Virus record (IMG/VR): IMGVR_UViG_2700989400_000004
Span: 6,939-70,938 of that record
Strand: one strand, 5' to 3'
Length of the DNA stretch: 64,000 bases
From: a virus
Taxonomy: Duplodnaviria; Heunggongvirae; Uroviricota; Caudoviricetes
The notes beneath the pieces were generated by a model that did not search any database, was not told the origin of the DNA, and saw nothing but the letters and a program-made list of their open reading frames with translations. The position numbers and the translations under genes were made by a program. This document shows positions 1 through 64,000 of the stretch, piece after piece. The stretch's first letter is position 1; every line of letters starts with the position of its first letter.

Positions 1-652
1 CATTGCGCGGCATCGCTTCGTAAATAATTTTTTGTGTCCCTTCCGGGATCATTTCAATGATCAGATACGCTTCCCTTCCGTCGTTACCAATACCTGCCGT
101 GCGCATCCGGTCACTCAGCCAGGTTTCTTTATAATTCATCTCCTCTGCCCTGGTGTTGGGGATTGGCTCGATATACCAGAGCGCCCCGTCTTTTTCGGTA
201 ATATGCGGTTTCATGGGGTCTGTTTTACCGGGTGATCCACCAGCTATTCCGATTCCTTCAGGAATGGTTTCCCCGCGCTCTGTCTGTTCGCGGATCCGTT
301 GCAGGTAGTCGCGCCAGTTCTCCGGCTCCCGGTCGGTGATGCCTTTGTATAATTTCGCATCCTGTACGCCAGCCAGCGCCAGCTTTTCAGCGATAGCATT
401 GATCTGGATTGGCTCTATCTCCCCCGCGATATAAACACGCGCAAAGCGGCGCTCATCGTCGATAATGCGGATATTAGCCAGATCTGCCAGTTGCGTTGGC
501 CCCAGGTAAACAGGTGGCACGTTATCGCCGTGTTTTCGTCCTTCGCTTTCAATCCAGTGTTGAGCATGGGCGTAAGCATCCGTCCCGGCAAAAATGATTA
601 CCTCGGTGAATTTATCCTTTGGCTGATATTTTAAATTCGGTGCGTTTTTCAC
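1..652 (-). CDS. hypothetical protein, N-terminal part only (gene continues past left edge); island replication-module candidate
   Basis: Stop-free minus frame from GTG at 652 to position 1 (absent from ORF track because its stop is outside the window); GTG overlaps stop of 649..939 (GTGA coupling); translation VKNAPNLKYQPKDKFTEVIIFAGTDAYAHAQHW... is protein-like. Confidence 0.35.
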   Translation of the reverse strand, partial: MKNAPNLKYQPKDKFTEVIIFAGTDAYAHAQHWIESEGRKHGDNVPPVYLGPTQLADLANIRIIDDERRFARVYIAGEIEPIQINAIAEKLALAGVQDAKLYKGITDREPENWRDYLQRIREQTERGETIPEGIGIAGGSPGKTDPMKPHITEKDGALWYIEPIPNTRAEEMNYKETWLSDRMRTAGIGNDGREAYLIIEMIPEGTQKIIYEAMPRN

Positions 653-939
653 TTCTTACCTCCCGCAACCAACATTGCCCGGATTTTTTTAATATTCGAG
701 GCTGCACGTCTTGCCACCGCCAATTGTTTGTTTTCCACCAGAATAAAATCACGCTCAAACTGACGGCGCGGCATTACGCAGTCATATTCGTAAGCCTCAC
801 GGCGGTAGGTGATATTGCCTGGCGTAACGTGACGAATAACCACTCGTCCCCCACGTCTGGTGTCGCGGTAAATATCGCCAGAGCGAATTGCAGACCGAGA
901 GAGGCCGCTGGCAGTAAAGCCAGAATTTTTCTTTTTCAT
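649..939 (-). CDS. hypothetical protein (island small gene, 96 aa)
   Basis: ORF with SD-like AGGAAA upstream of ATG at 939; tightly coupled to flanking genes. Confidence 0.4.
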   Translation of the reverse strand: MKKKNSGFTASGLSRSAIRSGDIYRDTRRGGRVVIRHVTPGNITYRREAYEYDCVMPRRQFERDFILVENKQLAVARRAASNIKKIRAMLVAGGKK

Positions 940-1136
940 GGTTTTATTTTCCTGTCAGCAGTTCCGGTTTTATTCCTGCACGAATACATAGTTCAGAAAA
1001 GCCTTCTACCGTACTTACAATTTCATTATTTCGCAGTCGGCATTGTGATTTCACTTTCCCTTTATCCAGGTAAACCAGTACGCGCCCGGTGAAATCATCT
1101 GGCACATTCAGGGTAATTGTCATTGTTGCTGGCTGA

Positions 1137-1502
1137 TTACCCATGACTTCCCCCCTGAATGATCCGGTAATCGCAACGGGTCAGCAGTTCGCTAAATTCC
1201 GGCAGTGTTCCGAAACAGCAATCATCACGCAGCCGTTCGCGGGATACCTCGACGCCGTTTTCGTAGTGACTCACCATGCGTCCGGTAAAATGCAGATCAT
1301 CATCGTGATGGTTCGTTAACGGCTTAATAAGTCGCGCACGTTCTGCCAGTTCCAGCAATGCTTCAACGCTTCCGGCAATTGCACCATCCGGCAGGTGATA
1401 ATTACTTACCACGCGTCCATTCTCCACGTTAACCAGTAGCTGCTCGGTGAATTTCTCACGAAACTGAATGCTGTTAAGGTCAGAAATTGACAGGTTATGC
1501 AT
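1137..1502 (-). CDS. hypothetical protein (121 aa)
   Basis: ATG at 1502 preceded by AGGAGG; start overlaps stop of upstream gene (ATGCATAA). Confidence 0.5.
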   Translation of the reverse strand: MHNLSISDLNSIQFREKFTEQLLVNVENGRVVSNYHLPDGAIAGSVEALLELAERARLIKPLTNHHDDDLHFTGRMVSHYENGVEVSRERLRDDCCFGTLPEFSELLTRCDYRIIQGGSHG

Positions 1503-1860
1503 GGTGCACCTCCTGGCGAATACGGGCAGCGAATACCATCACGCAGCCATCAGGAGATTGCTGACGCGCTTCCTGTTCGCTGGTGGCCTCGATGTGAATT
1601 ACGCGCGGTTGTGCTGTGCTCAGGGCGATAAAACGCCAGATAAAATTGTTCTCGCATTTCTGAATAAACAGCGTGTTTTCTTCGCGCCCTTTCCATGTTG
1701 CCGAGATATAGCCCATGTCATTGAGCATCTCGCAGGCATCAACCAGCGTATCAGCGGCTACGTGTACAGTGTTTTTACCGTCAGCTATGCAATCACGGTG
1801 CACCGCCAGGAAGGTGTATATAAATTTAGGGTGAGTTTGGGTATGCTGTGTTCCAGCCAT
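1495..1860 (-). CDS. hypothetical protein (121 aa), internal start of the long 1495..3081 frame
   Basis: ATG at 1860 with GAGGT 7 nt upstream; protein-like translation MAGTQHTQTHPKFIYTFLAVHRDC...; the frame upstream of 1860 is low-complexity. Confidence 0.45.
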   Translation of the reverse strand: MAGTQHTQTHPKFIYTFLAVHRDCIADGKNTVHVAADTLVDACEMLNDMGYISATWKGREENTLFIQKCENNFIWRFIALSTAQPRVIHIEATSEQEARQQSPDGCVMVFAARIRQEVHHA

Positions 1861-1925
1861 AATCGTTACCTCGTTTAACGGTTTGGTTAGACGCCCTGCA
1901 TGTGTGCCACCACTGCGGGGCGTTG

Positions 1926-1960
1926 CTGTATATACACCACAATCATTAGTGTATATACAG
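1926..1960. promoter_or_regulatory. operator-like palindrome in divergent promoter region
   Basis: Perfect 12-bp inverted repeat CTGTATATACAC (1926-1937) / GTGTATATACAG (1949-1960) with 11-bp spacer, between divergent genes ending 1860 and starting 2051; further ACACACC/GGTGT repeats at 2000-2030. Confidence 0.4.
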
Positions 1961-2050
1961 ATTAGATTTAAGTGTGCTACAGTGTCAAGTGTTTTATCAA
2001 CACACCTTTTGGTGTAATGTGTACACACCTCAAAATAACCGGACATTCTG

Positions 2051-2356
2051 ATGGCAACAGGAAACATCAACAGCAGATCGCAAATGAAAAATATCCGCTT
2101 CCCCCATGATGTAATCGAGGAAATGGAAAATTCGAAAACGGAAGGGGAAACAATAGCCGCTTTCGTGATTACAGCCGTTCGCGGTGAAATCGCCCGCCGC
2201 CAGGCAGAAGGAAGCGGAGAAAATCCCCTGGTTTCTTCGCTCGATGCACTGGCGCAGGTGGAAAAAATCGGTGTCAAAGCAGCCGAGGAGATCGGGCAAC
2301 TCGTCACCGTCGCGCGTGAAGAACTCCAGCGGCGCAAGGCCAAAGAACAGGAGTAA
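2051..2356 (+). CDS. small regulator-like protein (possible ribbon-helix-helix), 101 aa
   Basis: Protein-like ORF (…NIRFPHDVIEEMEN…EIGQLVTVAREELQRRKAKEQE); N-terminal beta-strand/helix pattern resembles RHH proteins; weak RBS. Confidence 0.4.
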   Translation: MATGNINSRSQMKNIRFPHDVIEEMENSKTEGETIAAFVITAVRGEIARRQAEGSGENPLVSSLDALAQVEKIGVKAAEEIGQLVTVAREELQRRKAKEQE

Positions 2357-3073
2357 CCATCACCAGCGCCGTGGTGTGAGGAACTACGGTGCATCGTTTT
2401 ACAGGGCAGCGCCATGACCAACAAAGAATCAACCAATACACCATCACCGGCACGGAAAAGACAGCGCAGAAAGATAGCGTACGAGCATGAGTCAGACAGA
2501 TTCGCGCCCTGTGCGTTTATCCTTGAGAAATTCCTTAAAGAGTACAGGCGCACAAAAATGGGGTCGCATACCTGGAAAACATCGCGGCATGGCGATGTTA
2601 AAGAGCAGGAATAGCCCACCAGCAAGCCAGCATATTCACCATAATGACCCTCAGTTAAACCTAGAGTCATTGGTGCAAAGCTGACACATTGCCCACCAGC
2701 CGCAAATGTGGCATTGTTGGTGATGCGTTCAAGTATGTAGCTTTTCCACTGGCGGCTCTCTGCGGTCGCCTTTGTTTTATCCAGAACGAAATCAGACATC
2801 AGATTGATCAGCACCTGGCGACCTGACAAAATCGCATCAGTCGCGCCACCAGCAGTATTTTTTGCTTTCCGGACAGCTTGGCCAACTGCATTTTGCAGCA
2901 AAATATTCTGCATTTCTGGCTTACTGTGATAACAGTGATCAGCGCCTTCACTCTGTACGACCACAACGCTATAATCTGCCTCGTAGACAGTAAGCAATAT
3001 GGCGCAGTAAGCGACTTGTTCACAAAGGCGCTCCGGCAACGGGGCGCTTTTTCTTTTTGTAACGGTCAGAGCA

Positions 3074-3874
3074 TTACACATGGCTGTTTTCCTCCATGCG
3101 ACGGGCTAACCAACGCTGCGAAAGACGAATTAATTCAGCTTTCCGCTGGTGGTAGTCCTGGCCTAACTCAATCAGCGTGATATTGCTCTGCTCAAGGTAA
3201 GAAAGATGCTCAAGCTGCAACGTGCTCATGTGGTCGCGTGGTTCGCCTGTGATGCCGTTCGCCTGCGCCCACTGTTTTGCAGTCATGCCACCCAGCACGA
3301 TACGCGCCAGCATATTGGCTTCCGTGGTGTAGTGGTGCTGTAGAGTGTTTTTACCCAGCTCAGCCCGGTACGCCTCCAGCGCGGCACACATTGGCTTAAA
3401 GTAGCTGGCAACTGTGATACGGGCTTTCAGTTCCCGGCGTAACACTGCGGAACGCACTGGCGCTACCTTGTGTAGCTCCTCCTCGCATTTGATAAAGTAC
3501 TGACGAACGGCGCGGCCCTGTTCGGTGCGTTCGACCATCGCCAGTTCTTTCGCCATGTTCACTGTGATGATGTACTCAAGAGCTGTTTGCTGGCGAGATT
3601 TTGCGCTCACCGGATCGGGTCGGCTCAAATATTCAACAACCTCATAATCCACGCCTTCCGTGAACCCGTATTCTTCAATGCGCCCCTTGATCCACGAACG
3701 GAAAACGCGCCCTACACCTAACGCCTTATGTAACGCTCTGGCGCTAACAATAGTGGTTTCACGCCCACCAATAACGCCGGAAATAACCGGAATAATTTCA
3801 GCGAAATTTTGCAGATTCTGTTTTTCAGGCCGAACGAAGCCCCGCCCCTGTACAGGCGTATATCCAGTATTCAT
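3074..3874 (-). CDS. phage antirepressor-like protein (Ant/KilAC-type)
   Basis: 266-aa ORF with N-terminal motif ALHKALGV…FRSWIK…YGFTEGVDY typical of phage antirepressor N-domains; sits downstream of alpA in the island. Confidence 0.5.
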   Translation of the reverse strand: MNTGYTPVQGRGFVRPEKQNLQNFAEIIPVISGVIGGRETTIVSARALHKALGVGRVFRSWIKGRIEEYGFTEGVDYEVVEYLSRPDPVSAKSRQQTALEYIITVNMAKELAMVERTEQGRAVRQYFIKCEEELHKVAPVRSAVLRRELKARITVASYFKPMCAALEAYRAELGKNTLQHHYTTEANMLARIVLGGMTAKQWAQANGITGEPRDHMSTLQLEHLSYLEQSNITLIELGQDYHQRKAELIRLSQRWLARRMEENSHV

Positions 3875-3926
3875 GGTTAAATCTCTGTATTAGTGGATGG
3901 GAGGCGGCTGTGTGCCGCCAGCCTGA

Positions 3927-4115
3927 TTAGTGAACTGCCTCGCGGCTGTCCTTCCATGCCAGAACTTCGGATAAAGACCAGCCAACGGAACGACCACCGA
4001 GTTTACGCCGTGATGGGAATTGTCCGGCTTTTTCCAGGCGGTAGCGGCATGAACGGCTCAGGCCTGTAAGTTGCTGACATTCTTTTTCACGTATAAAGCG
4101 ATCTGTGCTTAACAC
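3927..4115 (-). CDS. alpA: AlpA-family phage transcriptional regulator
   Basis: 62 aa, GTG start with AGGGGGA SD; motif LTGLSRSCRYRLEKAGQFPSRRKLGGRSVGWSLSEVLAW matches AlpA/Vis HTH family; immediately downstream of integrase. Confidence 0.7.
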   Translation of the reverse strand: MLSTDRFIREKECQQLTGLSRSCRYRLEKAGQFPSRRKLGGRSVGWSLSEVLAWKDSREAVH

Positions 4116-4478
4116 AATTCCCCCTTTGTTGTTTCTTAAAGAGTCATTGGGTGGATTATTGGGTTGGGTCGGATTGTGTCAGGGTGTTTATGGAATGGCA
4201 AACACTGGTGGCGGTCGTTTTACAGAAGTGGGGTAATGAGAATAAAAACTTTTTTAATTCATTGTGATGCAGTAGCGTAAAATTCTGTTTTTACGCCCTT
4301 TTTTACATGCTTTTAAGAGTGATTCGCCAATGTACAAAAAGCCAGTAAAACGACTGAAAATCAACTTTTTAGGGTGTCGGTCAGATGATAATCAAGTTTG
4401 TTCCAGATTGTTCGCCGTTGTTCGTCGTGGTGTCTCGTTGTTTCACGTTGTGTCCGTTCTGAAAAATCGCGAAAAAAA

Positions 4479-5729
4479 TTATATTTCTCTGGCTATTGGC
4501 AGTGTGGTTACGTTTTCGTGAGCACCTGCCAGTATCTCTAATCGCTCTGTCCACATATCCAGCGCGTTACGTTTCGCATCAATATAGCGGGAGTGGTTAT
4601 AGACTCGTTGCATCCCTGGCATCTGGTGGGCGGTAAGTTGCTCGACAATATGCGGATCCACGCCTAAATCGTTCAGCATCGTGGTAAACGTGCGCCGTAT
4701 ATCGTGCAGGGACCAGTGAGGATGGTTTAATTTTTTGTGCGTAAATCTGCCGTATTGTGACACGCTGGCTTCCTGTTTCAGTTCTCCGAGTAATAACCCT
4801 GTGTGCCTGTTCTGCTCCACCAGTTGCGTGACGAACGGCAAAATGCTTTCCGGTATTGGCCTGAATATGGCGACCTTCGTTTTGCTGTGTTCTTTCGGTA
4901 CCGTCCAGAGCATTTCCTTAAAATCCCACTCCCTGATCTCCGACAGCCTCAGTTCTCCAGTTCGGCAGCCAAACACAATCAGGAGGCGGATTAGCGCGCT
5001 GTAGTAGGGCGGGAATATTTTTTTATCCAGCGCCTGTAATAATTCGCCCAGTTCTTTGTTACTAAGCACGCGTTCGCTTATGCCTGGCTTTTTGCCAACG
5101 TCCACCACGTTGAGATCATCCAGAACGTTACTGACTGCGTAGCGACGTTTTCGGCAGAACTTAAGCGCCTGTTTACACGCCTGCATCATGTGACCAGACG
5201 TTACAGGGGATTTTTTGCGTATCCGGTCAAAACAGGCCAGCCAGTGACGTAACTCGCATTTATCCAGTGGCATATTGCCAATATGCTGTATGACGTGATT
5301 ATTCAGGCGGCTGTTCAGGGAGACGTAATCGACACGGTTTTCCTTTACGTGCATTTCCAGCCAGTAGCTGATCGCATCACCCACCGTTACCGGCTTTAGT
5401 GCTTCCTGTATGGAGTAATTAAGCTCATGGCGTGGATTTTTTCCTTCTGCCAGCCATGCGCGACACTGTGCCGCTTTTTCCCTGGCTGCTTTCAGGCTCA
5501 GATCAGGATAATTTCCCAGCTTCAGGCGTTCCGGTGATACCAGGCGTCCAGCTCCTGCCCTGTAGGTGAAATACCAGGTTAACAAGCCGCTGGTGGAATG
5601 CCTGACGCTCAGGTTTCCACCGTCATTAAGAAATGTGGTTTTTGGGGCTGGTGTGCCGTTGATTTTTCTTAGCTGTGTATCGCTCAGTTTGTTAAGTGCT
5701 CTGCTCATAATTTTGAATCCGGTCATCAC
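4479..5729 (-). CDS. int: P4-type tyrosine integrase (site-specific recombinase)
   Basis: 416-aa ORF; N-terminal arm-type domain (LSDTQLRKINGTPAPK…YPDLSLKAAREKAAQCRAWLAEGKNP) and C-terminal catalytic domain (…HDIRRTFTTML…); GTG at 5729 or ATG at 5726. Confidence 0.85.
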   Translation of the reverse strand: MMTGFKIMSRALNKLSDTQLRKINGTPAPKTTFLNDGGNLSVRHSTSGLLTWYFTYRAGAGRLVSPERLKLGNYPDLSLKAAREKAAQCRAWLAEGKNPRHELNYSIQEALKPVTVGDAISYWLEMHVKENRVDYVSLNSRLNNHVIQHIGNMPLDKCELRHWLACFDRIRKKSPVTSGHMMQACKQALKFCRKRRYAVSNVLDDLNVVDVGKKPGISERVLSNKELGELLQALDKKIFPPYYSALIRLLIVFGCRTGELRLSEIREWDFKEMLWTVPKEHSKTKVAIFRPIPESILPFVTQLVEQNRHTGLLLGELKQEASVSQYGRFTHKKLNHPHWSLHDIRRTFTTMLNDLGVDPHIVEQLTAHQMPGMQRVYNHSRYIDAKRNALDMWTERLEILAGAHENVTTLPIAREI

Positions 5730-5972
5730 AATTAACTACACCATTAACTACACCGATCATTGCACAAGGGGGTACAACGTGGAACAAATTGGAACAAGAA
5801 AAATTGCAATGAGTTTAAAAATCAAAAACATAATGAACAACGTGGCACATTATGAAACAGCAAAAAACACTAATTTATAAAATCACGATATTAATAATGT
5901 AACTTATATTTTCGTGAAATCTGTCACTGAAGAAAATTGGCAACTAAAGGTTAAAACCGTTATAACACAGTC

Positions 5973-6066
5973 ACCGGCGCAGAGGAGACAATGCCGGATT
6001 TAAGACGCGGATGCACTGCTGTGTGTACTGTAGAGTCTGGCGGATGTCGACAGACTCTATTTTTTT
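5973..6066 (+). ncRNA. mcaS: small regulatory RNA McaS (IsrA)
   Basis: ~94-nt unit convergent with abgR as in E. coli K-12; GGA-containing 5' region (AGAGGAGACAAUG); intrinsic terminator stem AGAGTCTG/CAGACTCT (6033-6058) plus T7 run; -10-like TATAAC at 5961-5966. Confidence 0.65.
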
Positions 6067-6074
6067 ATGCAGTT

Positions 6075-6983
6075 TTAACTTTGCAGATAGCCGCATTCTC
6101 GCCGGAATTGCGTGATTAATGACGCGGTCAGTGGTGTCTGGCGACTATCACGCCGCTGAATCAAATAATAGGCCGCTTTCGGTAAAATTTCGCTAACCGG
6201 CAACATCACCAGCCCCTGTCCGTGCAAGGGATCGCAGCCCATTTCTTCAGGCAGTATGCTGAGAAAATCGCTTTTTGCCACCAGACTGATACAGGCTGAG
6301 AACGTCTCGCAGACTACACCGACCTGTGGCGTTTGCGCCTGATCGTCAAGCAATTCACTCAACTGTTTGTAGTAGCTGCCGTGTGGCGTCGGCATTGTCC
6401 AGCTGTAATCCAGTAACTGTTTGATCGAACGGGCACCAATGGCGGGGTGTCCCGGGCGGCAAAAGATCGCGAATTGCTTTTCCAGTAATTTCTCAAAAGT
6501 AAATTCGTGGTCGTACGGTCCCTGATAATAGGTATTGATGGTGAAATCCAATTCTCCCTGACGCAATTCATTAATCATCGACACCAGTTGCCCTTCCATA
6601 ATGCGTACTTTTACCTGCGGATGCTGCTGATGAAAACGAGATATGACAGCTGGCATCAGACTGCGGGAAATACTGGCCCCCATGCCGATATTAATCTGCC
6701 CTGCCAGTTGCCCTTGTCGTTGGCGAATATCCTCTTGGGCTGCGCGCAGTTCTTCAAGAATAAGACTGGCGTGCTGATAAAAACTTTCACCGGCATCAGT
6801 TAACGTCACGCCTTTACTACGGCGAAAAAAGAGTTGCGCCGCTAATCCTTCTTCCAGCTCCTGAATAGATTTACTCAGTGCCGGTTGCGACATATTCAAC
6901 ATTCGGCTCGCTCCGCGAATGCTGCCCTGACGAGCCACTTCAACAAAAGCACGAATTTGATGAATTTTTACCTGAAAAGCCAT
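6075..6983 (-). CDS. abgR: LysR-family transcriptional regulator AbgR
   Basis: 302-aa ORF with N-terminal LysR HTH (…IRGASRMLNMSQPALSKSIQELE…) and substrate-binding domain; divergent from the abgA operon. Confidence 0.9.
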   Translation of the reverse strand: MAFQVKIHQIRAFVEVARQGSIRGASRMLNMSQPALSKSIQELEEGLAAQLFFRRSKGVTLTDAGESFYQHASLILEELRAAQEDIRQRQGQLAGQINIGMGASISRSLMPAVISRFHQQHPQVKVRIMEGQLVSMINELRQGELDFTINTYYQGPYDHEFTFEKLLEKQFAIFCRPGHPAIGARSIKQLLDYSWTMPTPHGSYYKQLSELLDDQAQTPQVGVVCETFSACISLVAKSDFLSILPEEMGCDPLHGQGLVMLPVSEILPKAAYYLIQRRDSRQTPLTASLITQFRRECGYLQS

Positions 6984-7158
6984 GACGCCACCGATAACCG
7001 TTATTTATCAGACCAAAGAAACTGGCATCTACTTTAATGCAGATGATTGTGTCAGGGTAATTTATGAACGGTTAAAACTGTGAAAAATCAGTTAGTGATA
7101 AGTAAAAACTATCGCTACGTGAACCGGGTCACACTTTTTACTGATGACGGGAAAGGTT

Positions 7159-8469
7159 ATGGAGTCTTTGAATCAATTTGTTAATTCGCTTGCCCCAAAA
7201 TTATCGCACTGGCGACGTGATTTTCATCACTATGCAGAGTCTGGCTGGGTGGAATTCCGCACTGCCACCCTTGTTGCGGAAGAATTGCAGCAGCTCGGCT
7301 ATTCACTGGCGCTGGGCCGCGAAGTAGTTAATGAAAGTAGCCGGATGGGACTACCTGATGAACTCACTCTACAACGCGAATTCGAGCGCGCTCGTCAACA
7401 GGGTGCGCTAGCACAATGGATTGCGGTTTTTGAAGGTGGTTTCACTGGTATCGTCGCCACCCTGGATACCGGTCGCCCCGGTCCGGTGATGGCTTTCCGT
7501 GTCGATATGGACGCGCTGGATCTCAGTGAAGAGCAGGATGTCAGCCATCGCCCCTACCGCGACGGTTTTGCGTCATGTAACGCCGGAATGATGCATGCCT
7601 GTGGTCATGATGGACATACCGCCATTGGGCTTGGGCTGGCGCATACCCTTAAACAATTCGAGTCCGGACTACATGGCGTCATCAAACTGATTTTTCAGCC
7701 TGCAGAGGAAGGTACGCGTGGCGCGCGGGCGATGGTCGATGCAGGTGTCGTAGATGATGTTGATTATTTTACTGCCGTGCACATTGGCACTGGCGTACCT
7801 GCGGGCACCGTGGTGTGCGGCAGTGATAATTTTATGGCAACCACCAAATTTGACGCGCACTTCACCGGTACCGCCGCTCACGCAGGCGCAAAACCAGAAG
7901 ACGGTCACAATGCCTTGTTGGCGGCAGCACAAGCCACTCTTGCACTGCATGCAATCGCCCCGCACAGCGAAGGAGCTTCCAGAGTAAACGTGGGCGTTAT
8001 GCAGGCAGGAAGCGGTCGTAACGTTGTTCCTGCCTCGGCGTTGCTGAAAGTGGAAACACGCGGGGCCAGCGACGTCATTAATCAATATGTTTTTGACCGT
8101 GCACAACAAGCGATTCAGGGCGCAGCAACCATGTATGGTGTCGGCGTTGAAACTCGTCTGATGGGTGCAGCTACCGCCAGTTCTCCTTCGCCGCAATGGG
8201 TCGCATGGTTGCAAAGTCAGGCGGCTCAGGTCGCGGGGGTCAATCAGGCCATTGAACGTGTTGAAGCGCCTGCGGGTTCCGAAGATGCCACATTAATGAT
8301 GGCCCGCGTGCAGCAACATCAAGGGCAAGCCTCCTACGTGGTGTTTGGCACACAGCTGGCGGCAGGTCATCACAACGAAAAATTCGATTTTGACGAGCAG
8401 GTTCTCGCTATTGCCGTCGAAACGCTGGCGCGCACCGCGCTCAATTTTCCCTGGACGCGAGGTATCTGA
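7159..8469 (+). CDS. abgA: p-aminobenzoyl-glutamate hydrolase subunit A (M20 peptidase family)
   Basis: Start at MESLNQFVNSLAPKL with GGGAAAGG SD; M20 metal-binding motifs (…MHACGHDGH…); stop overlaps abgB start. Confidence 0.9.
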   Translation: MESLNQFVNSLAPKLSHWRRDFHHYAESGWVEFRTATLVAEELQQLGYSLALGREVVNESSRMGLPDELTLQREFERARQQGALAQWIAVFEGGFTGIVATLDTGRPGPVMAFRVDMDALDLSEEQDVSHRPYRDGFASCNAGMMHACGHDGHTAIGLGLAHTLKQFESGLHGVIKLIFQPAEEGTRGARAMVDAGVVDDVDYFTAVHIGTGVPAGTVVCGSDNFMATTKFDAHFTGTAAHAGAKPEDGHNALLAAAQATLALHAIAPHSEGASRVNVGVMQAGSGRNVVPASALLKVETRGASDVINQYVFDRAQQAIQGAATMYGVGVETRLMGAATASSPSPQWVAWLQSQAAQVAGVNQAIERVEAPAGSEDATLMMARVQQHQGQASYVVFGTQLAAGHHNEKFDFDEQVLAIAVETLARTALNFPWTRGI

Positions 8470-9914
8470 TGCAGGAAATCTATCGTTTTATCGACGATGC
8501 GATTGAAGCCGATCGCCAACGTTATACCGATATTGCCGATCAAATCTGGGATCATCCAGAAACACGTTTTGAAGAGTTCTGGTCAGCGGAGCATCTGGCT
8601 TCGGCGCTGGAATCTGCAGGCTTCACCGTTACCCGCAACGTAGGCAATATCCCAAATGCCTTTATTGCTTCGTTTGGTCAAGGCAAACCGGTTATCGCCC
8701 TGCTGGGAGAATATGACGCCCTGGCAGGTTTAAGTCAGCAAGCAGGTTGCGCGCAACCTACATCCGTGACGCCCGGTGAAAATGGTCACGGTTGCGGACA
8801 CAATTTGCTGGGAACCGCCGCCTTTGCCGCTGCAATAGCCGTCAAGAAATGGCTGGAACAATATGGGCAAGGCGGCACAGTGCGCTTTTATGGTTGTCCT
8901 GGCGAAGAAGGCGGCTCGGGTAAAACGTTCATGGTCCGCGAGGGGGTATTTGATGATGTGGATGCGGCACTCACCTGGCACCCGGAAGCCTTTGCCGGTA
9001 TGTTCAATACACGCACGCTGGCAAACATTCAGGCATCATGGCGCTTTAAAGGGATCGCAGCACATGCCGCGAATTCCCCTCATTTGGGACGCAGCGCCCT
9101 TGATGCCGTAACGTTGATGACCACTGGCACCAACTTCCTCAACGAACATATTATTGAAAAAGCGCGCGTACACTATGCCATCACAGATAGCGGCGGGATC
9201 TCGCCCAACGTGGTCCAGGCGCAGGCAGAAGTGCTTTATCTTATCCGTGCCCCCGAAATGACCGACGTGCAGCATATTTATGATCGGGTCGCCAAAATCG
9301 CCGAATGTGCGGCATTGATGACCGAAACCACGGTTGAATGCCGCTTCGACAAAGCCTGTTCCAGTTATCTCCCGAATCGCACCTTAGAAAATGCCATGTA
9401 CCATGCCCTATCCCATTTTGGTACCCCGGAATGGAACTCCGAAGAACTGGCTTTTGCGAAACAAATTCAGGCTACGCTCACCCCCAACGATCGGCAAAAC
9501 AGTCTGAATAATATCGCCGCAACCGGTGGCGAAAACGGCAAGGTTTTTGCACTACGTCATCGTGAAACGGTACTGGCGAATGAGGTCGCTCCATATGCCG
9601 CCACCGATAACGTGCTTGCGGCATCGACTGATGTCGGCGACGTCAGTTGGAAACTGCCTGTTGCCCAGTGTTTCAGCCCCTGTTTTGCCGTCGGTACACC
9701 GCTACATACGTGGCAACTGGTTAGCCAGGGGCGAACATCTATTGCTCATAAAGGAATGCTGCTGGCGGCGAAAACTATGGCAGCAACCACAGTCAATCTC
9801 TTCATTGATTCAGGGCTATTGCAAGAATGCCAACAAGAGCATCAGCAAGTTACGGACACGCAACCGTATCACTGCCCTATCCCGAAAAACGTGACACCGT
9901 CACCTTTAAAATAA
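8469..9914 (+). CDS. abgB: p-aminobenzoyl-glutamate hydrolase subunit B (M20 peptidase family)
   Basis: 481-aa ORF with M20 signature (…GHGCGHNLLGT…), coupled to abgA. Confidence 0.9.
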   Translation: MQEIYRFIDDAIEADRQRYTDIADQIWDHPETRFEEFWSAEHLASALESAGFTVTRNVGNIPNAFIASFGQGKPVIALLGEYDALAGLSQQAGCAQPTSVTPGENGHGCGHNLLGTAAFAAAIAVKKWLEQYGQGGTVRFYGCPGEEGGSGKTFMVREGVFDDVDAALTWHPEAFAGMFNTRTLANIQASWRFKGIAAHAANSPHLGRSALDAVTLMTTGTNFLNEHIIEKARVHYAITDSGGISPNVVQAQAEVLYLIRAPEMTDVQHIYDRVAKIAECAALMTETTVECRFDKACSSYLPNRTLENAMYHALSHFGTPEWNSEELAFAKQIQATLTPNDRQNSLNNIAATGGENGKVFALRHRETVLANEVAPYAATDNVLAASTDVGDVSWKLPVAQCFSPCFAVGTPLHTWQLVSQGRTSIAHKGMLLAAKTMAATTVNLFIDSGLLQECQQEHQQVTDTQPYHCPIPKNVTPSPLK

Positions 9915-9950
9915 CAACAACAACGCAAACACAACAACCGAGGAATGCCC

Positions 9951-11396
9951 ATGAGTATGTCATCCATACCGTCGTCCTCCCAATCCGGGAAGCTCTATGG
10001 CTGGGTCGAAAGAATTGGTAACAAGGTTCCCCATCCTTTTTTGCTCTTTATCTATTTGATAATCGTACTCATGGTGACGACGGCAATTTTGTCAGCCTTT
10101 GGCGTCAGTGCGAAAAACCCGACCGATGGTACGCCGGTGGTGGTGAAAAACCTGCTCAGTGTGGAAGGATTACACTGGTTTTTACCCAATGTGATTAAAA
10201 ACTTTAGCGGTTTTGCTCCACTTGGAGCGATCCTGGCGCTGGTTTTAGGTGCCGGCCTAGCGGAGCGCGTCGGCTTACTGCCAGCGCTAATGGTTAAAAT
10301 GGCATCGCATGTTAATGCCCGCTACGCCAGTTATATGGTGCTGTTTATTGCTTTTTTCAGCCACATTTCTTCCGATGCGGCGTTAGTGATCATGCCACCG
10401 ATGGGTGCGCTGATTTTTCTGGCGGTGGGCAGGCATCCAGTTGCAGGTTTACTGGCTGCCATTGCAGGCGTAGGTTGCGGCTTTACGGCTAATTTACTGA
10501 TTGTCACAACCGACGTGTTGCTGTCGGGGATCAGCACGGAAGCGGCGGCTGCGTTCAATCCGCAAATGCACGTCAGTGTAATTGATAACTGGTATTTTAT
10601 GGCCAGCTCCGTAGTCGTACTGACGATTGTTGGCGGCCTGATAACCGACAAAATCATCGAGCCACGATTAGGTCAATGGCAGGGAAACAGCGATGAGAAA
10701 CTGCAGACATTGACCGAAAGTCAGCGTTTTGGTTTACGCATAGCAGGTGTCGTATCGCTACTTTTTATTGCTGCGATCGCGCTGATGGTGATCCCGGAAA
10801 ACGGGATATTGCGCGATCCGATTAATCACACCGTGATGCCATCACCCTTTATTAAAGGTATCGTGCCACTGATCATTCTTTTTTTCTTTGTTGTCTCGCT
10901 GGCTTATGGCATCGCTACCCGCACAATTCGACGTCAGGCGGATTTACCGCATTTAATGATTGAACCGATGAAAGAGATGGCGGGATTTATCGTGATGGTT
11001 TTTCCCCTCGCCCAATTTGTCGCCATGTTTAACTGGAGCAACATGGGGAAATTCATCGCCGTGGGGCTGACCGATATACTTGAAAGTTCAGGGCTTAGCG
11101 GCATCCCGGCGTTTGTCGGTCTGGCGTTGCTTTCCTCTTTCTTATGCATGTTTATTGCCAGCGGTTCCGCAATCTGGTCGATTCTGGCCCCCATTTTCGT
11201 ACCAATGTTTATGCTACTTGGCTTTCACCCGGCATTTGCGCAAATCCTCTTTCGTATTGCCGACTCATCCGTATTGCCTTTAGCGCCGGTATCTCCTTTT
11301 GTTCCACTGTTTCTTGGATTCCTGCAACGCTACAAACCAGACGCAAAACTGGGTACTTACTATTCGTTAGTCTTGCCCTATCCGCTTATCTTTTGA
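9951..11396 (+). CDS. abgT: p-aminobenzoyl-glutamate transporter AbgT
   Basis: Start MSMSSIPSS… with GAGGA SD; polytopic membrane protein; C-terminal end abuts the prophage boundary. Confidence 0.85.
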   Translation: MSMSSIPSSSQSGKLYGWVERIGNKVPHPFLLFIYLIIVLMVTTAILSAFGVSAKNPTDGTPVVVKNLLSVEGLHWFLPNVIKNFSGFAPLGAILALVLGAGLAERVGLLPALMVKMASHVNARYASYMVLFIAFFSHISSDAALVIMPPMGALIFLAVGRHPVAGLLAAIAGVGCGFTANLLIVTTDVLLSGISTEAAAAFNPQMHVSVIDNWYFMASSVVVLTIVGGLITDKIIEPRLGQWQGNSDEKLQTLTESQRFGLRIAGVVSLLFIAAIALMVIPENGILRDPINHTVMPSPFIKGIVPLIILFFFVVSLAYGIATRTIRRQADLPHLMIEPMKEMAGFIVMVFPLAQFVAMFNWSNMGKFIAVGLTDILESSGLSGIPAFVGLALLSSFLCMFIASGSAIWSILAPIFVPMFMLLGFHPAFAQILFRIADSSVLPLAPVSPFVPLFLGFLQRYKPDAKLGTYYSLVLPYPLIF

Positions 11397-11488
11397 ATGG
11401 GTAGTTTATTGTAAAATATATTTATATTCAATGCGTTATGTTTTATTTTTGATTTTGATTTATCAATTTGGTCACTATTTGGTACACA

Positions 11489-11516
11489 AAAAGAAACGAG
11501 GCGTTAGCCTCGTTTC
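11489..11516 (-). terminator. intrinsic terminator downstream of tail-fibre gene
   Basis: Stem GAAACGAGGC/GCCTCGTTTC with GTTA loop; T-run on minus strand (ttctttttgtg) just after the tail-fibre stop. Confidence 0.5.
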
Positions 11517-11545
11517 GCGCGGCGATGTTCTTCGCACATCACCTT

Positions 11546-13630
11546 TTACTCTTCGCTTCCGGTCAACTGCTTAACAAGCGCAACCAGTTCGCTTACCTGA
11601 TTTTCAAGCGCGGTAATGCGTGCATCTTGAGTAACTATGGCTATATCTTGATCCTTACATACTCTGACGAGATATCCAACGATGCCGGAGTAATTAACAC
11701 CCAAAACAATTTTTTCACCAGTAAGCACGGTGCCGTCACTTGTCGGTCCTGGCATCTCTTTTGTTATTGTTACTTCGCGAACTACTTGCGGCAATATCTT
11801 TTGCCATTCCTGTGCTATAACACCAGCGCACGCCCTATTATCACCAATAAAATTGAATGTATATCCGTTAACGTGCTGCAATAATTTTCTGGCCTCCTGT
11901 ATTTCCATAATATTTTCTTTTTCATTTATATCTGATGTTTGTGTTAATTCTGAGCAGGAGACTTTACCGGATGTGAAGATATCTGCGGTTGATGTTATTT
12001 TTTGTGAGAAGTTGGCTGTTGCTGTTACGTTCATTTTTCCAGCAAATACAGCGTTGGAGTCCGACTGAAGTTTTGTTTTTGCTCTTACTGTACCTGCGGT
12101 TATTGTTGTTGGCGATGATAACTGCTCCGCATAGGATTGCGCATTGGCTTCTGATTCTGCGGCTGCGGCTGCTGCTGCTGCTGCGTTTTCCGCTTCAGAT
12201 GTTGCGGTGGCGGCACGCTCTTCAGCCAGCACGCTGTAACCCTCTGCAGCGTCTCTCGCGGCTATGGCTTCATCCCGCGCGCTGGTCGCTGTGTTAGCGG
12301 CGCTGGTCGCGGCGGTCGCGGCACTGGTAATGGTAGCCGCCTGTTCAGTTGCAGTGGTTGCCTGCGCCACTGCTTCATCGCGGGCCGCTTCAGTGGCGGT
12401 CTGCGCGGTCTGTGCCGCTTCTGCGGCTTGGGTGGCGGCGGTTGCTTTTTGGGTTGCTGTATTTACGGCGGCTGATATCTTCGATTCGTCTATAGCAATA
12501 CTACTAGCGCTTGCTTCCGCTGCTTCTGCGGCGGTTTCTGCGTCGTTTTTATGCTCAAGCGCTGCGGCGGCGGCAGTGGTTGCCTCATTCGCTTTTTGGG
12601 TCGCTGTGTTAGCGGCGCTGGTCGCGGCGGTCGCGGCACTGGTAATGGTAGCCGCCTGTTCAGTTGCAGTGGTTGCCTGCGCCACTGCTTCATCGCGGGC
12701 CGCTTCAGTGGCGGTCTGCGCGGTCTGTGCCGCTTCTGCGGCTTGGGTGGCGGCGGTTGCTTTTGCTGCCAGTTCTTTTTCATCGATAGCGATATTAGCG
12801 GCGGTTGTTTCTGCTGCTGCGGCTGCGGCTTCGGATTTCTCCGCTTCTTCCTTCGCATACATGCGCAATTCATAAACAGCGGCACGATCTGCCGCTACGG
12901 CTTCGGCATCTGTATTGGCTGCTGCGGCGGCTTGGGTGGCGGCTGACGCCTGTTCAGTTGCTACTGTTGCTCGTTCAGTTGCGACGACTGCTCTCGCGGT
13001 AGCTTCGTCGCGTGCTGCTTCGGTAGCAGTCTGCGCGGTCTGTGCGGCGGTGGCGGCATTGGTGGCGGTAGTAGCTTGTTCGGTCGCTACGGTTGCCTGT
13101 GTGGCGGCGGTGGCGGCTTGTTCACCAGCCAGCACGCTGTAACCTTCTGCGGCATCTTTCGCGGCAATAGCTTCATGCCGCGCGGCGGCGGTTGTTTCAA
13201 CGTCTGCGGCGGTGGCGGCGGCGTTGGCGGTTGATTGCGCTGTTTCTGCCTGAATAGCGGTTAACAGTGCTTCTACCTGCGCGGCATCACCATAATTTTT
13301 CCAGTATTCAACGGCGGCATAGATCTCTGATTCCTGCCCGGTGAAATAGCGTAATGCTTCCGCTACGTCTTGCGCCAGCCCGTCAACTGAGATCGAATCG
13401 CACAGTAAAATACTGTAAGCAGTACCCGCCGGAATATCCGGTGATGCTGCCGGGGTTATAGATAATTCCGTTTCACTGACAATTTCAGTGATGGAAAAGA
13501 TCTGAATAGGGTCGCTTTTTACAATAACTGTGCACCCCACGCGGATCATGGATAAGGGTGCTTTAAAATTTGTACCCGTCCCGGTCAGCGTGTTACCGGA
13601 TACGGCAATACTTCCAATGGTGTAGATCAT
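11546..13630 (-). CDS. tail fibre protein with Ala/Thr-rich repeat rod
   Basis: 694-aa ORF; long A/T-rich internally duplicated segment; C-terminal globular domain (…GYTFNFIGDNRACAGVIAQEW…); last gene of tail module. Confidence 0.7.
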   Translation of the reverse strand: MIYTIGSIAVSGNTLTGTGTNFKAPLSMIRVGCTVIVKSDPIQIFSITEIVSETELSITPAASPDIPAGTAYSILLCDSISVDGLAQDVAEALRYFTGQESEIYAAVEYWKNYGDAAQVEALLTAIQAETAQSTANAAATAADVETTAAARHEAIAAKDAAEGYSVLAGEQAATAATQATVATEQATTATNAATAAQTAQTATEAARDEATARAVVATERATVATEQASAATQAAAAANTDAEAVAADRAAVYELRMYAKEEAEKSEAAAAAAETTAANIAIDEKELAAKATAATQAAEAAQTAQTATEAARDEAVAQATTATEQAATITSAATAATSAANTATQKANEATTAAAAALEHKNDAETAAEAAEASASSIAIDESKISAAVNTATQKATAATQAAEAAQTAQTATEAARDEAVAQATTATEQAATITSAATAATSAANTATSARDEAIAARDAAEGYSVLAEERAATATSEAENAAAAAAAAAESEANAQSYAEQLSSPTTITAGTVRAKTKLQSDSNAVFAGKMNVTATANFSQKITSTADIFTSGKVSCSELTQTSDINEKENIMEIQEARKLLQHVNGYTFNFIGDNRACAGVIAQEWQKILPQVVREVTITKEMPGPTSDGTVLTGEKIVLGVNYSGIVGYLVRVCKDQDIAIVTQDARITALENQVSELVALVKQLTGSEE
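12286..12449. repeat. direct repeat copy 1 inside tail-fibre gene (~164 bp)
   Basis: Near-identical to 12600-12763; encodes repeated …AAQTAQTATEAARDEAVAQATTATEQAATITSAATAATSAANTAT…. Confidence 0.6.
12600..12763. repeat. direct repeat copy 2 inside tail-fibre gene (~164 bp)
   Basis: Near-identical copy of 12286-12449, offset 314 bp in the same frame. Confidence 0.6.
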
Positions 13631-13663
13631 CGCAATGACTCCATTATGTTAATTAACGGAATA

Positions 13664-13678
13664 ATTCTACCATTTTGT
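13664..13678 (-). promoter_or_regulatory. conserved motif TTTTGTGATCTGYGT upstream of late gene (copy 1 of 3)
   Basis: Same 15-mer at 19964-19978 and (1 mismatch) 25932-25946, each under 50 nt upstream of a minus-strand start (tail fibre, L, tape measure). Confidence 0.35.
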
Positions 13679-13812
13679 GATCTGCGTTGCATTTTATGCT
13701 TGCACAAAATGTATTTATTGATTTATGCCAATACAATAAATCATTTACAGTGAATGTAACTTGCCACAATTTATGATGTAAATTATTGGCGTAAAAATAA
13801 AAACAATGCATA

Positions 13813-13836
13813 AAAACGGGGCTTATGCCCCGTTTT
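13813..13836. terminator. bidirectional intrinsic terminator after J
   Basis: Perfect hairpin CGGGGC-TTAT-GCCCCG flanked by T/A runs on both strands, immediately after the J stop. Confidence 0.5.
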
Positions 13837-13840
13837 ATTT

Positions 13841-16800
13841 TTATGCTGTAGTTGATGCGCTAAATGATCCTGTTCCTCTTGATACTAGCATTGTCGGAGA
13901 ATACAAAGCCATACAATATGAGTAGCCTTCTGATGCTGATGTTTGTGGGCAATATATTTCCCCGGTAATCCTTGATGTTGTTAAACCAGAAAAAGCGCAT
14001 TGCACTGTTAATGTGCATCCACCATAAGGTACGTAGTATTGAATTGTTTTACTTTGACCTCCGCAACTAAACGTTACGTTATAAGTTGATCTATATTCAC
14101 CAGATGTCAATGTAATCGTTGCCATAAGCATAACTGATTTCGTCAATGCACTGGTTGTGCTGTCGTTATATGTGATGGTTGCTTTATAACTTCCGTTATA
14201 CCCAAGTACTCGATCTGGACCAACACCCATGTTAGCAACGTCACCAACAAATGATGTGGCTTCAACTACTCCCTTAAATTTACCGTCAGTTGCGTTAATA
14301 GTACCATTAAACACCCCAGAATTAGCGTATACCGTGCCGCGTACTGTTACGTTATTAAATTCAGCGTTACCATTCTTATTAATCATCCACCCGGCGGAAC
14401 CGGAAACATAATTGGATGATTGGATTTGCTGCGCAATTTTTGCGGTAGTAATCGATGCGTCTTTAATAAACGCTTCGCGCACATACATTGCACCATTCGT
14501 AACATAGAAAGGTGTCGTATATGTGCCGTTTGCCGCCGTCATTAACACAAAGCGGTCAACAAGGAAAATGCACTGCGATTGTGTGCTTGTGCCGCTGCCA
14601 GTCAGGCCAAGCGAGATACCGGAAAAATATTTCATTCCGTTACTGTCTGCGGCGATCTTAACGCTCCACGTTGCCGACATGTCTGATTCAAGGCTGGTGA
14701 TAGCGGTTTTGTTTTCCTCAATTGATACTGATTGCCCCTCAATTGACGCCGTGATACTTTCGATCTGTGTGGCGGTCGATTCCTGGTAAGACGTAAACGC
14801 TTCGCTCCACTCCGTAATCGACGCCTCGTTTGCTTCCAGTGATGCGCTAATCTGCGCAAACTGTGTAGCGTTGGCTTGTTCATGTGTGGCTAATGCCTGA
14901 TCCACGCTGCTGATCGCTGATGAGATATCGCCGTCTACTTTCGCCTCAAGGTTATTGATGGATTCAGCCGTGGATGATTCCAGATCGGTGATTGTCTGGT
15001 TGATCTCCGTTAAGCTGGCCTGGATATCCTCGTTTACCTGGCTTTCCAGTTTTTCGATTGATTGGCTTGTTGAGCTTTCAAGCGTCGCGATGGTCTGCTG
15101 TAGTTCGGTTACGTTAGCGCTGATTTCGTCATTAACCTTGCTTTCAAGCGTGGTAAGCGCCTGCGCGGTCGCTTCCTTCTCTGTAGCAATAACTGAATCA
15201 ATGCGCTCGATTTCCGCCTTCGTTTCTGCTTTCTGGTTTTTATATTGCGCCGTTAACGTGGTGCGGGTGCTGGTGTTAGCCAATGAGTTATTCATAAGCG
15301 CAATGGCTGCGTTTTGCAGGCTGGCGCGGGTCTGCATTAGCTCGTTTTCTTGCTCCGTCAATTCTACGCTGATTTCGTTAATCTGGCTTTCATGCTCCCC
15401 GATCCCGTCCTCGTTGTTTTTTACACGTTCTTCCAGATCGGCGGTTGACTCCTTCAGGTCGGTAACAGCCTGGTCAATGTCTACCGTGGTTTGTTTCAGT
15501 TCTTCCACGTCACCCATTAAACCGCCTGTTACTTCGCCTATGGAGTCCTTGATCATGTTCTGGAATTGCTCGCCTTCCATAACTTCATTCAGCACGGCGT
15601 CTGTAATTTCCTCGAAGTTTTCGGAAGGTTTACCGCTGGCTTCGATAAAGTCAGATACACCGAAAGCGTTTTTTGTGCGCACGTAAACGTAATACGTATG
15701 GCCCGTTGCCATACCGCCGAAGGTCCATTGATACCCGCGCCCGGTGAATTGCGCTGATGTTGTTACCTGGCTGAAGTCAGTGATCTGGTTTTCTCCGGCA
15801 TAATAGAATTCGTAACTGGTATCGGTCGTTAGCGTGGTGCTGCTGATCGGGTAAACAGTCGCCTGGAAAACACCTGGCACCCAATTAACGCCGACCGGGG
15901 CCGCTGGCGCACCAATCACCAGATCTACAATACTTTCCGCCCCCTTCATGCCAGTGTCATTACGCCCGCGAATACCCAACGTGTAATTCCCTGCGTCGAG
16001 GCCATAAAATTCATAACGGTAATTCGTGGTTTCATAACTTGCCACCACGCGCCCGTCTGCGTTATATACGCGGATTTCGAAGGTCAGGGGATGCGTTGTT
16101 GTCTGCGTCTCCCAGGTGGCGCGGCATTGAACCGTTTCTGACCCAACGTTTACCACTTTCAAATTTTCGATGTTCGGGACACGGAAGTGATTTAGCGTGT
16201 CGCTACTGATTTCGAAGATTGCGCCTTCATCGACTACCGCCTGTTTGTTCGGGTCGTGCTGCGCGGCTTCGATGGTGTATACGCTGTTATTTTCGGTTTC
16301 GGCTACGCTGGTGATCCGGCATAAAACGGGTTTTGCTGCTTCAGTGGATACAGCGAAAACGGTCCCGTTACGAATCCACGCCGGGGCCGCCGCTAAGGTG
16401 ATCTCATTTCCATTCACCCCGGTGATCTGGTGTTTTTTAAATTTGCCATCACTATCGAGCAAGCTGATGGTGTCGCCTGCGGTGATGTATTCTGAATCAA
16501 CCTTATCGACCGTTATCACCTTGCCATTGTTCGCCACGATACGACCGCCTAAACGAGCGCCCGCGCGGTTATTGTCGAGGATCTCGATGATATCCCCTGG
16601 TGTAAAGTGAATCGCGTCACGGGCCATTTTAAACGTGAATTTTGACGGCTCGCGTTTTGCTGTTTCTATCAGCCACTTGCCCGCGCGGTACGCTTGCCCG
16701 CGTGATGTGCACCCGAACGCCTCTAACGTGGTTTCGTTGTAACCATCACGGGCGATCAGTTCATCGTCTGCTACATACTCTTTTGATTGCTCCCAGCCGT

Positions 16801-18022
16801 TCTTCGGGTCAGTCCAAGATACGATCACGGCGTTATAACATTCCGCACGGGCGATACTTGAACGAGTAAACGCGCCATCAACGACATTTGCATTTGTAAT
16901 AGTGGCGATCGGATCTTGTGGCGCATCGATCATCACCGTAAGGCGTTGTCCGTCCCATAGCGCCATACCTCTGAACATCCCGGCGATATTGTCCAGTAAG
17001 TCGCGGGCGCTCATCTGCTCTGTAATGTACGCATTAAGCGTAACGCGCGGCTCAAGGCCGCCGTAACCATCATTGACTAACTGGTCGCAGTATTGGGAAA
17101 GCGTATATAATGCGCCGTCATCAACATCAATATAGCCAGCATGACGGGCAAGGCCAAAACGCTCGTTTTTAACCAGATAACGGAAGATCCAAGCGGGGTT
17201 ATTAGTGTACGCCTGCTTGAAGCCGCCAAGCCATAATCCTGAGTAAGTGCGCGTTTCCGGGTTGTAGTTATCAGGGATATCAACAATCAGCCCGCGGAGG
17301 TGATAAGTGCGGGTAGGCGTGTCAGCGTACTGATCATGGTCGATCACTGCGCCAGCTATAGCCGTGTGAGGGTAAGATAGGTTATCGTCGATAATTTCAC
17401 TGTAACTATTCCATCGTGTATTGTTGTTCAATAAATCGCCAGTGCTATCGGGTGTAATACGACGAACCCGAATATCGAACGGGCTTTCACTAGGTGCGCA
17501 AATAATATGAGACTCAAGATATTCACCGCTAATTTTACCGGTAATAGAAACGGCTTTAACAGGCGTCCATATCGTTGATGATGATGGTTTTACGTCAATC
17601 ATCATCATAACGGTTGAATTGTATTGATTCCCTTCATCATCGCTTTCTACAAGAACATCCACCCCAACATTCAACCTGACTCGCGTCACGTTGGGATCGG
17701 ATACAGTGCGAACTAACGGGGTGTCGTGTGTTACCTCGGTGTTAACCATAACGGTCGATTCAATAGCATTAAAACCATTGATCGGCGATTGGTTAAGTGT
17801 ACCAGGACGCCAGGCGACACTAACGCCGGGGATACTGACATGACCCGCAGTATCCGTAATAGGTGTATCATTAAGCATCACGCAGTTCAACGGCGCGGCA
17901 GCATTAACCGGACCGTAGATCGGGCCTTCACTCAATATATCTAATACGCGATAAAACTGTTTATGATACAAATTGTCATTAAGTAAATCTGGTGTGCTAC
18001 CGCCACCACCACCACCGCCCAT
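13841..18022 (-). CDS. J: host-specificity / central tail fibre protein (lambda J homolog)
   Basis: 1393-aa ORF; conserved J-type stretches (…LSEGPIYGPV…, …AFGCTSRGQAYRAGKWLIET…). Confidence 0.85.
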   Translation of the reverse strand: MGGGGGGGSTPDLLNDNLYHKQFYRVLDILSEGPIYGPVNAAAPLNCVMLNDTPITDTAGHVSIPGVSVAWRPGTLNQSPINGFNAIESTVMVNTEVTHDTPLVRTVSDPNVTRVRLNVGVDVLVESDDEGNQYNSTVMMMIDVKPSSSTIWTPVKAVSITGKISGEYLESHIICAPSESPFDIRVRRITPDSTGDLLNNNTRWNSYSEIIDDNLSYPHTAIAGAVIDHDQYADTPTRTYHLRGLIVDIPDNYNPETRTYSGLWLGGFKQAYTNNPAWIFRYLVKNERFGLARHAGYIDVDDGALYTLSQYCDQLVNDGYGGLEPRVTLNAYITEQMSARDLLDNIAGMFRGMALWDGQRLTVMIDAPQDPIATITNANVVDGAFTRSSIARAECYNAVIVSWTDPKNGWEQSKEYVADDELIARDGYNETTLEAFGCTSRGQAYRAGKWLIETAKREPSKFTFKMARDAIHFTPGDIIEILDNNRAGARLGGRIVANNGKVITVDKVDSEYITAGDTISLLDSDGKFKKHQITGVNGNEITLAAAPAWIRNGTVFAVSTEAAKPVLCRITSVAETENNSVYTIEAAQHDPNKQAVVDEGAIFEISSDTLNHFRVPNIENLKVVNVGSETVQCRATWETQTTTHPLTFEIRVYNADGRVVASYETTNYRYEFYGLDAGNYTLGIRGRNDTGMKGAESIVDLVIGAPAAPVGVNWVPGVFQATVYPISSTTLTTDTSYEFYYAGENQITDFSQVTTSAQFTGRGYQWTFGGMATGHTYYVYVRTKNAFGVSDFIEASGKPSENFEEITDAVLNEVMEGEQFQNMIKDSIGEVTGGLMGDVEELKQTTVDIDQAVTDLKESTADLEERVKNNEDGIGEHESQINEISVELTEQENELMQTRASLQNAAIALMNNSLANTSTRTTLTAQYKNQKAETKAEIERIDSVIATEKEATAQALTTLESKVNDEISANVTELQQTIATLESSTSQSIEKLESQVNEDIQASLTEINQTITDLESSTAESINNLEAKVDGDISSAISSVDQALATHEQANATQFAQISASLEANEASITEWSEAFTSYQESTATQIESITASIEGQSVSIEENKTAITSLESDMSATWSVKIAADSNGMKYFSGISLGLTGSGTSTQSQCIFLVDRFVLMTAANGTYTTPFYVTNGAMYVREAFIKDASITTAKIAQQIQSSNYVSGSAGWMINKNGNAEFNNVTVRGTVYANSGVFNGTINATDGKFKGVVEATSFVGDVANMGVGPDRVLGYNGSYKATITYNDSTTSALTKSVMLMATITLTSGEYRSTYNVTFSCGGQSKTIQYYVPYGGCTLTVQCAFSGLTTSRITGEIYCPQTSASEGYSYCMALYSPTMLVSRGTGSFSASTTA

Positions 18023-18035
18023 AGTAACCCCCTTA

Positions 18036-18566
18036 TTAACTTACAACATCTAAGGCGTCTTTATTATTGGTTGTGTCAATACCCAGGGAACCAACATTTG
18101 ACCCTATTTTCATTTCACCCAATAAGATTGGAACGGGTCGCCCCTGGCCTACTCTGTTTTCTACACTGGTGTAAGTGTTATTAGTGATGCGCCCATCCTG
18201 CGCACTTTCTGCTGATGTTTGCGGCTTCATGTTGCGATACATATAAATAGAATAAGCGACGCTCGCCACCGTAAGGCCAACCAAAAGCCAACCAACAAGA
18301 CCAATCCCAGCTACCCCGCCCTCGATTAACGGCGCGATAATAATTGTCGTTCCGTCTGGATATTTGTTATTAACAGCCACTACGCAATTTTTTTCATCAC
18401 AATCCCTTCCTGCGATCCGCAATCGTAATGGCGTACCTAAAAATGCTCGCTTAAAATCCTGATTTTGTGCAACCAGCAAGCGAAGTCCCTGCGCTGGTGT
18501 TTCGACATTTAGACACATTTTGCTGTAATATCTTCGGAAATTGCCCGTAAATCTAAATCTGAGCAT
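18036..18566 (-). CDS. I: tail assembly protein (lambda I-like)
   Basis: Position between K and J; hydrophobic central segment; start uncertain (alternative ATG at 18518). Confidence 0.55.
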   Translation of the reverse strand: MLRFRFTGNFRRYYSKMCLNVETPAQGLRLLVAQNQDFKRAFLGTPLRLRIAGRDCDEKNCVVAVNNKYPDGTTIIIAPLIEGGVAGIGLVGWLLVGLTVASVAYSIYMYRNMKPQTSAESAQDGRITNNTYTSVENRVGQGRPVPILLGEMKIGSNVGSLGIDTTNNKDALDVVS

Positions 18567-19240
18567 TTGTTATACCTCCATACTGAATGCATTTGCTTGA
18601 TATACGCGGGGCGCATTTGCTCTCTACGACTTAACAAACCAGCGATATCGTGATGTAAAATAGTGTTATTGCCTAAATAAACCATTGCGTGGCACGGATC
18701 AGCGCCTTTAAACGGCTGCCTGATGATCACGTCCCCCGGCTGAATACTTTGCGCGTCAACCTGGAAAAACCCGTTTAACGGCAAGTTTTTTAAATACAGG
18801 TTTTCACCACGTAACCACCACCCATCAACGCTTTCGAAGTCAGGCAGATCCACACCGCAAAGGTGATAAGCATCCCGAAAAAGCGTGTAACAATCAGTTG
18901 TCCCGTATATGAATTTTCGGCCTAACAGGTGCGCCACCGGACGGAATTTTCTAATCTTCCCGCCGGAGTATAAGAACCACGGCAGCCCGGAAATAACTTG
19001 CCGTTGTCGATCTATTGCCGACAACACCGGAACATCATCAACGTGAGAGTGAAAAACGGCAGTTATAACTCCTAACTCGTCCGCCTTGATGTAATCGTCC
19101 GGCGAGATTTTGAAACTGTTGCGCGGCGTTTCTGACACGTTAGCGCACGGGTAAAAATACTCGTTATCTACTACTAATCCGCAGACTTCCTCAAACGGGT
19201 GAGCGGCGGCATAACGAGACATTAAATCTTCCATCACCAT
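18509..19240 (-). CDS. K: tail assembly protein (lambda K-like; NlpC/P60 + JAB-type)
   Basis: …AAAHPFEEVCGLVV… and …HSHVDD… motifs as in K-family proteins; start placed at internal ATG 19240 to avoid long overlap with L. Confidence 0.6.
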   Translation of the reverse strand: MVMEDLMSRYAAAHPFEEVCGLVVDNEYFYPCANVSETPRNSFKISPDDYIKADELGVITAVFHSHVDDVPVLSAIDRQRQVISGLPWFLYSGGKIRKFRPVAHLLGRKFIYGTTDCYTLFRDAYHLCGVDLPDFESVDGWWLRGENLYLKNLPLNGFFQVDAQSIQPGDVIIRQPFKGADPCHAMVYLGNNTILHHDIAGLLSRREQMRPAYIKQMHSVWRYNKCSDLDLRAISEDITAKCV

Positions 19241-19242
19241 AA

Positions 19243-19947
19243 TCACCCTACCTTGCTGGAACCAGGGAAACAGGCGATCGGTAGCGCTGCTGGACGCGGG
19301 AAACGTAAACGACAACCGCTTAGGCGGTGACTGCATCTATCTAAATTCAGATCATTGGTTGGTACATCCTTATCAGTAGCCACCGGACCGCCAGAATACA
19401 TACATCCATCGCCCCTATATTGCCATTGACAAACATCCGCCAGGATAGTCCGGCCTGGGATAATCGCTTTATCTGCGTCAATCGGCGTTGATAACTCATA
19501 CTGAACCTGATCTGCTGTTTCTTCTGCCATTGCTTCAATGACGTAAAAAGATACAGCCTCAATAGATGGATCTGCGTCTGGATTGCCGTTAGGGAAGTTA
19601 ACGGCGTCCAGGTATTTAACCTCCACCTGGCGGCGCGTAACCTTCATTCCTCTAAGGTCGTTGAAATCGTTATTCATCCCCGTAATGAGTCCGCCGATAT
19701 TGGCTACAGCCATTTGAGGACGTGAATAAACGCCCTCGTTTTTCATTTCGAAGCCAGTAGCCTCGATCGGGTAGCTGTTGTAAGTTAATCCCTTCCAGAT
19801 AACCGGGCCGTAATAGCCATTCGCGCCGGAATGGAAGCGGATAACCTCGCCACCCAGGGGCGACAAGTCCAGTTCGAACAAGTCAATCACCGCGCCCACA
19901 CCAGCGTCCACGGAATCAATAATCATCTCTGTAGGTATATTGCGCAT
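19243..19947 (-). CDS. L: minor tail protein (lambda L-like)
   Basis: C-terminal Cys motif (…CQWQYRGDGC…CSHRLSGC…) as in lambda L; ATG at 19947 with GAAGGTGAG SD. Confidence 0.7.
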   Translation of the reverse strand: MRNIPTEMIIDSVDAGVGAVIDLFELDLSPLGGEVIRFHSGANGYYGPVIWKGLTYNSYPIEATGFEMKNEGVYSRPQMAVANIGGLITGMNNDFNDLRGMKVTRRQVEVKYLDAVNFPNGNPDADPSIEAVSFYVIEAMAEETADQVQYELSTPIDADKAIIPGRTILADVCQWQYRGDGCMYSGGPVATDKDVPTNDLNLDRCSHRLSGCRLRFPRPAALPIACFPGSSKVG

Positions 19948-20076
19948 TTTCTCACCTTCTGATTTTGTGATCTGCGTCACGCTAAATCATACCAAAATGG
20001 ATTGATCGCGGTTTATACAATATGTATATTTTACTCAAACGGAAGCACAGTTAACAAAATGGCGCGGAGGTGTGAG

Positions 20077-20232
20077 ATGGCTGATAAGGTGTGGAGGTTG
20101 AAGGTATTCCTGTCAGGTGGCAGGGAAATGACTGTAGCTCTGTATAAAGACGAAGGCGAGGCACTGACTGACGCGCTATTACTCACTGAAGACGAACGCG
20201 TTTTGGGGTACAGAATCGAACCTGTCAAATGA
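20077..20232 (+). CDS. hypothetical protein (moron, 51 aa)
   Basis: Opposite strand to tail operon; GGAGGTG SD 6 nt before ATG. Confidence 0.4.
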   Translation: MADKVWRLKVFLSGGREMTVALYKDEGEALTDALLLTEDERVLGYRIEPVK

Positions 20233-20244
20233 GAGGTTAACGAA

Positions 20245-20592
20245 ATGCAAAAATATAGTCTTGATGTGTGGTTAAGTGGTTGCAAGGAGTGTTTCGGATT
20301 ATTTGATAGCGAAGAGGCAGCTTTGGAAGAAGGAAGGATTCTTGAATGTAGTTTAGGCCATCCAGTGAAATATGCCGCTAATCCGGTGCAGATAATTGAT
20401 GAGGTGGAAAACATGAACCCGAAAGATATTAACTTTAACGTCAATGTTGAATTTGCTGATTCTATGGATCAGTCTTGCCCTGGTGAAATACACGTAAAAG
20501 GTTTCCCGGCAGACGACATGAAAGCGAAACATGAATACGAAAAAGCGGCGAAAGATTTCTGCATCGACAATCTGAGCGCGTTTAATAAATAA
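20245..20592 (+). CDS. hypothetical protein (moron, 115 aa)
   Basis: GAGAGG SD; protein-like translation. Confidence 0.45.
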   Translation: MQKYSLDVWLSGCKECFGLFDSEEAALEEGRILECSLGHPVKYAANPVQIIDEVENMNPKDINFNVNVEFADSMDQSCPGEIHVKGFPADDMKAKHEYEKAAKDFCIDNLSAFNK

Positions 20593-20601
20593 GGCGGCAA
20601 T

Positions 20602-20850
20602 ATGGCGCGGCGTAATCACGGGGATTATGTGTACACGTTGAAACAAGCCGCCCGCCTTATTGGCTATCATGAGCATGAATTTATTGATTTGCTGATTGAG
20701 CGCGGGATTCTGTACCAGGTTTGTTTAACGTTGTACCCAAAAGCTAAATACCTACAGGAAAAATTATTCATCATCATGACGGATGAAAACCAAGTTAATC
20801 ATTCATTCGTCACTGACAGGGGCGTTAATTATCTGCGTGATAACTTATAG
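20602..20850 (+). CDS. hypothetical protein, possible HTH (moron, 82 aa)
   Basis: AAGG SD; helix-turn-helix-like stretch YTLKQAARLIGYHEHEFIDLLIERGIL. Confidence 0.45.
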   Translation: MARRNHGDYVYTLKQAARLIGYHEHEFIDLLIERGILYQVCLTLYPKAKYLQEKLFIIMTDENQVNHSFVTDRGVNYLRDNL

Positions 20851-20859
20851 GCGGTAATT

Positions 20860-20931
20860 ATGGATGAAGTAATCGAAAATGTTTTGGTAGTGGCTGGCGC
20901 GATTGCCATCGTTTATGCCTTTCTGAATTAA
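20860..20931 (+). CDS. micro-protein, single hydrophobic helix (23 aa)
   Basis: MDEVIENVLVVAGAIAIVYAFLN; AGGCGG SD. Confidence 0.3.
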   Translation: MDEVIENVLVVAGAIAIVYAFLN

Positions 20932-20942
20932 TGGGGTGAATC

Positions 20943-21080
20943 ATGAAAATTGAAGTTTTAGCACTAATAGCAATGGGCTTGATAGTATTTGGCGTGCACG
21001 CTGCGGATTGGGACTGGTGCGCAATAGCTGAGAACATGGCGCACGCTCACCCAATAGGCTTGATGCACATGAACTTCTAA
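20943..21080 (+). CDS. small exported or membrane-anchored His-rich peptide (45 aa)
   Basis: MKIEVLALIAMGLIVFGVHA / ADWDWCAIAENMAHAHPIGLMHMNF: signal-peptide-like N-terminus with VHA-A site; GGGGTGA SD. Confidence 0.4.
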   Translation: MKIEVLALIAMGLIVFGVHAADWDWCAIAENMAHAHPIGLMHMNF

Positions 21081-21084
21081 CACG

Positions 21085-21110
21085 AAAAACCCCGCTTCGG
21101 CGGGGTGTTA
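21085..21110. terminator. intrinsic terminator (UUCG tetraloop hairpin)
   Basis: CCCCGC-TTCG-GCGGGG; T-run on minus side, A-run on plus side. Confidence 0.45.
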
Positions 21111-21124
21111 TAGGTAGGTGAGAC

Positions 21125-21301
21125 ATGAAAGAAGGTGTGACTTATCAGCATGTGTATACATTTGAAATTTACCGCATATGTGATGGTTATGTTGAAGAGT
21201 ATAAAATCTTCCCCCGTGGATACTGGAAGAGAGTTAAGATTTCTGTAAGGTTATTAAAGAAAATGTTTAAAAGAGGATTAATTCAAGAAATTGATTTTTA
21301 G
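21125..21301 (+). CDS. hypothetical protein (moron, 58 aa)
   Basis: AGGTGAGA SD; basic C-terminal half. Confidence 0.4.
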   Translation: MKEGVTYQHVYTFEIYRICDGYVEEYKIFPRGYWKRVKISVRLLKKMFKRGLIQEIDF

Positions 21302-21308
21302 TAAACAA

Positions 21309-21337
21309 TAAGGGGGTTACCCCCCTTATTGTTTTAT
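21309..21337 (+). terminator. intrinsic terminator ending plus-strand moron island
   Basis: AGGGGG-TTA-CCCCC hairpin followed by ttattgttttatttg. Confidence 0.45.
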
Positions 21338-21617
21338 TTGTCGTGACGACTTTCTATTTCATAGATGATCGCCATTCCTACCGCGATAATAAATACCATT
21401 ACCAAGCCATCAACCAGCATATTAAACGCCCTCAATCAAGAATAAATATTCCTTCCCTTCGTAAGATCTGCATCCCACATACCCGTCGCCGTAGTCATGC
21501 AGATACCAGGTGTTCCCCTTATCACTCACCACTGTGAGATTATCGATCTGGTAGTCTTCGAATAGCGTAAATGATTCATCGCCAGTCTTAACGCACATCC
21601 CGTACATATTGCCCCCT

Positions 21618-21971
21618 TTAATTCATCACTTGCTCAAACATCGCGGTTAGCGTGAATACGGGGCCATCCTTCGTCATGTTCCATTTTCGGCAGACAAAAA
21701 GCCTTTGCACTCCATCCATCGACGGCGACCAGTAAAACGCCTCGACCGCGCCGCGCGCCCGTAAAAACGCCTCCGCCTGGATCGCTGGATTGCCAGCGTC
21801 ACCGCATCCGGCGCTCGACCCCTTAAAAACCACGCTGTAATCGTCGAGCAAGGGATTAATCCCTTTAACCTGGCGTTGCTCATAGCCATCACCCAGCTTG
21901 ACGACCGACACGTTCGGCTCCCTGGTTACGCTGTAGCTACGCTGCGGCGTCCAGGTAAACACTTCCGGCAT
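21618..21971 (-). CDS. M: minor tail protein (lambda M-like)
   Basis: 117 aa; conserved …LGDGYEQRQVKGIN… and C-terminal …FEQVMN as in M-family proteins. Confidence 0.7.
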   Translation of the reverse strand: MPEVFTWTPQRSYSVTREPNVSVVKLGDGYEQRQVKGINPLLDDYSVVFKGSSAGCGDAGNPAIQAEAFLRARGAVEAFYWSPSMDGVQRLFVCRKWNMTKDGPVFTLTAMFEQVMN

Positions 21972-22004
21972 AATTCCCCCTATAAATTACATTTTGTATA
22001 CATC

Positions 22005-22030
22005 TTTACGCGCTTCTACGCGAAAAATGA
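22005..22030 (-). promoter_or_regulatory. conserved ~26-nt element upstream of M (copy 1 of 2)
   Basis: TTTACGCGCTTCTACGCGAAAAATGA here vs TTTACGCGTTGCTACGCGGAAAATAG at 35175-35200 upstream of portal; both followed (minus orientation) by SATGTATWCA then the start codon. Confidence 0.35.
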
Positions 22031-22140
22031 GAACTTCATCACAAGAATTATAACCAGTTTACAAAATGGCTTCACACAGGACGCAACAAGATGTATACAG
22101 AAAGCAAGAAGAAAAGCAGTACCAACAAAGGAGGCCCAAG

Positions 22141-22308
22141 ATGAAACGCAACGATAAACACTACGCGGTCGTAATGCTTAATAACGCATTTGAACAAGTA
22201 GAAGTGGCGATCGTTAAAGGCTTTGATGATGCATTCAAAATGGGCCAGTTCTACATGAACGTGAAGGAAAACGAATACCGGGATTTCTACCTGAAAGCGG
22301 TCAACTAA
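22141..22308 (+). CDS. hypothetical protein (moron, 55 aa)
   Basis: Strong AGGAGG SD 8 nt before ATG at 22141. Confidence 0.4.
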   Translation: MKRNDKHYAVVMLNNAFEQVEVAIVKGFDDAFKMGQFYMNVKENEYRDFYLKAVN

Positions 22309-22325
22309 GGATGATGGGGTGAGCT

Positions 22326-22580
22326 ATGAAACTGGTAGCGATTGATAAAAATTTGAAGGTACAGAAAAACGCGCAGGACCGGATCATCAAAAAGGGTAAG
22401 GCTTTATTAAATGCTTTCCTGAAAAAAGAAGCTCACCCCAAAAAGTTACGCGATGGTTACGGTTATAAATTTGATATCAACCCCGATTGGCGGTTATTCA
22501 GCGATGATTTGAAGGTGTGGTTAATTATCGAGCATCATTATTATAATGTTAAATGTGGGGTTAAGGGGGCGCATAAATGA
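22326..22580 (+). CDS. hypothetical protein (moron, 84 aa)
   Basis: GGGGTGAG SD; lysine-rich protein-like ORF. Confidence 0.45.
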   Translation: MKLVAIDKNLKVQKNAQDRIIKKGKALLNAFLKKEAHPKKLRDGYGYKFDINPDWRLFSDDLKVWLIIEHHYYNVKCGVKGAHK

Positions 22581-22814
22581 GATGGCGTGAATTACATAGC
22601 TACGGCATCCGGTTTTCCCTGGTTGTCCTGAAAGATTGGTTTAATCGCCAGGTGGCAAACGATGCGTTAATCCCGTTTGCTGATAACAAGCCTTATAAGC
22701 GCGATGGGGTGAGATATGGAAGATGATAAATTTACATGGCGGGAGATCTGGAATATTTGGCAGGTAATTTTCGGAAGGGGATATATTGCGCGGAATGGTC
22801 GATTGTAGAGGTAA

Positions 22815-22997
22815 ATGATGATTATTCATGAAACGGAAGAATGTCGGCGGATTAATCTTAGTATTGAGTATGACGAAAGATTATGGCTTGAAAGCGACTG
22901 CGAAATAATCGTAATAGACAAAAAGCAAGCCGCCGAACTGATAAGCGCATTACAGCTTTATGTAAACAACGAATTTAAAAATGACGAAGTTGAATAA
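22815..22997 (+). CDS. hypothetical acidic protein (moron, 60 aa)
   Basis: GAGGT SD; followed by terminator. Confidence 0.4.
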   Translation: MMIIHETEECRRINLSIEYDERLWLESDCEIIVIDKKQAAELISALQLYVNNEFKNDEVE

Positions 22998-23003
22998 AGA
23001 AAA

Positions 23004-23040
23004 CCCCCAGCTTTCGCCGGGGGTATTATTTTATTTTTTG
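23004..23040. terminator. bidirectional terminator between moron island and tape-measure gene
   Basis: CCCCC…GGGGG hairpin followed by tattattttattttttg. Confidence 0.4.
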
Positions 23041-25916
23041 CGCGGTTGTAACATGCCACCGGGGCGTGTGCTTTGTTCCCTAACTACCCCCATAGCCACG
23101 CGTTTCATTGTGTCTTCAAGTCTGCGGCTATCCTCATCACTAAAACCGTTTGTCGTTTGAACGGTAATACTAACAGGCATGTTGATGCTGCCACCACCGC
23201 CCAAGTCGCGGTTAGGAGTAATACGCCCACCTTCACCGGGGATTATGTACTGTTTCCCGCCAGTAGTGGTAAACAGCTCCGGTTTACCGTGCTCACCAAC
23301 CCTATAAAGATTGCCGCCATTAACCGCACCGCCGTTGTAGCGTCCGCCACCGAAAATGGACGTCGCCAGCGACATGATTGCAGACAATGCCGCCGCACCA
23401 GCCGCCGCCCAGCTACCGCCAGTTGCCGCCGCCGTCGCCGCCGCCGCCGGGGCCGCCGCCGCTGCAATCTGACCTTGCGCCGCTACCGCGCCCGCCGTGG
23501 TGCTGGCTTGCGTTGCCTTGCTCTGACTTTCCATCATGATTTGGTCGGCTATCCAGTTTGCTGCAATCTGAGATAAGCGGTTGCCTACCGTGCCGAGAAT
23601 GTTGCTACCCAGGTTAGCAAACATCTCGCTTAGGGATTGTGTGCCGTTGAGCAATCCGGTAATGGCGTTACCCATGCCGCTTGTTAAGCCGTTGACGCAA
23701 TCGCCGATAAGCGCGTTAGTGTCGCTTTGCGCTTGCCATTGCTCCCACTTAAGCGCGGTTAGCTGTTGTTCATAGGCTAACTCTTCCATTTTCAATTGGG
23801 CCTGTGTAGCGCCTAAATCAGTGAGCATTTGCTTTCTGATAGTCCATTCATTTTGCAACTGCTGAATAGGGTCTACCTGGCCTTTTTTCTTGTCTTCATC
23901 AGAAACAAGGCTATCCCATTTGGCTTGTTGTTCTTCCTCGCGTAGCTGTTTCAGCGTGTCAGACAACGCCTTGCTTGCGCCCTCCTTCGCGGCTGTATAT
24001 TCCAGATAAGTGATCTTACCTTGCTTGTACGCTGCATCCAGGGCTTTTTGTTCTTCGCCAAGTTTACGCATAGCGGCGGCGTCTTTGTTGTACTGGTCGG
24101 AAATATTTAAGCCTTCATCGCCTAACTTATCCCAATCGGATTTTTTCGACTTCTTGCCCTTCCCGTCCTTGCCGCCACTGCCACCGCTGCCGCTTCCCGT
24201 TCCGGTTGGTTTCGGCGGAACATATGTACCATTAATACGGGCTTGTGCTTCGTCGGCTTTCTCGTTGGCTTTTTCAAGGTTTTTATTAGCCGTGTCTAAC
24301 TTACCTTCTAAGGTCTTCTGAGTATCCCCGGCGACACCTAGCGCCGCTTTTGCAGGTCCGGCAATTTCTGGATCATCACTCTGCGCTAATTTTTCCAGGA
24401 TGGCGCGGTTTTTCACCATGCGATCCAGTTCGGCTTTTGCCTTCCGGGCGTTTTCCTCAATGTCTTTGAGTTGTTTGTTTATCTCAATCAAAGCCGCTTC
24501 CAGTTCATTTTTGCTCATATCGTCGAACGACATAGCCAATTCGTCGATTTTGGCTTTTGCGTTGGCGGCTTTCTCTTCAGTGCTTTCCATGTTAAGGATA
24601 AGCGTACCCAGGCAGATCGCAGCGGTCATGATTGCGCCAGCGGGGCCACCAAGTAACCCTAACGCGCCATTGAAGATCCGCATCCCGATGCTGGCGGCTT
24701 TTGCTGCTGTACCGGACGCAACGATTGCCGCGTTAGCCGTGGTGGCAGCGGTGCGCATAGTCGTGTAAGCGGCGGCGGTTTGCGCTTGCGCTACACGGAG
24801 GCGAGCAAGCGCGGCGGTGTGGGCGTTTGTACCCTGCGCGGCCTGGTAGTGGGCGCGGGCCTCCCCTTCTGCCTGCAATGCTGCTTTAAGTCCGGCGGCG
24901 GCTGTGTGTAGCTGCTGGCGTGCCAGGTTGGCTTCTGCTGCTGCCTGCTGCGCGGCGGCCTGTGCTGCTTTCTGGTTGGCGGCTGCCAGCCGGATGTTTT
25001 CCGCCGTTGCCTGGATGATGCCACCTAACGCCCGTCCACCCATTACAGCACCAAGTGCAATGGCGGAGGCGGTTACAACGTCCAGGTTTTCAGATAGGGT
25101 GATCAGCGTGCTGTTAAACGCGTTAATCCCGCTACGGATCACAGAGTTTTCACCAAAATACTTAGTCGCGTTGTTGGTGGCAACTGTGAAGGCATCCGAC
25201 ATAGTGATCGCCATATTGTCGAACTCTTTATCTACTTCGGACTTCATCGCCCGGACCGCTGCGATAATTATATCTTTCGTGATCTTGCCGTCCTTCGCCA
25301 TTTCACGCAATGCGGTACTGGATACGCCCATTGATTTTGCGATACCTTCCGCCAGGCGTGGCGCGTTCTCCATTACGCTATTGAATTCATCGCCGCGCAA
25401 TTCACCAGATCCCAAGGCCTGGGCCAATTGTCTGATCCCGCCTTCCATTTCGCTTGCGGATGCGCCGGACACCTGAAAGGATTTGTTAATCGTTTCCACG
25501 ATGCTTGCCAGGTCACGCCCGCTTAGTCCGCTGTCACGCGTTGCGCGTTCCAATTTGGAGTAAAGCGCGGCGGTCGCATCCAGTGGTGACATTGATTTCT
25601 GTGCGGCCTTAAAAACCCGGTTTGTAACTTCTTCCAGTGATTCATTTGACCGGACGGAGTTAACCAGCTTGTTGTTTACTTCTTGCCAGGCGTTGGCGTA
25701 CTCAATGATCTTTCTTGTCACCAATGCCGCACCAACCGCGCGGGCAACCGTGGATAGGCTCGCCAGGGATTTACTTGCCTTATCAGCGGCGGTGTCTACC
25801 CGTTGCAGGTCTTTTTCCATCGCTCCGGTTGCCTTGTCTACTTCTTTCTGTGCAACCAGTAGCGATCCGGTTTTGGCGTCGATCGTGTATTCAATCGCGC
25901 CTACATTTTTAGCCAT
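23031..25916 (-). CDS. tail tape measure protein
   Basis: ~960-aa coiled-coil Ala/Gln-rich ORF with Gly-rich segment; ATG at 25916 (MAKNVGAIEY…) with CGGAGA SD. Confidence 0.8.
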   Translation of the reverse strand: MAKNVGAIEYTIDAKTGSLLVAQKEVDKATGAMEKDLQRVDTAADKASKSLASLSTVARAVGAALVTRKIIEYANAWQEVNNKLVNSVRSNESLEEVTNRVFKAAQKSMSPLDATAALYSKLERATRDSGLSGRDLASIVETINKSFQVSGASASEMEGGIRQLAQALGSGELRGDEFNSVMENAPRLAEGIAKSMGVSSTALREMAKDGKITKDIIIAAVRAMKSEVDKEFDNMAITMSDAFTVATNNATKYFGENSVIRSGINAFNSTLITLSENLDVVTASAIALGAVMGGRALGGIIQATAENIRLAAANQKAAQAAAQQAAAEANLARQQLHTAAAGLKAALQAEGEARAHYQAAQGTNAHTAALARLRVAQAQTAAAYTTMRTAATTANAAIVASGTAAKAASIGMRIFNGALGLLGGPAGAIMTAAICLGTLILNMESTEEKAANAKAKIDELAMSFDDMSKNELEAALIEINKQLKDIEENARKAKAELDRMVKNRAILEKLAQSDDPEIAGPAKAALGVAGDTQKTLEGKLDTANKNLEKANEKADEAQARINGTYVPPKPTGTGSGSGGSGGKDGKGKKSKKSDWDKLGDEGLNISDQYNKDAAAMRKLGEEQKALDAAYKQGKITYLEYTAAKEGASKALSDTLKQLREEEQQAKWDSLVSDEDKKKGQVDPIQQLQNEWTIRKQMLTDLGATQAQLKMEELAYEQQLTALKWEQWQAQSDTNALIGDCVNGLTSGMGNAITGLLNGTQSLSEMFANLGSNILGTVGNRLSQIAANWIADQIMMESQSKATQASTTAGAVAAQGQIAAAAAPAAAATAAATGGSWAAAGAAALSAIMSLATSIFGGGRYNGGAVNGGNLYRVGEHGKPELFTTTGGKQYIIPGEGGRITPNRDLGGGGSINMPVSITVQTTNGFSDEDSRRLEDTMKRVAMGVVREQSTRPGGMLQPRKK

Positions 25917-26046
25917 AGCGTTGATCTCCGTTTTTGTGATCTGTGTAACTATTTTATACAAAATGGCTTTGCTTTAACGACTCCATTTTGTATAAAGAAG
26001 CCATAGGGAATAGGTAGTTAAACAAACAAGTTAAGTGGGGTGGGTT

Positions 26047-26229
26047 ATGAACGTATACGAAGCCATCAGAAATATTAGAAATATCGAGAAAAATGTAGGT
26101 AACGAGGCGGCGCAAGAAGAATGCAAAATGTACATGAAGAAGCTACCACGCCGTGAACAATTTGTTTTGGGTGGCCCTAGCCTAGCGATGGAATTCGCAA
26201 GATTAAGAAAAGAAATGCTCAATAACTAA
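26047..26229 (+). CDS. hypothetical protein (moron, 60 aa)
   Basis: GTGGGGTGG SD; charged helical peptide upstream of lipoprotein gene. Confidence 0.4.
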   Translation: MNVYEAIRNIRNIEKNVGNEAAQEECKMYMKKLPRREQFVLGGPSLAMEFARLRKEMLNN

Positions 26230-26247
26230 TATTTAACTGGGTGAAAC

Positions 26248-26985
26248 ATGAAAAACGTAATTAAAGCGGCTCTTATTGGTGTTATGGCTTTCGGTCTTGT
26301 AGGTTGCGCACCTTCATATTCAGAGCAAGTAAAAGCAATAGAAAAAGGCGTGCTAATGCTGGATAAAACGGGGGTTAACAAGGATGCATGGAAAGTAAAA
26401 GCAGATGATTATGTCGCCGATTGCAACAACCTTAAGAGATACAAAGGAAAAACAGGTGAAACCGCCGTACTATTATGCGAACTAATCATCAAAGAAGATG
26501 AACTAACAGAAAGCGGACTATATACAAGCGCGGCTAACCTCGGCGTCGATATAGCGGGCCTTTATGATGTACTAAGTAATAAAAATTCAGCCGCTGCATT
26601 ATCAGCCGAACGTGTAGCAAAACTTGTGATAAGTGCTAATAAGTCAGCATTTCGCAATAGACAACAAGTTATAGAAAATGAATGCCGCGGCTTTATGGAT
26701 AAAAACTTTAAAGGCTGGAGTGAGTTAAACCCTATAGATGACGAAATTTATAATAATTGCCGGAATGCCGCAATGTTCTCTGATGAAAGCAAAAACAGAA
26801 TGGGGAGCATAATTTCTACAACGCTCGCATATAGAGTAAGACACCTCGATCAAAAAACAAAAACAAATGTATTAACTAACGCATTCATAGCAGTTCAGGC
26901 AGGCTGGAGTATAGGGAATGGATATCACGCCGTAAAACCGACTCCGGCAGAACTACAAGCGATTGCGCTACGCGATGCAAAGTGA
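26248..26985 (+). CDS. lipoprotein (moron, 245 aa)
   Basis: Signal peptide plus lipobox MKNVIKAALIGVMAFGLVGC; GGGTGA SD; opposite strand to tail operon; followed by strong terminator. Confidence 0.6.
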   Translation: MKNVIKAALIGVMAFGLVGCAPSYSEQVKAIEKGVLMLDKTGVNKDAWKVKADDYVADCNNLKRYKGKTGETAVLLCELIIKEDELTESGLYTSAANLGVDIAGLYDVLSNKNSAAALSAERVAKLVISANKSAFRNRQQVIENECRGFMDKNFKGWSELNPIDDEIYNNCRNAAMFSDESKNRMGSIISTTLAYRVRHLDQKTKTNVLTNAFIAVQAGWSIGNGYHAVKPTPAELQAIALRDAK

Positions 26986-26992
26986 CACAAAC

Positions 26993-27017
26993 GCCCGGTT
27001 AATTCCGGGCTTTTTTC
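26993..27017 (+). terminator. intrinsic terminator after lipoprotein gene
   Basis: Perfect GCCCGG-TTAATT-CCGGGC stem-loop followed by T6. Confidence 0.55.
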
Positions 27018-27691
27018 TGTTTTAATTTTTTCATTCTTTCCAGTGCCTTTCTTGCGGCCTGCATCCCATCGTCATAAGCCTTTTTATCTATGGCGGCATC
27101 TGGTCGTCTTTTCTCGTTTTTCGCTTCTGGCGGCGTTTTAGCGCGTACAGCGGCCCTATATCCGGTCATGGTCATGGCCCATGCTTCTGATTCAGATAAT
27201 CCCAGGTGAGCAACGGCGGAATAAACGTAATCAAGAACATCGAACGTTGATTTATATTCCCCTTCCTGCTTATCAGTTTGTTGTTTGCTGCCGGGAATAT
27301 CACCGATTAAACCGTGGTACATGCAATGCTGCGCCAGCGTGATGACGTCCTGAGTTGGCAGCAAGCCAGGGCGTAAACGTAATTTACCCGCCGGAGTAAA
27401 TCTACATTCGCCCACCAGCGGCCCTATTTCGCTTTCTGCGCATGATTTCAGGATGTGTATAGACGTTTGCACCAGTTCACCATAACACCGCGCCAAAACC
27501 CGTTTACGAAGCTCTGGATCGGTAGGGAAGATCTTCGGATACCTTCCACCATGAACAATGGCAAAGTAGCGCACCAGTTCGGAATCATCACCGATCCGCG
27601 CCATAGCTGCGAAGGATGGATTAAATATATATGCGCGACCATCAACCTTAATTTCAAATTGTCCAGTTCGAACATGAATCATAATCATCAC
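26999..27691 (-). CDS. putative tail assembly chaperone
   Basis: 230-aa ORF immediately upstream (in transcription order) of tape measure; basic C-terminal tail. Confidence 0.4.
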   Translation of the reverse strand: MMIMIHVRTGQFEIKVDGRAYIFNPSFAAMARIGDDSELVRYFAIVHGGRYPKIFPTDPELRKRVLARCYGELVQTSIHILKSCAESEIGPLVGECRFTPAGKLRLRPGLLPTQDVITLAQHCMYHGLIGDIPGSKQQTDKQEGEYKSTFDVLDYVYSAVAHLGLSESEAWAMTMTGYRAAVRAKTPPEAKNEKRRPDAAIDKKAYDDGMQAARKALERMKKLKQKKARN

Positions 27692-27727
27692 CCTAAAAGA
27701 AAGGGGCCGTTTGGCCCCGTTGCGTTG

Positions 27728-28240
27728 TTATTCGACTGGTGTCTCTTGTTCAGTTCCGGCGTCTTCCTCTGCCGGGAGATCATCGACGGTTACTTGTCCG
27801 GCGCTGGAACATTCGATCGACCAGGTGCAAGCGTCATCATGCGGATCGTCTTCCTCAAAGTTGGTGCAAAGGAATGGACCCTCGGTCACGTCCACCGGGG
27901 AAACCATTTTCAACCACACATAAGGCTGTCCACCAGTGGCTTCGCCTGGATTAATGGTATGACGTTTCAATGCCTTCTGGTTGTAGATCTCTTCGGTACG
28001 GGATACGCCATCACCGGAGAAAGAAACAGATTTGTAAGTTACCAATGATTCCTTAGTGTAATCAGCGGATTTGTCAGCGGTGGCATCTGCGACTTCCCAT
28101 TCGACGGAAAGCGTTTTACCGCGCATCATGCCAAGCTCTAAATAATCTTCATCCGCTGGCTTCGCGTTAGGGCAAGCAATAGCGAAAAACACCGCGACGT
28201 CGCGCCCTGTGAATGCGCCTTTCTGGCAAGTTGTAGACAT
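27728..28240 (-). CDS. putative major tail (tube) protein
   Basis: 170-aa ORF in major-tail position; acidic C-terminus. Confidence 0.45.
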   Translation of the reverse strand: MSTTCQKGAFTGRDVAVFFAIACPNAKPADEDYLELGMMRGKTLSVEWEVADATADKSADYTKESLVTYKSVSFSGDGVSRTEEIYNQKALKRHTINPGEATGGQPYVWLKMVSPVDVTEGPFLCTNFEEDDPHDDACTWSIECSSAGQVTVDDLPAEEDAGTEQETPVE

Positions 28241-30102
28241 ATTCTTTTACCTCTTATCTAGATATTATGGTTTGGAAAGCTACTGTGAATATATAGCGCC
28301 CTTCCTTCGTCATGATCGCCGGAATAGCACCAGTTGGTTTCATGTGAATAATTTTATCAGTTTTAAATTCAGTTAACATACTTTGCCGGATAGCATCGGC
28401 AAGGTCTTCCACTTCACTGATATTTTCATCATTGCGCGCGGAAATAACCAAGATGCGGAAATAATCGCGGGTGATGGCTTCTTCCCCCGCCGCGCCGCCG
28501 TTTTGCTGGATAACGATATAACGGGCGTTATTTGTATCCGGGCGCTCATTCCAGAAACGGGCCTGCAAAATATAACCTTCATCATAGCCGTGGGACTGAA
28601 TCCAACCCCTTATATTGTCGTAGACTTCGCTGCGTTTCATATTTGATAACCTCGCTCAATCTCTCGCGTAATTTCTCCTAAGTTTTCGTCAATGCCTTTG
28701 CGCAAGAATTCCGGCTCCGCGTTTGGATCCCAATATTCACCATTCCCCGTGCCGCCGCCGAACTCCACCCCGTCACTAGTGCGCCCGAAGTTTTCGCGCG
28801 GCTGGCCTTTTAATTTACCCGGCATATCGTGCACCCATTCCGCATAGCGGGCCGTATATCCTAAGCGCAATTGCATTCCGGCGGGCGTGTTATCAATTTC
28901 CTGATATTGGCTATTGATTAAAAAACTGGTATCCACTGGCGTTAATAATGCCGCATATCCGCCGCCAATCATGCCTACACGCCATAAAACTTCGGCGGTT
29001 TTCTTATCGGCTATCTCTTTTAATTCTTGCTTTATACGCTCGCGTACACGCTTAACACCCTTAATAGGCATAGAAAACCCCTTTAATATTTACTTTGCAC
29101 GCTGTTACCTGTAATGATTTTATAATCCGGCGTGTCGTTAAACATGCTCATATCCCATTCAACCACGCCTGAGATCTCATTCGCGCCAGCCTCAAGCGGA
29201 TCAGAAAAAGCCGTGGTGTCACCTGGTGCAATCATCCACCCTTTCCGGGGCCGCTCCACTGGTTGCAGGTTGTAAAGCAGTTCGGTAAATATGACGTAAC
29301 TGACATCGGTTTCACTCCCGCGCTCGTCTTCGTCTTTCCCTTCCGTCGCTGTCCAGGCGCAATCAATCAGGTAAGGTTGCCCGTATACCTTCGAATTATT
29401 CCAATCGTCATAGGTTACGGGGTAAATGGTGGCTAACGCCTTATAACTAAATCGCGCGATCTTACTCATAACCGTAACTCCATTTAATGACCTTCGGATG
29501 TGTTTTCGCCACGCGCGGGCAAAGAATTACCCATTGACCAGCATCATTGAGATAGGCGGCAACCTGTCGCCCGGTGTCAGTCTTCACCCACACGCGGGTA
29601 AATAGCTTCGGTAATACAGGGTCCGGTAACGTTAGGTCGTTCCACATAGTCACATCCTCCCGCTCTTACCAATCCAGATCCCGGCGTGCGCGGTGGCTTC
29701 AGGATCTGCCGGAATCAGTTCGGCTGTGCAATGGTACTTGTCAACGGAATAAAGCAACGTCCGCGCCGCTTTCAGTTTCTTGTTGAAATCGACATAGCGG
29801 TAGGACTGGCTTGCACCGTTCGGCCCTGTCTGTGAGGAAATATATTTATTCGCCTGCGTGAGTCCTAACAGGCCGATCAGATAAAGTTGTATTAGCGTTG
29901 CAGTGGAGGCTGGATAGTTGGCATCAAGACATTCATTAACGCTATTTGCCTGCTCCACCAGCAAAGATAAGATAATGTCCGGCAGGTCAATACCCTAGCT
30001 TTCAAGATATCCCCGCGCCTGTTCTGTCGTAACCATTTTGTTTGCTCCACATACAAAAAAAATCCCCGGCATCGCGCCGGGGAGTTACAGGAAACATTCA
30101 GA

Positions 30103-31152
30103 TTAATTGTGACCGTAAACGACACCGGAACGGCCCAGCATGTCGGAAGTGATTTGTAAACCTTCAGCCGACATAATGCGGAAGTTGTAGTTATCGGTCG
30201 GCATAAAGCGCGGCAGCGGTACTACACCAGTAGTCATACCGATCAGCGGGGTGACTACATCCTTGCGGCGCTGATAACCCAGGATCTCATTACCTTTCAG
30301 TGCGAAGGTCTGAGTAATTTCACCGACCGGGGCGAAAGGTTTGATAACATCCAGGACGCTACCAACGATTGCACCGTTAACGATGTGCGGACGTGCCAGG
30401 TTAGCCATAATTTCAGGCGATACCCACAGACGATCATACTTAGCAACGAAGTTATTACGTGCCAGTACGCCGAACTCGCCAATGGTGAAGAAGTCGATCA
30501 GGTCTTCAAAGCCTGCGGTAGTCAGATCAATAGTCAGAGTAAGCTGTTGGGTGTTTTTGTGGTTTTTCATGCCCATTGCTTTATGACCATCGACAACGAT
30601 ACGCTCGTTACCGTTCAGGTAGAAGTCAACGCGTGCTTTGTTGAATTTTTTCAGTTTCAGGCGCTGGCTGTCCAGTGCAAGGTCAATCCCTACGGTATTC
30701 AGACCAGCGGCATGACGCCAGTTAACACCGTAACCCGCTGCGAACATCGGGATCGGGTCGCCATCGCTGCCGTATTCGGTGTGGTCGAAACCGTGTGGTA
30801 CTTGACCGTCCATAGACATTACGACTTCATCGTTAATGTCGCCTGCTACGCTGTACATTTTCAGCGTTTTACCGATAGGTAGCACGGTTTGTACAGCCAT
30901 CAAGTCATTCACGATTTCAATACCGATCTCTTCGGTATTCAGTTCGATGATCTGGTTATCAATTTCTTTCCAGAATTCCTTCTCGAAGCCGCCAACGGCG
31001 TTACAAGCCAGCATTTCAGCGGTCATGTTTGCTTTGTTAGCTGCAATCATGGCGTTATGCTGATCGTTGAAGATGTTACGTTGCGCCCACAGTTCAGCCC
31101 AATGTGCCTGAAGGCGGCTATTAGCGGCTAAATTTTCTTTAGTAAAGTACAT
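30103..31152 (-). CDS. major capsid protein
   Basis: 349-aa ORF downstream of scaffold/decoration-like genes; size and position typical. Confidence 0.6.
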   Translation of the reverse strand: MYFTKENLAANSRLQAHWAELWAQRNIFNDQHNAMIAANKANMTAEMLACNAVGGFEKEFWKEIDNQIIELNTEEIGIEIVNDLMAVQTVLPIGKTLKMYSVAGDINDEVVMSMDGQVPHGFDHTEYGSDGDPIPMFAAGYGVNWRHAAGLNTVGIDLALDSQRLKLKKFNKARVDFYLNGNERIVVDGHKAMGMKNHKNTQQLTLTIDLTTAGFEDLIDFFTIGEFGVLARNNFVAKYDRLWVSPEIMANLARPHIVNGAIVGSVLDVIKPFAPVGEITQTFALKGNEILGYQRRKDVVTPLIGMTTGVVPLPRFMPTDNYNFRIMSAEGLQITSDMLGRSGVVYGHN

Positions 31153-31558
31153 GTTTTTCCCCTTCTAAAATTAAGCGACGCGGACGCGGACAAAATCAAC
31201 GTCTTCTAAGGTGACGTTTTCCTGGCAGAAAGCTACGGTTACTTCGCCCAGCTTGATAGCCTGGTCTTTCACGTATTCACCAGCATCAAGGCGCATTGCG
31301 AACTCGCGACCTTCTTCCACGTAGTCAGCTACAACGGTTTCACCTGCTGCGATAGCATCGCCAATACCCTTACCTTCATGATATGCAGGGTTAACGATAT
31401 ACAGGCGGCCTGTTGCGTCGGTAGCGTTCATAAATACGCCATCAACCAGGGAAACCAGTTTACCCGGTAAAACTTCCTCGCCTGCTGCGTAGGTTTCGGT
31501 AATGGATTTACCGTCAATATTTACACGACGAAAACGAAACATTGCGATCCCCTCTTAA

Positions 31559-32893
31559 TTAGAAATAGGTGTTAAAGTCTGGTACTTCGCCTTTTTTGCC
31601 TTCTTCAGCGGCATTGGTTGCCAGCGGCGCGGCTTTGCCCAGGTTTTTAAACATTTCTTCTAACGCTTCACCACTCAAAGCATTAGCAACAATTTCGCCG
31701 TGAACTTTCATTACTGCGGCGCGTTTTTCTGCTTCTTTTTTATTTGCGTTTGCTGCGATCTCTTCTTTGATCGCTTTCTGGTTGGTCTGCAATTCTTCTA
31801 CGCTTGCCTGTACTGGTTTTAATGCTTCCGCTACTGCATTAGCGATATTAGCGGCTAAGCCTTCGTTAATTTCTTTTACCAGATCGGCGCGTTCTTCAGG
31901 TGTTAAAGGCATATCGATTTCCTCTTTTTTATTAGCCTGGATTTTTTCTTTCAGGATAAACAAATCGGATAGGTGTTCGGCGAATTGAGTAAACCAGGAT
32001 TTCGAATCCTCGTTAGTTTGCAGTTCGCCATCATTGAGAATTATTTTACCAGTCTGTTTTTTGTATGTGCAAACTTGAGCAATTTCACGTTGTTTTGCTT
32101 CATGATATACACCATCAACCAGGATGCCACCATCATAAGCACAATAAACATAGCTTACTTGTTCGTCATTGAAGTCATGAATATAAACATAGTCGGCGTC
32201 TTTATGTTTTTCTTGGAGCGCTGCGTAAAGCATTTTCTCTGTGGCACGATAGCTACCCTCCATCATCGCTTTTTGTGTCAGCGGTCTGGCGGTTGCGGTA
32301 TTAACCATCAGGCCAACCCCTTGTTCCGGGGATGCAGCGGGCGGCTCATGCAGTAAAATAGCGTCATGGTCGATCGACATAATTTTAACAACGCTGTCAG
32401 CACCCTGGGCTTTCATCTCTTCAGTAGCTGGCATACGTTGACGATATACGGCGACGGATGACCAGATCGGCTCTTTGCTTTCGCCTTTCTCCAGTGCTTC
32501 CAGTCGGCTTAATAATTCGCGACCTTGTTCTGAATGGCTGGCGGTTTCCACGTCTACCCATTTTTCCACATAAACACGATTGCCGCGTAATTCAACGTTT
32601 CTGTTCCACGCTCCACAAAAACCCGTATTCAATCCTTCCGGGCTAAATGCGGATACAAATTTACCGTCCACGGTAGGATGACCCAGCGGGGCAAGCGTTC
32701 CCTCCAGCGACTGGTAATTAGCGATAATTTCAGCTTCCGGGTAATATTCACGATTCATAACGATGTTAAAGGGTAACGTGTAGGAAGGGACGACAATATG
32801 CTCTCTCCCGTTATACGTTTCCCGGCGGATTGTATTAGCGGTTAATTTGGTATTAACCTGAATCAATTCTTTAGTCACGGTTTCTACTCCCAA
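31559..32893 (-). CDS. putative prohead protease/scaffold protein
   Basis: 444-aa ORF between head-morphogenesis and capsid genes; C-terminal Ala/Glu/Lys-rich coiled-coil. Confidence 0.45.
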   Translation of the reverse strand: MGVETVTKELIQVNTKLTANTIRRETYNGREHIVVPSYTLPFNIVMNREYYPEAEIIANYQSLEGTLAPLGHPTVDGKFVSAFSPEGLNTGFCGAWNRNVELRGNRVYVEKWVDVETASHSEQGRELLSRLEALEKGESKEPIWSSVAVYRQRMPATEEMKAQGADSVVKIMSIDHDAILLHEPPAASPEQGVGLMVNTATARPLTQKAMMEGSYRATEKMLYAALQEKHKDADYVYIHDFNDEQVSYVYCAYDGGILVDGVYHEAKQREIAQVCTYKKQTGKIILNDGELQTNEDSKSWFTQFAEHLSDLFILKEKIQANKKEEIDMPLTPEERADLVKEINEGLAANIANAVAEALKPVQASVEELQTNQKAIKEEIAANANKKEAEKRAAVMKVHGEIVANALSGEALEEMFKNLGKAAPLATNAAEEGKKGEVPDFNTYF

Positions 32894-33834
32894 TCTTCGC
32901 CATATTTAGCGTGCGCAACCTTATAGTTTTCTTGCGCCCGTTGTTTGATTCGGTTGTTTAATATATTACCGTCTTCATCCACCAATACGGTAATTGTGGT
33001 ACATTTACAGTTAATGGAATTGGGGGAAATACTCCACCATTCGCGCTGTTGTTCGATGGTATAAGTTTTCCCGTGTCGCTGTGCGTGAGTTAGGCGCGTC
33101 GTCGGTGATAATGCCGAAATATGCATTTGCATAGTGCGCAGATTAAATTCTTCTATTGCCGCTTCAGCTTCATCCATACGCGCTGTGCGTAACGCTGTGC
33201 ATATTTCCGTTCGGGCAATACGTTTGCACCTGTATAGCGGCAATTGCGTTTCCTGCTGCAATGTGCGCGCTATTTCCAGTGGATTTAAACCACGGGCCAT
33301 CCCTTCGGTTAATCGCCGGGCCATATCCTTCTTGATCTGTGCTGTTAGCCCGCGCATTTCCTCAAATACACGGGTACGAACAAGGATCAGGCGCGTGCGG
33401 TAGGCTGTGCTGCTTAATACGTCCGCCACTTCAGGATAAGCCCTGGCATATGTGACCGACTGGTTAGCCAGGTTAGCATGTTCTTGTGACGTCCCGCGCT
33501 GATAAGCGACCTTCACATAGTTTTGCCAAAACCAAAATGAGTCAGGATCAGATAGTTCGAATATTTCATCAATCATCCCACCAGCATCATCAAGCAATGT
33601 TTGCAGTTCGTCCATGTATATTTGGAAGGTGTATTTCTTATTCAGTGACTTTTGCGCGGGTATCTTGTCCAGGATGTCGATATAAGGTTGCGCCACTTTC
33701 TTTAAGCACGCCTTAAACCGCTTATCAGCCCCCGACCGTAACTTACCTGTCATGGTCGGGTCTTCGGTATTACTTGGCATTATTGCGGACGGCGGAATCT
33801 TTTTGATTATTTTCTTTATCTTCATCTTCATCAT
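32884..33834 (-). CDS. putative head morphogenesis protein
   Basis: 316-aa ORF directly downstream of portal; start uncertain (internal ATGs at 33780/33753). Confidence 0.45.
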   Translation of the reverse strand: MMKMKIKKIIKKIPPSAIMPSNTEDPTMTGKLRSGADKRFKACLKKVAQPYIDILDKIPAQKSLNKKYTFQIYMDELQTLLDDAGGMIDEIFELSDPDSFWFWQNYVKVAYQRGTSQEHANLANQSVTYARAYPEVADVLSSTAYRTRLILVRTRVFEEMRGLTAQIKKDMARRLTEGMARGLNPLEIARTLQQETQLPLYRCKRIARTEICTALRTARMDEAEAAIEEFNLRTMQMHISALSPTTRLTHAQRHGKTYTIEQQREWWSISPNSINCKCTTITVLVDEDGNILNNRIKQRAQENYKVAHAKYGEDWE

Positions 33835-35152
33835 CCCCGTCTTTCTCTTCTTCCAGTTCTACTTCCTGCGTTGGCCCTTCATATCCGGCAGCTTCGCGGA
33901 TCTCTTCACCGTCGAATATTTGCTCCCCGGTGGCTAAGCACGCCTGATTGATTTGCGCCATCTTATGGGCCGCTTCCAGCATTTCAGCCTTAGTCATGGC
34001 GTTTAGGTCGTCCCATATCACTGATATGTCGGCAGGCATTGCAATCAAGCGAAGGTCAGCCAGCTTGCGGAATAGATCCTCAAGCTCCCCGCCGATTTCC
34101 TCGCGTCGGGTCATACAGCGATTGTTGAAATAGCGTAGATCTTCGGTTGATGCGCGTTCACCCTGCTGATTGCCAACCAGGATACGCGTCGGGATGTCGA
34201 TACCAGCGGCTGCGGTTTGCAGGTTGACGTCATAGGTTGCAGTCGGATCAGGAACGGTTGTTACCAGTGGATTGACGGTAGCGCCTTGTAACGCCATCAT
34301 CACATCATTACCCTTATTGATTTCAGCGGTGGCCTCATTGAACTTCTCGCGTAGCTCTGTGACGTCGCAATCATAGGTTGCAGCCAGGGACCGGAAATCA
34401 ATCTCTTTATCGAACGAGATAGCCAGTTGACGCGCTGCGTTTTTCAGGAATGACTCACCGCTACCACCTTCCACTTTCTCCAGTGAAACAAAGGCGTTGT
34501 AGGACGGCTCAAGAAAGGCTATGGCGTCTTCAGAATAGTCCCCGAAGATAAAAACCCGGTCTGCGTGAATCTTCCTGTTTACGGTCTTCCCGTTAATGCG
34601 TTCTTTGTACTCCCACCAGGTAGGCAGGCCATAGTTCGGCTCATCTGGATCTGCTTCGAAGTCTTTCGGTGTTAATGCACCAGCCCACACAGGCGTAAAC
34701 TTCTCGATCGCTGTTCCCTTAGTTACGGGCTTATCCCACGGTTGGTTATCTTTGACGTGGATTAATAGTCCGGCATAACGACCGATGAGGCGGCGACGGT
34801 CGCATTCTGAGATAGTGCGCCAAAAACGATTATCAAATTGCTTTTTAATCGCCTTTTCCCAGGGTGTTTCTTTTTCGGCGCGTTCATCTTCCGTCCCCTC
34901 GATGATAACCGGGGATGTGCGCCAGCAAGTGGTAATTATCTTTTCGATGGCCCCGTGAGCGATGCCACCGCGACGGTACAGCTTATATAAATCGGTGTAG
35001 GTGATTTCTTCTTTGAATCCGTATTCACTCCATGCTGCGTTACGTTTCGCATCAATACCCATTGAGAATGGATGCGCGGCAGCATAGCGGGTCATGGCTG
35101 CATGACGTTGTGATAATGCAGCATTGACCGCCAATTCAAGGTTTGAAGGCAT
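33770..35152 (-). CDS. portal protein
   Basis: ~460-aa ORF directly after terminase large subunit; acidic C-terminus; ATG at 35152 with AGGAG SD. Confidence 0.6.
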   Translation of the reverse strand: MPSNLELAVNAALSQRHAAMTRYAAAHPFSMGIDAKRNAAWSEYGFKEEITYTDLYKLYRRGGIAHGAIEKIITTCWRTSPVIIEGTEDERAEKETPWEKAIKKQFDNRFWRTISECDRRRLIGRYAGLLIHVKDNQPWDKPVTKGTAIEKFTPVWAGALTPKDFEADPDEPNYGLPTWWEYKERINGKTVNRKIHADRVFIFGDYSEDAIAFLEPSYNAFVSLEKVEGGSGESFLKNAARQLAISFDKEIDFRSLAATYDCDVTELREKFNEATAEINKGNDVMMALQGATVNPLVTTVPDPTATYDVNLQTAAAGIDIPTRILVGNQQGERASTEDLRYFNNRCMTRREEIGGELEDLFRKLADLRLIAMPADISVIWDDLNAMTKAEMLEAAHKMAQINQACLATGEQIFDGEEIREAAGYEGPTQEVELEEEKDGDDEDEDKENNQKDSAVRNNAK

Positions 35153-35174
35153 AATGTTTACTCCTGAATACATG

Positions 35175-35200
35175 TTTACGCGTTGCTACGCGGAAAATAG
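35175..35200 (-). promoter_or_regulatory. conserved ~26-nt element upstream of portal (copy 2 of 2)
   Basis: See 22005-22030; lies in the TerL-portal intergenic gap. Confidence 0.35.
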
Positions 35201-35229
35201 AAAAATTCGTGAGGATTGTGAGGCAGATT

Positions 35230-36714
35230 TTAAAATCCGCGTAGGCGCTTGGGTAACATAAGGCCCATCGCCTGGGGTTGGCTCAATTCAGTGATACCCC
35301 ACACCATCGCGTCGAGTCGGTCCGGGGATTTTTTAGCGGTAGCTGGCACGTATTCCATCATTTGATTTTCCAGCATGTACAGGCTGCCTGTGTGGGCCAC
35401 CCTTCCTTGTGCATACAGTGCTGATATTGGCTCGGCGCGGGCGAATTTACCCTTGCTTGCGTGCACCTTAACAATGCGGCCCTTGAATCCGGCGTTACGT
35501 AGCGTGGCCTCTGCCATTTCGCCGCCCTGGTTGGTTTCGATAACTATCGCGTCAGCTTCATGGATGTTGTAAGCGTTCATTGAGGCTTGCGCCCATTCGT
35601 TAGGAGACATGCGGCCTGAGTAGTCACCGTCTACAGAATACTGAGCGTGCTTACCGCCACCATAAGCGGAACACGCCACGATCCCGGTTTCGTCAGACTC
35701 ATCAGATGATGTTGTTGCCGGGTCGATTGCTATCACCGTGCGGATCTTGTCCTGCGTTATCTGCATCCGGTGCGCGGCGGTTATCATCACTTCCGACCAC
35801 AATGCGCCCTCTTGATCGAACTTGCGCGGACGCTGCATATATTGAGCTTCGAATGTTCGGCGATGTGATTTAAGAGTTGATTCATCTTTATCACTATGCT
35901 TATGCAACCATAGCCAGCCGTCCGGCAGGTTGTGAGGAACAGGAATAGCGAATTCGTTTTCCGGGTATAGATCCCAATAGTCAAGACTGTTGTCGATCTT
36001 CACTGGCAGGCAAAGGTGATGCCATTTCTCACCACTACCGCCACGTAACAGGTAGCCGGACAAATCATCGTAGTGGATGCGCTGCATAATGACGATAACT
36101 GGCGTTGTTTGCACAGCCAGACGTGAAGCAAGCGTATCGTTGTAGTTGGTGTTAACTTTATTCCGCATCACATCAGAGTAAGCGTCAGCGGGCTTTAATG
36201 GGTCGTCGATAATCATCGCGCCGTTAAAGCCTGGCTCCATGTAACCAGCACGAAAACCCGTAATCTGACCGTGTGACGATGCGGCATATACCCCGCCGCC
36301 ATATTCCGTCCACCACATTGATTTGGAATTGGCGTCATTACGGATCCTCATGGGCCATAATTTCTGGTACTCCTGCGAACAAATCATGTTTCTGACTGTC
36401 GAGGAATTGAGTAACGCAAGATTGTCAGAATAGGAAACGTGAAGAAATCGTGTGCGGGGACTTATTGCGAGGGACCGCGCCATCATGTTGATTGTTGCGA
36501 TCGCGGTTTTACCATACCCTGGGGGAATGTTAATGATGAGGCGGGTAATTTCACCATTAATAACACGTTGTAGCGCATCATGGATGGCTATTTGATGGCC
36601 TGATATTAACATCTTCGCGCCGTTTGCCTGCTTGTAGAAATAACGGTTGAAGAACAGGCCATCGTTTTCGCATTTTGACTGAATAACCTCTTCTTTGATG
36701 GTCAACATAATCAC
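35230..36714 (-). CDS. terminase large subunit
   Basis: 494 aa; Walker A-like …NIPPGYGKTAIAT…; C-terminal nuclease-type region; coupled to small subunit. Confidence 0.85.
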   Translation of the reverse strand: MIMLTIKEEVIQSKCENDGLFFNRYFYKQANGAKMLISGHQIAIHDALQRVINGEITRLIINIPPGYGKTAIATINMMARSLAISPRTRFLHVSYSDNLALLNSSTVRNMICSQEYQKLWPMRIRNDANSKSMWWTEYGGGVYAASSHGQITGFRAGYMEPGFNGAMIIDDPLKPADAYSDVMRNKVNTNYNDTLASRLAVQTTPVIVIMQRIHYDDLSGYLLRGGSGEKWHHLCLPVKIDNSLDYWDLYPENEFAIPVPHNLPDGWLWLHKHSDKDESTLKSHRRTFEAQYMQRPRKFDQEGALWSEVMITAAHRMQITQDKIRTVIAIDPATTSSDESDETGIVACSAYGGGKHAQYSVDGDYSGRMSPNEWAQASMNAYNIHEADAIVIETNQGGEMAEATLRNAGFKGRIVKVHASKGKFARAEPISALYAQGRVAHTGSLYMLENQMMEYVPATAKKSPDRLDAMVWGITELSQPQAMGLMLPKRLRGF

Positions 36715-37196
36715 ACCTCATTTTCTACTTCCTGGACGATGCGGGCGATCTCTTCTTTCGTGATTTCAATCTGGACGGGCGCTTCTTCCTTGTTGCCGAC
36801 GATCTCCTGTGTGACGCGTTCGCCGTATTTGCGCGACTGAAGTTTTGCCAGTAGCCACTTGCGCGTTTCAATCATTAGTTGGTGGCGTCGCAACTGATCT
36901 TTATCTGCGTTCTCTGCTGCATCAGCCAGATCGATGATTTCATCAGCCAATACCTCGAAGCCGATCTCCTTCGCGCGCGCGTACATGATCGAGAATTCCG
37001 GTACATCCCTAAACCATTTCAGGATTGTTGAACGGGTAGGCATACCAGGCATTTTCGAAATTTTATTAATACTCTGACCATCCGCCACCAGTTCACATAT
37101 TTCTAACGCTTTTTCTTCTGTATAACCATGCGGACGGCCCACCCTTTTTGCGGCTGGCCTTTTATCGTCAGCTTTTGCCTTTTTAGTGCGGACCAT
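36711..37196 (-). CDS. terminase small subunit
   Basis: 161 aa; basic N-terminus and HTH-like segment; GAGGTG SD; overlaps TerL start. Confidence 0.7.
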   Translation of the reverse strand: MVRTKKAKADDKRPAAKRVGRPHGYTEEKALEICELVADGQSINKISKMPGMPTRSTILKWFRDVPEFSIMYARAKEIGFEVLADEIIDLADAAENADKDQLRRHQLMIETRKWLLAKLQSRKYGERVTQEIVGNKEEAPVQIEITKEEIARIVQEVENEV

Positions 37197-37206
37197 AATT
37201 CACCTC

Positions 37207-37290
37207 TCAATATCTAATGATGATATATACGCAACCCACACAACTTGCGCAGTATGTTAAAACTTCCAACCAGTCGAATAGCTCTTTCAT
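37207..37290 (-). CDS. micro-ORF 10 of array (27 aa, single hydrophobic helix)
   Basis: MKELFDWLEVLTYCASCVGCVYIIIRY; AAGGGT SD; start overlaps stop of micro-ORF 9 (ATGA). Confidence 0.35.
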   Translation of the reverse strand: MKELFDWLEVLTYCASCVGCVYIIIRY

Positions 37291-37430
37291 TGTTTACCCT
37301 TGAATCTCTGTTTTGCTTCTTTGTAAATAAGCCCGGTAATCATTACGATCACGTATACGCATAACAGTAACGCGGCAATAAGCACGCATGAGCAAACTAA
37401 GAACATTAACAGATCGATGAATTCAAACAT
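37287..37430 (-). CDS. micro-ORF 9 of array (47 aa, single TM helix, basic tail)
   Basis: MFEFIDLLMFLVCSCVLIAALLLCVYVIVMITGLIYKEAKQRFKGKQ; AAGGGA SD. Confidence 0.35.
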   Translation of the reverse strand: MFEFIDLLMFLVCSCVLIAALLLCVYVIVMITGLIYKEAKQRFKGKQ

Positions 37431-37440
37431 AATTATCCCT

Positions 37441-37512
37441 TTACGTAATCGAAAACGCCCAGATAATAATGACGATAGCCAAAACCATATAGATAAAATC
37501 TGACTCTCTCAT
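37441..37512 (-). CDS. micro-ORF 8 of array (23 aa)
   Basis: MRESDFIYMVLAIVIIIWAFSIT; GAGGG SD; ATGA overlap with micro-ORF 7 stop. Confidence 0.35.
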   Translation of the reverse strand: MRESDFIYMVLAIVIIIWAFSIT

Positions 37513-37589
37513 CTTTTTAACCCTCGATAAAAATCAACGGCAATAACTACAACTACAGCCACCAGCAATAGCATTTCATATGCGTTCAT
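37509..37589 (-). CDS. micro-ORF 7 of array (26 aa)
   Basis: MNAYEMLLLVAVVVVIAVDFYRGLKR; overlaps 3' end of micro-ORF 6 in another frame. Confidence 0.3.
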   Translation of the reverse strand: MNAYEMLLLVAVVVVIAVDFYRGLKR

Positions 37590-37683
37590 TGACACTACCT
37601 ATAACCAGACCAATGATTATGATTATGGCGACAATGCCTAACATCATTCCGCACATAATCGCCAGTAATTCGAATATATCCAT
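37576..37683 (-). CDS. micro-ORF 6 of array (35 aa)
   Basis: MDIFELLAIMCGMMLGIVAIIIIIGLVIGSVNERI; AGGTGA SD 5 nt upstream. Confidence 0.35.
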   Translation of the reverse strand: MDIFELLAIMCGMMLGIVAIIIIIGLVIGSVNERI

Positions 37684-37691
37684 ACTGTCAC

Positions 37692-37781
37692 CTATGGGCG
37701 ATCTCTGAACATCGCATAGAAAAACCATATAACAATCGCCAGAATAACCAGCGGTATTAACTCATAGAATGGGCCGTACAT
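37692..37781 (-). CDS. micro-ORF 5 of array (29 aa)
   Basis: MYGPFYELIPLVILAIVIWFFYAMFRDRP; AGGTGA SD; the ORF-track entry 37692..37886 is this peptide with an implausible upstream extension. Confidence 0.35.
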   Translation of the reverse strand: MYGPFYELIPLVILAIVIWFFYAMFRDRP

Positions 37782-37789
37782 AAATTCAC

Positions 37790-37864
37790 CTATACAACAT
37801 TCTTCCACCAGAAATAGATAATGACGGCGACCAACGACCACCAGATGAGATCGTAAATATTCAT
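37790..37864 (-). CDS. micro-ORF 4 of array (24 aa)
   Basis: MNIYDLIWWSLVAVIIYFWWKNVV. Confidence 0.3.
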   Translation of the reverse strand: MNIYDLIWWSLVAVIIYFWWKNVV

Positions 37865-37875
37865 GGTGAATACCT

Positions 37876-37962
37876 TTAGCTTTCAATGAATATCATGATC
37901 GCCAGCCATACAGCGACGCAGGCAGAAAGGATAATGAGCTGGTCAATCATATTGTCACCCAT
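37876..37962 (-). CDS. micro-ORF 3 of array (28 aa)
   Basis: MGDNMIDQLIILSACVAVWLAIMIFIES; second ATG has GGGTGA SD. Confidence 0.35.
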   Translation of the reverse strand: MGDNMIDQLIILSACVAVWLAIMIFIES

Positions 37963-38058
37963 CTAATATTTGCTCTTTACGGTTATCAGTACGGCGATAA
38001 CAAAGCCAACCAGAAATATAGATATACCTATTAATCCGGCGATGGTGCTATCGTCCAT
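37963..38058 (-). CDS. micro-ORF 2 of array (31 aa)
   Basis: MDDSTIAGLIGISIFLVGFVIAVLITVKSKY; AGGT SD. Confidence 0.35.
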   Translation of the reverse strand: MDDSTIAGLIGISIFLVGFVIAVLITVKSKY

Positions 38059-38060
38059 AA

Positions 38061-38144
38061 TCAACCTACGGGCCATTTTGGGGAAAACATTACAATCGCA
38101 GTTGCAGCCGCGCCGATAAATACACCTAGCAGGAAAGTAAACAT
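38061..38144 (-). CDS. micro-ORF 1 of array (27 aa)
   Basis: MFTFLLGVFIGAAATAIVMFSPKWPVG; GGGGGTGA SD; starts 3 nt after stop of the HExxH gene. Confidence 0.35.
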   Translation of the reverse strand: MFTFLLGVFIGAAATAIVMFSPKWPVG

Positions 38145-38146
38145 AA

Positions 38147-38689
38147 TCACCCCCGTTTAAAGCTCATAACGCGCGGCACAAGCGCTTCTTTTGCTTTCGG
38201 CTTACGTTTGCCTTTCTTCGCGGTTTTTTCTTCTTCCTTCGGCTGTTCTGCCTGTTCTAATGCCTGCTCAACGACTTCAGCCGCCTGCATTGCTGCAACC
38301 TGTGCTTCGTTTGATTCTGCCAGGATAGGGAAAAATGCATCAAAGATGCGGCCTACCATGTAAGCGTAAGTCTCATTCGCCGGATGAGATGGATCAGTGG
38401 TAGCCACGACGCCTACATCGCTTAAAACGTGAAATGTCGTGTGCGCCGCTTCATGTACCAGCGTTCCTAACTCATTGTCGAATACTGCGATCACGTAGAA
38501 GTTACCGCCTTTCTCACCAGTGCAAGTAAGCGTCAATCCTCCTGCCAGTTCGAAATCAGGCTCAATTGGAATTCCTGCCTTTTCGCAAAATTCATAAAAC
38601 ATCTCGCGGGTCGGGCAAAAGAAAACGGTTGTATGCTCAAAGAGCGGTACTTTGAATTGAGGCAATTTAATGCCTTTAGCCTTAGCCAT
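38147..38689 (-). CDS. zincin-like protein with HExxH motif and Lys-rich C-terminal tail
   Basis: 180 aa; …LGTLVHEAAHTTFHVLSD… (HEXXH) then …KEEEKTAKKGKRKPKAK…; AGGAG SD; directly precedes the micro-ORF array. Confidence 0.5.
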   Translation of the reverse strand: MAKAKGIKLPQFKVPLFEHTTVFFCPTREMFYEFCEKAGIPIEPDFELAGGLTLTCTGEKGGNFYVIAVFDNELGTLVHEAAHTTFHVLSDVGVVATTDPSHPANETYAYMVGRIFDAFFPILAESNEAQVAAMQAAEVVEQALEQAEQPKEEEKTAKKGKRKPKAKEALVPRVMSFKRG

Positions 38690-38974
38690 CAGAATAATCT
38701 CCTATTCTGAAAAATATAACCCCCGCAAAACTCGACACCGCAGGGAGTGAAAACAGCTATAAAACACTGAAAACGGCGCTTCATCAGTACCGTTTCCAGA
38801 ATTTTATAAAATTGGTGAATGGCGCTTTCTTCTACCCAGGTAGCGCCGACCTGTCAATGGGATGGATGATCCGGTATTACGTGTTTTCGACTATTCCGCC
38901 GTCGCTCGCGGGAAGGATTGGCCCGGTTATGGCTGGCTGGCAGAAACGGCGACACGTCCACGCACTGCCTGTAT

Positions 38975-39277
38975 TTACTCCGCGATCTTACCGATCTTGC
39001 TCATCTTCCACTCGTTCCCATGATGGCAATTACATGGCTTGTGTATTGACCGGACTGTTTCGAATTTCTCATTAATGATGTATGCCTCCGCATGTTCAGG
39101 AATATCCACCGTCGCCCAGCCGCCGTGCTCGTCCAGTACGCCCTTAACCTTCATTTGATATTTGCCAAAAACGTTTTCTTTTATTACGGAAAATGAAGGT
39201 GATAACTCAAAGTAATCCTCACTTTCTTTTAAAATTGTGTCGGTATGTTCTTTAACAATTAATTTCAGGAATAGCAT
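38975..39277 (-). CDS. hypothetical protein (100 aa) downstream of lysis cassette
   Basis: Protein-like ORF with CNCHHG motif; no recognisable family. Confidence 0.4.
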   Translation of the reverse strand: MLFLKLIVKEHTDTILKESEDYFELSPSFSVIKENVFGKYQMKVKGVLDEHGGWATVDIPEHAEAYIINEKFETVRSIHKPCNCHHGNEWKMSKIGKIAE

Positions 39278-39286
39278 AATCTACCT

Positions 39287-39769
39287 CTATTTCTGTCTTG
39301 TGCATTGTGTTCGTATGTAGTTTTGTAGTTCAGTTATTTTTGCATCTTTCTGTGCTAACCCTTCTCTGAGGGATAGATAATTTGATTGAGCGCTGGCAGT
39401 AGGTCTACAGGTGGCTCCATCAATGCGGCCGGTGGTTCCGGCGGGATCGGACACTCGCACAGGTATTGCGTTGACGTGCAACCGGATAGCACCGCTATCA
39501 ATACCAGCACGCAGATCAGCAATGTCGGACCTGATAGCTTTAATTTCATCGTGATACCTCTTATCAAGTTTTGACAGTTCGGCGTTTCGCTCCTTCATTT
39601 GCTGTATGGTGTTACTCGCTGTTTTTAATGCGCCTTGCGTCGTCGTTAGTTCTTCCTGTAAGCGCGTTACAGCTCCCTGTGTCTGACATAGTGCAGCGGT
39701 AAGCCCGACGATAATGCAAACAACCACGGCGATGATTAACGCCTTTATCTTGTCCACGTTTCCCCCCAT
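39287..39769 (-). CDS. Rz: i-spanin Rz
   Basis: 160 aa; N-terminal TM anchor then coiled-coil; last gene of lysis cassette with Rz1 embedded in +1 frame. Confidence 0.7.
39355..39549 (-). CDS. Rz1: o-spanin Rz1 (lipoprotein embedded within Rz)
   Basis: [24 protein letters not shown] lipobox then Pro-rich mature part (…[19 protein letters not shown]…); entirely inside Rz in another frame. Confidence 0.6.
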   Translation of the reverse strand: MKLKLSGPTLLICVLVLIAVLSGCTSTQYLCECPIPPEPPAALMEPPVDLLPALNQIIYPSEKG

Positions 39770-40236
39770 TCACAAACGGCATATTCAACATCACGGCGGT
39801 TAATTAACCCTTGCCATTTCTGACCACCAGCATAAATCCAGCGTTTAAGCTGTGCGCACGCTTCTGATTTCTTGCCGTCATTGAGTAGTTTTAATAAGGT
39901 TGATGTTTTGAAGTTGGTAGCGCCTACGTTATAGGCGAACGAGTAAAGCGCGGCGCGGGTAAAGTCGGAGATTTCTACCTTGATATAAGGGTCAATAGCT
40001 TTCGCCACCTTGTGAAGATCTTTATTAAGCAATGCCTCACATTCTGCCGGGGTGTAAGTCTTGCCTAGCATAATGTCTTTTCCGGTGTGACCTGCGCATA
40101 CGGTCCAGACACCAATAACATCACGGTATGGCTTGTATTCCACGCCCTCCAGCGGTTTAATCATCACGGCAGCAATTGCTATTGCCCCACCCGCCGCAGC
40201 CGCCAGAATCTGGCGTTTTAGCGTTTTGCTAATCAT
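39745..40236 (-). CDS. SAR endolysin (phage lysozyme, signal-anchor-release type)
   Basis: N-terminal weakly hydrophobic Ala/Gly-rich SAR segment (…[15 protein letters not shown]…) followed by lysozyme core …[33 protein letters not shown]… closely resembling phage 21-type endolysins. Confidence 0.85.
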
Positions 40237-40445
40237 AACTTATTCATCTCCAGGTTGTGCCTTTCCTGTTCGCGCTTGTTCTCCTGTCGCTTGTAGTACC
40301 AATTAACCGCGAATGTGCCTATCGTGCACCCGATACCAACTATCACGGCTATGTCATTCAGGGATAAACCGCCAATTATGGTTGTCAGAATACCAGCTAC
40401 ATAGCTTGCGGCCTCCCTTGTTCGCGTGATTAACGTGGCGATCAT
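40233..40445 (-). CDS. class II holin (pinholin-like)
   Basis: 71 aa, two predicted TM segments and charged C-terminus; GGGGGT SD; overlaps endolysin start. Confidence 0.65.
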
Positions 40446-43400
40446 TAATACCCCCAACAAAACAAAAACCCGGCGCGGGGCCGGGTGGATACAATTTCGC
40501 ATTGTTAGGAAATATTTTAATCCGTTTGTTTAATCCATACAAATATGGCTTACATCTTCCTTTCTATAAGGTCGTTATCCAGTAATAAACGCATGTTATC
40601 GCGACGCATACTACTTACTTTCCAATACTGGTCACTTAGTGTCTTTATGAAAATTTTGTCACCTTTTACCATATATGCAATCGAGTGATATTTATGGATA
40701 TATACACCATCTTCGATCTCATTCATAAATCACCAACCTTAATCCAGAATCCGCGCTTAATCGCCCTGATGATAACTTTTGTTGTCCCACGGAAAGGCGG
40801 TTCAATCCACGGCTCAAACTTATAAAGTCGCGTCAAAACGTGTTCACCCTCAAGGCGATAATAAGCGCGTGTAATCAACGATTGATATACGCCGTCATAT
40901 TTATGGTCGCTATTTCTCATTTTTGCGTTCCTTAATGGCTCTTTTGATCTGCGTGCGCGTGGCATCGACGAGAGCGATAAACACCGCTATAGGCCAAAAA
41001 GGGATGAGCCCTCCACGGTCGAGATCGTTACTTGTGATGAAACAAGCCATCAGGATAGCGCCAGCGATATAAAGGAGAACTACCGCCAGGATAAGCAATT
41101 CAATCATTCTCACCCCCTAAGCGTTGATATATTTCCTCTGCATCCTCCCCGCGCTCAAAGCAAAAGTTTTCAAATAGCCGCCAGTATTCAGCAAACGCTG
41201 ATAAATTAGTCATTGTTTATTCTCCTTCGTAAAAAGTCGTCACCAGTTCGGCATCAATTAAGGTGTTATGTTCTACCCAAACCCCGTGGCGCATTGCGAA
41301 AGCTATCTCACCAGCTATTTTTCGCCACATAGGAATAGATTCATCAAAATATGTTTTTTCCAATTCCTCATTGTATGTCAATTCGCAAAACCGACCACGA
41401 TTAACATCTTCAATCACGCGGGAGTACTCGCCATCAAACCTACTAACTCCGCGCCATAGTTTGATCACAACCATAATTAAACTCCGTTTGATGGGGCCAT
41501 CCGGCCCCGTGGTAAATTTATATTCGTTACAAGTTGTGCGGCAAAACATCCGGTCAAAATAGCTTTCCATCAGAAAACCCCTTTATAATCGACCGTGTAT
41601 TTCGCTATCAGGTTCCAATCGCAATAATTAAGCATGTCGCGCGGTTGCCAGCCTTTCATGCCAACCGCCCGCCGCGCAGCGTGGCGGCGATAATCGTCAT
41701 TAAGATCCGCAATGCACCACGGCTGGAGTACAAACATATAATTGGCCTCATTAATCAGGATAGCTACCCGTTTCCCTGTTGCCTTATCTTTTGCCCTGAA
41801 ATAATTCACTTTCACTTTCATTTTAATACCTCGTCGATCAGCATTTCTTCTTCCAGGTTAGCCGGACGTTTACGGAATATCCCGGCGAAGACAAGATCTT
41901 CCAGTAGGTCTTTGCGCTTAAATAACCATTCCTTCATTATTACCCCGTCATCGCTGCGATATACGACGCCGTTTTTCAGAAAATAAAAAGTATGGGTATT
42001 CGTCTGAAGGTATAAGTCTTCGTAAACGTCCATGATATTAACCCTCGACTACTTGCAGCCCACGCCCCTTGTCGCCCACGAAGTCGCCCAAGCTGAACGT
42101 GTACGACCACGCCGGATTGATATAATTTTCATCAGCACCGTGAGCAATAAGGTCTTTACCCAAAATGACGCAGGTCACATCATCAGAGTGAATAACGTCT
42201 ACCGTTTCACCGACTACGCGTTTTAATGACGGGTATCCGTGATCGTGCAAAAACTTAACCTTCATTATCCACCCCGTCTTTTTTGATTATTTTTCGAATC
42301 CCTTCAAAAATTTCCACGCTTGAGCTATCTATAATCATTTTTACATGTGGGTTATAGCGTTCCGATAGGTATTTTTGTATGTTTTCAATAGATTTAATAA
42401 ACATCCGATCTTCATCTTTAGTAAAATTACTGTTCATAATTCAATCTCCTAGCGGTCAATGCTTATTAAAAAATTCAATGATGGGTAGCCGTGATCGTGC
42501 AAGAATTTAACTTTCATATTTCTTTCTCTTGTAAGACCAACAATACCGCCAGCATTTCCCCGTCATGTAATGGGTCTGGAATAGCAAAAAATATGTCGCT
42601 GTTTCTGTCCGGCACTACAACGCGCATATTTCCTTGTTTGTCTTCATGAACAAACCACGGCTTTTCGTGTGGCTCAAACATACCAAAAAGCAATTTAAGA
42701 TCTATTTCTTCGCCCTTCGTGAATAACGATACATCCGTTGTGGCGATAACTAACGCTTTCTTGTCTGCCATTTTCTTCGCTCTCATTACTCTGTATCCCA
42801 TCGTTCAATACTGATTAAAAAGTCCCGGATAGCGTGGCGCTCGTCTCGCGTAGGTTTGCGCTTCCGGTAAATTTTAAAATCAAACCATTCTTTTTCTTGT
42901 TCGAAATCCAGATCGTAAGCAAGCGCCTCAATATATCCGCATTCGTGATACTGGTACGCTACGCCAGCACGAACAAAAAAGCGGGTTTTATCCCGCTTAT
43001 GCTCATAGATACGCATATTTCCCCCGCTATGCAGTCGTGTAGCTGTCTACTAACTTCTCATCCTTCATTCTGGCAAGCTGGCTAATATTCATCGTGTAGC
43101 CGCCATCAGAGAAAAGCCACTCCGCCGCCTTGCGACGAAAAGTAGTATCATCATGGTTGCGCGTCCATGTGGCGATCACCACGCGCTTTCCGTCAGTGGC
43201 AAACATAGATAATTCATTATCAACTACGTCGATAGCCTGCCAGATTTTTAGCTCCATGATTTATCCCCGTAAATTTTGAATAATTCCTGTGCTTCCTGAT
43301 CTTCGAATAACTTCATATGCAGATCATGCAGGCGTCGCATTGTGCGGAAGCGTGGTCTGAATTCTTGACTTCGTTTAATGCATTTACCACCTATTGAGTA

Positions 43401-44582
43401 AATATGTCCGTATGAATACCATCTGTTACCTACCCAAATTTGATATTCTTCACCATCATAGTTAATTTTGATTGTAAACTCGTCAACCTCCATTATTAAT
43501 CCTTTATCGAGGATATCATTTAACATATCATCCCATTCTTTGAGAAATGGCTGTTGATAGAAACCGAAAAGTGTATTTGCAGCGTGGCAAAGGTAATCAA
43601 GGATTATTTGCATATTATCACCACATCATATAGTAAACGTTATCATCAGCTAATGCGTCGGCGTCTTCCTGCGTCATGTGCCGCGCTTCCAGAAAGAAAT
43701 CATCATCATGCCATTCACTAACAAGCATACGCGCCCATTTACGGCGGCGTCGCTTATTGCGTCGCAGATCATCAAAAGCCATTAATGCTTTGTCGTATGC
43801 CCTTACAAGGCGCTTACGGTTACTTTTCATTTTCACCTCTCAACATCCAATTTCTGTCACATTTAATTGCGAATACCTTAACAGGATCAGGGCCGAATAA
43901 TGGATGAGTGATAGTTTTTACTTCGTACCCAAAATAAGGAAGGTTAATAATCCTGTGTTTTTCGTGGTTGGCAGGGTATCCCCATTTAATAATCAGGCGT
44001 TCATATTCCCGCCCTTCAAGACGTTTACGCCAATAGTCATTATAAAGCCGGTATTCCTCCACCTTCTTTCCAGTCCATATGGCGTGAAAGTATTCACCTT
44101 TCAGATTCAAATGTAGGTCTTTACTTGCCATCGCTATGATCCTGTAAACAGTCGTTATAGCCTTCTATATATCCGGTTAATCCGGTGTTACTCACTGACC
44201 ATTCAGCCGTCCGGCGCTTGATGGCCTCGTCCATCGTGATTTCACCTTTGCGATGACATCCGGCATCAATATAGCGGTTAACAACCGAAGATAGCCGCCC
44301 GCGTAGCTGTTGTGTTCCGGCGTAATATCGGGCCGTATCCGCAAGCTCGTTAATCAACTGGCGGTAAATATGTTCTTTTAATTTAGGCTTCATTATCGTC
44401 ACCCCGCTTGTAAATTTTGACAGGCTTAATAGGGATGGCGGGCAATTCGCCTTCATTTAATGCGCTTGCCATACCCAATATTAAACGCGCTTCCGCACCA
44501 GTGACTTTCTTACACCATGCGCCGCCTTTTTTATCTTGAAATAAGATAACAGCAAACTGATCGTTTATTTCCAGCTTATCCA

Positions 44583-45311
44583 TTATTCACCCCGTGTAAC
44601 TCGTTTAATTTCGCTTTCAGCGCGGGCCTCTTCTTTGAATAGCTCAGCTATGGCGTCTTCATAGAAAACCCGGTATTTCTTCCACCATGTTGATCGGCTT
44701 ACCGGAAAAACAAGCTGATTAACCGCCTGCCGGACGAGATCTACAGGGAAACGCGAGTACCCGCGCCCGCCGCAATGCTGGCACGTTTTGAATACTGGCA
44801 TTTCCGCCGCTTCGCTGGCTGTTTTATCCGGTACTTCGCCGCGCCCCTTGCACCGCTGGCAATGGTTTTTAACGTAGCCTTTGCCGCCGCACCGTGCGCA
44901 AATTGTTGATGTGTATTCGCATTCATGGTGAGGTAAAAGCCCGTTACCGCCGCACTTAGGGCAAACTTTTTCGGTCGCCGCACTCTGGCAATAATCCCGA
45001 AACGCGAAAACGGCAACAAGAATAATAAGTCCATTGCGCTGATCCTCGTTTAACTCCATCACGTATTCGTAATCTTTTGCCATCGATTTTAAGCGGTCTA
45101 TAAGCAACGACACGGCTTTATTTTTTTCAGCTTGCGATAGCTCCATCTTTCCCAAAAAAGCGCTATAACCCAGTGTTACGCGCGATTGCGCCATACCCGC
45201 AGCGGTTAGCGCATCCGTTGTATTAAGCGCATCCGGGGACGTGCCCCGGCTTTCATCTGATAATCGCGGTGATTTGGGAAAGTGGAATTTCAGAATGGAT
45301 TCTAAATTCAT
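44583..45311 (-). CDS. zinc-finger protein with four CxxCxGxG repeats (DnaJ-type); possible Q-like late antiterminator
   Basis: CPKCGGNG / CARCGGKG / CQRCKGRG / CQHCGGRG; lies just downstream of rusA/ninG-type genes as Q does in lambdoid phages. Confidence 0.4.
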   Translation of the reverse strand: MNLESILKFHFPKSPRLSDESRGTSPDALNTTDALTAAGMAQSRVTLGYSAFLGKMELSQAEKNKAVSLLIDRLKSMAKDYEYVMELNEDQRNGLIILVAVFAFRDYCQSAATEKVCPKCGGNGLLPHHECEYTSTICARCGGKGYVKNHCQRCKGRGEVPDKTASEAAEMPVFKTCQHCGGRGYSRFPVDLVRQAVNQLVFPVSRSTWWKKYRVFYEDAIAELFKEEARAESEIKRVTRGE

Positions 45312-45476
45312 TATTTGCCCCCGTAACGCGCTGCCAGTCGTTTACGATCAGAAATAGACTGGACTAACTTTCTCTCAAGCTCTTTCAGTGCTAGCAATTC
45401 GCGCATGTGAAAAGCCTGGATTTGTCGGACCGTCTCTAAATCATGCTCGTCGCGCTGAATACCTATTTGCAGATCT

Positions 45477-45896
45477 TTAATTTCGTTTTTCATTGTCACC
45501 CCACATATTAGTCGCGTATTCGTCAATATCCGGTAGTAGGTCGCCGCGTTCGCGGATCTTAATAAACAAGCGCCCGCCTTTTACCTTCCGGCAGCGGACA
45601 ATTTTTATTGAGTCGATTTGCCCGTCATCCTTCCAGAATCCGGCATAAGTAAGGCTGTCAAAAAGGCATTTAGGGATATTGTCCAGATCTCTGATCCGGT
45701 TATCCGGCGGCGCGGCATAAATGGCGATTGCCAGTCGGCAAGATAGGTTAATGTTTAAATTTAATAGCTCGATGATGTCTCTTACTTGTTCCCTGTATTC
45801 CTTCCCCACTTTGCTGATATAGTGAAAACCGCGCGAATGTCGGTAATAGCGGTTATTCGACGGCGGGTAAGGCAGGCTAAAAGAATATTCATTCAT
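45477..45896 (-). CDS. rusA: Holliday-junction resolvase RusA
   Basis: N-terminal …SLPYPPSNNRYYRH… and …DLDNIPKCLFDSLTYAGFWKDD… match the RusA family. Confidence 0.8.
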   Translation of the reverse strand: MNEYSFSLPYPPSNNRYYRHSRGFHYISKVGKEYREQVRDIIELLNLNINLSCRLAIAIYAAPPDNRIRDLDNIPKCLFDSLTYAGFWKDDGQIDSIKIVRCRKVKGGRLFIKIRERGDLLPDIDEYATNMWGDNEKRN

Positions 45897-46498
45897 GCTG
45901 CCTTTCTCCTTAAGGCGTCCAATTTAGCCTGATAGATGTTTATTAGCTCCTTACATTCTGCGATCGTCCATTTATGCGTATCATTGTTGTTTTCCAGTGC
46001 TACCACCCTTGCGAGGCCAATTTTTCGAATCAGTGCCGGGCGATACCCTCCTATGTTTCCGTCTAATGTCTGGTTGCAGTGCCTGCATTGTTTATGGCAA
46101 TTATCCTCGTTAAAGCGAAGGTGTCCTGCGGCGGCAACCGTCCTGTAATGGCCCGCATCCCACCCGCATTGCTCACCGTAGTAAGTCCCGCAGGATATAC
46201 ACGGCAAGCGCGCGTCACGTTCGCGGATATAGGCGTTGAATACGTTTTGAACTTGCTTGATCCAGTAGCTGCGCGGATTTAACTGTTTCCGCTTCCGGTT
46301 GCGTTCTTCCCGCTGGCTATCGCGGCGTTTCTTCCGTTCCATCGCCTTCATAGCCTTTTCACGGTCGCGGCATAGCTGATCAAACTTCAGTTCTTCCAGA
46401 CATTCATCGCTGCACCACGTCTGATTGTGATATTTAGGCTCAAAAAAAACGCCGCAGCACTTGCAACGGCGTCTTATGGGTTTTTTAGGGTTTTGCAT
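45893..46498 (-). CDS. ninG: NinG (Rap) recombination protein
   Basis: Cys-rich N-terminus (…RRRCKCCGVFFEP…) and …CGWDAGHY…CHKQCRHCN… as in lambda NinG; ATG at 46498 with GGGGTGGA SD. Confidence 0.75.
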   Translation of the reverse strand: MQNPKKPIRRRCKCCGVFFEPKYHNQTWCSDECLEELKFDQLCRDREKAMKAMERKKRRDSQREERNRKRKQLNPRSYWIKQVQNVFNAYIRERDARLPCISCGTYYGEQCGWDAGHYRTVAAAGHLRFNEDNCHKQCRHCNQTLDGNIGGYRPALIRKIGLARVVALENNNDTHKWTIAECKELINIYQAKLDALRRKAA

Positions 46499-46512
46499 AA
46501 AATCCACCCCAA

Positions 46513-46689
46513 TTATTTTCGATTTTCGATTTCGTTCGGCTTTGCGGCGGCTCCGGCCCTTAGCCAATGATCTACGCATTTGTTGCACTCGTTACAGTCT
46601 CCTTTGTTTGGGTTACACAAATTGCACATTGCCCGCATTACGCATTCGCGCTCGTAGTCGTCATGCCACGCATACCTGTCATCGTTCAT
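46513..46689 (-). CDS. small Cys-rich (zinc-ribbon-like) protein, 58 aa
   Basis: Not in ORF track (<60 aa); MNDDRYAWHDDYERECVMRAMCNLCNPNKGDCNECNKCVDHW…; strong AGAAGGAG SD. Confidence 0.4.
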   Translation of the reverse strand: MNDDRYAWHDDYERECVMRAMCNLCNPNKGDCNECNKCVDHWLRAGAAAKPNEIENRK

Positions 46690-46852
46690 AATTTGATCTC
46701 CTTCTGTTAGGCGATGTGTTTCCGCATTTCAGCGGGGCCGGATTTTTAAAGAGCATTTCGTTTGATTGCAGTATACAAAATGGATGCACCTGGACAAAGT
46801 AAAAAGCGCCATTATGTGACGCTAATCACACAATGACGCCATTTTGTAAACT

Positions 46853-47617
46853 TTAGTCCGGTAAAACGCGGTTAAGCGTCGTCCGCGTGATGGCCCGGTC
46901 GTTAGCCAGGAATACAGCACGGGCGAAGCCGCGCGGCGTTAGTGAGCGGATCATCTTAGTGCGCTTCGACTTTCCGCCTAACTTCGCGTGCTGCTTACTG
47001 TCTTCCCATTCATCCGGCATTGGTACAGGCCGGAATAGCGGCTGCTTAAATCCATTCCCACACCAAATACATGTTTTCTTCGTGTAGGCGTCGCGGGCGG
47101 CGATGTATTCCGGGAAAGCGGGATGTTTATCATCTTCCGGCAGGTAGCCACCATAAGCGCACGGATTGAAGATAAAATCCGGTTTACGCCATAACGTTGA
47201 TAGTGCGCCTACCGGATTTTCTACCATCCACGGCACGTTATACATATTCGCCAGTTTTTCTACCAGTTTTGCGTTATGCGCCGCCTTCACCTGGAAGTCA
47301 GGGTCTTTTTTCCGTTTATCAGCGAACCAGCGAGCGCCTGAAACGGCGAGATTGTCGCATGGAGGAAAGCCCAGGATAATGTCAGGATCTGGATATACAG
47401 ACAATTCAGGGGAGAACATTACCAGGAAATGGCTATCAATCCAGACATTGACATATTCAATATTGGGATGAATTATTTTTACCCCGTCATAATCCCCGTG
47501 ATTAGCGCCGTCATAGTTGAAGCAATAACATTTATAACCAGCGTCCGCCCAATCTTTAACGGCGTACCCGCTGCCGTCATATAGCGACCACACCACCCAA
47601 TTTCTAAGCCCGCTCAT
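46853..47617 (-). CDS. putative DNA methyltransferase-like protein (C5-cytosine MTase-like motifs, atypical)
   Basis: Motif I-like SLYDGSGYA, motif IV-like GFPPCDNLAVSG (PC-D not PC-Q), motif VI-like MVENPVG; short (254 aa). Confidence 0.4.
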   Translation of the reverse strand: MSGLRNWVVWSLYDGSGYAVKDWADAGYKCYCFNYDGANHGDYDGVKIIHPNIEYVNVWIDSHFLVMFSPELSVYPDPDIILGFPPCDNLAVSGARWFADKRKKDPDFQVKAAHNAKLVEKLANMYNVPWMVENPVGALSTLWRKPDFIFNPCAYGGYLPEDDKHPAFPEYIAARDAYTKKTCIWCGNGFKQPLFRPVPMPDEWEDSKQHAKLGGKSKRTKMIRSLTPRGFARAVFLANDRAITRTTLNRVLPD

Positions 47618-48159
47618 TTTCTACCCTCAAACGTGAAATAGCGGCGCATGATGATAGTAATCACCGTTACCGCTGCCATTTTTGAGATAAATTGCATAGC
47701 TGATATTTCCGGCATAAATGCCATAAACGATAGCGTTGGGAAAATTAACGCATCACCTATGGCGGACGCTATATTTGCAGGCCATCGTTTTGAATCAAAG
47801 TCACCAGGCAAAACCCGGTAAACGCCGCCAGAAATAAGCGCACCGGAAACAACCGCGACAAATGACGCGATCGCCACCATTCCGGCATCGTAATTTATCA
47901 GCACAGTGATTGCGCCAGCGGCGGCGCATGTTGTAGCCGACCATTTCAGGCCGCCGTCATATAACAGGAAGTCACGGATCATCATATTGACACACACAGC
48001 GGCTACCGTGGTGATCGGAATTACCCACGGGCCGCAATGGTTAACAATAAGATTGATGATCACGAAAACGGCGACATAAACGCAGGCTAATAACCTGTCA
48101 ATTGTCACCCTTTCCATTTTTATGATACCCCGCCGCGCGTAATAGTGATTCGTTGTCAA
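47614..48159 (-). CDS. polytopic inner-membrane protein
   Basis: 181 aa with about five hydrophobic segments; possible transporter; coupled to the methyltransferase-like gene. Confidence 0.45.
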   Translation of the reverse strand: MTTNHYYARRGIIKMERVTIDRLLACVYVAVFVIINLIVNHCGPWVIPITTVAAVCVNMMIRDFLLYDGGLKWSATTCAAAGAITVLINYDAGMVAIASFVAVVSGALISGGVYRVLPGDFDSKRWPANIASAIGDALIFPTLSFMAFMPEISAMQFISKMAAVTVITIIMRRYFTFEGRK

Positions 48160-48602
48160 ACTTCACATCAAGCCGATTAATAATCTCACCACCGTTAAAC
48201 ATCACAGTTGGGATTGTCCCTGGTGCAATAGATGGCTCTGGTCCAGCAAGATCAGCAAAAGTTTTCTTCAATCCACCGATAGGGAGATCAAAAACGCCCT
48301 GTTTTTTCTTTTGTTCTTCCTCCCGCTCCGTTAATATTTGCTCCGCTTTTAGCGCGTTGTAGCTAATCAAATCAATTAGCGTGTCTGTCGGATCGCTATT
48401 ATTGCTCAAAATAGCTTCTAATCGCGCCTCCTTGAGACAAATTAGTAGATCCCATACATCAAGCGGGGTTAAATTTGCCCCCTTCTTAGCGTTGTAAATA
48501 GCGGCTATTTTTGGCGCTGATTTTTCCTCTTTTTTGTCGTATCCGTTTTGCTTACCTCTTTGCTCTATGGTTTCCGCCGCAAGTCTCAATAAATCTGTTG
48601 CC

Positions 48603-49091
48603 TTAGTCATTATTTGCACCTCTTGCGTATAGCTCTTTACGTGTTATCTGCGTGAAAATACATTCATGTTTGCACCGTGGATGCCAGATCAAGAACAAGC
48701 TCCCTTTATTGTTTCCGCTTGCTGGCTTACCCGTCGCAGCATTAATAAACGCCAGCCGCCCGCGCGTGATTAAGCGACATTCGCTTGCCGTCTCCAGGCC
48801 GTTCATAAACCAGTTAACAGAGATATCAGCGGGCAACAACATTACACAGCCAATATGATTTCGGTGATGTTCCATCGCTGCCTTATCTACGAATGGCCCC
48901 GGATTCGAATATGGCGGATTAAGCCAGACATATTCACCAGGCATTGCTACCGCTCCCCACGGATAATGGAGTGTGTCCATCTCTTCGGTTATATATCGCG
49001 GAACTAATGCGTTTGCCTTGTTTGCCGCCACATCCGCGACGAATTCGAATTCACGGTCCATTCCTCTAAAACGGGTTTTGGCGTTTGCCAT
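48603..49091 (-). CDS. phage-type DNA N6-adenine methyltransferase (Dam-like)
   Basis: …EYVWLNPPYS… catalytic NPPY motif in a ~160-aa phage Dam-type protein. Confidence 0.6.
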   Translation of the reverse strand: MANAKTRFRGMDREFEFVADVAANKANALVPRYITEEMDTLHYPWGAVAMPGEYVWLNPPYSNPGPFVDKAAMEHHRNHIGCVMLLPADISVNWFMNGLETASECRLITRGRLAFINAATGKPASGNNKGSLFLIWHPRCKHECIFTQITRKELYARGANND

Positions 49092-50120
49092 AAGTCCTTT
49101 ATTTCTTTTGGCGTATGGCTTCCGCCGTAATCATTTTTCATTACGCCCCCTTAGAAATAATCCTGATCTGCTCCCCAGCGGTTATTCAGATATCCCACCA
49201 ACCACACAAAACGCTCAATACTGATTAGCGGGGCGACCTTGCGATAATGCTTATCTAATATCAGCCGCGTGGCTTTATCGCTATATCCGTTTCTTTCTAC
49301 CTCTGCTTTGCAGGCAGAAAGCGCCGCGCGTGCGGCAGTTTTTACGGCGTTGAATTGCGGCTCTGACAGGTTGAATAAAGCCATATAATCACCACGGATC
49401 ATCTCAATAAGTCGAGGCCACCCAGAAAAAACCCACGAAAACACTAAAAGCGAATAGCACGCGTATACCCAAAAGCAATTCCGCCCACGACTGAACATCA
49501 GGAAGCGACCATGTGATAAACATTGCGCCGACGATCAGGACGGCAATAACAACGGCGCACGCCAGGAAAAATAAAAGCGCGGCTGAAAGCCACGCCCCAA
49601 AAAAGTGAAACACTTCTCTTAACATTTAAACGTCCTCAATTACCCCGCCTTTCACGCGTTCTTTAATATCCCATACGTGAGGCTTACACATTTCTTGATA
49701 ATAGTGATCCGGCCTGCTGCCGAAATACCATTTGCCATCCATATAAAAATAAACGCCCGAAAAATTACCAGGTGCGGCCTTTGTTGCTGCTTCTGGAATT
49801 TTCCATTCTCTGTAGTGTTTAAACTTCATACATTAACACCGCCTTTTTAAGTTCGCTTAATTCAAAGTGCATCAAGCGAAAATGCTGTACACCGCCAACA
49901 ATACTGACCTGATAAATATCACCAACGCAGTTATAGTAATAACAACCCAATTGACCGATTCCGGCTAATTTAGCGTTATCCGGTATCATGTATTCGCCAA
50001 CCTTTTTCATATTCAGCCTCACAAATATTTTTCAATCACCCAGCGGAGAAACAAACCAACCGCCACGATCCCCCAGCAACAAACCATGAAGTAAAACTCG
50101 GCCTCATTCGCACTCATTCC

Positions 50121-50658
50121 TTACCTCCCGTGGTTTTCATGATACCCGTACTCGATTTCAGCTTTACGCCTCGCTTCGATCGCTTCATCTATGCTATCTG
50201 AGTAGCATAGATATTTTTTCTTTCCGTCAACGGTAATATAAGATCTCCATTTCTGAGTTAATTTATCCCAATAAACACCCGTGCATCCAGAAGTGTTATT
50301 TTTCTGCTTAGCTCTATTCTTTGCGTTTTCCTGTCTCGTCACTATTCGAAGGTTATCAAGCCTATTATTAAGGCGATTATGTCTATATGGTCTATTTGAT
50401 AGCCTTCCGGGATTGGGCCGTTGTGCATCTCCCATATTATCCTGTGAACGCAATACCTTTTCCCGCAAAACATAAACCCCTGTACCCACCCTCATACAGA
50501 GTACTCCCTGCTACGTCTCCGGCTTTAACCCTGAAACCAGTAGGTTTCTTCCAAATTAGATTGACTCCGTCGTAATAAAACCACTCTCGCCAGTCAATAG
50601 CGTCCATTGTGTTTTCCCTCTTCCCAAGCGAAATACCCGACAAAACCAACCAGAACAA
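50121..50658 (-). pseudogene. HNH-AP2 homing-endonuclease-like gene split by a frameshift
   Basis: 50121..50495 carries HNH (…YRHNRLNNRLDNLRIVTRQEN…) and AP2-like (…GVYWDKLTQKWRSYITVDGKKKYLCYSD…) motifs; the N-terminal-like part is in another frame (50437..50658). Confidence 0.4.
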
Positions 50659-52617
50659 TCAACCAGCAAGCCAGGATTAAATCAATCAGCCACATGATTA
50701 AGCCTCCATAACCGCGTAATCGAAGCGCCCTAAATACATCTCGATGCCGATCATCTCGACGCCCTGGACGTCCGCGCCCCATACAGTTACGTGATAAGCG
50801 TCCTCCCGCCATTGTTCATGGCTTAGCACTTCGTTTGCTGGATATTTCCGCCCCGCGACGTAAGCGCCCGGACCTACGCCACCTTCTACGCAATACAGCA
50901 TGATCTGGTTTTCCATATCGCACCTCGTTAATAGCAAACTGCGTACATACAGATCCCGTTGTTAAAGGCTTTGATGATCATGTCGATGACCATGTAAACG
51001 AGCATTACAGCCGCCGCTGGGACAAGGATCGCGAATAGTCCGCCTAACGTGCGCTCAATAATGAAATGCGGGTTTACTTTGCTTTTGTGGTTACGTTCAA
51101 AGTTTGTCATCTTCCCGCCCTCCGTGCTGTATACCTTTCGACTTCAGTTTACAAAACGGATACAGCGGGACAATACAAAATGTATATTTATGTGATCGGT
51201 ATCACGCGATTAATGCAGTACACGTTTTTCCGGGTGAGGCATTGGCTGTGCACGTTTCCGCGCTTCATTCAGCACTGACGCCACCGCCCGGACGCCAAAA
51301 TCATTAGCCCGCATATCATTGCCGACCATCTCGCCATAAATAAGCGGCATAAATTGCCTTGCGTTATCCTCGATGTGTCCATTTTCAACCGCTTTCTGAA
51401 GTACGCCAGCCTCAAGGATATCGCGCATCAGTTCACGGATTGTATATAATGAAGCACTACCCATCGCCCCTTCGCCCAGCGGGACAATCACCGCGCTACC
51501 ATATGCAAGCGGATCCAGTTCTTCCGGTACTGGTACACGTCCAAAATCTTCTTCCATGCGTTTTACGAAAGTAAGGCAGAAGACGTAACGCGCTACCGAT
51601 GTTTTCTCTTCCGCATTCAAAGATACGTAATCGCGCATTGACGCATCCATTACAAGATCAGCAATTTGTAGCGCCAGGTTTAAATCCCCGTCATACACGC
51701 CCGCGTCCATATCTTTAATGACTTCGTGGTAGTTCTTTGTTTCCACTTCATGAAAACATGCGTCCTCTGTGTAGCGAGTGATTAACATGCCTTCGCTGCC
51801 AAGTGAATAAGCTGTTTTGATGTCGTTCATGATATTTATCCTTATAACGGGTGATGCCATCGCATTTCAGTTTCTGAATTAAACGGGATACCTTCGCTTG
51901 AAAGGAATAAATCACGCTCCCGTTTCAGTTCTTCCGGGCTTATTTCTATTTCATCAATCTGACCGAACGATCCCGGCATCATTCTTTTTAAATCAGATAG
52001 CGGACGCATAAGGCCGCAACCGCGTAACAGCATATCGACCGCGAATTGTCTACGTCCGGCGGCGTCATTAAAGCGCCGTGCCCAGGGCACAACCACGATC
52101 CGGCGTTCGAATTCGATAAATAGTGATAGCTTGTTTGTTTCGCTATCATATGCTTTATGGAATTTAATTTTCATTTAACACCTCGACGTATTGCTCAAGA
52201 TGCCATTTACCCACCTCGTCGTCTTCTTCATCAAATAATGTTACTTGACCCCCTGGCCCGAAAGAAAAGGCAGCGACAATAAATTTATAGCCATACCACG
52301 TGCGGATCTTTTCGCCGCCTTTCAGGTCTTTAACTTTCACTAATTTTATAGCCATACGCCAAACATCCCATTCAATCCGGCGAACAACTGCCGCCAGTGG
52401 TCTTCAACATAAGCCCGGAAAGGCTTAACGCGAACATTGCGGGCCTTCAGCGTGATACTGTCAAAATAACGCGGCTCGATCAGCGTACCATCAAGGTATT
52501 GAACGAGGATCGGGCGCTCAAAGTCGCTACATGTTTTATTCAGCACGACCAGACCGGGGTCACTACGATATGCGGGCAAAACAACGAGATCACCCGCCTT
52601 TGCATCCCATAACATCA

Positions 52618-52737
52618 TCACATCACCCCTTTACCAATAAGGCCAATCACCGCCGCCAGTGCGCCACAAAAGACAACCGTAAACAGGAAGCAAATAACGC
52701 AAAACGCGACCGTTACAATATCCTTACTGACTTTCAT
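52618..52737 (-). CDS. micro-protein, single TM helix (39 aa)
   Basis: MKVSKDIVTVAFCVICFLFTVVFCGALAAVIGLIGKGVM; GAGG SD; stop overlaps next start. Confidence 0.3.
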   Translation of the reverse strand: MKVSKDIVTVAFCVICFLFTVVFCGALAAVIGLIGKGVM

Positions 52738-52745
52738 AATTAGCC

Positions 52746-52859
52746 TCACATATTAGTAATCAGTTTGATGATCGCCACCGTAATATAAAGCGATACGCTG
52801 AGATACAGCACCGCCACCGCTACCGCCGCCAGCAATGCGGCAATTTTTGCGAGATTCAT
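52746..52859 (-). CDS. micro-protein, single TM helix (37 aa)
   Basis: MNLAKIAALLAAVAVAVLYLSVSLYITVAIIKLITNM; strong GGAGGG SD; ATGA overlap with upstream stop. Confidence 0.3.
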   Translation of the reverse strand: MNLAKIAALLAAVAVAVLYLSVSLYITVAIIKLITNM

Positions 52860-53388
52860 TTGCCACCCTCCGCTATGAATTTATCAAGCCATTTATTATT
52901 CGCCAGGCGTTCGGCATCTTCGCCAAATGATTTACGGTCGCTTAATTCCTGGCGCGTTGGAAAATTCCAGTGGTCATGCCAACCCGCAGACGTTTCGAAT
53001 TCATATAAGCCGCCGCTAAAAGTAACAAGCTCGTCAGCACCGTCGGGTATTTCTTTATCGACTTCTTTATCTTCGATCATGATTGACACCTCATTAATCG
53101 TTAATAACCTGGCCCATACGCCCGCGATATTTGCGCATACGTGGATCGACATATTCAGGCCAATGCATATCCTGTTTTCTTTGCAGTGGGTAAAAACTTG
53201 CCTGCCAGTTGTCGAACCATATTTGCTTTGCGTACAGGTCACTAAATCTTTTCGCCATCCGTTCAGCCGAACTACCAGCAATAAAAAACCCGCGATCGAT
53301 TTGATCACGGGCTTCTTTCAATACTTGCTCTTTTGTTCGTGGTGGCGGCGGCGGTTTTAAATAATCGCCCATCACTAACCTATCGATT

Positions 53389-53802
53389 CTAAAACGGGAT
53401 ATCTGGATCGAAATCATCCGGCGGCGGATAGTTTCCATTATTGTTTTGCGGTTGCGCTTTCTGCTGCTGGCCTTGCTGCTGGCCCTGTTGGTTAACGTTC
53501 ATGAATTCAAACTCACTAACCACCACTTCTACCGCAGTCCCCTTCGTGCCGTCATTCCGGTCATATTGCCGAACATCCAGGCGACCGCTTACAACAATTT
53601 TTCCACCCTTGCGGATATGTGGCGCTAATTTTTCCGCACGCTCACCAAATACCAGACAAGTGATCCACATTACCCGCTTATTATCACCGTAGCCATTCGT
53701 TACAGCTAACGGGAAGTTACCGATCGCTTTACCGTTTTGCGTGTAGCGGACTTCCATGTCATTTCCGATATTCCCGCCCAGCGTAATTGAATTTAAACTC
53801 AT
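53389..53802 (-). CDS. ssb: single-stranded DNA-binding protein
   Basis: OB-fold N-terminus, Gln/Gly-rich linker and acidic C-terminal tail …DDFDPDIPF. Confidence 0.85.
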   Translation of the reverse strand: MSLNSITLGGNIGNDMEVRYTQNGKAIGNFPLAVTNGYGDNKRVMWITCLVFGERAEKLAPHIRKGGKIVVSGRLDVRQYDRNDGTKGTAVEVVVSEFEFMNVNQQGQQQGQQQKAQPQNNNGNYPPPDDFDPDIPF

Positions 53803-54443
53803 TAACCCATCTCCCCGTTAAGCTCTGATTTTCTGATCTGGTATACGTCGCTTGCTTTCTGTCGTTGCTCTGAATTTTCAGGTAATAACTTCCAGCATTT
53901 AGCAAAAATATCTTTAAGCGCTTTTTCGTCCGGCGCTTTCGATGCTGCATCACAGAAACGCGCTAATACTTCATCAGGATTTGGCGGCGCTTTCGGCTGC
54001 TGTGGTTGTTGTTTTGGCGGGTTTTTCTGCTGTCGCGGCTGTTGTCCTGTCTGCTTAGCGTAAGCATCAGTATCTAAATCTTTCGCGTCATCAATACAGA
54101 ACAAGCCGTTTAAAGCATATTTTCGCGCGTAACTTGATGTCGCCCCTGTTAACTGGCCCGCCGTCATGCCCTTTTGCTCTTTTTCCTCCCTGGCGAACGC
54201 AGTAGCTGAGATTGAATCTTCACCGTCGCTTAGTGTCGCCGTAGCTTTCACATAATAGCGATCACCAATCAGGACAATTTCATCACTAACCATTAATGTG
54301 ACGTTTTGAAGCAGTGGCTTGACAGCCTCTAAAATATCCTCAGCCGACCTATAGCTATAGCCACCGAATTTATTGTATTGCCCTTTTGGCGCGTTCAGTG
54401 TTTGCTGAATCGTCCACAGTTTTTTGTGTAACTCTGTTTTCAC
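53802..54443 (-). CDS. erf: ERF-family single-strand annealing recombinase
   Basis: …FGGYSYRSAEDILEAVKPLL…SDEIVLIGDRYYVKATATLSDGEDS…GATSSYARKYALNGLF… matches P22 Erf-type proteins; GTG start with AAGGAG SD. Confidence 0.75.
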   Translation of the reverse strand: MKTELHKKLWTIQQTLNAPKGQYNKFGGYSYRSAEDILEAVKPLLQNVTLMVSDEIVLIGDRYYVKATATLSDGEDSISATAFAREEKEQKGMTAGQLTGATSSYARKYALNGLFCIDDAKDLDTDAYAKQTGQQPRQQKNPPKQQPQQPKAPPNPDEVLARFCDAASKAPDEKALKDIFAKCWKLLPENSEQRQKASDVYQIRKSELNGEMG

Positions 54444-54592
54444 TATTTGATCTCCTTCGCTGTTAACACTACGTATAAGGCTTTATTCGCGGCGCTCCAC
54501 ATTTCGGCATCGTGAAGCATTTCCGCTACTGCCAGTTTGAATTGAAGCGCCTGAATAACCATAATGTCACCTCCGATTGTATACATTTTGTA

Positions 54593-54883
54593 TTAATGGT
54601 ATCGAACTTTATCTAACGGGATCTCCCAAAGCTGGCGCGGCTGCGTTGCGTGGAAGTAGTTGCCGCTTTCATTTTCCTGATACCATTTTGTCGCGCCCTT
54701 GCGACGTTCTTTAACGCTATTTGATTTGCATCTTTCCTCATTTGCAAAGCGAATAGCTTTTTCCACTTTATCAATCTTCTGTATGTGCGGGCCTTCGTCT
54801 TGTTCGGCTGCCCGCTTCATCCGGCGGCGCTTCCGTGCATTTAATTTGCTCTCACAGTTACCGTAAATGATCTTCGCATTCAT
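54593..54883 (-). CDS. putative N-like antitermination protein (arginine-rich motif)
   Basis: First gene of the leftward operon after the repressor; ARM-like RKRRRMKRAAEQ; AAGGAG SD. Confidence 0.35.
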   Translation of the reverse strand: MNAKIIYGNCESKLNARKRRRMKRAAEQDEGPHIQKIDKVEKAIRFANEERCKSNSVKERRKGATKWYQENESGNYFHATQPRQLWEIPLDKVRYH

Positions 54884-55321
54884 AATCTTTTCTCCTTAGT
54901 TAAAATCATGTTTGCTACATTTCAGTAGCGACCAGATTGTTAAAGAGAATGGCTTAACATCGTTCAACTAATCCCGCAATCATCGCCGTTTCCGGTGTGA
55001 CACCACTCAATCCAAGTGATCTGACTCGTCGCCTTGCGTGCGGTTTCGTGGGGGATGTAACGCTTTAAACACCCCATGCGCCTTGTTATCAGTGCCGCTT
55101 TCGGTCCCACATCGGGGAGTTACTCCACGGTTGACAAGGTGTTAAGCCTGATTTTTAAAGTGCCTGGAAGGTGTTTTTGTTTCCTGTCTCCTTCCTTTGA
55201 CTCGCAATATACGCCCTGTGATATGTCGAGTCAATCCATTTTGTATACTTTTTTAAAATATTTTCTATCTCATTGATATTTAAATGATAAAACCCGTTCT
55301 CGGTTTACATTTTGGTGCTTT

Positions 55322-55348
55322 CTGGGCAAAGAAAAGCCGCCATCCGGC
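55322..55348 (-). terminator. intrinsic terminator after repressor gene
   Basis: GCCGCC-ATCC-GGCGGC hairpin with T-run on minus strand, 10 nt after repressor stop. Confidence 0.45.
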
Positions 55349-55357
55349 GGCTAATGT

Positions 55358-56005
55358 TTATGGCAGATTTACGATCTTCGCGTCCACCACCACGCCAATA
55401 ATTTTTGATTCAGGATTTAGCGGGATTGGTGGATACAACGGATTAAGCGAACGTAAAAGCCTTTGACCTCCATCAATAATCAACTGTTTAAACGTCGGCG
55501 TTTGCCCTTCCTCCAATTGGGCTATAACCAGTTTGCCGTCAATAGCTGGCGCGTGTGGATCAACAAGTATCATCGTTCCCGCCGGGATGCTCAATCCTTG
55601 CGGCGCGTTCATCGATTCACCTTTTGCAACCAGCCAATAACTATCATCCGAACAAATCACGCTAGTGTTAACGTGCGGTAATGATGCGCGTTTTGCTTCT
55701 TCCATGTAGTTTCCTGCGTCTTTCCAGTCAATCACCGGATAACGCCCTACGTCGAGCGGTGGCGCTCCCGGCAGTGTATTAGAAAGTGAATCATCAATAA
55801 CCATCCCATCATGTGTGACCGTAAACTGCCGACGACCAAGCGCCCGCATGATCCGCGCAATATCTTCCAGGTTAGGCTCACGACGACCATTTAGCCAGTG
55901 TGATAAGCCGCCCTTTGTGATCCCCATGAGATCCGCCAATGAATCCTGGCTCATACCTTGCGCCCGCATGAGTTGTTTAGCTAAGTCATACCATTTTGTT
56001 TTCAT
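55358..56005 (-). CDS. cI-like repressor (HTH + LexA-type S24 peptidase domain)
   Basis: N-terminal HTH (…QDSLADLMGITKGGLSHWLNGRREP…) and C-terminal autocleavage domain (…VAKGESMNAP…AGTMILVD…); divergent from replication operon. Confidence 0.8.
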   Translation of the reverse strand: MKTKWYDLAKQLMRAQGMSQDSLADLMGITKGGLSHWLNGRREPNLEDIARIMRALGRRQFTVTHDGMVIDDSLSNTLPGAPPLDVGRYPVIDWKDAGNYMEEAKRASLPHVNTSVICSDDSYWLVAKGESMNAPQGLSIPAGTMILVDPHAPAIDGKLVIAQLEEGQTPTFKQLIIDGGQRLLRSLNPLYPPIPLNPESKIIGVVVDAKIVNLP

Positions 56006-56313
56006 GTCGCTACCCTATCGCCCTAAAAAGTTTGATGCAAGTCACAAAATGTATTTTTCAAGTCTTGACCTAAAAACGCCATTCTGTAAACTTGCAGACA
56101 AGGTAAAGCCAGACTTGCAAGGATGCAAGAAAAAAGATAAGGGAATAGCACAAAAAGGCGCATACCTTAAAAGCTCTTTAAAAACCCGGTGTCGCTGCGA
56201 AGCGAAAAACAAATATCACGCAACGGCGGGATCTGTTGAGCGGTCAATCACTGCTATCTAATGCTAATGGGATACCCGCCCGCGCGTTCATTTTAACCAT
56301 AGGAGAAAAATCA
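56006..56313. promoter_or_regulatory. divergent immunity promoter/operator region
   Basis: 308-bp gap between divergent repressor and rightward operon; repeated CTTGCAAG-type palindromic half-sites (56036-56130); no cro-sized ORF found. Confidence 0.5.
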
Positions 56314-56568
56314 ATGAGTATGCACATGATGACTGAAGCCTGGAAAGTGGAACTTAACAGCCCGATTCAAAAACTTGTCTTAATGGCTTTGGCTGAAAAG
56401 GCGGATAACCGCCGCCACGCCAGGGTGTCACACCAAGAAATCGCAAAAATGTGTGAACTTCCTGTAAATACGGTAATGGTTGCTATCGACGGATTAACGC
56501 ACAAAGGATTTATTTGTAACCCTTACCCGGTAAATGACGTTTACCTGGTAATGCTGCCGGAGGAATGA
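56314..56568 (+). CDS. HTH DNA-binding protein, first gene of rightward operon (Cro/CII position)
   Basis: 85 aa from MSMHMMTEAW…; AGGAG SD; HTH-like …HQEIAKMCELPVNTVMVAIDGL…. Confidence 0.5.
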   Translation: MSMHMMTEAWKVELNSPIQKLVLMALAEKADNRRHARVSHQEIAKMCELPVNTVMVAIDGLTHKGFICNPYPVNDVYLVMLPEE

Positions 56569-56571
56569 TCC

Positions 56572-57639
56572 ATGAAGTGGTTTAAGCATGATAGCGATGC
56601 GAACCGCGATGAAAAACTTCAAAACGTTTTGCTCGATTATGGTCTGGAAGGATACGGTCTTTATTGGTACTGCCTCGAACTAATCACTTATGACGTAGAT
56701 CAGCATAATCTCACTTTCGACCTTCGACATGACGCGAGAATCATCGCGCGAAATGTCGGTTCGACTGAAAAACGTGTAGAAGAAATGATGAAATACTTCA
56801 TCGAAATTGGTTTATTTGAATGTTCTCAAGGCCATATAACATGCTTAAAGTTATTGAAAAGGCTGGACCAATCAATGACTTCTAAGAGTGGTTACAGAGC
56901 TGCTATAAATGCAGCAAAAGAACAATTCAAATTAGAAAAGTTAATCAACCCAACGCCAAAAGGTCATGATAGGGTCATGACCGGGTCATGGCAGGGTCAT
57001 GAATTAGAATTAGAAGAAGAATTAGAAGAAGAAATAGAAAAAGATATATACACTTCGTGTATTAGCGAAAATGAACAAAAAACGGTCAATCAGGGGGGTG
57101 ACTTTCAGATAAGCGAAGCCGCCTTGCGTTGTCTGGCTTTCTACAACGAAAAAGCAGGATGCAAATGTCGTGACGCTAAACCATTCATCGAACTACTGAC
57201 AGAAACAAAAACACGTAAGGCATATACGGAGGAAGAGATCACATTAGTAATTGAGTGGGCTTTAACACAATGGCATAGCCGGAGTGGAGTACCTAAGCCT
57301 ATCAACATTTGCCGGGTAACTAAGTTTGATGGGTATCTGGCTGATGCTGAACAATGGCGAAGAGTTACAGCTACTGTTAACGCTGCTGTCGTGGTATCAG
57401 CATTTAACCAGACATTTGACGGCCTGTTACCGCCTGCCGAACTGGATCGGGATTTGGAACGTAAGATCTATGCGTTCACTGACTACCTGAAAGACAAAAG
57501 CATCACTGGCTTTATCGCTTACTTTGAAGCGTTCAAAAACACGGCTTCAGATTTTTACTTCGGCAATGGCTTTACCGCGACACTTGATTTCCTACTTAAA
57601 CCAAAAACGCTACGTGACACGCGCGCGGGCGTTCTTTGA
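56572..57639 (+). CDS. replication initiator / replisome organizer (O-like)
   Basis: N-terminal MKWFKHDSDANRDEKL… typical of phage replisome-organizer N-domains; conserved phage replication C-terminal region; contains iterons. Confidence 0.75.
   Translation: MKWFKHDSDANRDEKLQNVLLDYGLEGYGLYWYCLELITYDVDQHNLTFDLRHDARIIARNVGSTEKRVEEMMKYFIEIGLFECSQGHITCLKLLKRLDQSMTSKSGYRAAINAAKEQFKLEKLINPTPKGHDRVMTGSWQGHELELEEELEEEIEKDIYTSCISENEQKTVNQGGDFQISEAALRCLAFYNEKAGCKCRDAKPFIELLTETKTRKAYTEEEITLVIEWALTQWHSRSGVPKPINICRVTKFDGYLADAEQWRRVTATVNAAVVVSAFNQTFDGLLPPAELDRDLERKIYAFTDYLKDKSITGFIAYFEAFKNTASDFYFGNGFTATLDFLLKPKTLRDTRAGVL
56961..57050 (+). repeat. putative replication origin: four iterons plus AT-rich tract inside O-like gene
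   Basis: GGGTCATG repeated four times at 11-bp spacing (56962-57001), then aattagaattagaagaagaattagaagaagaaatagaaaaag. Confidence 0.6.
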
Positions 57640-57772
57640 CTATCCATTATTACCAAAAAACCAAAATTACCCACAAAACAAGCTCACCAGCGAGCTAAAT
57701 CGCATGGGGTGCTACACTTGCTTACCTTTTTGCGATTAGCTCGTTAGAAAGCGATTGAGGGAGGATTTAGCT

Positions 57773-57874
57773 ATGAACGGTAAACGCATGTTCGCCCTGG
57801 CTTTCGCGATCGCGATGGCTATCGCTGTTAACGTGATGCTGTTCGGCGGGTTGTACCTGCTTGCGCATCCATAA
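57773..57874 (+). CDS. small hydrophobic membrane peptide (33 aa)
   Basis: MNGKRMFALAFAIAMAIAVNVMLFGGLYLLAHP; GAGGGAGG SD; preceded by long imperfect inverted repeat (57691-57743). Confidence 0.4.
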   Translation: MNGKRMFALAFAIAMAIAVNVMLFGGLYLLAHP

Positions 57875-58025
57875 CTACCCAGCCTGATTAAATTCGATTT
57901 TAAGCCACTTTTTAGCGCCACTGACGCAATAAGACACTGCAACATGTGCAAACGTGTTACGCGGTGGGATTTTGCGTTGTAGCGCGTCTGAGGCGTTATA
58001 TAGAAAATTAAGAAAGGAGGTATAT

Positions 58026-59081
58026 ATGATTGCTACTTATCATATGAAACTCAATTGTAAGGACACGCAATTACTGTCTGTTAATAATCTGGTTTCTGAA
58101 CTTAAGATTGATAGACTTAAATCATTTGTTAAATATTCTGATCTTTACGGATTTGAGGAATACAAGGATTTTATTATTGATGGTGATGATGTGTATATCA
58201 CACCTATAACGTTTATTAGATTCGTTACACCTGGTAAATATAGACATTATGAATATAATGAAAATTGGGTTAAGCCAGTTATTGAATCTTGTGGATTAGT
58301 TGACTTGCAAGATGTCTTTAATAAATATTCAAATAATACCAAAAAAGATAGTCCTTACGCTTATAATTATATTTTATGGTGTAACAACTATGTTGAAACG
58401 AGTGATACTCCTGGTCGATGTTCTGTGTATGTGTCAAAAGAAGATGCTGAAAAGTATAAAAAATGGTTGTTCGTTACTCGCGGAGTATCAATAGAAAAAC
58501 TATGGGTAAGGTTGTTCCATTCAAGCGATATTGCAGATCCAGATACGTTTTTAGCTGAACACCTCAATAATGATGAGTTTACCATTGATTTAAATATTGA
58601 ATATTTTATAGTTAAAACAAATTATGGATATGAAAGGTATATTAGCGATAAGATAGCAGAAAAGTATCATATATGGGGTGAAAGTAAAGGGCTTAGTAAT
58701 AATTTTGAGTGCGGGAATTATAACGACATAGAAAACTTTATTAAATTAAAAAGCGACAAGGATGTAATTGAGGAAATAAAAAAGGAATGCGACGCGAAAT
58801 TATCAGAAATGAGCGGTCATTGTAAAAATATGATTAGAAAGCGTTATGAACACGCTGGTTTAACTATGTATGAAAAACTAAAGGGTGTTAAATTAATAAG
58901 GCAATATCCTGTTAATGTTGCTGGCAATAAGTATTTTATCGATGGCTACGATCCTGTGAATAATGTTGCTGTAGAAATTGATGAATCACATCACAAACGG
59001 CAAGTAAAAAGCGATGCGATAAGACAAAAATGCATTGAAGATTATTTGGGGTGCAAGTTTTTTCGTTGTGCTATATCCTGA
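58026..59081 (+). CDS. AT-rich gene: protein with C-terminal restriction-endonuclease-like domain (candidate defence/abortive-infection protein)
   Basis: 351 aa from MIATYH…; perfect AGGAGG SD; visibly AT-rich versus flanks; C-terminus …YFIDGYDPVNNVAVEIDESHHKRQVKSDAIRQKCIEDYLGCKFFR… resembles DUF559/Vsr-type endonuclease fold. Confidence 0.6.
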   Translation: MIATYHMKLNCKDTQLLSVNNLVSELKIDRLKSFVKYSDLYGFEEYKDFIIDGDDVYITPITFIRFVTPGKYRHYEYNENWVKPVIESCGLVDLQDVFNKYSNNTKKDSPYAYNYILWCNNYVETSDTPGRCSVYVSKEDAEKYKKWLFVTRGVSIEKLWVRLFHSSDIADPDTFLAEHLNNDEFTIDLNIEYFIVKTNYGYERYISDKIAEKYHIWGESKGLSNNFECGNYNDIENFIKLKSDKDVIEEIKKECDAKLSEMSGHCKNMIRKRYEHAGLTMYEKLKGVKLIRQYPVNVAGNKYFIDGYDPVNNVAVEIDESHHKRQVKSDAIRQKCIEDYLGCKFFRCAIS

Positions 59082-59115
59082 TGTATACAAAATGTAAACC
59101 GGAGGAAATAACGTT

Positions 59116-60234
59116 ATGTCACAAAGAAAGATCAGCGATGAACAACTGATCGCTGAGTACGAGAAGGGGAAAACTTACAAGCAAATAGCCGAAGAATATG
59201 GAATGGCAAAACGCAACGTCGAACGGCTGGGCGCACGGCTGGCGAAGCGCGGTTTAATATCCACACGCCGCGCGCCTGGTTTTGGTGTCAATGGTGAATC
59301 ATTGCTCGTTGATAAGGATGGCAATGTGATTATGCGCTGGATTAAAACAGCACGTGATCGCGATGAAATGGAAAGGCTAATGCAAGCGGCTTGCGATGCA
59401 TTCACTGAAGAGATACCCCGCGCGGAGGCCGTGCCAGTGCCTGAGATTGATTTCCAAAAAAGCCTGGCCCTTTATCCGGTGTTCGATCTTCATATCGGTG
59501 CACTTGCGCACAAGGCGGAATGCGGCGAGAGCTACGACACCGGGATCGCTGAACGCGTACTAAATGATTTCTTCGACTACGCGGTAGGCACTGCGCCAAT
59601 GTCTGAAAAGGCTGTTTTGCTGTTGGGTGGGGATCTACTTCATTCTGATGGGATGATCCCGGTTACACCAACAAGCGGTCATATTCTTGATCAGGATAGT
59701 CGCTACGCAAAACTTGTTTACGTGGCGATCCGGTCGGTCCGGCGGGCGGTCGGGAAGATGTTACTAAATCATAAGGACGTCGAGATCCAGGTGCTTAGCG
59801 GAAATCATGATCAATCGGGGATGATTTGGCTACGTGCGGCGCTGGCGGCTTTTTACGAAGATGAACCACGCGTGACGGTTGATGTGTCCCCTGCTATCGT
59901 CCACCACACGCAGTACGGCAAAACATTCCTTGCCTATCATCACGGGCACACTATCAAAAAACCCGAAAATTTGTTGGCGGCCTGCATCTCTGACTGGCGG
60001 GAGGATTTCGGCAAGTCGGCGGCGGTTTACGCCCACTGCGGGCACTGGCACCACCAACGGCTAATTGAATCATCGTTAGGCGTTGTTGAGTATCACGGCA
60101 CGTTAGCGGGTAAAGACGCTTATTCAACGAATGGCGGCTGGCGGTCGCGGCGGCTGGCGGCGGTAATAATTTACAGCCCGGATTATGGGGAAATCGGGCG
60201 CTTTGTTTATTACCCTGAATATCCCATTTTGTAA
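59116..60234 (+). CDS. HTH domain fused to calcineurin-like metallophosphoesterase
   Basis: N-terminal HTH (…KTYKQIAEEYGMAKRNVERL…); phosphoesterase motifs DLHIG, GGDLLH, GNHD, GHWHH; CCGGAGG SD. Confidence 0.6.
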   Translation: MSQRKISDEQLIAEYEKGKTYKQIAEEYGMAKRNVERLGARLAKRGLISTRRAPGFGVNGESLLVDKDGNVIMRWIKTARDRDEMERLMQAACDAFTEEIPRAEAVPVPEIDFQKSLALYPVFDLHIGALAHKAECGESYDTGIAERVLNDFFDYAVGTAPMSEKAVLLLGGDLLHSDGMIPVTPTSGHILDQDSRYAKLVYVAIRSVRRAVGKMLLNHKDVEIQVLSGNHDQSGMIWLRAALAAFYEDEPRVTVDVSPAIVHHTQYGKTFLAYHHGHTIKKPENLLAACISDWREDFGKSAAVYAHCGHWHHQRLIESSLGVVEYHGTLAGKDAYSTNGGWRSRRLAAVIIYSPDYGEIGRFVYYPEYPIL

Positions 60235-60252
60235 ACCGGAGGCAATACCATA

Positions 60253-61674
60253 ATGGTGACTGAGCAAATAAACTCATTACGCCAGGAACGGGAAGCGGCT
60301 GTGATAGGCGGCCTCCTGTTGGGCGGGCTTACCCCTAACGCGCAAGATGTTCTTGCCACGCTCGATCCTGAAGTCTTCACCATTCCACTATATAAACGAG
60401 CGTTTGAGATCATCCGGGCGCAAGCCAGAAACAGAAACCTTATTGACGCGCTGATAGTCGGTGATGAAATCGGTAGCGAAAATTTCATCCCGTTAATGCA
60501 AACGGCGCGGTCGTGTCCATCTGCTGCCAACCTGAAGGGGTACGCCACGCTATTGCAGGAGGAATACCAGCGGCGGCAAATGTTGGAACTGATGGAGGAT
60601 ATCCGCTACAAACTGGAAACCGGGACGCTAGAAGTTGTCAGAGAGACGATGAAATATTTTGATTCCCGGTATTCAAAATTAAAAACAACGAAAGACAAGA
60701 TTATTCCGGTGCTGTTGCGCGACGCGGTACAGGAATATACGGAAGTCTTAAGTAAACGTATGGAATGTGGTGTCAATTCTGACAACATCAAAACAGGGAT
60801 CGAACCACTCGACGAAATGTTAGGCGGTATTAACGCTACTGATCTGGTGCTTATCGCCGGACGCCCTGGGTCTGGTAAATCGGCGTTGGCGTTGGCAATT
60901 GCCCGCGCGGCGGCTGAACGTCCATACCCTGGCGGAGAAGGCCAACGGGTCGGCGTTTTGCTGTTCACGCTTGAAATGTCGCTCGATCAGATGACTGAAC
61001 GCGCGATCGCTGGCGCTGGGAACTTATCAACGGATTGCCTACGTAATCCGGTAAAACTGGACGACGAAGGATGGGCGCACGTTGCGCAGGGAATGAGCGC
61101 ACTTGCCGATCTCGACGTGTGGATTGTTGACGCATCGCAGTTAACGGTCGAGGAAATACGCGCCACCGTCGAACGGATGAAACAGGACCATCCTAACCTG
61201 GGAATGGTAATGATTGACTACATCGGGTTAATGAAGCTGGCTAAGGCCGAACGTCATGATCTCGCGGTAGGGCAATTGTCGTGGTCATTGAAAATGATGG
61301 CGAAAGAGTTGCGCGTGCCAGTGGCGGCGCTGGCGCAATTATCCCGCCGCGTTGAAGAACGACCGAACAAGCGCCCGAACAATTCCGATCTGCGTGATTC
61401 CGGTAATCTGGAACAAGACGCGGACCGGATCATCATGGTCTACCGAGACGGCTACTACAACGAACAATCAGTTGCCCGCGAATACATGGAGATCATCGTT
61501 TCAAAAAACCGTCACGGGAAAACGGGGACTGTTTACCAGCGGTTTGACGATAACGGCAATATCATTCCATGCGACCAGGCCCGCGCCGCGTCCGCTTGCA
61601 TCCAGTCAATGCAACAACGTCCGGCGACAAGCCGATTCTCCCCACGAAATAACCAGAATAACGCATCTTTTTAA
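60253..61674 (+). CDS. DnaB-family replicative helicase
   Basis: Walker A …LIAGRPGSGKSALALAIA…, …DSGNLEQDAD…, …KNRHGKTG…; CCGGAGG SD. Confidence 0.85.
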   Translation: MVTEQINSLRQEREAAVIGGLLLGGLTPNAQDVLATLDPEVFTIPLYKRAFEIIRAQARNRNLIDALIVGDEIGSENFIPLMQTARSCPSAANLKGYATLLQEEYQRRQMLELMEDIRYKLETGTLEVVRETMKYFDSRYSKLKTTKDKIIPVLLRDAVQEYTEVLSKRMECGVNSDNIKTGIEPLDEMLGGINATDLVLIAGRPGSGKSALALAIARAAAERPYPGGEGQRVGVLLFTLEMSLDQMTERAIAGAGNLSTDCLRNPVKLDDEGWAHVAQGMSALADLDVWIVDASQLTVEEIRATVERMKQDHPNLGMVMIDYIGLMKLAKAERHDLAVGQLSWSLKMMAKELRVPVAALAQLSRRVEERPNKRPNNSDLRDSGNLEQDADRIIMVYRDGYYNEQSVAREYMEIIVSKNRHGKTGTVYQRFDDNGNIIPCDQARAASACIQSMQQRPATSRFSPRNNQNNASF

Positions 61675-61753
61675 TTAACTTGAGTAAACGGCTTACCGGA
61701 AAGTTGACCGCTTTCTGGTGGCTGTTTTCGCGCTTAAAACGAGGCGAAAAACA

Positions 61754-62311
61754 ATGAGCATTGAACTTGAAACAAAAGTTATCAATATCCTTGAACTGGA
61801 CGGCATCGCAACAATGCACCAGCTACGCCAGAAAACCGGATTATCAGCGGAATATGACGAGGCCGGATGCTTACCGGAAACAGTTAAACACCTGATCGAT
61901 ATTAACCTGGTCGAACGGGTGTACACATATTTCGGCCCGCGCCGCCGCTTGCTGGGCTATCGAATTAAATATTTATACGAACAACGACGCGAGCGTGTAG
62001 CCGCGTTATTTACTGACTACAACGTTAGAAAGCGAATGAGAGATATTAGCGCGGAAACTGGCATCCCGTGGAATTACCTTTCGCGCACGCTGCGTTTAAT
62101 GGTGCTGGATGAAACACTTTGTATTGATGTCAATAAGCACGGTCTTAACTTTTATTCACTGTTTAAACCTGGGCGCTTCGGTCACGCTAATGATCTCGCG
62201 TTTGATTTTGACAGTCGCCTGAACGAATACCGGAAAAATAACGGCCTGCTACCGGATAAACCAGTATTTGAGATCGAAAAACTTAACGGGGAAACGGGGT
62301 TGGAATTATGA
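61754..62311 (+). CDS. hypothetical protein (185 aa)
   Basis: ATG at 61754 with GAGG SD; protein-like. Confidence 0.45.
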   Translation: MSIELETKVINILELDGIATMHQLRQKTGLSAEYDEAGCLPETVKHLIDINLVERVYTYFGPRRRLLGYRIKYLYEQRRERVAALFTDYNVRKRMRDISAETGIPWNYLSRTLRLMVLDETLCIDVNKHGLNFYSLFKPGRFGHANDLAFDFDSRLNEYRKNNGLLPDKPVFEIEKLNGETGLEL

Positions 62312-62529
62312 GGCGAGTAATCTTTTATTCAGTTGAAACATTCATTGATGAATCACATTTTCGTTTTCCGTGCGATTCTCGCGGCGCGATGGTTTATACA
62401 CCTCCACTAATGCGGAAATATAAATACGTAAAATTTAAACGGGTTTTTGTTCCAATTCGTGAAGCGTTGCAGGCGCTGCGCGGGGAATTAAGAAACACAA
62501 TGCGGATTGTGTAAAAAAAGGGGGGGATT

Positions 62530-62757
62530 ATGAACAAGGATTTAGATTTGACCGTGGAGGATTTAAGCACTATTGCGGAATACAAGCGCGGCGATGATCC
62601 TGATAAACCTGTTACGGTTGACCTGAAATATTTAAAAGGCGCTTTTATGACTTCTTCAAGATTAATAAGCCTTGATGCGATTATAAAGGCACGCTGGGAA
62701 AGCTGGCAGGAATACAAAGCGAAAAATAAGGCGAAAAGAAATAATGCGGCAAATTAG
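62530..62757 (+). CDS. hypothetical protein (75 aa)
   Basis: Strong GGGGGG/AGGGGG SD; overlaps ninB start. Confidence 0.45.
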   Translation: MNKDLDLTVEDLSTIAEYKRGDDPDKPVTVDLKYLKGAFMTSSRLISLDAIIKARWESWQEYKAKNKAKRNNAAN

Positions 62758-63175
62758 ATTTGAGATAGTCAACGACGCCGTGAAAGAAAATGCTATCAGG
62801 CAGATAAGAGAGATCCAGCCTGATAGCAAAAGCCCGCTGATAATTACCATCCAGGAGAAAACCCGCTCGCTGAGTCAAAATAGCCTTTTGTGGGCGCTGT
62901 TAACCGACATTAGCGATCAGGTTAATTGGTACGGCAAGAAGCTGTCGCCGGAAGACTGGAAAGCGGTATTTACTGCCGGGCTTAAGAAATATGGCGTCGT
63001 CCCTAACCTGGATAAATCCGGCTTCGTTGTATTGGGAACGTCTACAAGCCGGATGAGTAAATCGGAATTCAGTGAACTAATCGAATTAATTTACTCGTTC
63101 GGTGCTGAACATAATGTCCAATGGTCTGGTGATACGAAATTAAATGAGGAATTCATAAAACGCTGGGGGCAATAA
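62744..63175 (+). CDS. ninB: NinB (Orf) recombination protein
   Basis: …LIITIQEKTRSLSQNSLLWALLTDISDQVNWYGKKLSPEDWKAVFTAGLKK… closely parallels lambda NinB. Confidence 0.8.
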   Translation: MRQIRFEIVNDAVKENAIRQIREIQPDSKSPLIITIQEKTRSLSQNSLLWALLTDISDQVNWYGKKLSPEDWKAVFTAGLKKYGVVPNLDKSGFVVLGTSTSRMSKSEFSELIELIYSFGAEHNVQWSGDTKLNEEFIKRWGQ

Positions 63176-63352
63176 TGGCGCGTTATTACATGGCTAAACC
63201 TACAGGAATTTTGTATAAGGTTGATGGCGAATATGTTTATTACTTCCACAACCAGGCGCGGGAGTGGCGATTGTGTCACGCGCACTTCAAGCACGAAATA
63301 GAAAATCACCCTGAATACTTTATCAAAGTTGACAATGTAACGGTGGCGTAAT

Positions 63353-64000
63353 ATGGCAAATAAAACACCTCGTGCAATAGGCACAATGCTTCACAGGTTC
63401 CGCGTTGATATTCCGCCTTTCGAAGTGACAACGTTTTCGAGCTATTACGATTTTGGTACGGAGTATTACGCAGGATCTAAGGTTGGCGGCGAATCTTATA
63501 CGTTGATGGCTAATACGTGGCGCTTTGTGCGTTACCCTGAAAAGGATGATGACGGCATGAATAAAGAAAGTGAAATCATTGATGAATTAATCAAAGATGA
63601 GCGGCATGATTGCGATGCGCCGGAAGTTACTGAATGGAAGCCAGGAGAAAAGCCTCCGTGCGGCGTGTGGCTTGATTGTTATTATCCTGATGGCTATCAC
63701 ATTGGGATTTTAATGTTTAAATTTATAGGTGATAAATACGGGGTATACACAGAAAAAGGCAGTATACAGAAAGAAAATGCTATTGAATGGGGCTTTTATA
63801 ATTATTATTTATACGTTGATCCGAAAGAAAAAGCGCTGGCGCAAATTGCGTTTGCGCTGGCTACGAAGGTTATTGGTGAGGATGCGGCGAAAGAGATTGA
63901 CTTTAACCGTGATAATGATTATTCGCGTGATTATCGCAATATGGCGCAAGCTATTATTGATGGATGTATCGGGCACGTTGAATACACCGGGGGCAAATAA
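63353..64000 (+). CDS. hypothetical protein (215 aa), ends at window edge
   Basis: Complete ORF with stop at 63998-64000; no recognisable family. Confidence 0.45.
   Translation: MANKTPRAIGTMLHRFRVDIPPFEVTTFSSYYDFGTEYYAGSKVGGESYTLMANTWRFVRYPEKDDDGMNKESEIIDELIKDERHDCDAPEVTEWKPGEKPPCGVWLDCYYPDGYHIGILMFKFIGDKYGVYTEKGSIQKENAIEWGFYNYYLYVDPKEKALAQIAFALATKVIGEDAAKEIDFNRDNDYSRDYRNMAQAIIDGCIGHVEYTGGK

What the first reader, a model, noticed from the sequence alone, without database searches (positions are those of the whole stretch)
59116..60234. HTH-metallophosphoesterase fusion between replication initiator and helicase
Complete calcineurin-like phosphoesterase motif set (D-x-H, GD, GNHD, GHxH) is fused to an N-terminal helix-turn-helix. 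Lambdoid phages carry a stand-alone phosphatase (NinI-type) in the nin region, not an HTH fusion in the helicase-loader position. It may replace a P-like loader, act as a nuclease/phosphodiesterase, or partner with the adjacent endonuclease-domain gene.
Basis: partly seen in the sequence, partly recalled or inferred. Interest (0 to 1): 0.55.

Follow-up and report, generated by a model that had tools for sequence, protein, structure and literature searches.

The report
Phage HTH-metallophosphoesterase, T1 gp16 family
The gene is a real and intact fusion of a DNA-binding domain to a metal-dependent phosphoesterase, but it belongs to a very large, already catalogued and biochemically untested phage family (the phage T1 gp16 "DNA repair exonuclease" family) and is not a new kind of helicase loader.

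Summary

- **The fusion is not unusual.** The protein matches PHROG 704 over its full length (E 1e-140). Homologs occur in 2,039 phage records, and it is a persistent core gene of T1-like phages.
- **It is not tied to a helicase.** In other lineages the gene sits next to lysis, nucleotide-kinase or tail genes, and no DnaB homolog was found in T1.
- **The helicase does not need it in general.** P22, which has a related helicase, has no such gene, and about 480 E. coli genomes carry related prophage helicases with no MPE match.
- **The DUF559 neighbour is not a partner.** It occupies a variable cargo slot.

In temperate mEpimmI-type prophages (35 of 5,426 E. coli genomes) the MPE-helicase pair is fixed and under strong purifying selection (dN/dS about 0.07). 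The most likely function is a DNA-tethered nuclease that acts during lytic DNA metabolism. The functional precedents are T5 A1 and mycobacteriophage Gp48. The biochemistry is untested.

The parts
59116..60234 (+). HTH-metallophosphoesterase gene (372 aa), a member of PHROG 704 / the phage T1 gp16 family
   Evidence: ORF. phrog_704 at E 1.2e-140, full length. 95% identical to mEp013_11 and 56% to T1 gp16. dN/dS about 0.07 among 15 temperate copies.
59137..59247 (+). N-terminal three-helix HTH (residues 8-44). The presumed recognition helix is about residues 32-44, 'KRNVERLGARLAKRG'.
   Evidence: AF2 helices 8-16, 21-28 and 32-44. Weak Pfam hits to Rrf2, Sigma70_r4_2 and HTH_28. Clear HTH hits in relatives. 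The third helix is conserved across the mEpimmI, T1-like and Jersey-like copies.
59287..59349 (+). Conserved beta-hairpin (residues 58-78, with G69 and W75 conserved in 94-96% of the family). It is more conserved than the HTH, so it is probably part of the catalytic module.
   Evidence: AF2 strands 58-65 and 71-78. Conservation.
59452..60219 (+). Metallophosphoesterase (calcineurin-like) catalytic domain, residues 113-368
59485..59493 (+). MPE motif I, D124-L-H126
   Evidence: 100% conserved.
59629..59643 (+). MPE motif II, G172-D173-L-L-H176
   Evidence: D173 is 100% conserved and H176 97%.
59665..59703 (+). Family-specific conserved loop and helix start, T184-P-x-S-G-H189-x-L-D192-x-D194-x-R196. 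This is a candidate substrate-specificity element.
   Evidence: T184 98%, D192 95%, D194 92% and R196 95% conserved. Residues 180-188 form a low-pLDDT loop in the model.
59800..59811 (+). MPE motif III, G229-N230-H231-D232
   Evidence: N230 and H231 are 99% conserved.
59938..59949 (+). MPE motif IV, H275-H276-G-H278
   Evidence: H276 is 100% conserved.
60040..60051 (+). MPE motif V, G309-H310-W-H312
   Evidence: H310 is 95% conserved and H312 99%.
59094..59110 (+). Left copy of a 17-nt direct repeat, GTAAACCGGAGGAAATA, which contains the Shine-Dalgarno sequence of the MPE gene
   Evidence: 2 matches in the window against 0.04 expected by chance. Present in nearly all the temperate-lineage loci examined and absent from the T1-like and Jersey-like loci examined.
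60231..60247 (+). Right copy of the repeat, GTAAACCGGAGGCAATA. It overlaps the MPE stop codon and carries the helicase Shine-Dalgarno sequence.
60253..61674 (+). DnaB-type replicative helicase, always paired with the MPE gene in this temperate lineage
   Evidence: DnaB_C at 8.7e-76. 57% identical to P22 gp12. The MPE+helicase pair occurs in 35 of 5,426 E. coli genomes.
56572..57639 (+). Lin1244_N / O-like replication initiator, in the same rightward operon
   Evidence: Pfam Lin1244_N at 3e-11. phrog_20981, phrog_428 and phrog_345.
57954..59081 (+). Variable-slot cargo gene with a DUF559 / methyl-directed-REase-like C-terminus. It provides context only and is not a partner of the MPE gene.
   Evidence: The slot content differs among prophages.

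Best explanation
The gene encodes a catalytically competent binuclear-metal phosphodiesterase that an N-terminal HTH domain tethers to DNA. It is an ordinary member of the widespread phage HTH-MPE family (PHROG 704, T1 gp16).

Its most likely activity is that of a stand-alone Mn2+/Mg2+-dependent DNA nuclease that needs no Rad50/SbcC-type partner. It would act during lytic growth on DNA ends or structures that arise in replication and recombination.

In this mEpimmI-type temperate phage it is co-transcribed with the initiator and the DnaB-type helicase from the early rightward operon. It appears to have been inserted as a cassette just upstream of the helicase gene.

Shown here: the ORF, the motifs, the fold, family membership, the distribution, purifying selection, and the absence of a conserved partner or of a universal link to a helicase.

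Inferred, not shown: that the substrate is DNA, that the protein acts as a nuclease, and that its role is in replication and recombination.
For: - **Active site.** The five-motif site is intact. The ligands are invariant in 32 close homologs and 95-100% conserved across 149 diverse representatives.
- **DNA-binding domain.** An N-terminal HTH is ancestral to the family.
- **Conserved basic residues.** Several are conserved: R196 at 95% and R252 at 93% across the diverse representatives, and R206 and R362 invariant among six members down to 30% identity.
- **Selection.** dN/dS is about 0.07 in both the N-terminal part and the MPE domain.
- **Gene context here.** The gene lies in the replication operon, between the initiator and the helicase, with a terminator-like hairpin only after the helicase.
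- **Gene context in T1-like phages.** It is the last gene of the block helicase, VRR-NUC, Dam methylase and so on.
- **Precedents.** Two phage stand-alone MPEs are linked to DNA damage. T5 A1 is necessary and sufficient for host DNA degradation (bioRxiv 10.64898/2026.04.02.716235). Mycobacteriophage Gp48 has phosphodiesterase activity and damages host DNA (PMC12287305).
Against: - No member of this family has been assayed, as far as the searched literature shows.
- The structural scores do not separate nucleases from small-molecule phosphodiesterases. MJ0936 scores 12.4 and LpxH 11.6 against SbcD at 12.8.
- There is no Mre11-type capping domain, and the neighbour census found no Rad50/SbcC partner.
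- Sequence profiles do not reach any solved structure.
- The two family-specific loops are modelled with low confidence.
- Recurrent neighbours in other phages include nucleotide kinases and a dNTP pyrophosphohydrolase. These fit a nucleotide-pool role equally well.
Confidence: 0.45

Rival explanations
1. Host-chromosome DNase used for host takeover, nucleotide salvage or counter-defence. The enzyme would degrade bacterial DNA during lytic growth, as T5 A1 and mycobacteriophage Gp48 do, and so supply dNMPs and silence host defence genes.
For: - T5 A1 is a putative MPE described as resembling DSB-repair nucleases and polymerase proofreading subunits. It is necessary and sufficient for host DNA degradation.
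- Many members of the A1 family also carry an N-terminal HTH.
- The MPE-only profile comparison gives 47% probability, E 2e-4, with motifs III-V and the 'NHD.....WL' extension in register.
- Gp48 is a precedent.
- Neighbours in other phages include dNMP/nucleotide kinases, PNK and a dATP/dGTP pyrophosphohydrolase.
- The third HTH helix is conserved across unrelated enterobacterial phages. This fits a host or generic DNA target better than a phage-specific site.
Against: - In this temperate phage the gene lies in the early rightward operon with the replication genes. By inference, that operon is transcribed before the lysis-lysogeny decision, and an unrestricted host DNase there would be hard to reconcile with lysogeny.
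- Homology to A1 is not established. The full-length profile comparison gives only 18% probability, and the families are different PHROGs.
- No toxicity or DNA-degradation data exist for this family.
Confidence: 0.25
2. The substrate is not DNA. The enzyme could be a phosphodiesterase or phosphatase acting on nucleotides, on cyclic or oligonucleotide immune signals, on RNA 2',3'-cyclic phosphate ends, or on phosphoproteins. The HTH would then serve for localisation or autoregulation.
For: - MJ0936, YfcE, Rv0805, LpxH and Ap4A-hydrolase-type MPEs score nearly as well as the nucleases.
- The gene is adjacent to polynucleotide kinase or nucleotide kinases in some T1-like phages.
- The family-specific loops could form a small-ligand pocket.
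Against: - A DNA-binding HTH is conserved throughout the family and is under the same purifying selection as the enzyme domain.
- There is no PADLOC or defence-related match.
- PPP-type protein phosphatases are the poorest structural matches.
Confidence: 0.2
3. Helicase loader or replisome adaptor. The protein would recruit or load the adjacent DnaB-type helicase at the origin and so take the place of lambda P.
For: - The MPE and helicase genes are 18 bp apart.
- They are always paired in this lineage, in 35 of 35 E. coli genomes and 7 of 7 phage records.
- The variable cargo slot lies upstream of the pair, not between the two genes.
Against: - There is no similarity to lambda P, DnaC or other loaders.
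- The invariant catalytic residues point to an enzyme.
- T1 has the gene, but no DnaB homolog was found in its genome.
- Elsewhere the gene sits beside lysis or tail genes.
- P22's related helicase works with gene 18 alone.
- The pairing comes from a single lineage, so it is only one evolutionary event.
Confidence: 0.05
4. Primarily a transcription regulator. A sigma-region-4 / LuxR-like HTH would control late or lysis genes, and the MPE domain would act as a sensor or accessory.
For: - The HTH resembles Sigma70_r4_2, GerE and HTH_1.
- The gene is recurrently next to lysis cassettes in T1-like, Vibrio and Rhodobacter phages.
- T5 A1 is reported to interact with RNA polymerase.
Against: - In T1 an annotated terminator separates the gene from the lysis genes.
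- Here it is far from any lysis genes.
- The catalytic residues are more conserved than the HTH.
Confidence: 0.05

Closest known systems
PHROG 704 'DNA repair exonuclease' (phage T1 gp16 / ST16; 'putative phosphoesterase' of T1-like, Jersey-like and related phages)
   Same: Full-length match at E 1e-140. Identity is 56-67% to T1-like copies and 44% to Jersey-like copies. The HTH, hairpin, linker and MPE architecture and all catalytic residues are the same.
   Different: Here the gene is in a temperate mEpimmI-type prophage, between the initiator and a DnaB helicase, and it is flanked by a 17-nt repeat. In T1-like phages it precedes the lysis cassette. The family name is a prediction only; no biochemistry was found.
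Mre11 / SbcD nucleases
   Different: The target has no capping domain and no Rad50/SbcC partner gene. It has an N-terminal HTH instead. Sequence identity is 11-19%. The margin over non-nuclease MPEs is small.
Phage T5 A1 (phrog_1745), putative MPE needed for host DNA degradation
   Same: A phage stand-alone MPE described as resembling Mre11 and DP1. Many members of the A1 family carry an N-terminal HTH. The motif III extension 'NHD.....WL' is shared, and motifs III-V align.
   Different: A1 is 556 aa, with a region of about 300 residues before its motif I. The profile-profile probability is only 18-47%. It is a different PHROG. A1 is a pre-early gene of virulent Demerecviridae.
Mycobacteriophage cluster A MPE (A10ZJ24 Gp48)
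   Same: A phage MPE with all five motifs. Phosphodiesterase activity has been shown, and it damages host DNA (PMC12287305).
   Different: The paper describes it as an MPE-like protein and mentions no HTH. Homology to the target beyond the superfamily level was not tested. Mycobacterium phages are not among the ten most frequent host names in the tblastn search with the target.
Lambda NinI / lambda Ser-Thr phosphatase (PPP family)
   Same: Same MPE superfamily, and also a phage enzyme.

Membership tests
Calcineurin-like metallophosphoesterase superfamily | Five ordered motifs: DxH, GDxx(D/H), GNH(D/E), H, GHxH | tested here: met
   D124-x-H126, G172-D173-x-x-H176, G229-N-H-D232, H276 and G309-H310-x-H312. 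They are 95-100% conserved across the family.
Calcineurin-like metallophosphoesterase superfamily | Alpha/beta sandwich MPE fold | tested here: met
Calcineurin-like metallophosphoesterase superfamily | Score above the Pfam Metallophos or Metallophos_2 gathering threshold | tested here: not met
   The window protein gives no hit at E <= 0.1. T1 gp16 scores 18.8 bits and AG11 gp22 19.4 bits against a cut-off of 21.5. 26 of 107 relatives hit at E <= 0.01. The clade is divergent, so superfamily membership rests on the motifs and the fold.
PHROG 704 (T1 gp16-type HTH-MPE) | Full-length profile match and the same domain order | tested here: met
   E 1.2e-140, residues 4-368 against profile positions 2-387 of 390.
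Mre11/SbcD | C-terminal capping domain following the MPE domain | tested here: not met
   The protein ends at residue 372, directly after the last MPE strands.
Mre11/SbcD | Rad50/SbcC-type ATPase partner encoded alongside | tested here: not met
   No such family appears among the recurrent or top-scoring neighbour families listed for 111 neighbour proteins from 16 non-redundant loci. There is none among the window neighbours scanned.
Mre11/SbcD | Mn2+-dependent exo/endonuclease activity on DNA | not testable with these tools
   Requires purified protein.
Lambda P / DnaC-type helicase loader | Sequence homology to a known loader family | tested here: not met
   No loader family appears in the Pfam, PHROG or NCBIfam hits.
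Lambda P / DnaC-type helicase loader | Co-occurrence with a DnaB-type helicase across the family | tested here: not met
   No DnaB homolog was found in the T1 genome by tblastn with the window helicase. Neighbours in other lineages are lysis, tail or nucleotide-metabolism genes. The pairing is constant only in the mEpimmI lineage.
Lambda NinI / PPP phosphatase | PPP fold subtype and signatures | tested here: not met
T5 A1 family (phrog_1745) | Profile-level homology over the protein | tested here: inconclusive
   hhalign gives 18% probability for the full profiles and 47% (E 2e-4) for the MPE domain alone. The N-terminal regions give 3%.
PolD DP1 / polymerase B-subunit | MPE domain preceded by an OB fold and partnered with a polymerase catalytic subunit | tested here: not met
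   The N-terminal region is an HTH plus a hairpin, not an OB fold. No polymerase gene was found among the window neighbours scanned. The automatic names 'DNA polymerase II small subunit' on some relatives probably reflect fold similarity only.

The most novel reading that the evidence does not exclude
The HTH-MPE family (PHROG 704) could be a distant sister of T5 A1. It would then be the unidentified DNase behind host-DNA breakdown by T1-like phages. That T1 degrades host DNA is my recollection and was not verified here.

On this reading, temperate mEpimmI phages captured the gene as a cassette in front of their helicase, where its activity must be restrained or redirected to be compatible with lysogeny. 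Restraint could come through the HTH, through timing, or through the helicase. This would make the prophage copy a tractable model for how a phage nuclease tells host DNA from phage DNA.
Probability: 0.2. Interest if true: 0.6.

Novelty: new member of a known kind. Interest (0 to 1): 0.3.

Why it matters
For this window the result is mainly a correction: the gene is not a novel loader-replacing fusion. It is a copy of one of the commonest uncharacterised phage enzymes.

The family itself deserves attention.
- It has thousands of sequence clusters.
- It is a core gene of T1-like phages.
- It occurs in Jersey-like, Casjensviridae, Vibrio, Campylobacter and Flavobacterium phages.
- It is under strong purifying selection.
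- No experimental function for it was found in the searched literature.

Two other phage stand-alone MPEs have recently been tied to host-DNA destruction (T5 A1 and mycobacteriophage Gp48). A single biochemical and genetic study of T1 gp16 or of this prophage copy would therefore annotate thousands of phage genes. It would also show whether host-DNA degradation by MPE nucleases is a general phage strategy.

Tried and rejected
- **Sequence searches against solved structures found nothing.** I tried both the single sequence and the profile. Only marginal HTH matches came back.
- **NCBIfam and PADLOC gave no family for the target**.
- **The genome-contig scan was unhelpful.** It returned two loci. 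The first is a 46.7-kb contig, which is the size of a T1-like phage genome.
- **The afdb50 fold library was unavailable**.
It worked with A2.
- **A BLAST clustering of neighbours found one recurrent cluster.** Across 16 non-redundant loci, only one cluster recurred, in 4 loci. By size and position it is probably an endolysin. The PHROG census confirmed that there is no universal partner.
- **The literature searches found genome-annotation mentions only.**
  - I searched for T1 gp16, Drexlerviridae phosphoesterase/exonuclease, and escape mutants.
  - A phage Tn-seq preprint and the mEpimmI paper say nothing about this gene.
- **Homing endonuclease was considered and rejected.** An HTH plus a nuclease domain is the right architecture. 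However, the gene is a persistent, syntenic, strongly conserved core gene, which is not how homing endonucleases behave.
- **A prophage defence gene was considered and rejected.** The gene is a core gene in virulent phages, it lies in the replication operon, and it has no PADLOC hit.
Full report
**1. Observation**

The ORF listing returns an ORF at exactly 59116..60234 on the + strand. It starts with ATG and encodes 372 aa. A GGAGG Shine-Dalgarno sequence lies 8 nt upstream.

A regex check finds each calcineurin-type motif once and in the canonical order:
- D124-L-H126
- G172-D173-L-L-H176
- G229-N-H-D232
- H275-H276-G-H278
- G309-H310-W-H312

The predicted metal ligands are invariant in an alignment of 32 homologs at 58-94% identity. 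They remain invariant in six members down to 30% identity, from T1-like, Jersey-like, Vibrio and Rhodobacter phages. Across 149 representatives that are less than 50% identical to one another, they are 95-100% conserved.

An AlphaFold2 model built on the 32-sequence alignment has pLDDT 76.4 and pTM 0.67. It shows:
- three short N-terminal helices (8-16, 21-28, 32-44);
- a beta-hairpin (58-78);
- a long linker helix (79-97);
- an alpha/beta sandwich (114-363).

Structure searches confirm the MPE fold.
- Foldseek ranks archaeal Mre11 first, at E 3.5e-6.

The HTH is only marginal in the window protein itself (Pfam E 0.014-0.08). It is clear in relatives: Sigma70_r4_2 at 1.5e-9, GerE at 2.4e-8, HTH_1 at 4e-6 and HTH_8 at 9e-6.

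One qualification applies. The Pfam Metallophos models do not reach significance on the window protein, and only about a quarter of relatives reach E <= 0.01. This is a divergent MPE clade.

**2. What it is**

The protein matches PHROG 704, 'DNA repair exonuclease', over its whole length at E 1.2e-140. The family is very large.
- tblastn finds homologs in 2,039 of 50,697 phage records, and 1,962 of them cover at least 80% of the query.
  - One record is 95% identical: the temperate coliphage mEp013.
  - T1-like Drexlerviridae are 55-67% identical.
  - Jersey-like phages are about 44% identical.
  - Vibrio, Rhodobacter, Campylobacter and Flavobacterium phages also have copies.
- An exhaustive profile search gives 5,525 clusters at 50% identity with E <= 1e-3, and 1,407 with E <= 1e-30. 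Nearly all of the best 150 are 360-480 aa.
- In phage T1 the ortholog is gp16 (ST16), at 56% identity.
- A 2026 pangenome study classes the gene as 'persistent' in Drexlerviridae. The module exonuclease-holin-endolysin-spanin is present in 508 of 522 genomes (PMC13164509).

I found no experimental work on any member. The names in use are predictions: 'DNA repair exonuclease', 'putative phosphoesterase', 'proof-reading exonuclease' and 'DNA polymerase II small subunit'.

**3. Context in this window and its lineage**

The surrounding genes identify a temperate phage early region:
- an S24/HTH repressor (55358-56005, minus strand);
- then, on the + strand, an HTH_36 protein and a Lin1244_N/O-like initiator (56572-57639);
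- a 375-aa protein with a DUF559-like C-terminus (57954-59081);
- the target;
- a DnaB-type helicase (60253-61674);
- NinB, further along.

On the + strand, the only terminator-like hairpin in 55900-62400 follows the helicase, at 61693-61721. The target is therefore probably co-transcribed with the replication genes.

The closest phages are mEp013, mEp010, mEp021, mEp044, mEp515, mEp554 and MagusPhagus. The mEp phages among them form the 'mEpimmI' group of Nus-dependent temperate coliphages. The paper on that group does not discuss this gene (PMC11893012).

In complete E. coli genomes, 35 of 5,426 carry the MPE-helicase pair.

The slot between the initiator and the MPE gene varies among these prophages. 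It holds a DUF559 protein, a zinc-ribbon protein, Ant, BRO or Rha, or it is empty. The DUF559 gene is therefore exchangeable cargo and not a partner.

The MPE and helicase genes are always adjacent, 18 bp apart. A 17-nt direct repeat, GTAAACCGGAGG(A/C)AATA, brackets the MPE gene exactly. One copy carries its own Shine-Dalgarno sequence. The other overlaps its stop codon and carries the helicase's Shine-Dalgarno sequence. The window has 2 matches against 0.04 expected by chance. The repeat is present in nearly all the temperate loci examined and absent from the T1-like and Jersey-like loci examined. It looks like the footprint of a cassette insertion in front of the helicase gene.

Among 15 temperate copies, the median dN/dS is 0.068. 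The N-terminal 105 codons give 0.071 and the MPE domain gives 0.066. Both domains are under strong purifying selection.

**4. Is it a helicase loader?**

The evidence is against it.
- There is no similarity to lambda P, DnaC or any other loader.
- The catalytic residues are the most conserved part of the protein.
- T1 has the gene, but tblastn at E < 1e-3 detects no DnaB-type helicase and no Lin1244 initiator in its genome.
- In other lineages the gene has other neighbours.
  - In T1-like phages it ends the block helicase, VRR-NUC, Dam and so on, and it precedes the lysis cassette. In T1 an annotated terminator lies between them.
  - In the Jersey-like phage AG11 it sits between tail-gene blocks.
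  - In a Vibrio phage and in Rhodobacter phage RcKeef it is next to endolysin and holin genes.
- A census of 111 neighbour proteins from 16 non-redundant loci found no universal partner.
  - The most recurrent families were endolysins, nucleotide kinases, a dATP/dGTP pyrophosphohydrolase and the large terminase.
  - No Rad50/SbcC-type family appears among the recurrent or top-scoring families listed.
- The helicase here is 57% identical to P22 gp12, whose gene follows gene 18 directly.
- About 480 E. coli genomes carry related prophage helicases with no MPE match.

The strict pairing in the mEpimmI lineage reflects one evolutionary event. It cannot carry the loader hypothesis on its own.

**5. 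Most likely mechanism**

The evidence that bears on mechanism is:
- an ancestral DNA-binding HTH;
- an intact binuclear-metal site;
- best fold matches that include the DNA-acting MPEs (SbcD/Mre11 and DP1);
- conserved basic residues (R196 and R252 across the diverse representatives; R206 and R362 among the six members);
- placement in replication and recombination blocks.

Taken together, the best-supported reading is a stand-alone, DNA-tethered, metal-dependent nuclease or phosphodiesterase that acts during lytic DNA metabolism.

Two family-specific, highly conserved loops are modelled with low confidence. They are T184-P-x-S-G-H-x-L-D-x-D-x-R196 and D334...G341-W-x-S344. They probably shape substrate specificity.

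Which DNA is the target remains open. Two recent precedents make a host-chromosome DNase a serious rival.
- T5 A1 is a putative MPE, described as resembling DSB-repair nucleases and polymerase proofreading subunits. It is necessary and sufficient for host DNA degradation (bioRxiv 10.64898/2026.04.02.716235).
- Mycobacteriophage Gp48 is an MPE with phosphodiesterase activity that disrupts host DNA integrity (PMC12287305).

I tested the relationship to A1.
- Many A1-family members also carry an N-terminal HTH.
- A1 shares the motif III extension 'NHD.....WL'.
- Profile-profile probability is only 18% for the full-length profiles and 47% (E 2e-4) for the MPE domain alone.

I therefore treat A1 as an analogue, and at most a distant sister, not as the same family.

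One argument weighs against an unrestricted host DNase here. The gene lies in an early operon of a temperate phage. By inference, that operon is expressed before the lysis-lysogeny decision.

Small-molecule or RNA-end substrates cannot be excluded either. MJ0936, LpxH, Rv0805 and YfcE score almost as well as the nucleases.

**6. Comparison with known families, and novelty**

- Membership in the MPE superfamily is supported by motifs and fold, though not by the Pfam threshold.
- Membership in PHROG 704 is supported.
- Membership in Mre11/SbcD is not supported, because there is no capping domain and no ATPase partner.
- Membership in the PPP/NinI family is not supported.
- Membership in a helicase-loader family is not supported.
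- Membership in the DP1 family is not supported.

The gene is a new member of a known, catalogued kind. The only features specific to this lineage are its capture by a temperate phage directly upstream of a DnaB-type helicase and the flanking repeat.

**7. Verdict**

Interest for this finding is low to moderate, at 0.3. The residual value lies in the family as a whole. It is very abundant, strongly conserved and biochemically unexplored, and it has a plausible link to host-DNA degradation that can be tested directly.

Noticed in passing
window 57954-59081 (+): A 375-aa, low-GC (about 40%) gene. Its C-terminal ~65 residues match DUF559 (Pfam E 2e-4) and PADLOC mREase_II, 'Type II methyl-directed restriction enzyme' (E 4.7e-8). 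It has no PHROG match. It occupies a slot that holds different cargo in related prophages (zinc-ribbon protein, Ant, BRO, Rha, or nothing). It may be a prophage-borne defence gene or a homing-type endonuclease.
   Followed up: partly
window 59094-59110 and 60231-60247 (+): A 17-nt direct repeat, GTAAACCGGAGG(A/C)AATA, brackets the MPE gene exactly and supplies the Shine-Dalgarno sequences of both the MPE and helicase genes. The window has 2 matches against 0.04 expected by chance. It is present in nearly all the temperate-lineage loci examined and absent from the T1-like and Jersey-like loci examined. It looks like a cassette-insertion footprint.
   Followed up: partly
window 61693-61721 (+): A 12-pair terminator-like hairpin followed by a T-rich tail, directly after the helicase stop codon. 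It overlaps the listed GTG start (61718) of the next ORF. It is the only + strand terminator-like site in 55900-62400, and it may be a site for Nus-dependent antitermination.
   Followed up: no
L002 (haarsle), L006 (T1), L007 (Vibrio phage 99E28-5), L008 (RcKeef): In several unrelated virulent phage lineages the HTH-MPE gene lies immediately beside the lysis cassette. Endolysins were the most frequent annotated neighbour family in a census of 16 non-redundant loci. It is unclear whether this reflects a module boundary or a functional link.
   Followed up: partly
T5 A1 family proteins P0343-P0385 (alignment A5): Many relatives of T5 A1 of about 530 aa (44-49% identical to A1) carry recognisable HTH domains (HTH_23, HTH_38, HTH_7, HTH_3). 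The A1 family therefore also includes HTH-MPE fusions. The T5 preprint I read does not mention an HTH.
   Followed up: partly
window 61718-62311 (+): A 197-aa protein downstream of the helicase with weak winged-HTH, MarR-like (phrog_1687, E 1e-6) and Ren-like exclusion (phrog_142, E 2e-4) similarity. It is 84-92% identical in two related loci and only 37% identical in a third, so it is another variable position.
   Followed up: no
L009 (Nitratidesulfovibrio liaohensis NZ_VSMK01000220.1, a 46.7-kb contig) and L010 (Bacillota MAG); also P0058 'Streptococcus phage MBBL140' and H97 'Staphylococcus phage SA 1298 Kay': These records carry close homologs of enterobacterial phage genes under unlikely host labels. 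L009, L010 and P0058 hold T1-like copies of the MPE gene at 54-65% identity. H97 holds a helicase gene with the same identity to the window helicase as the P22-type Salmonella phages (about 57%). They are probably contaminating coliphage or Salmonella-phage sequences, or mislabelled records.
   Followed up: no
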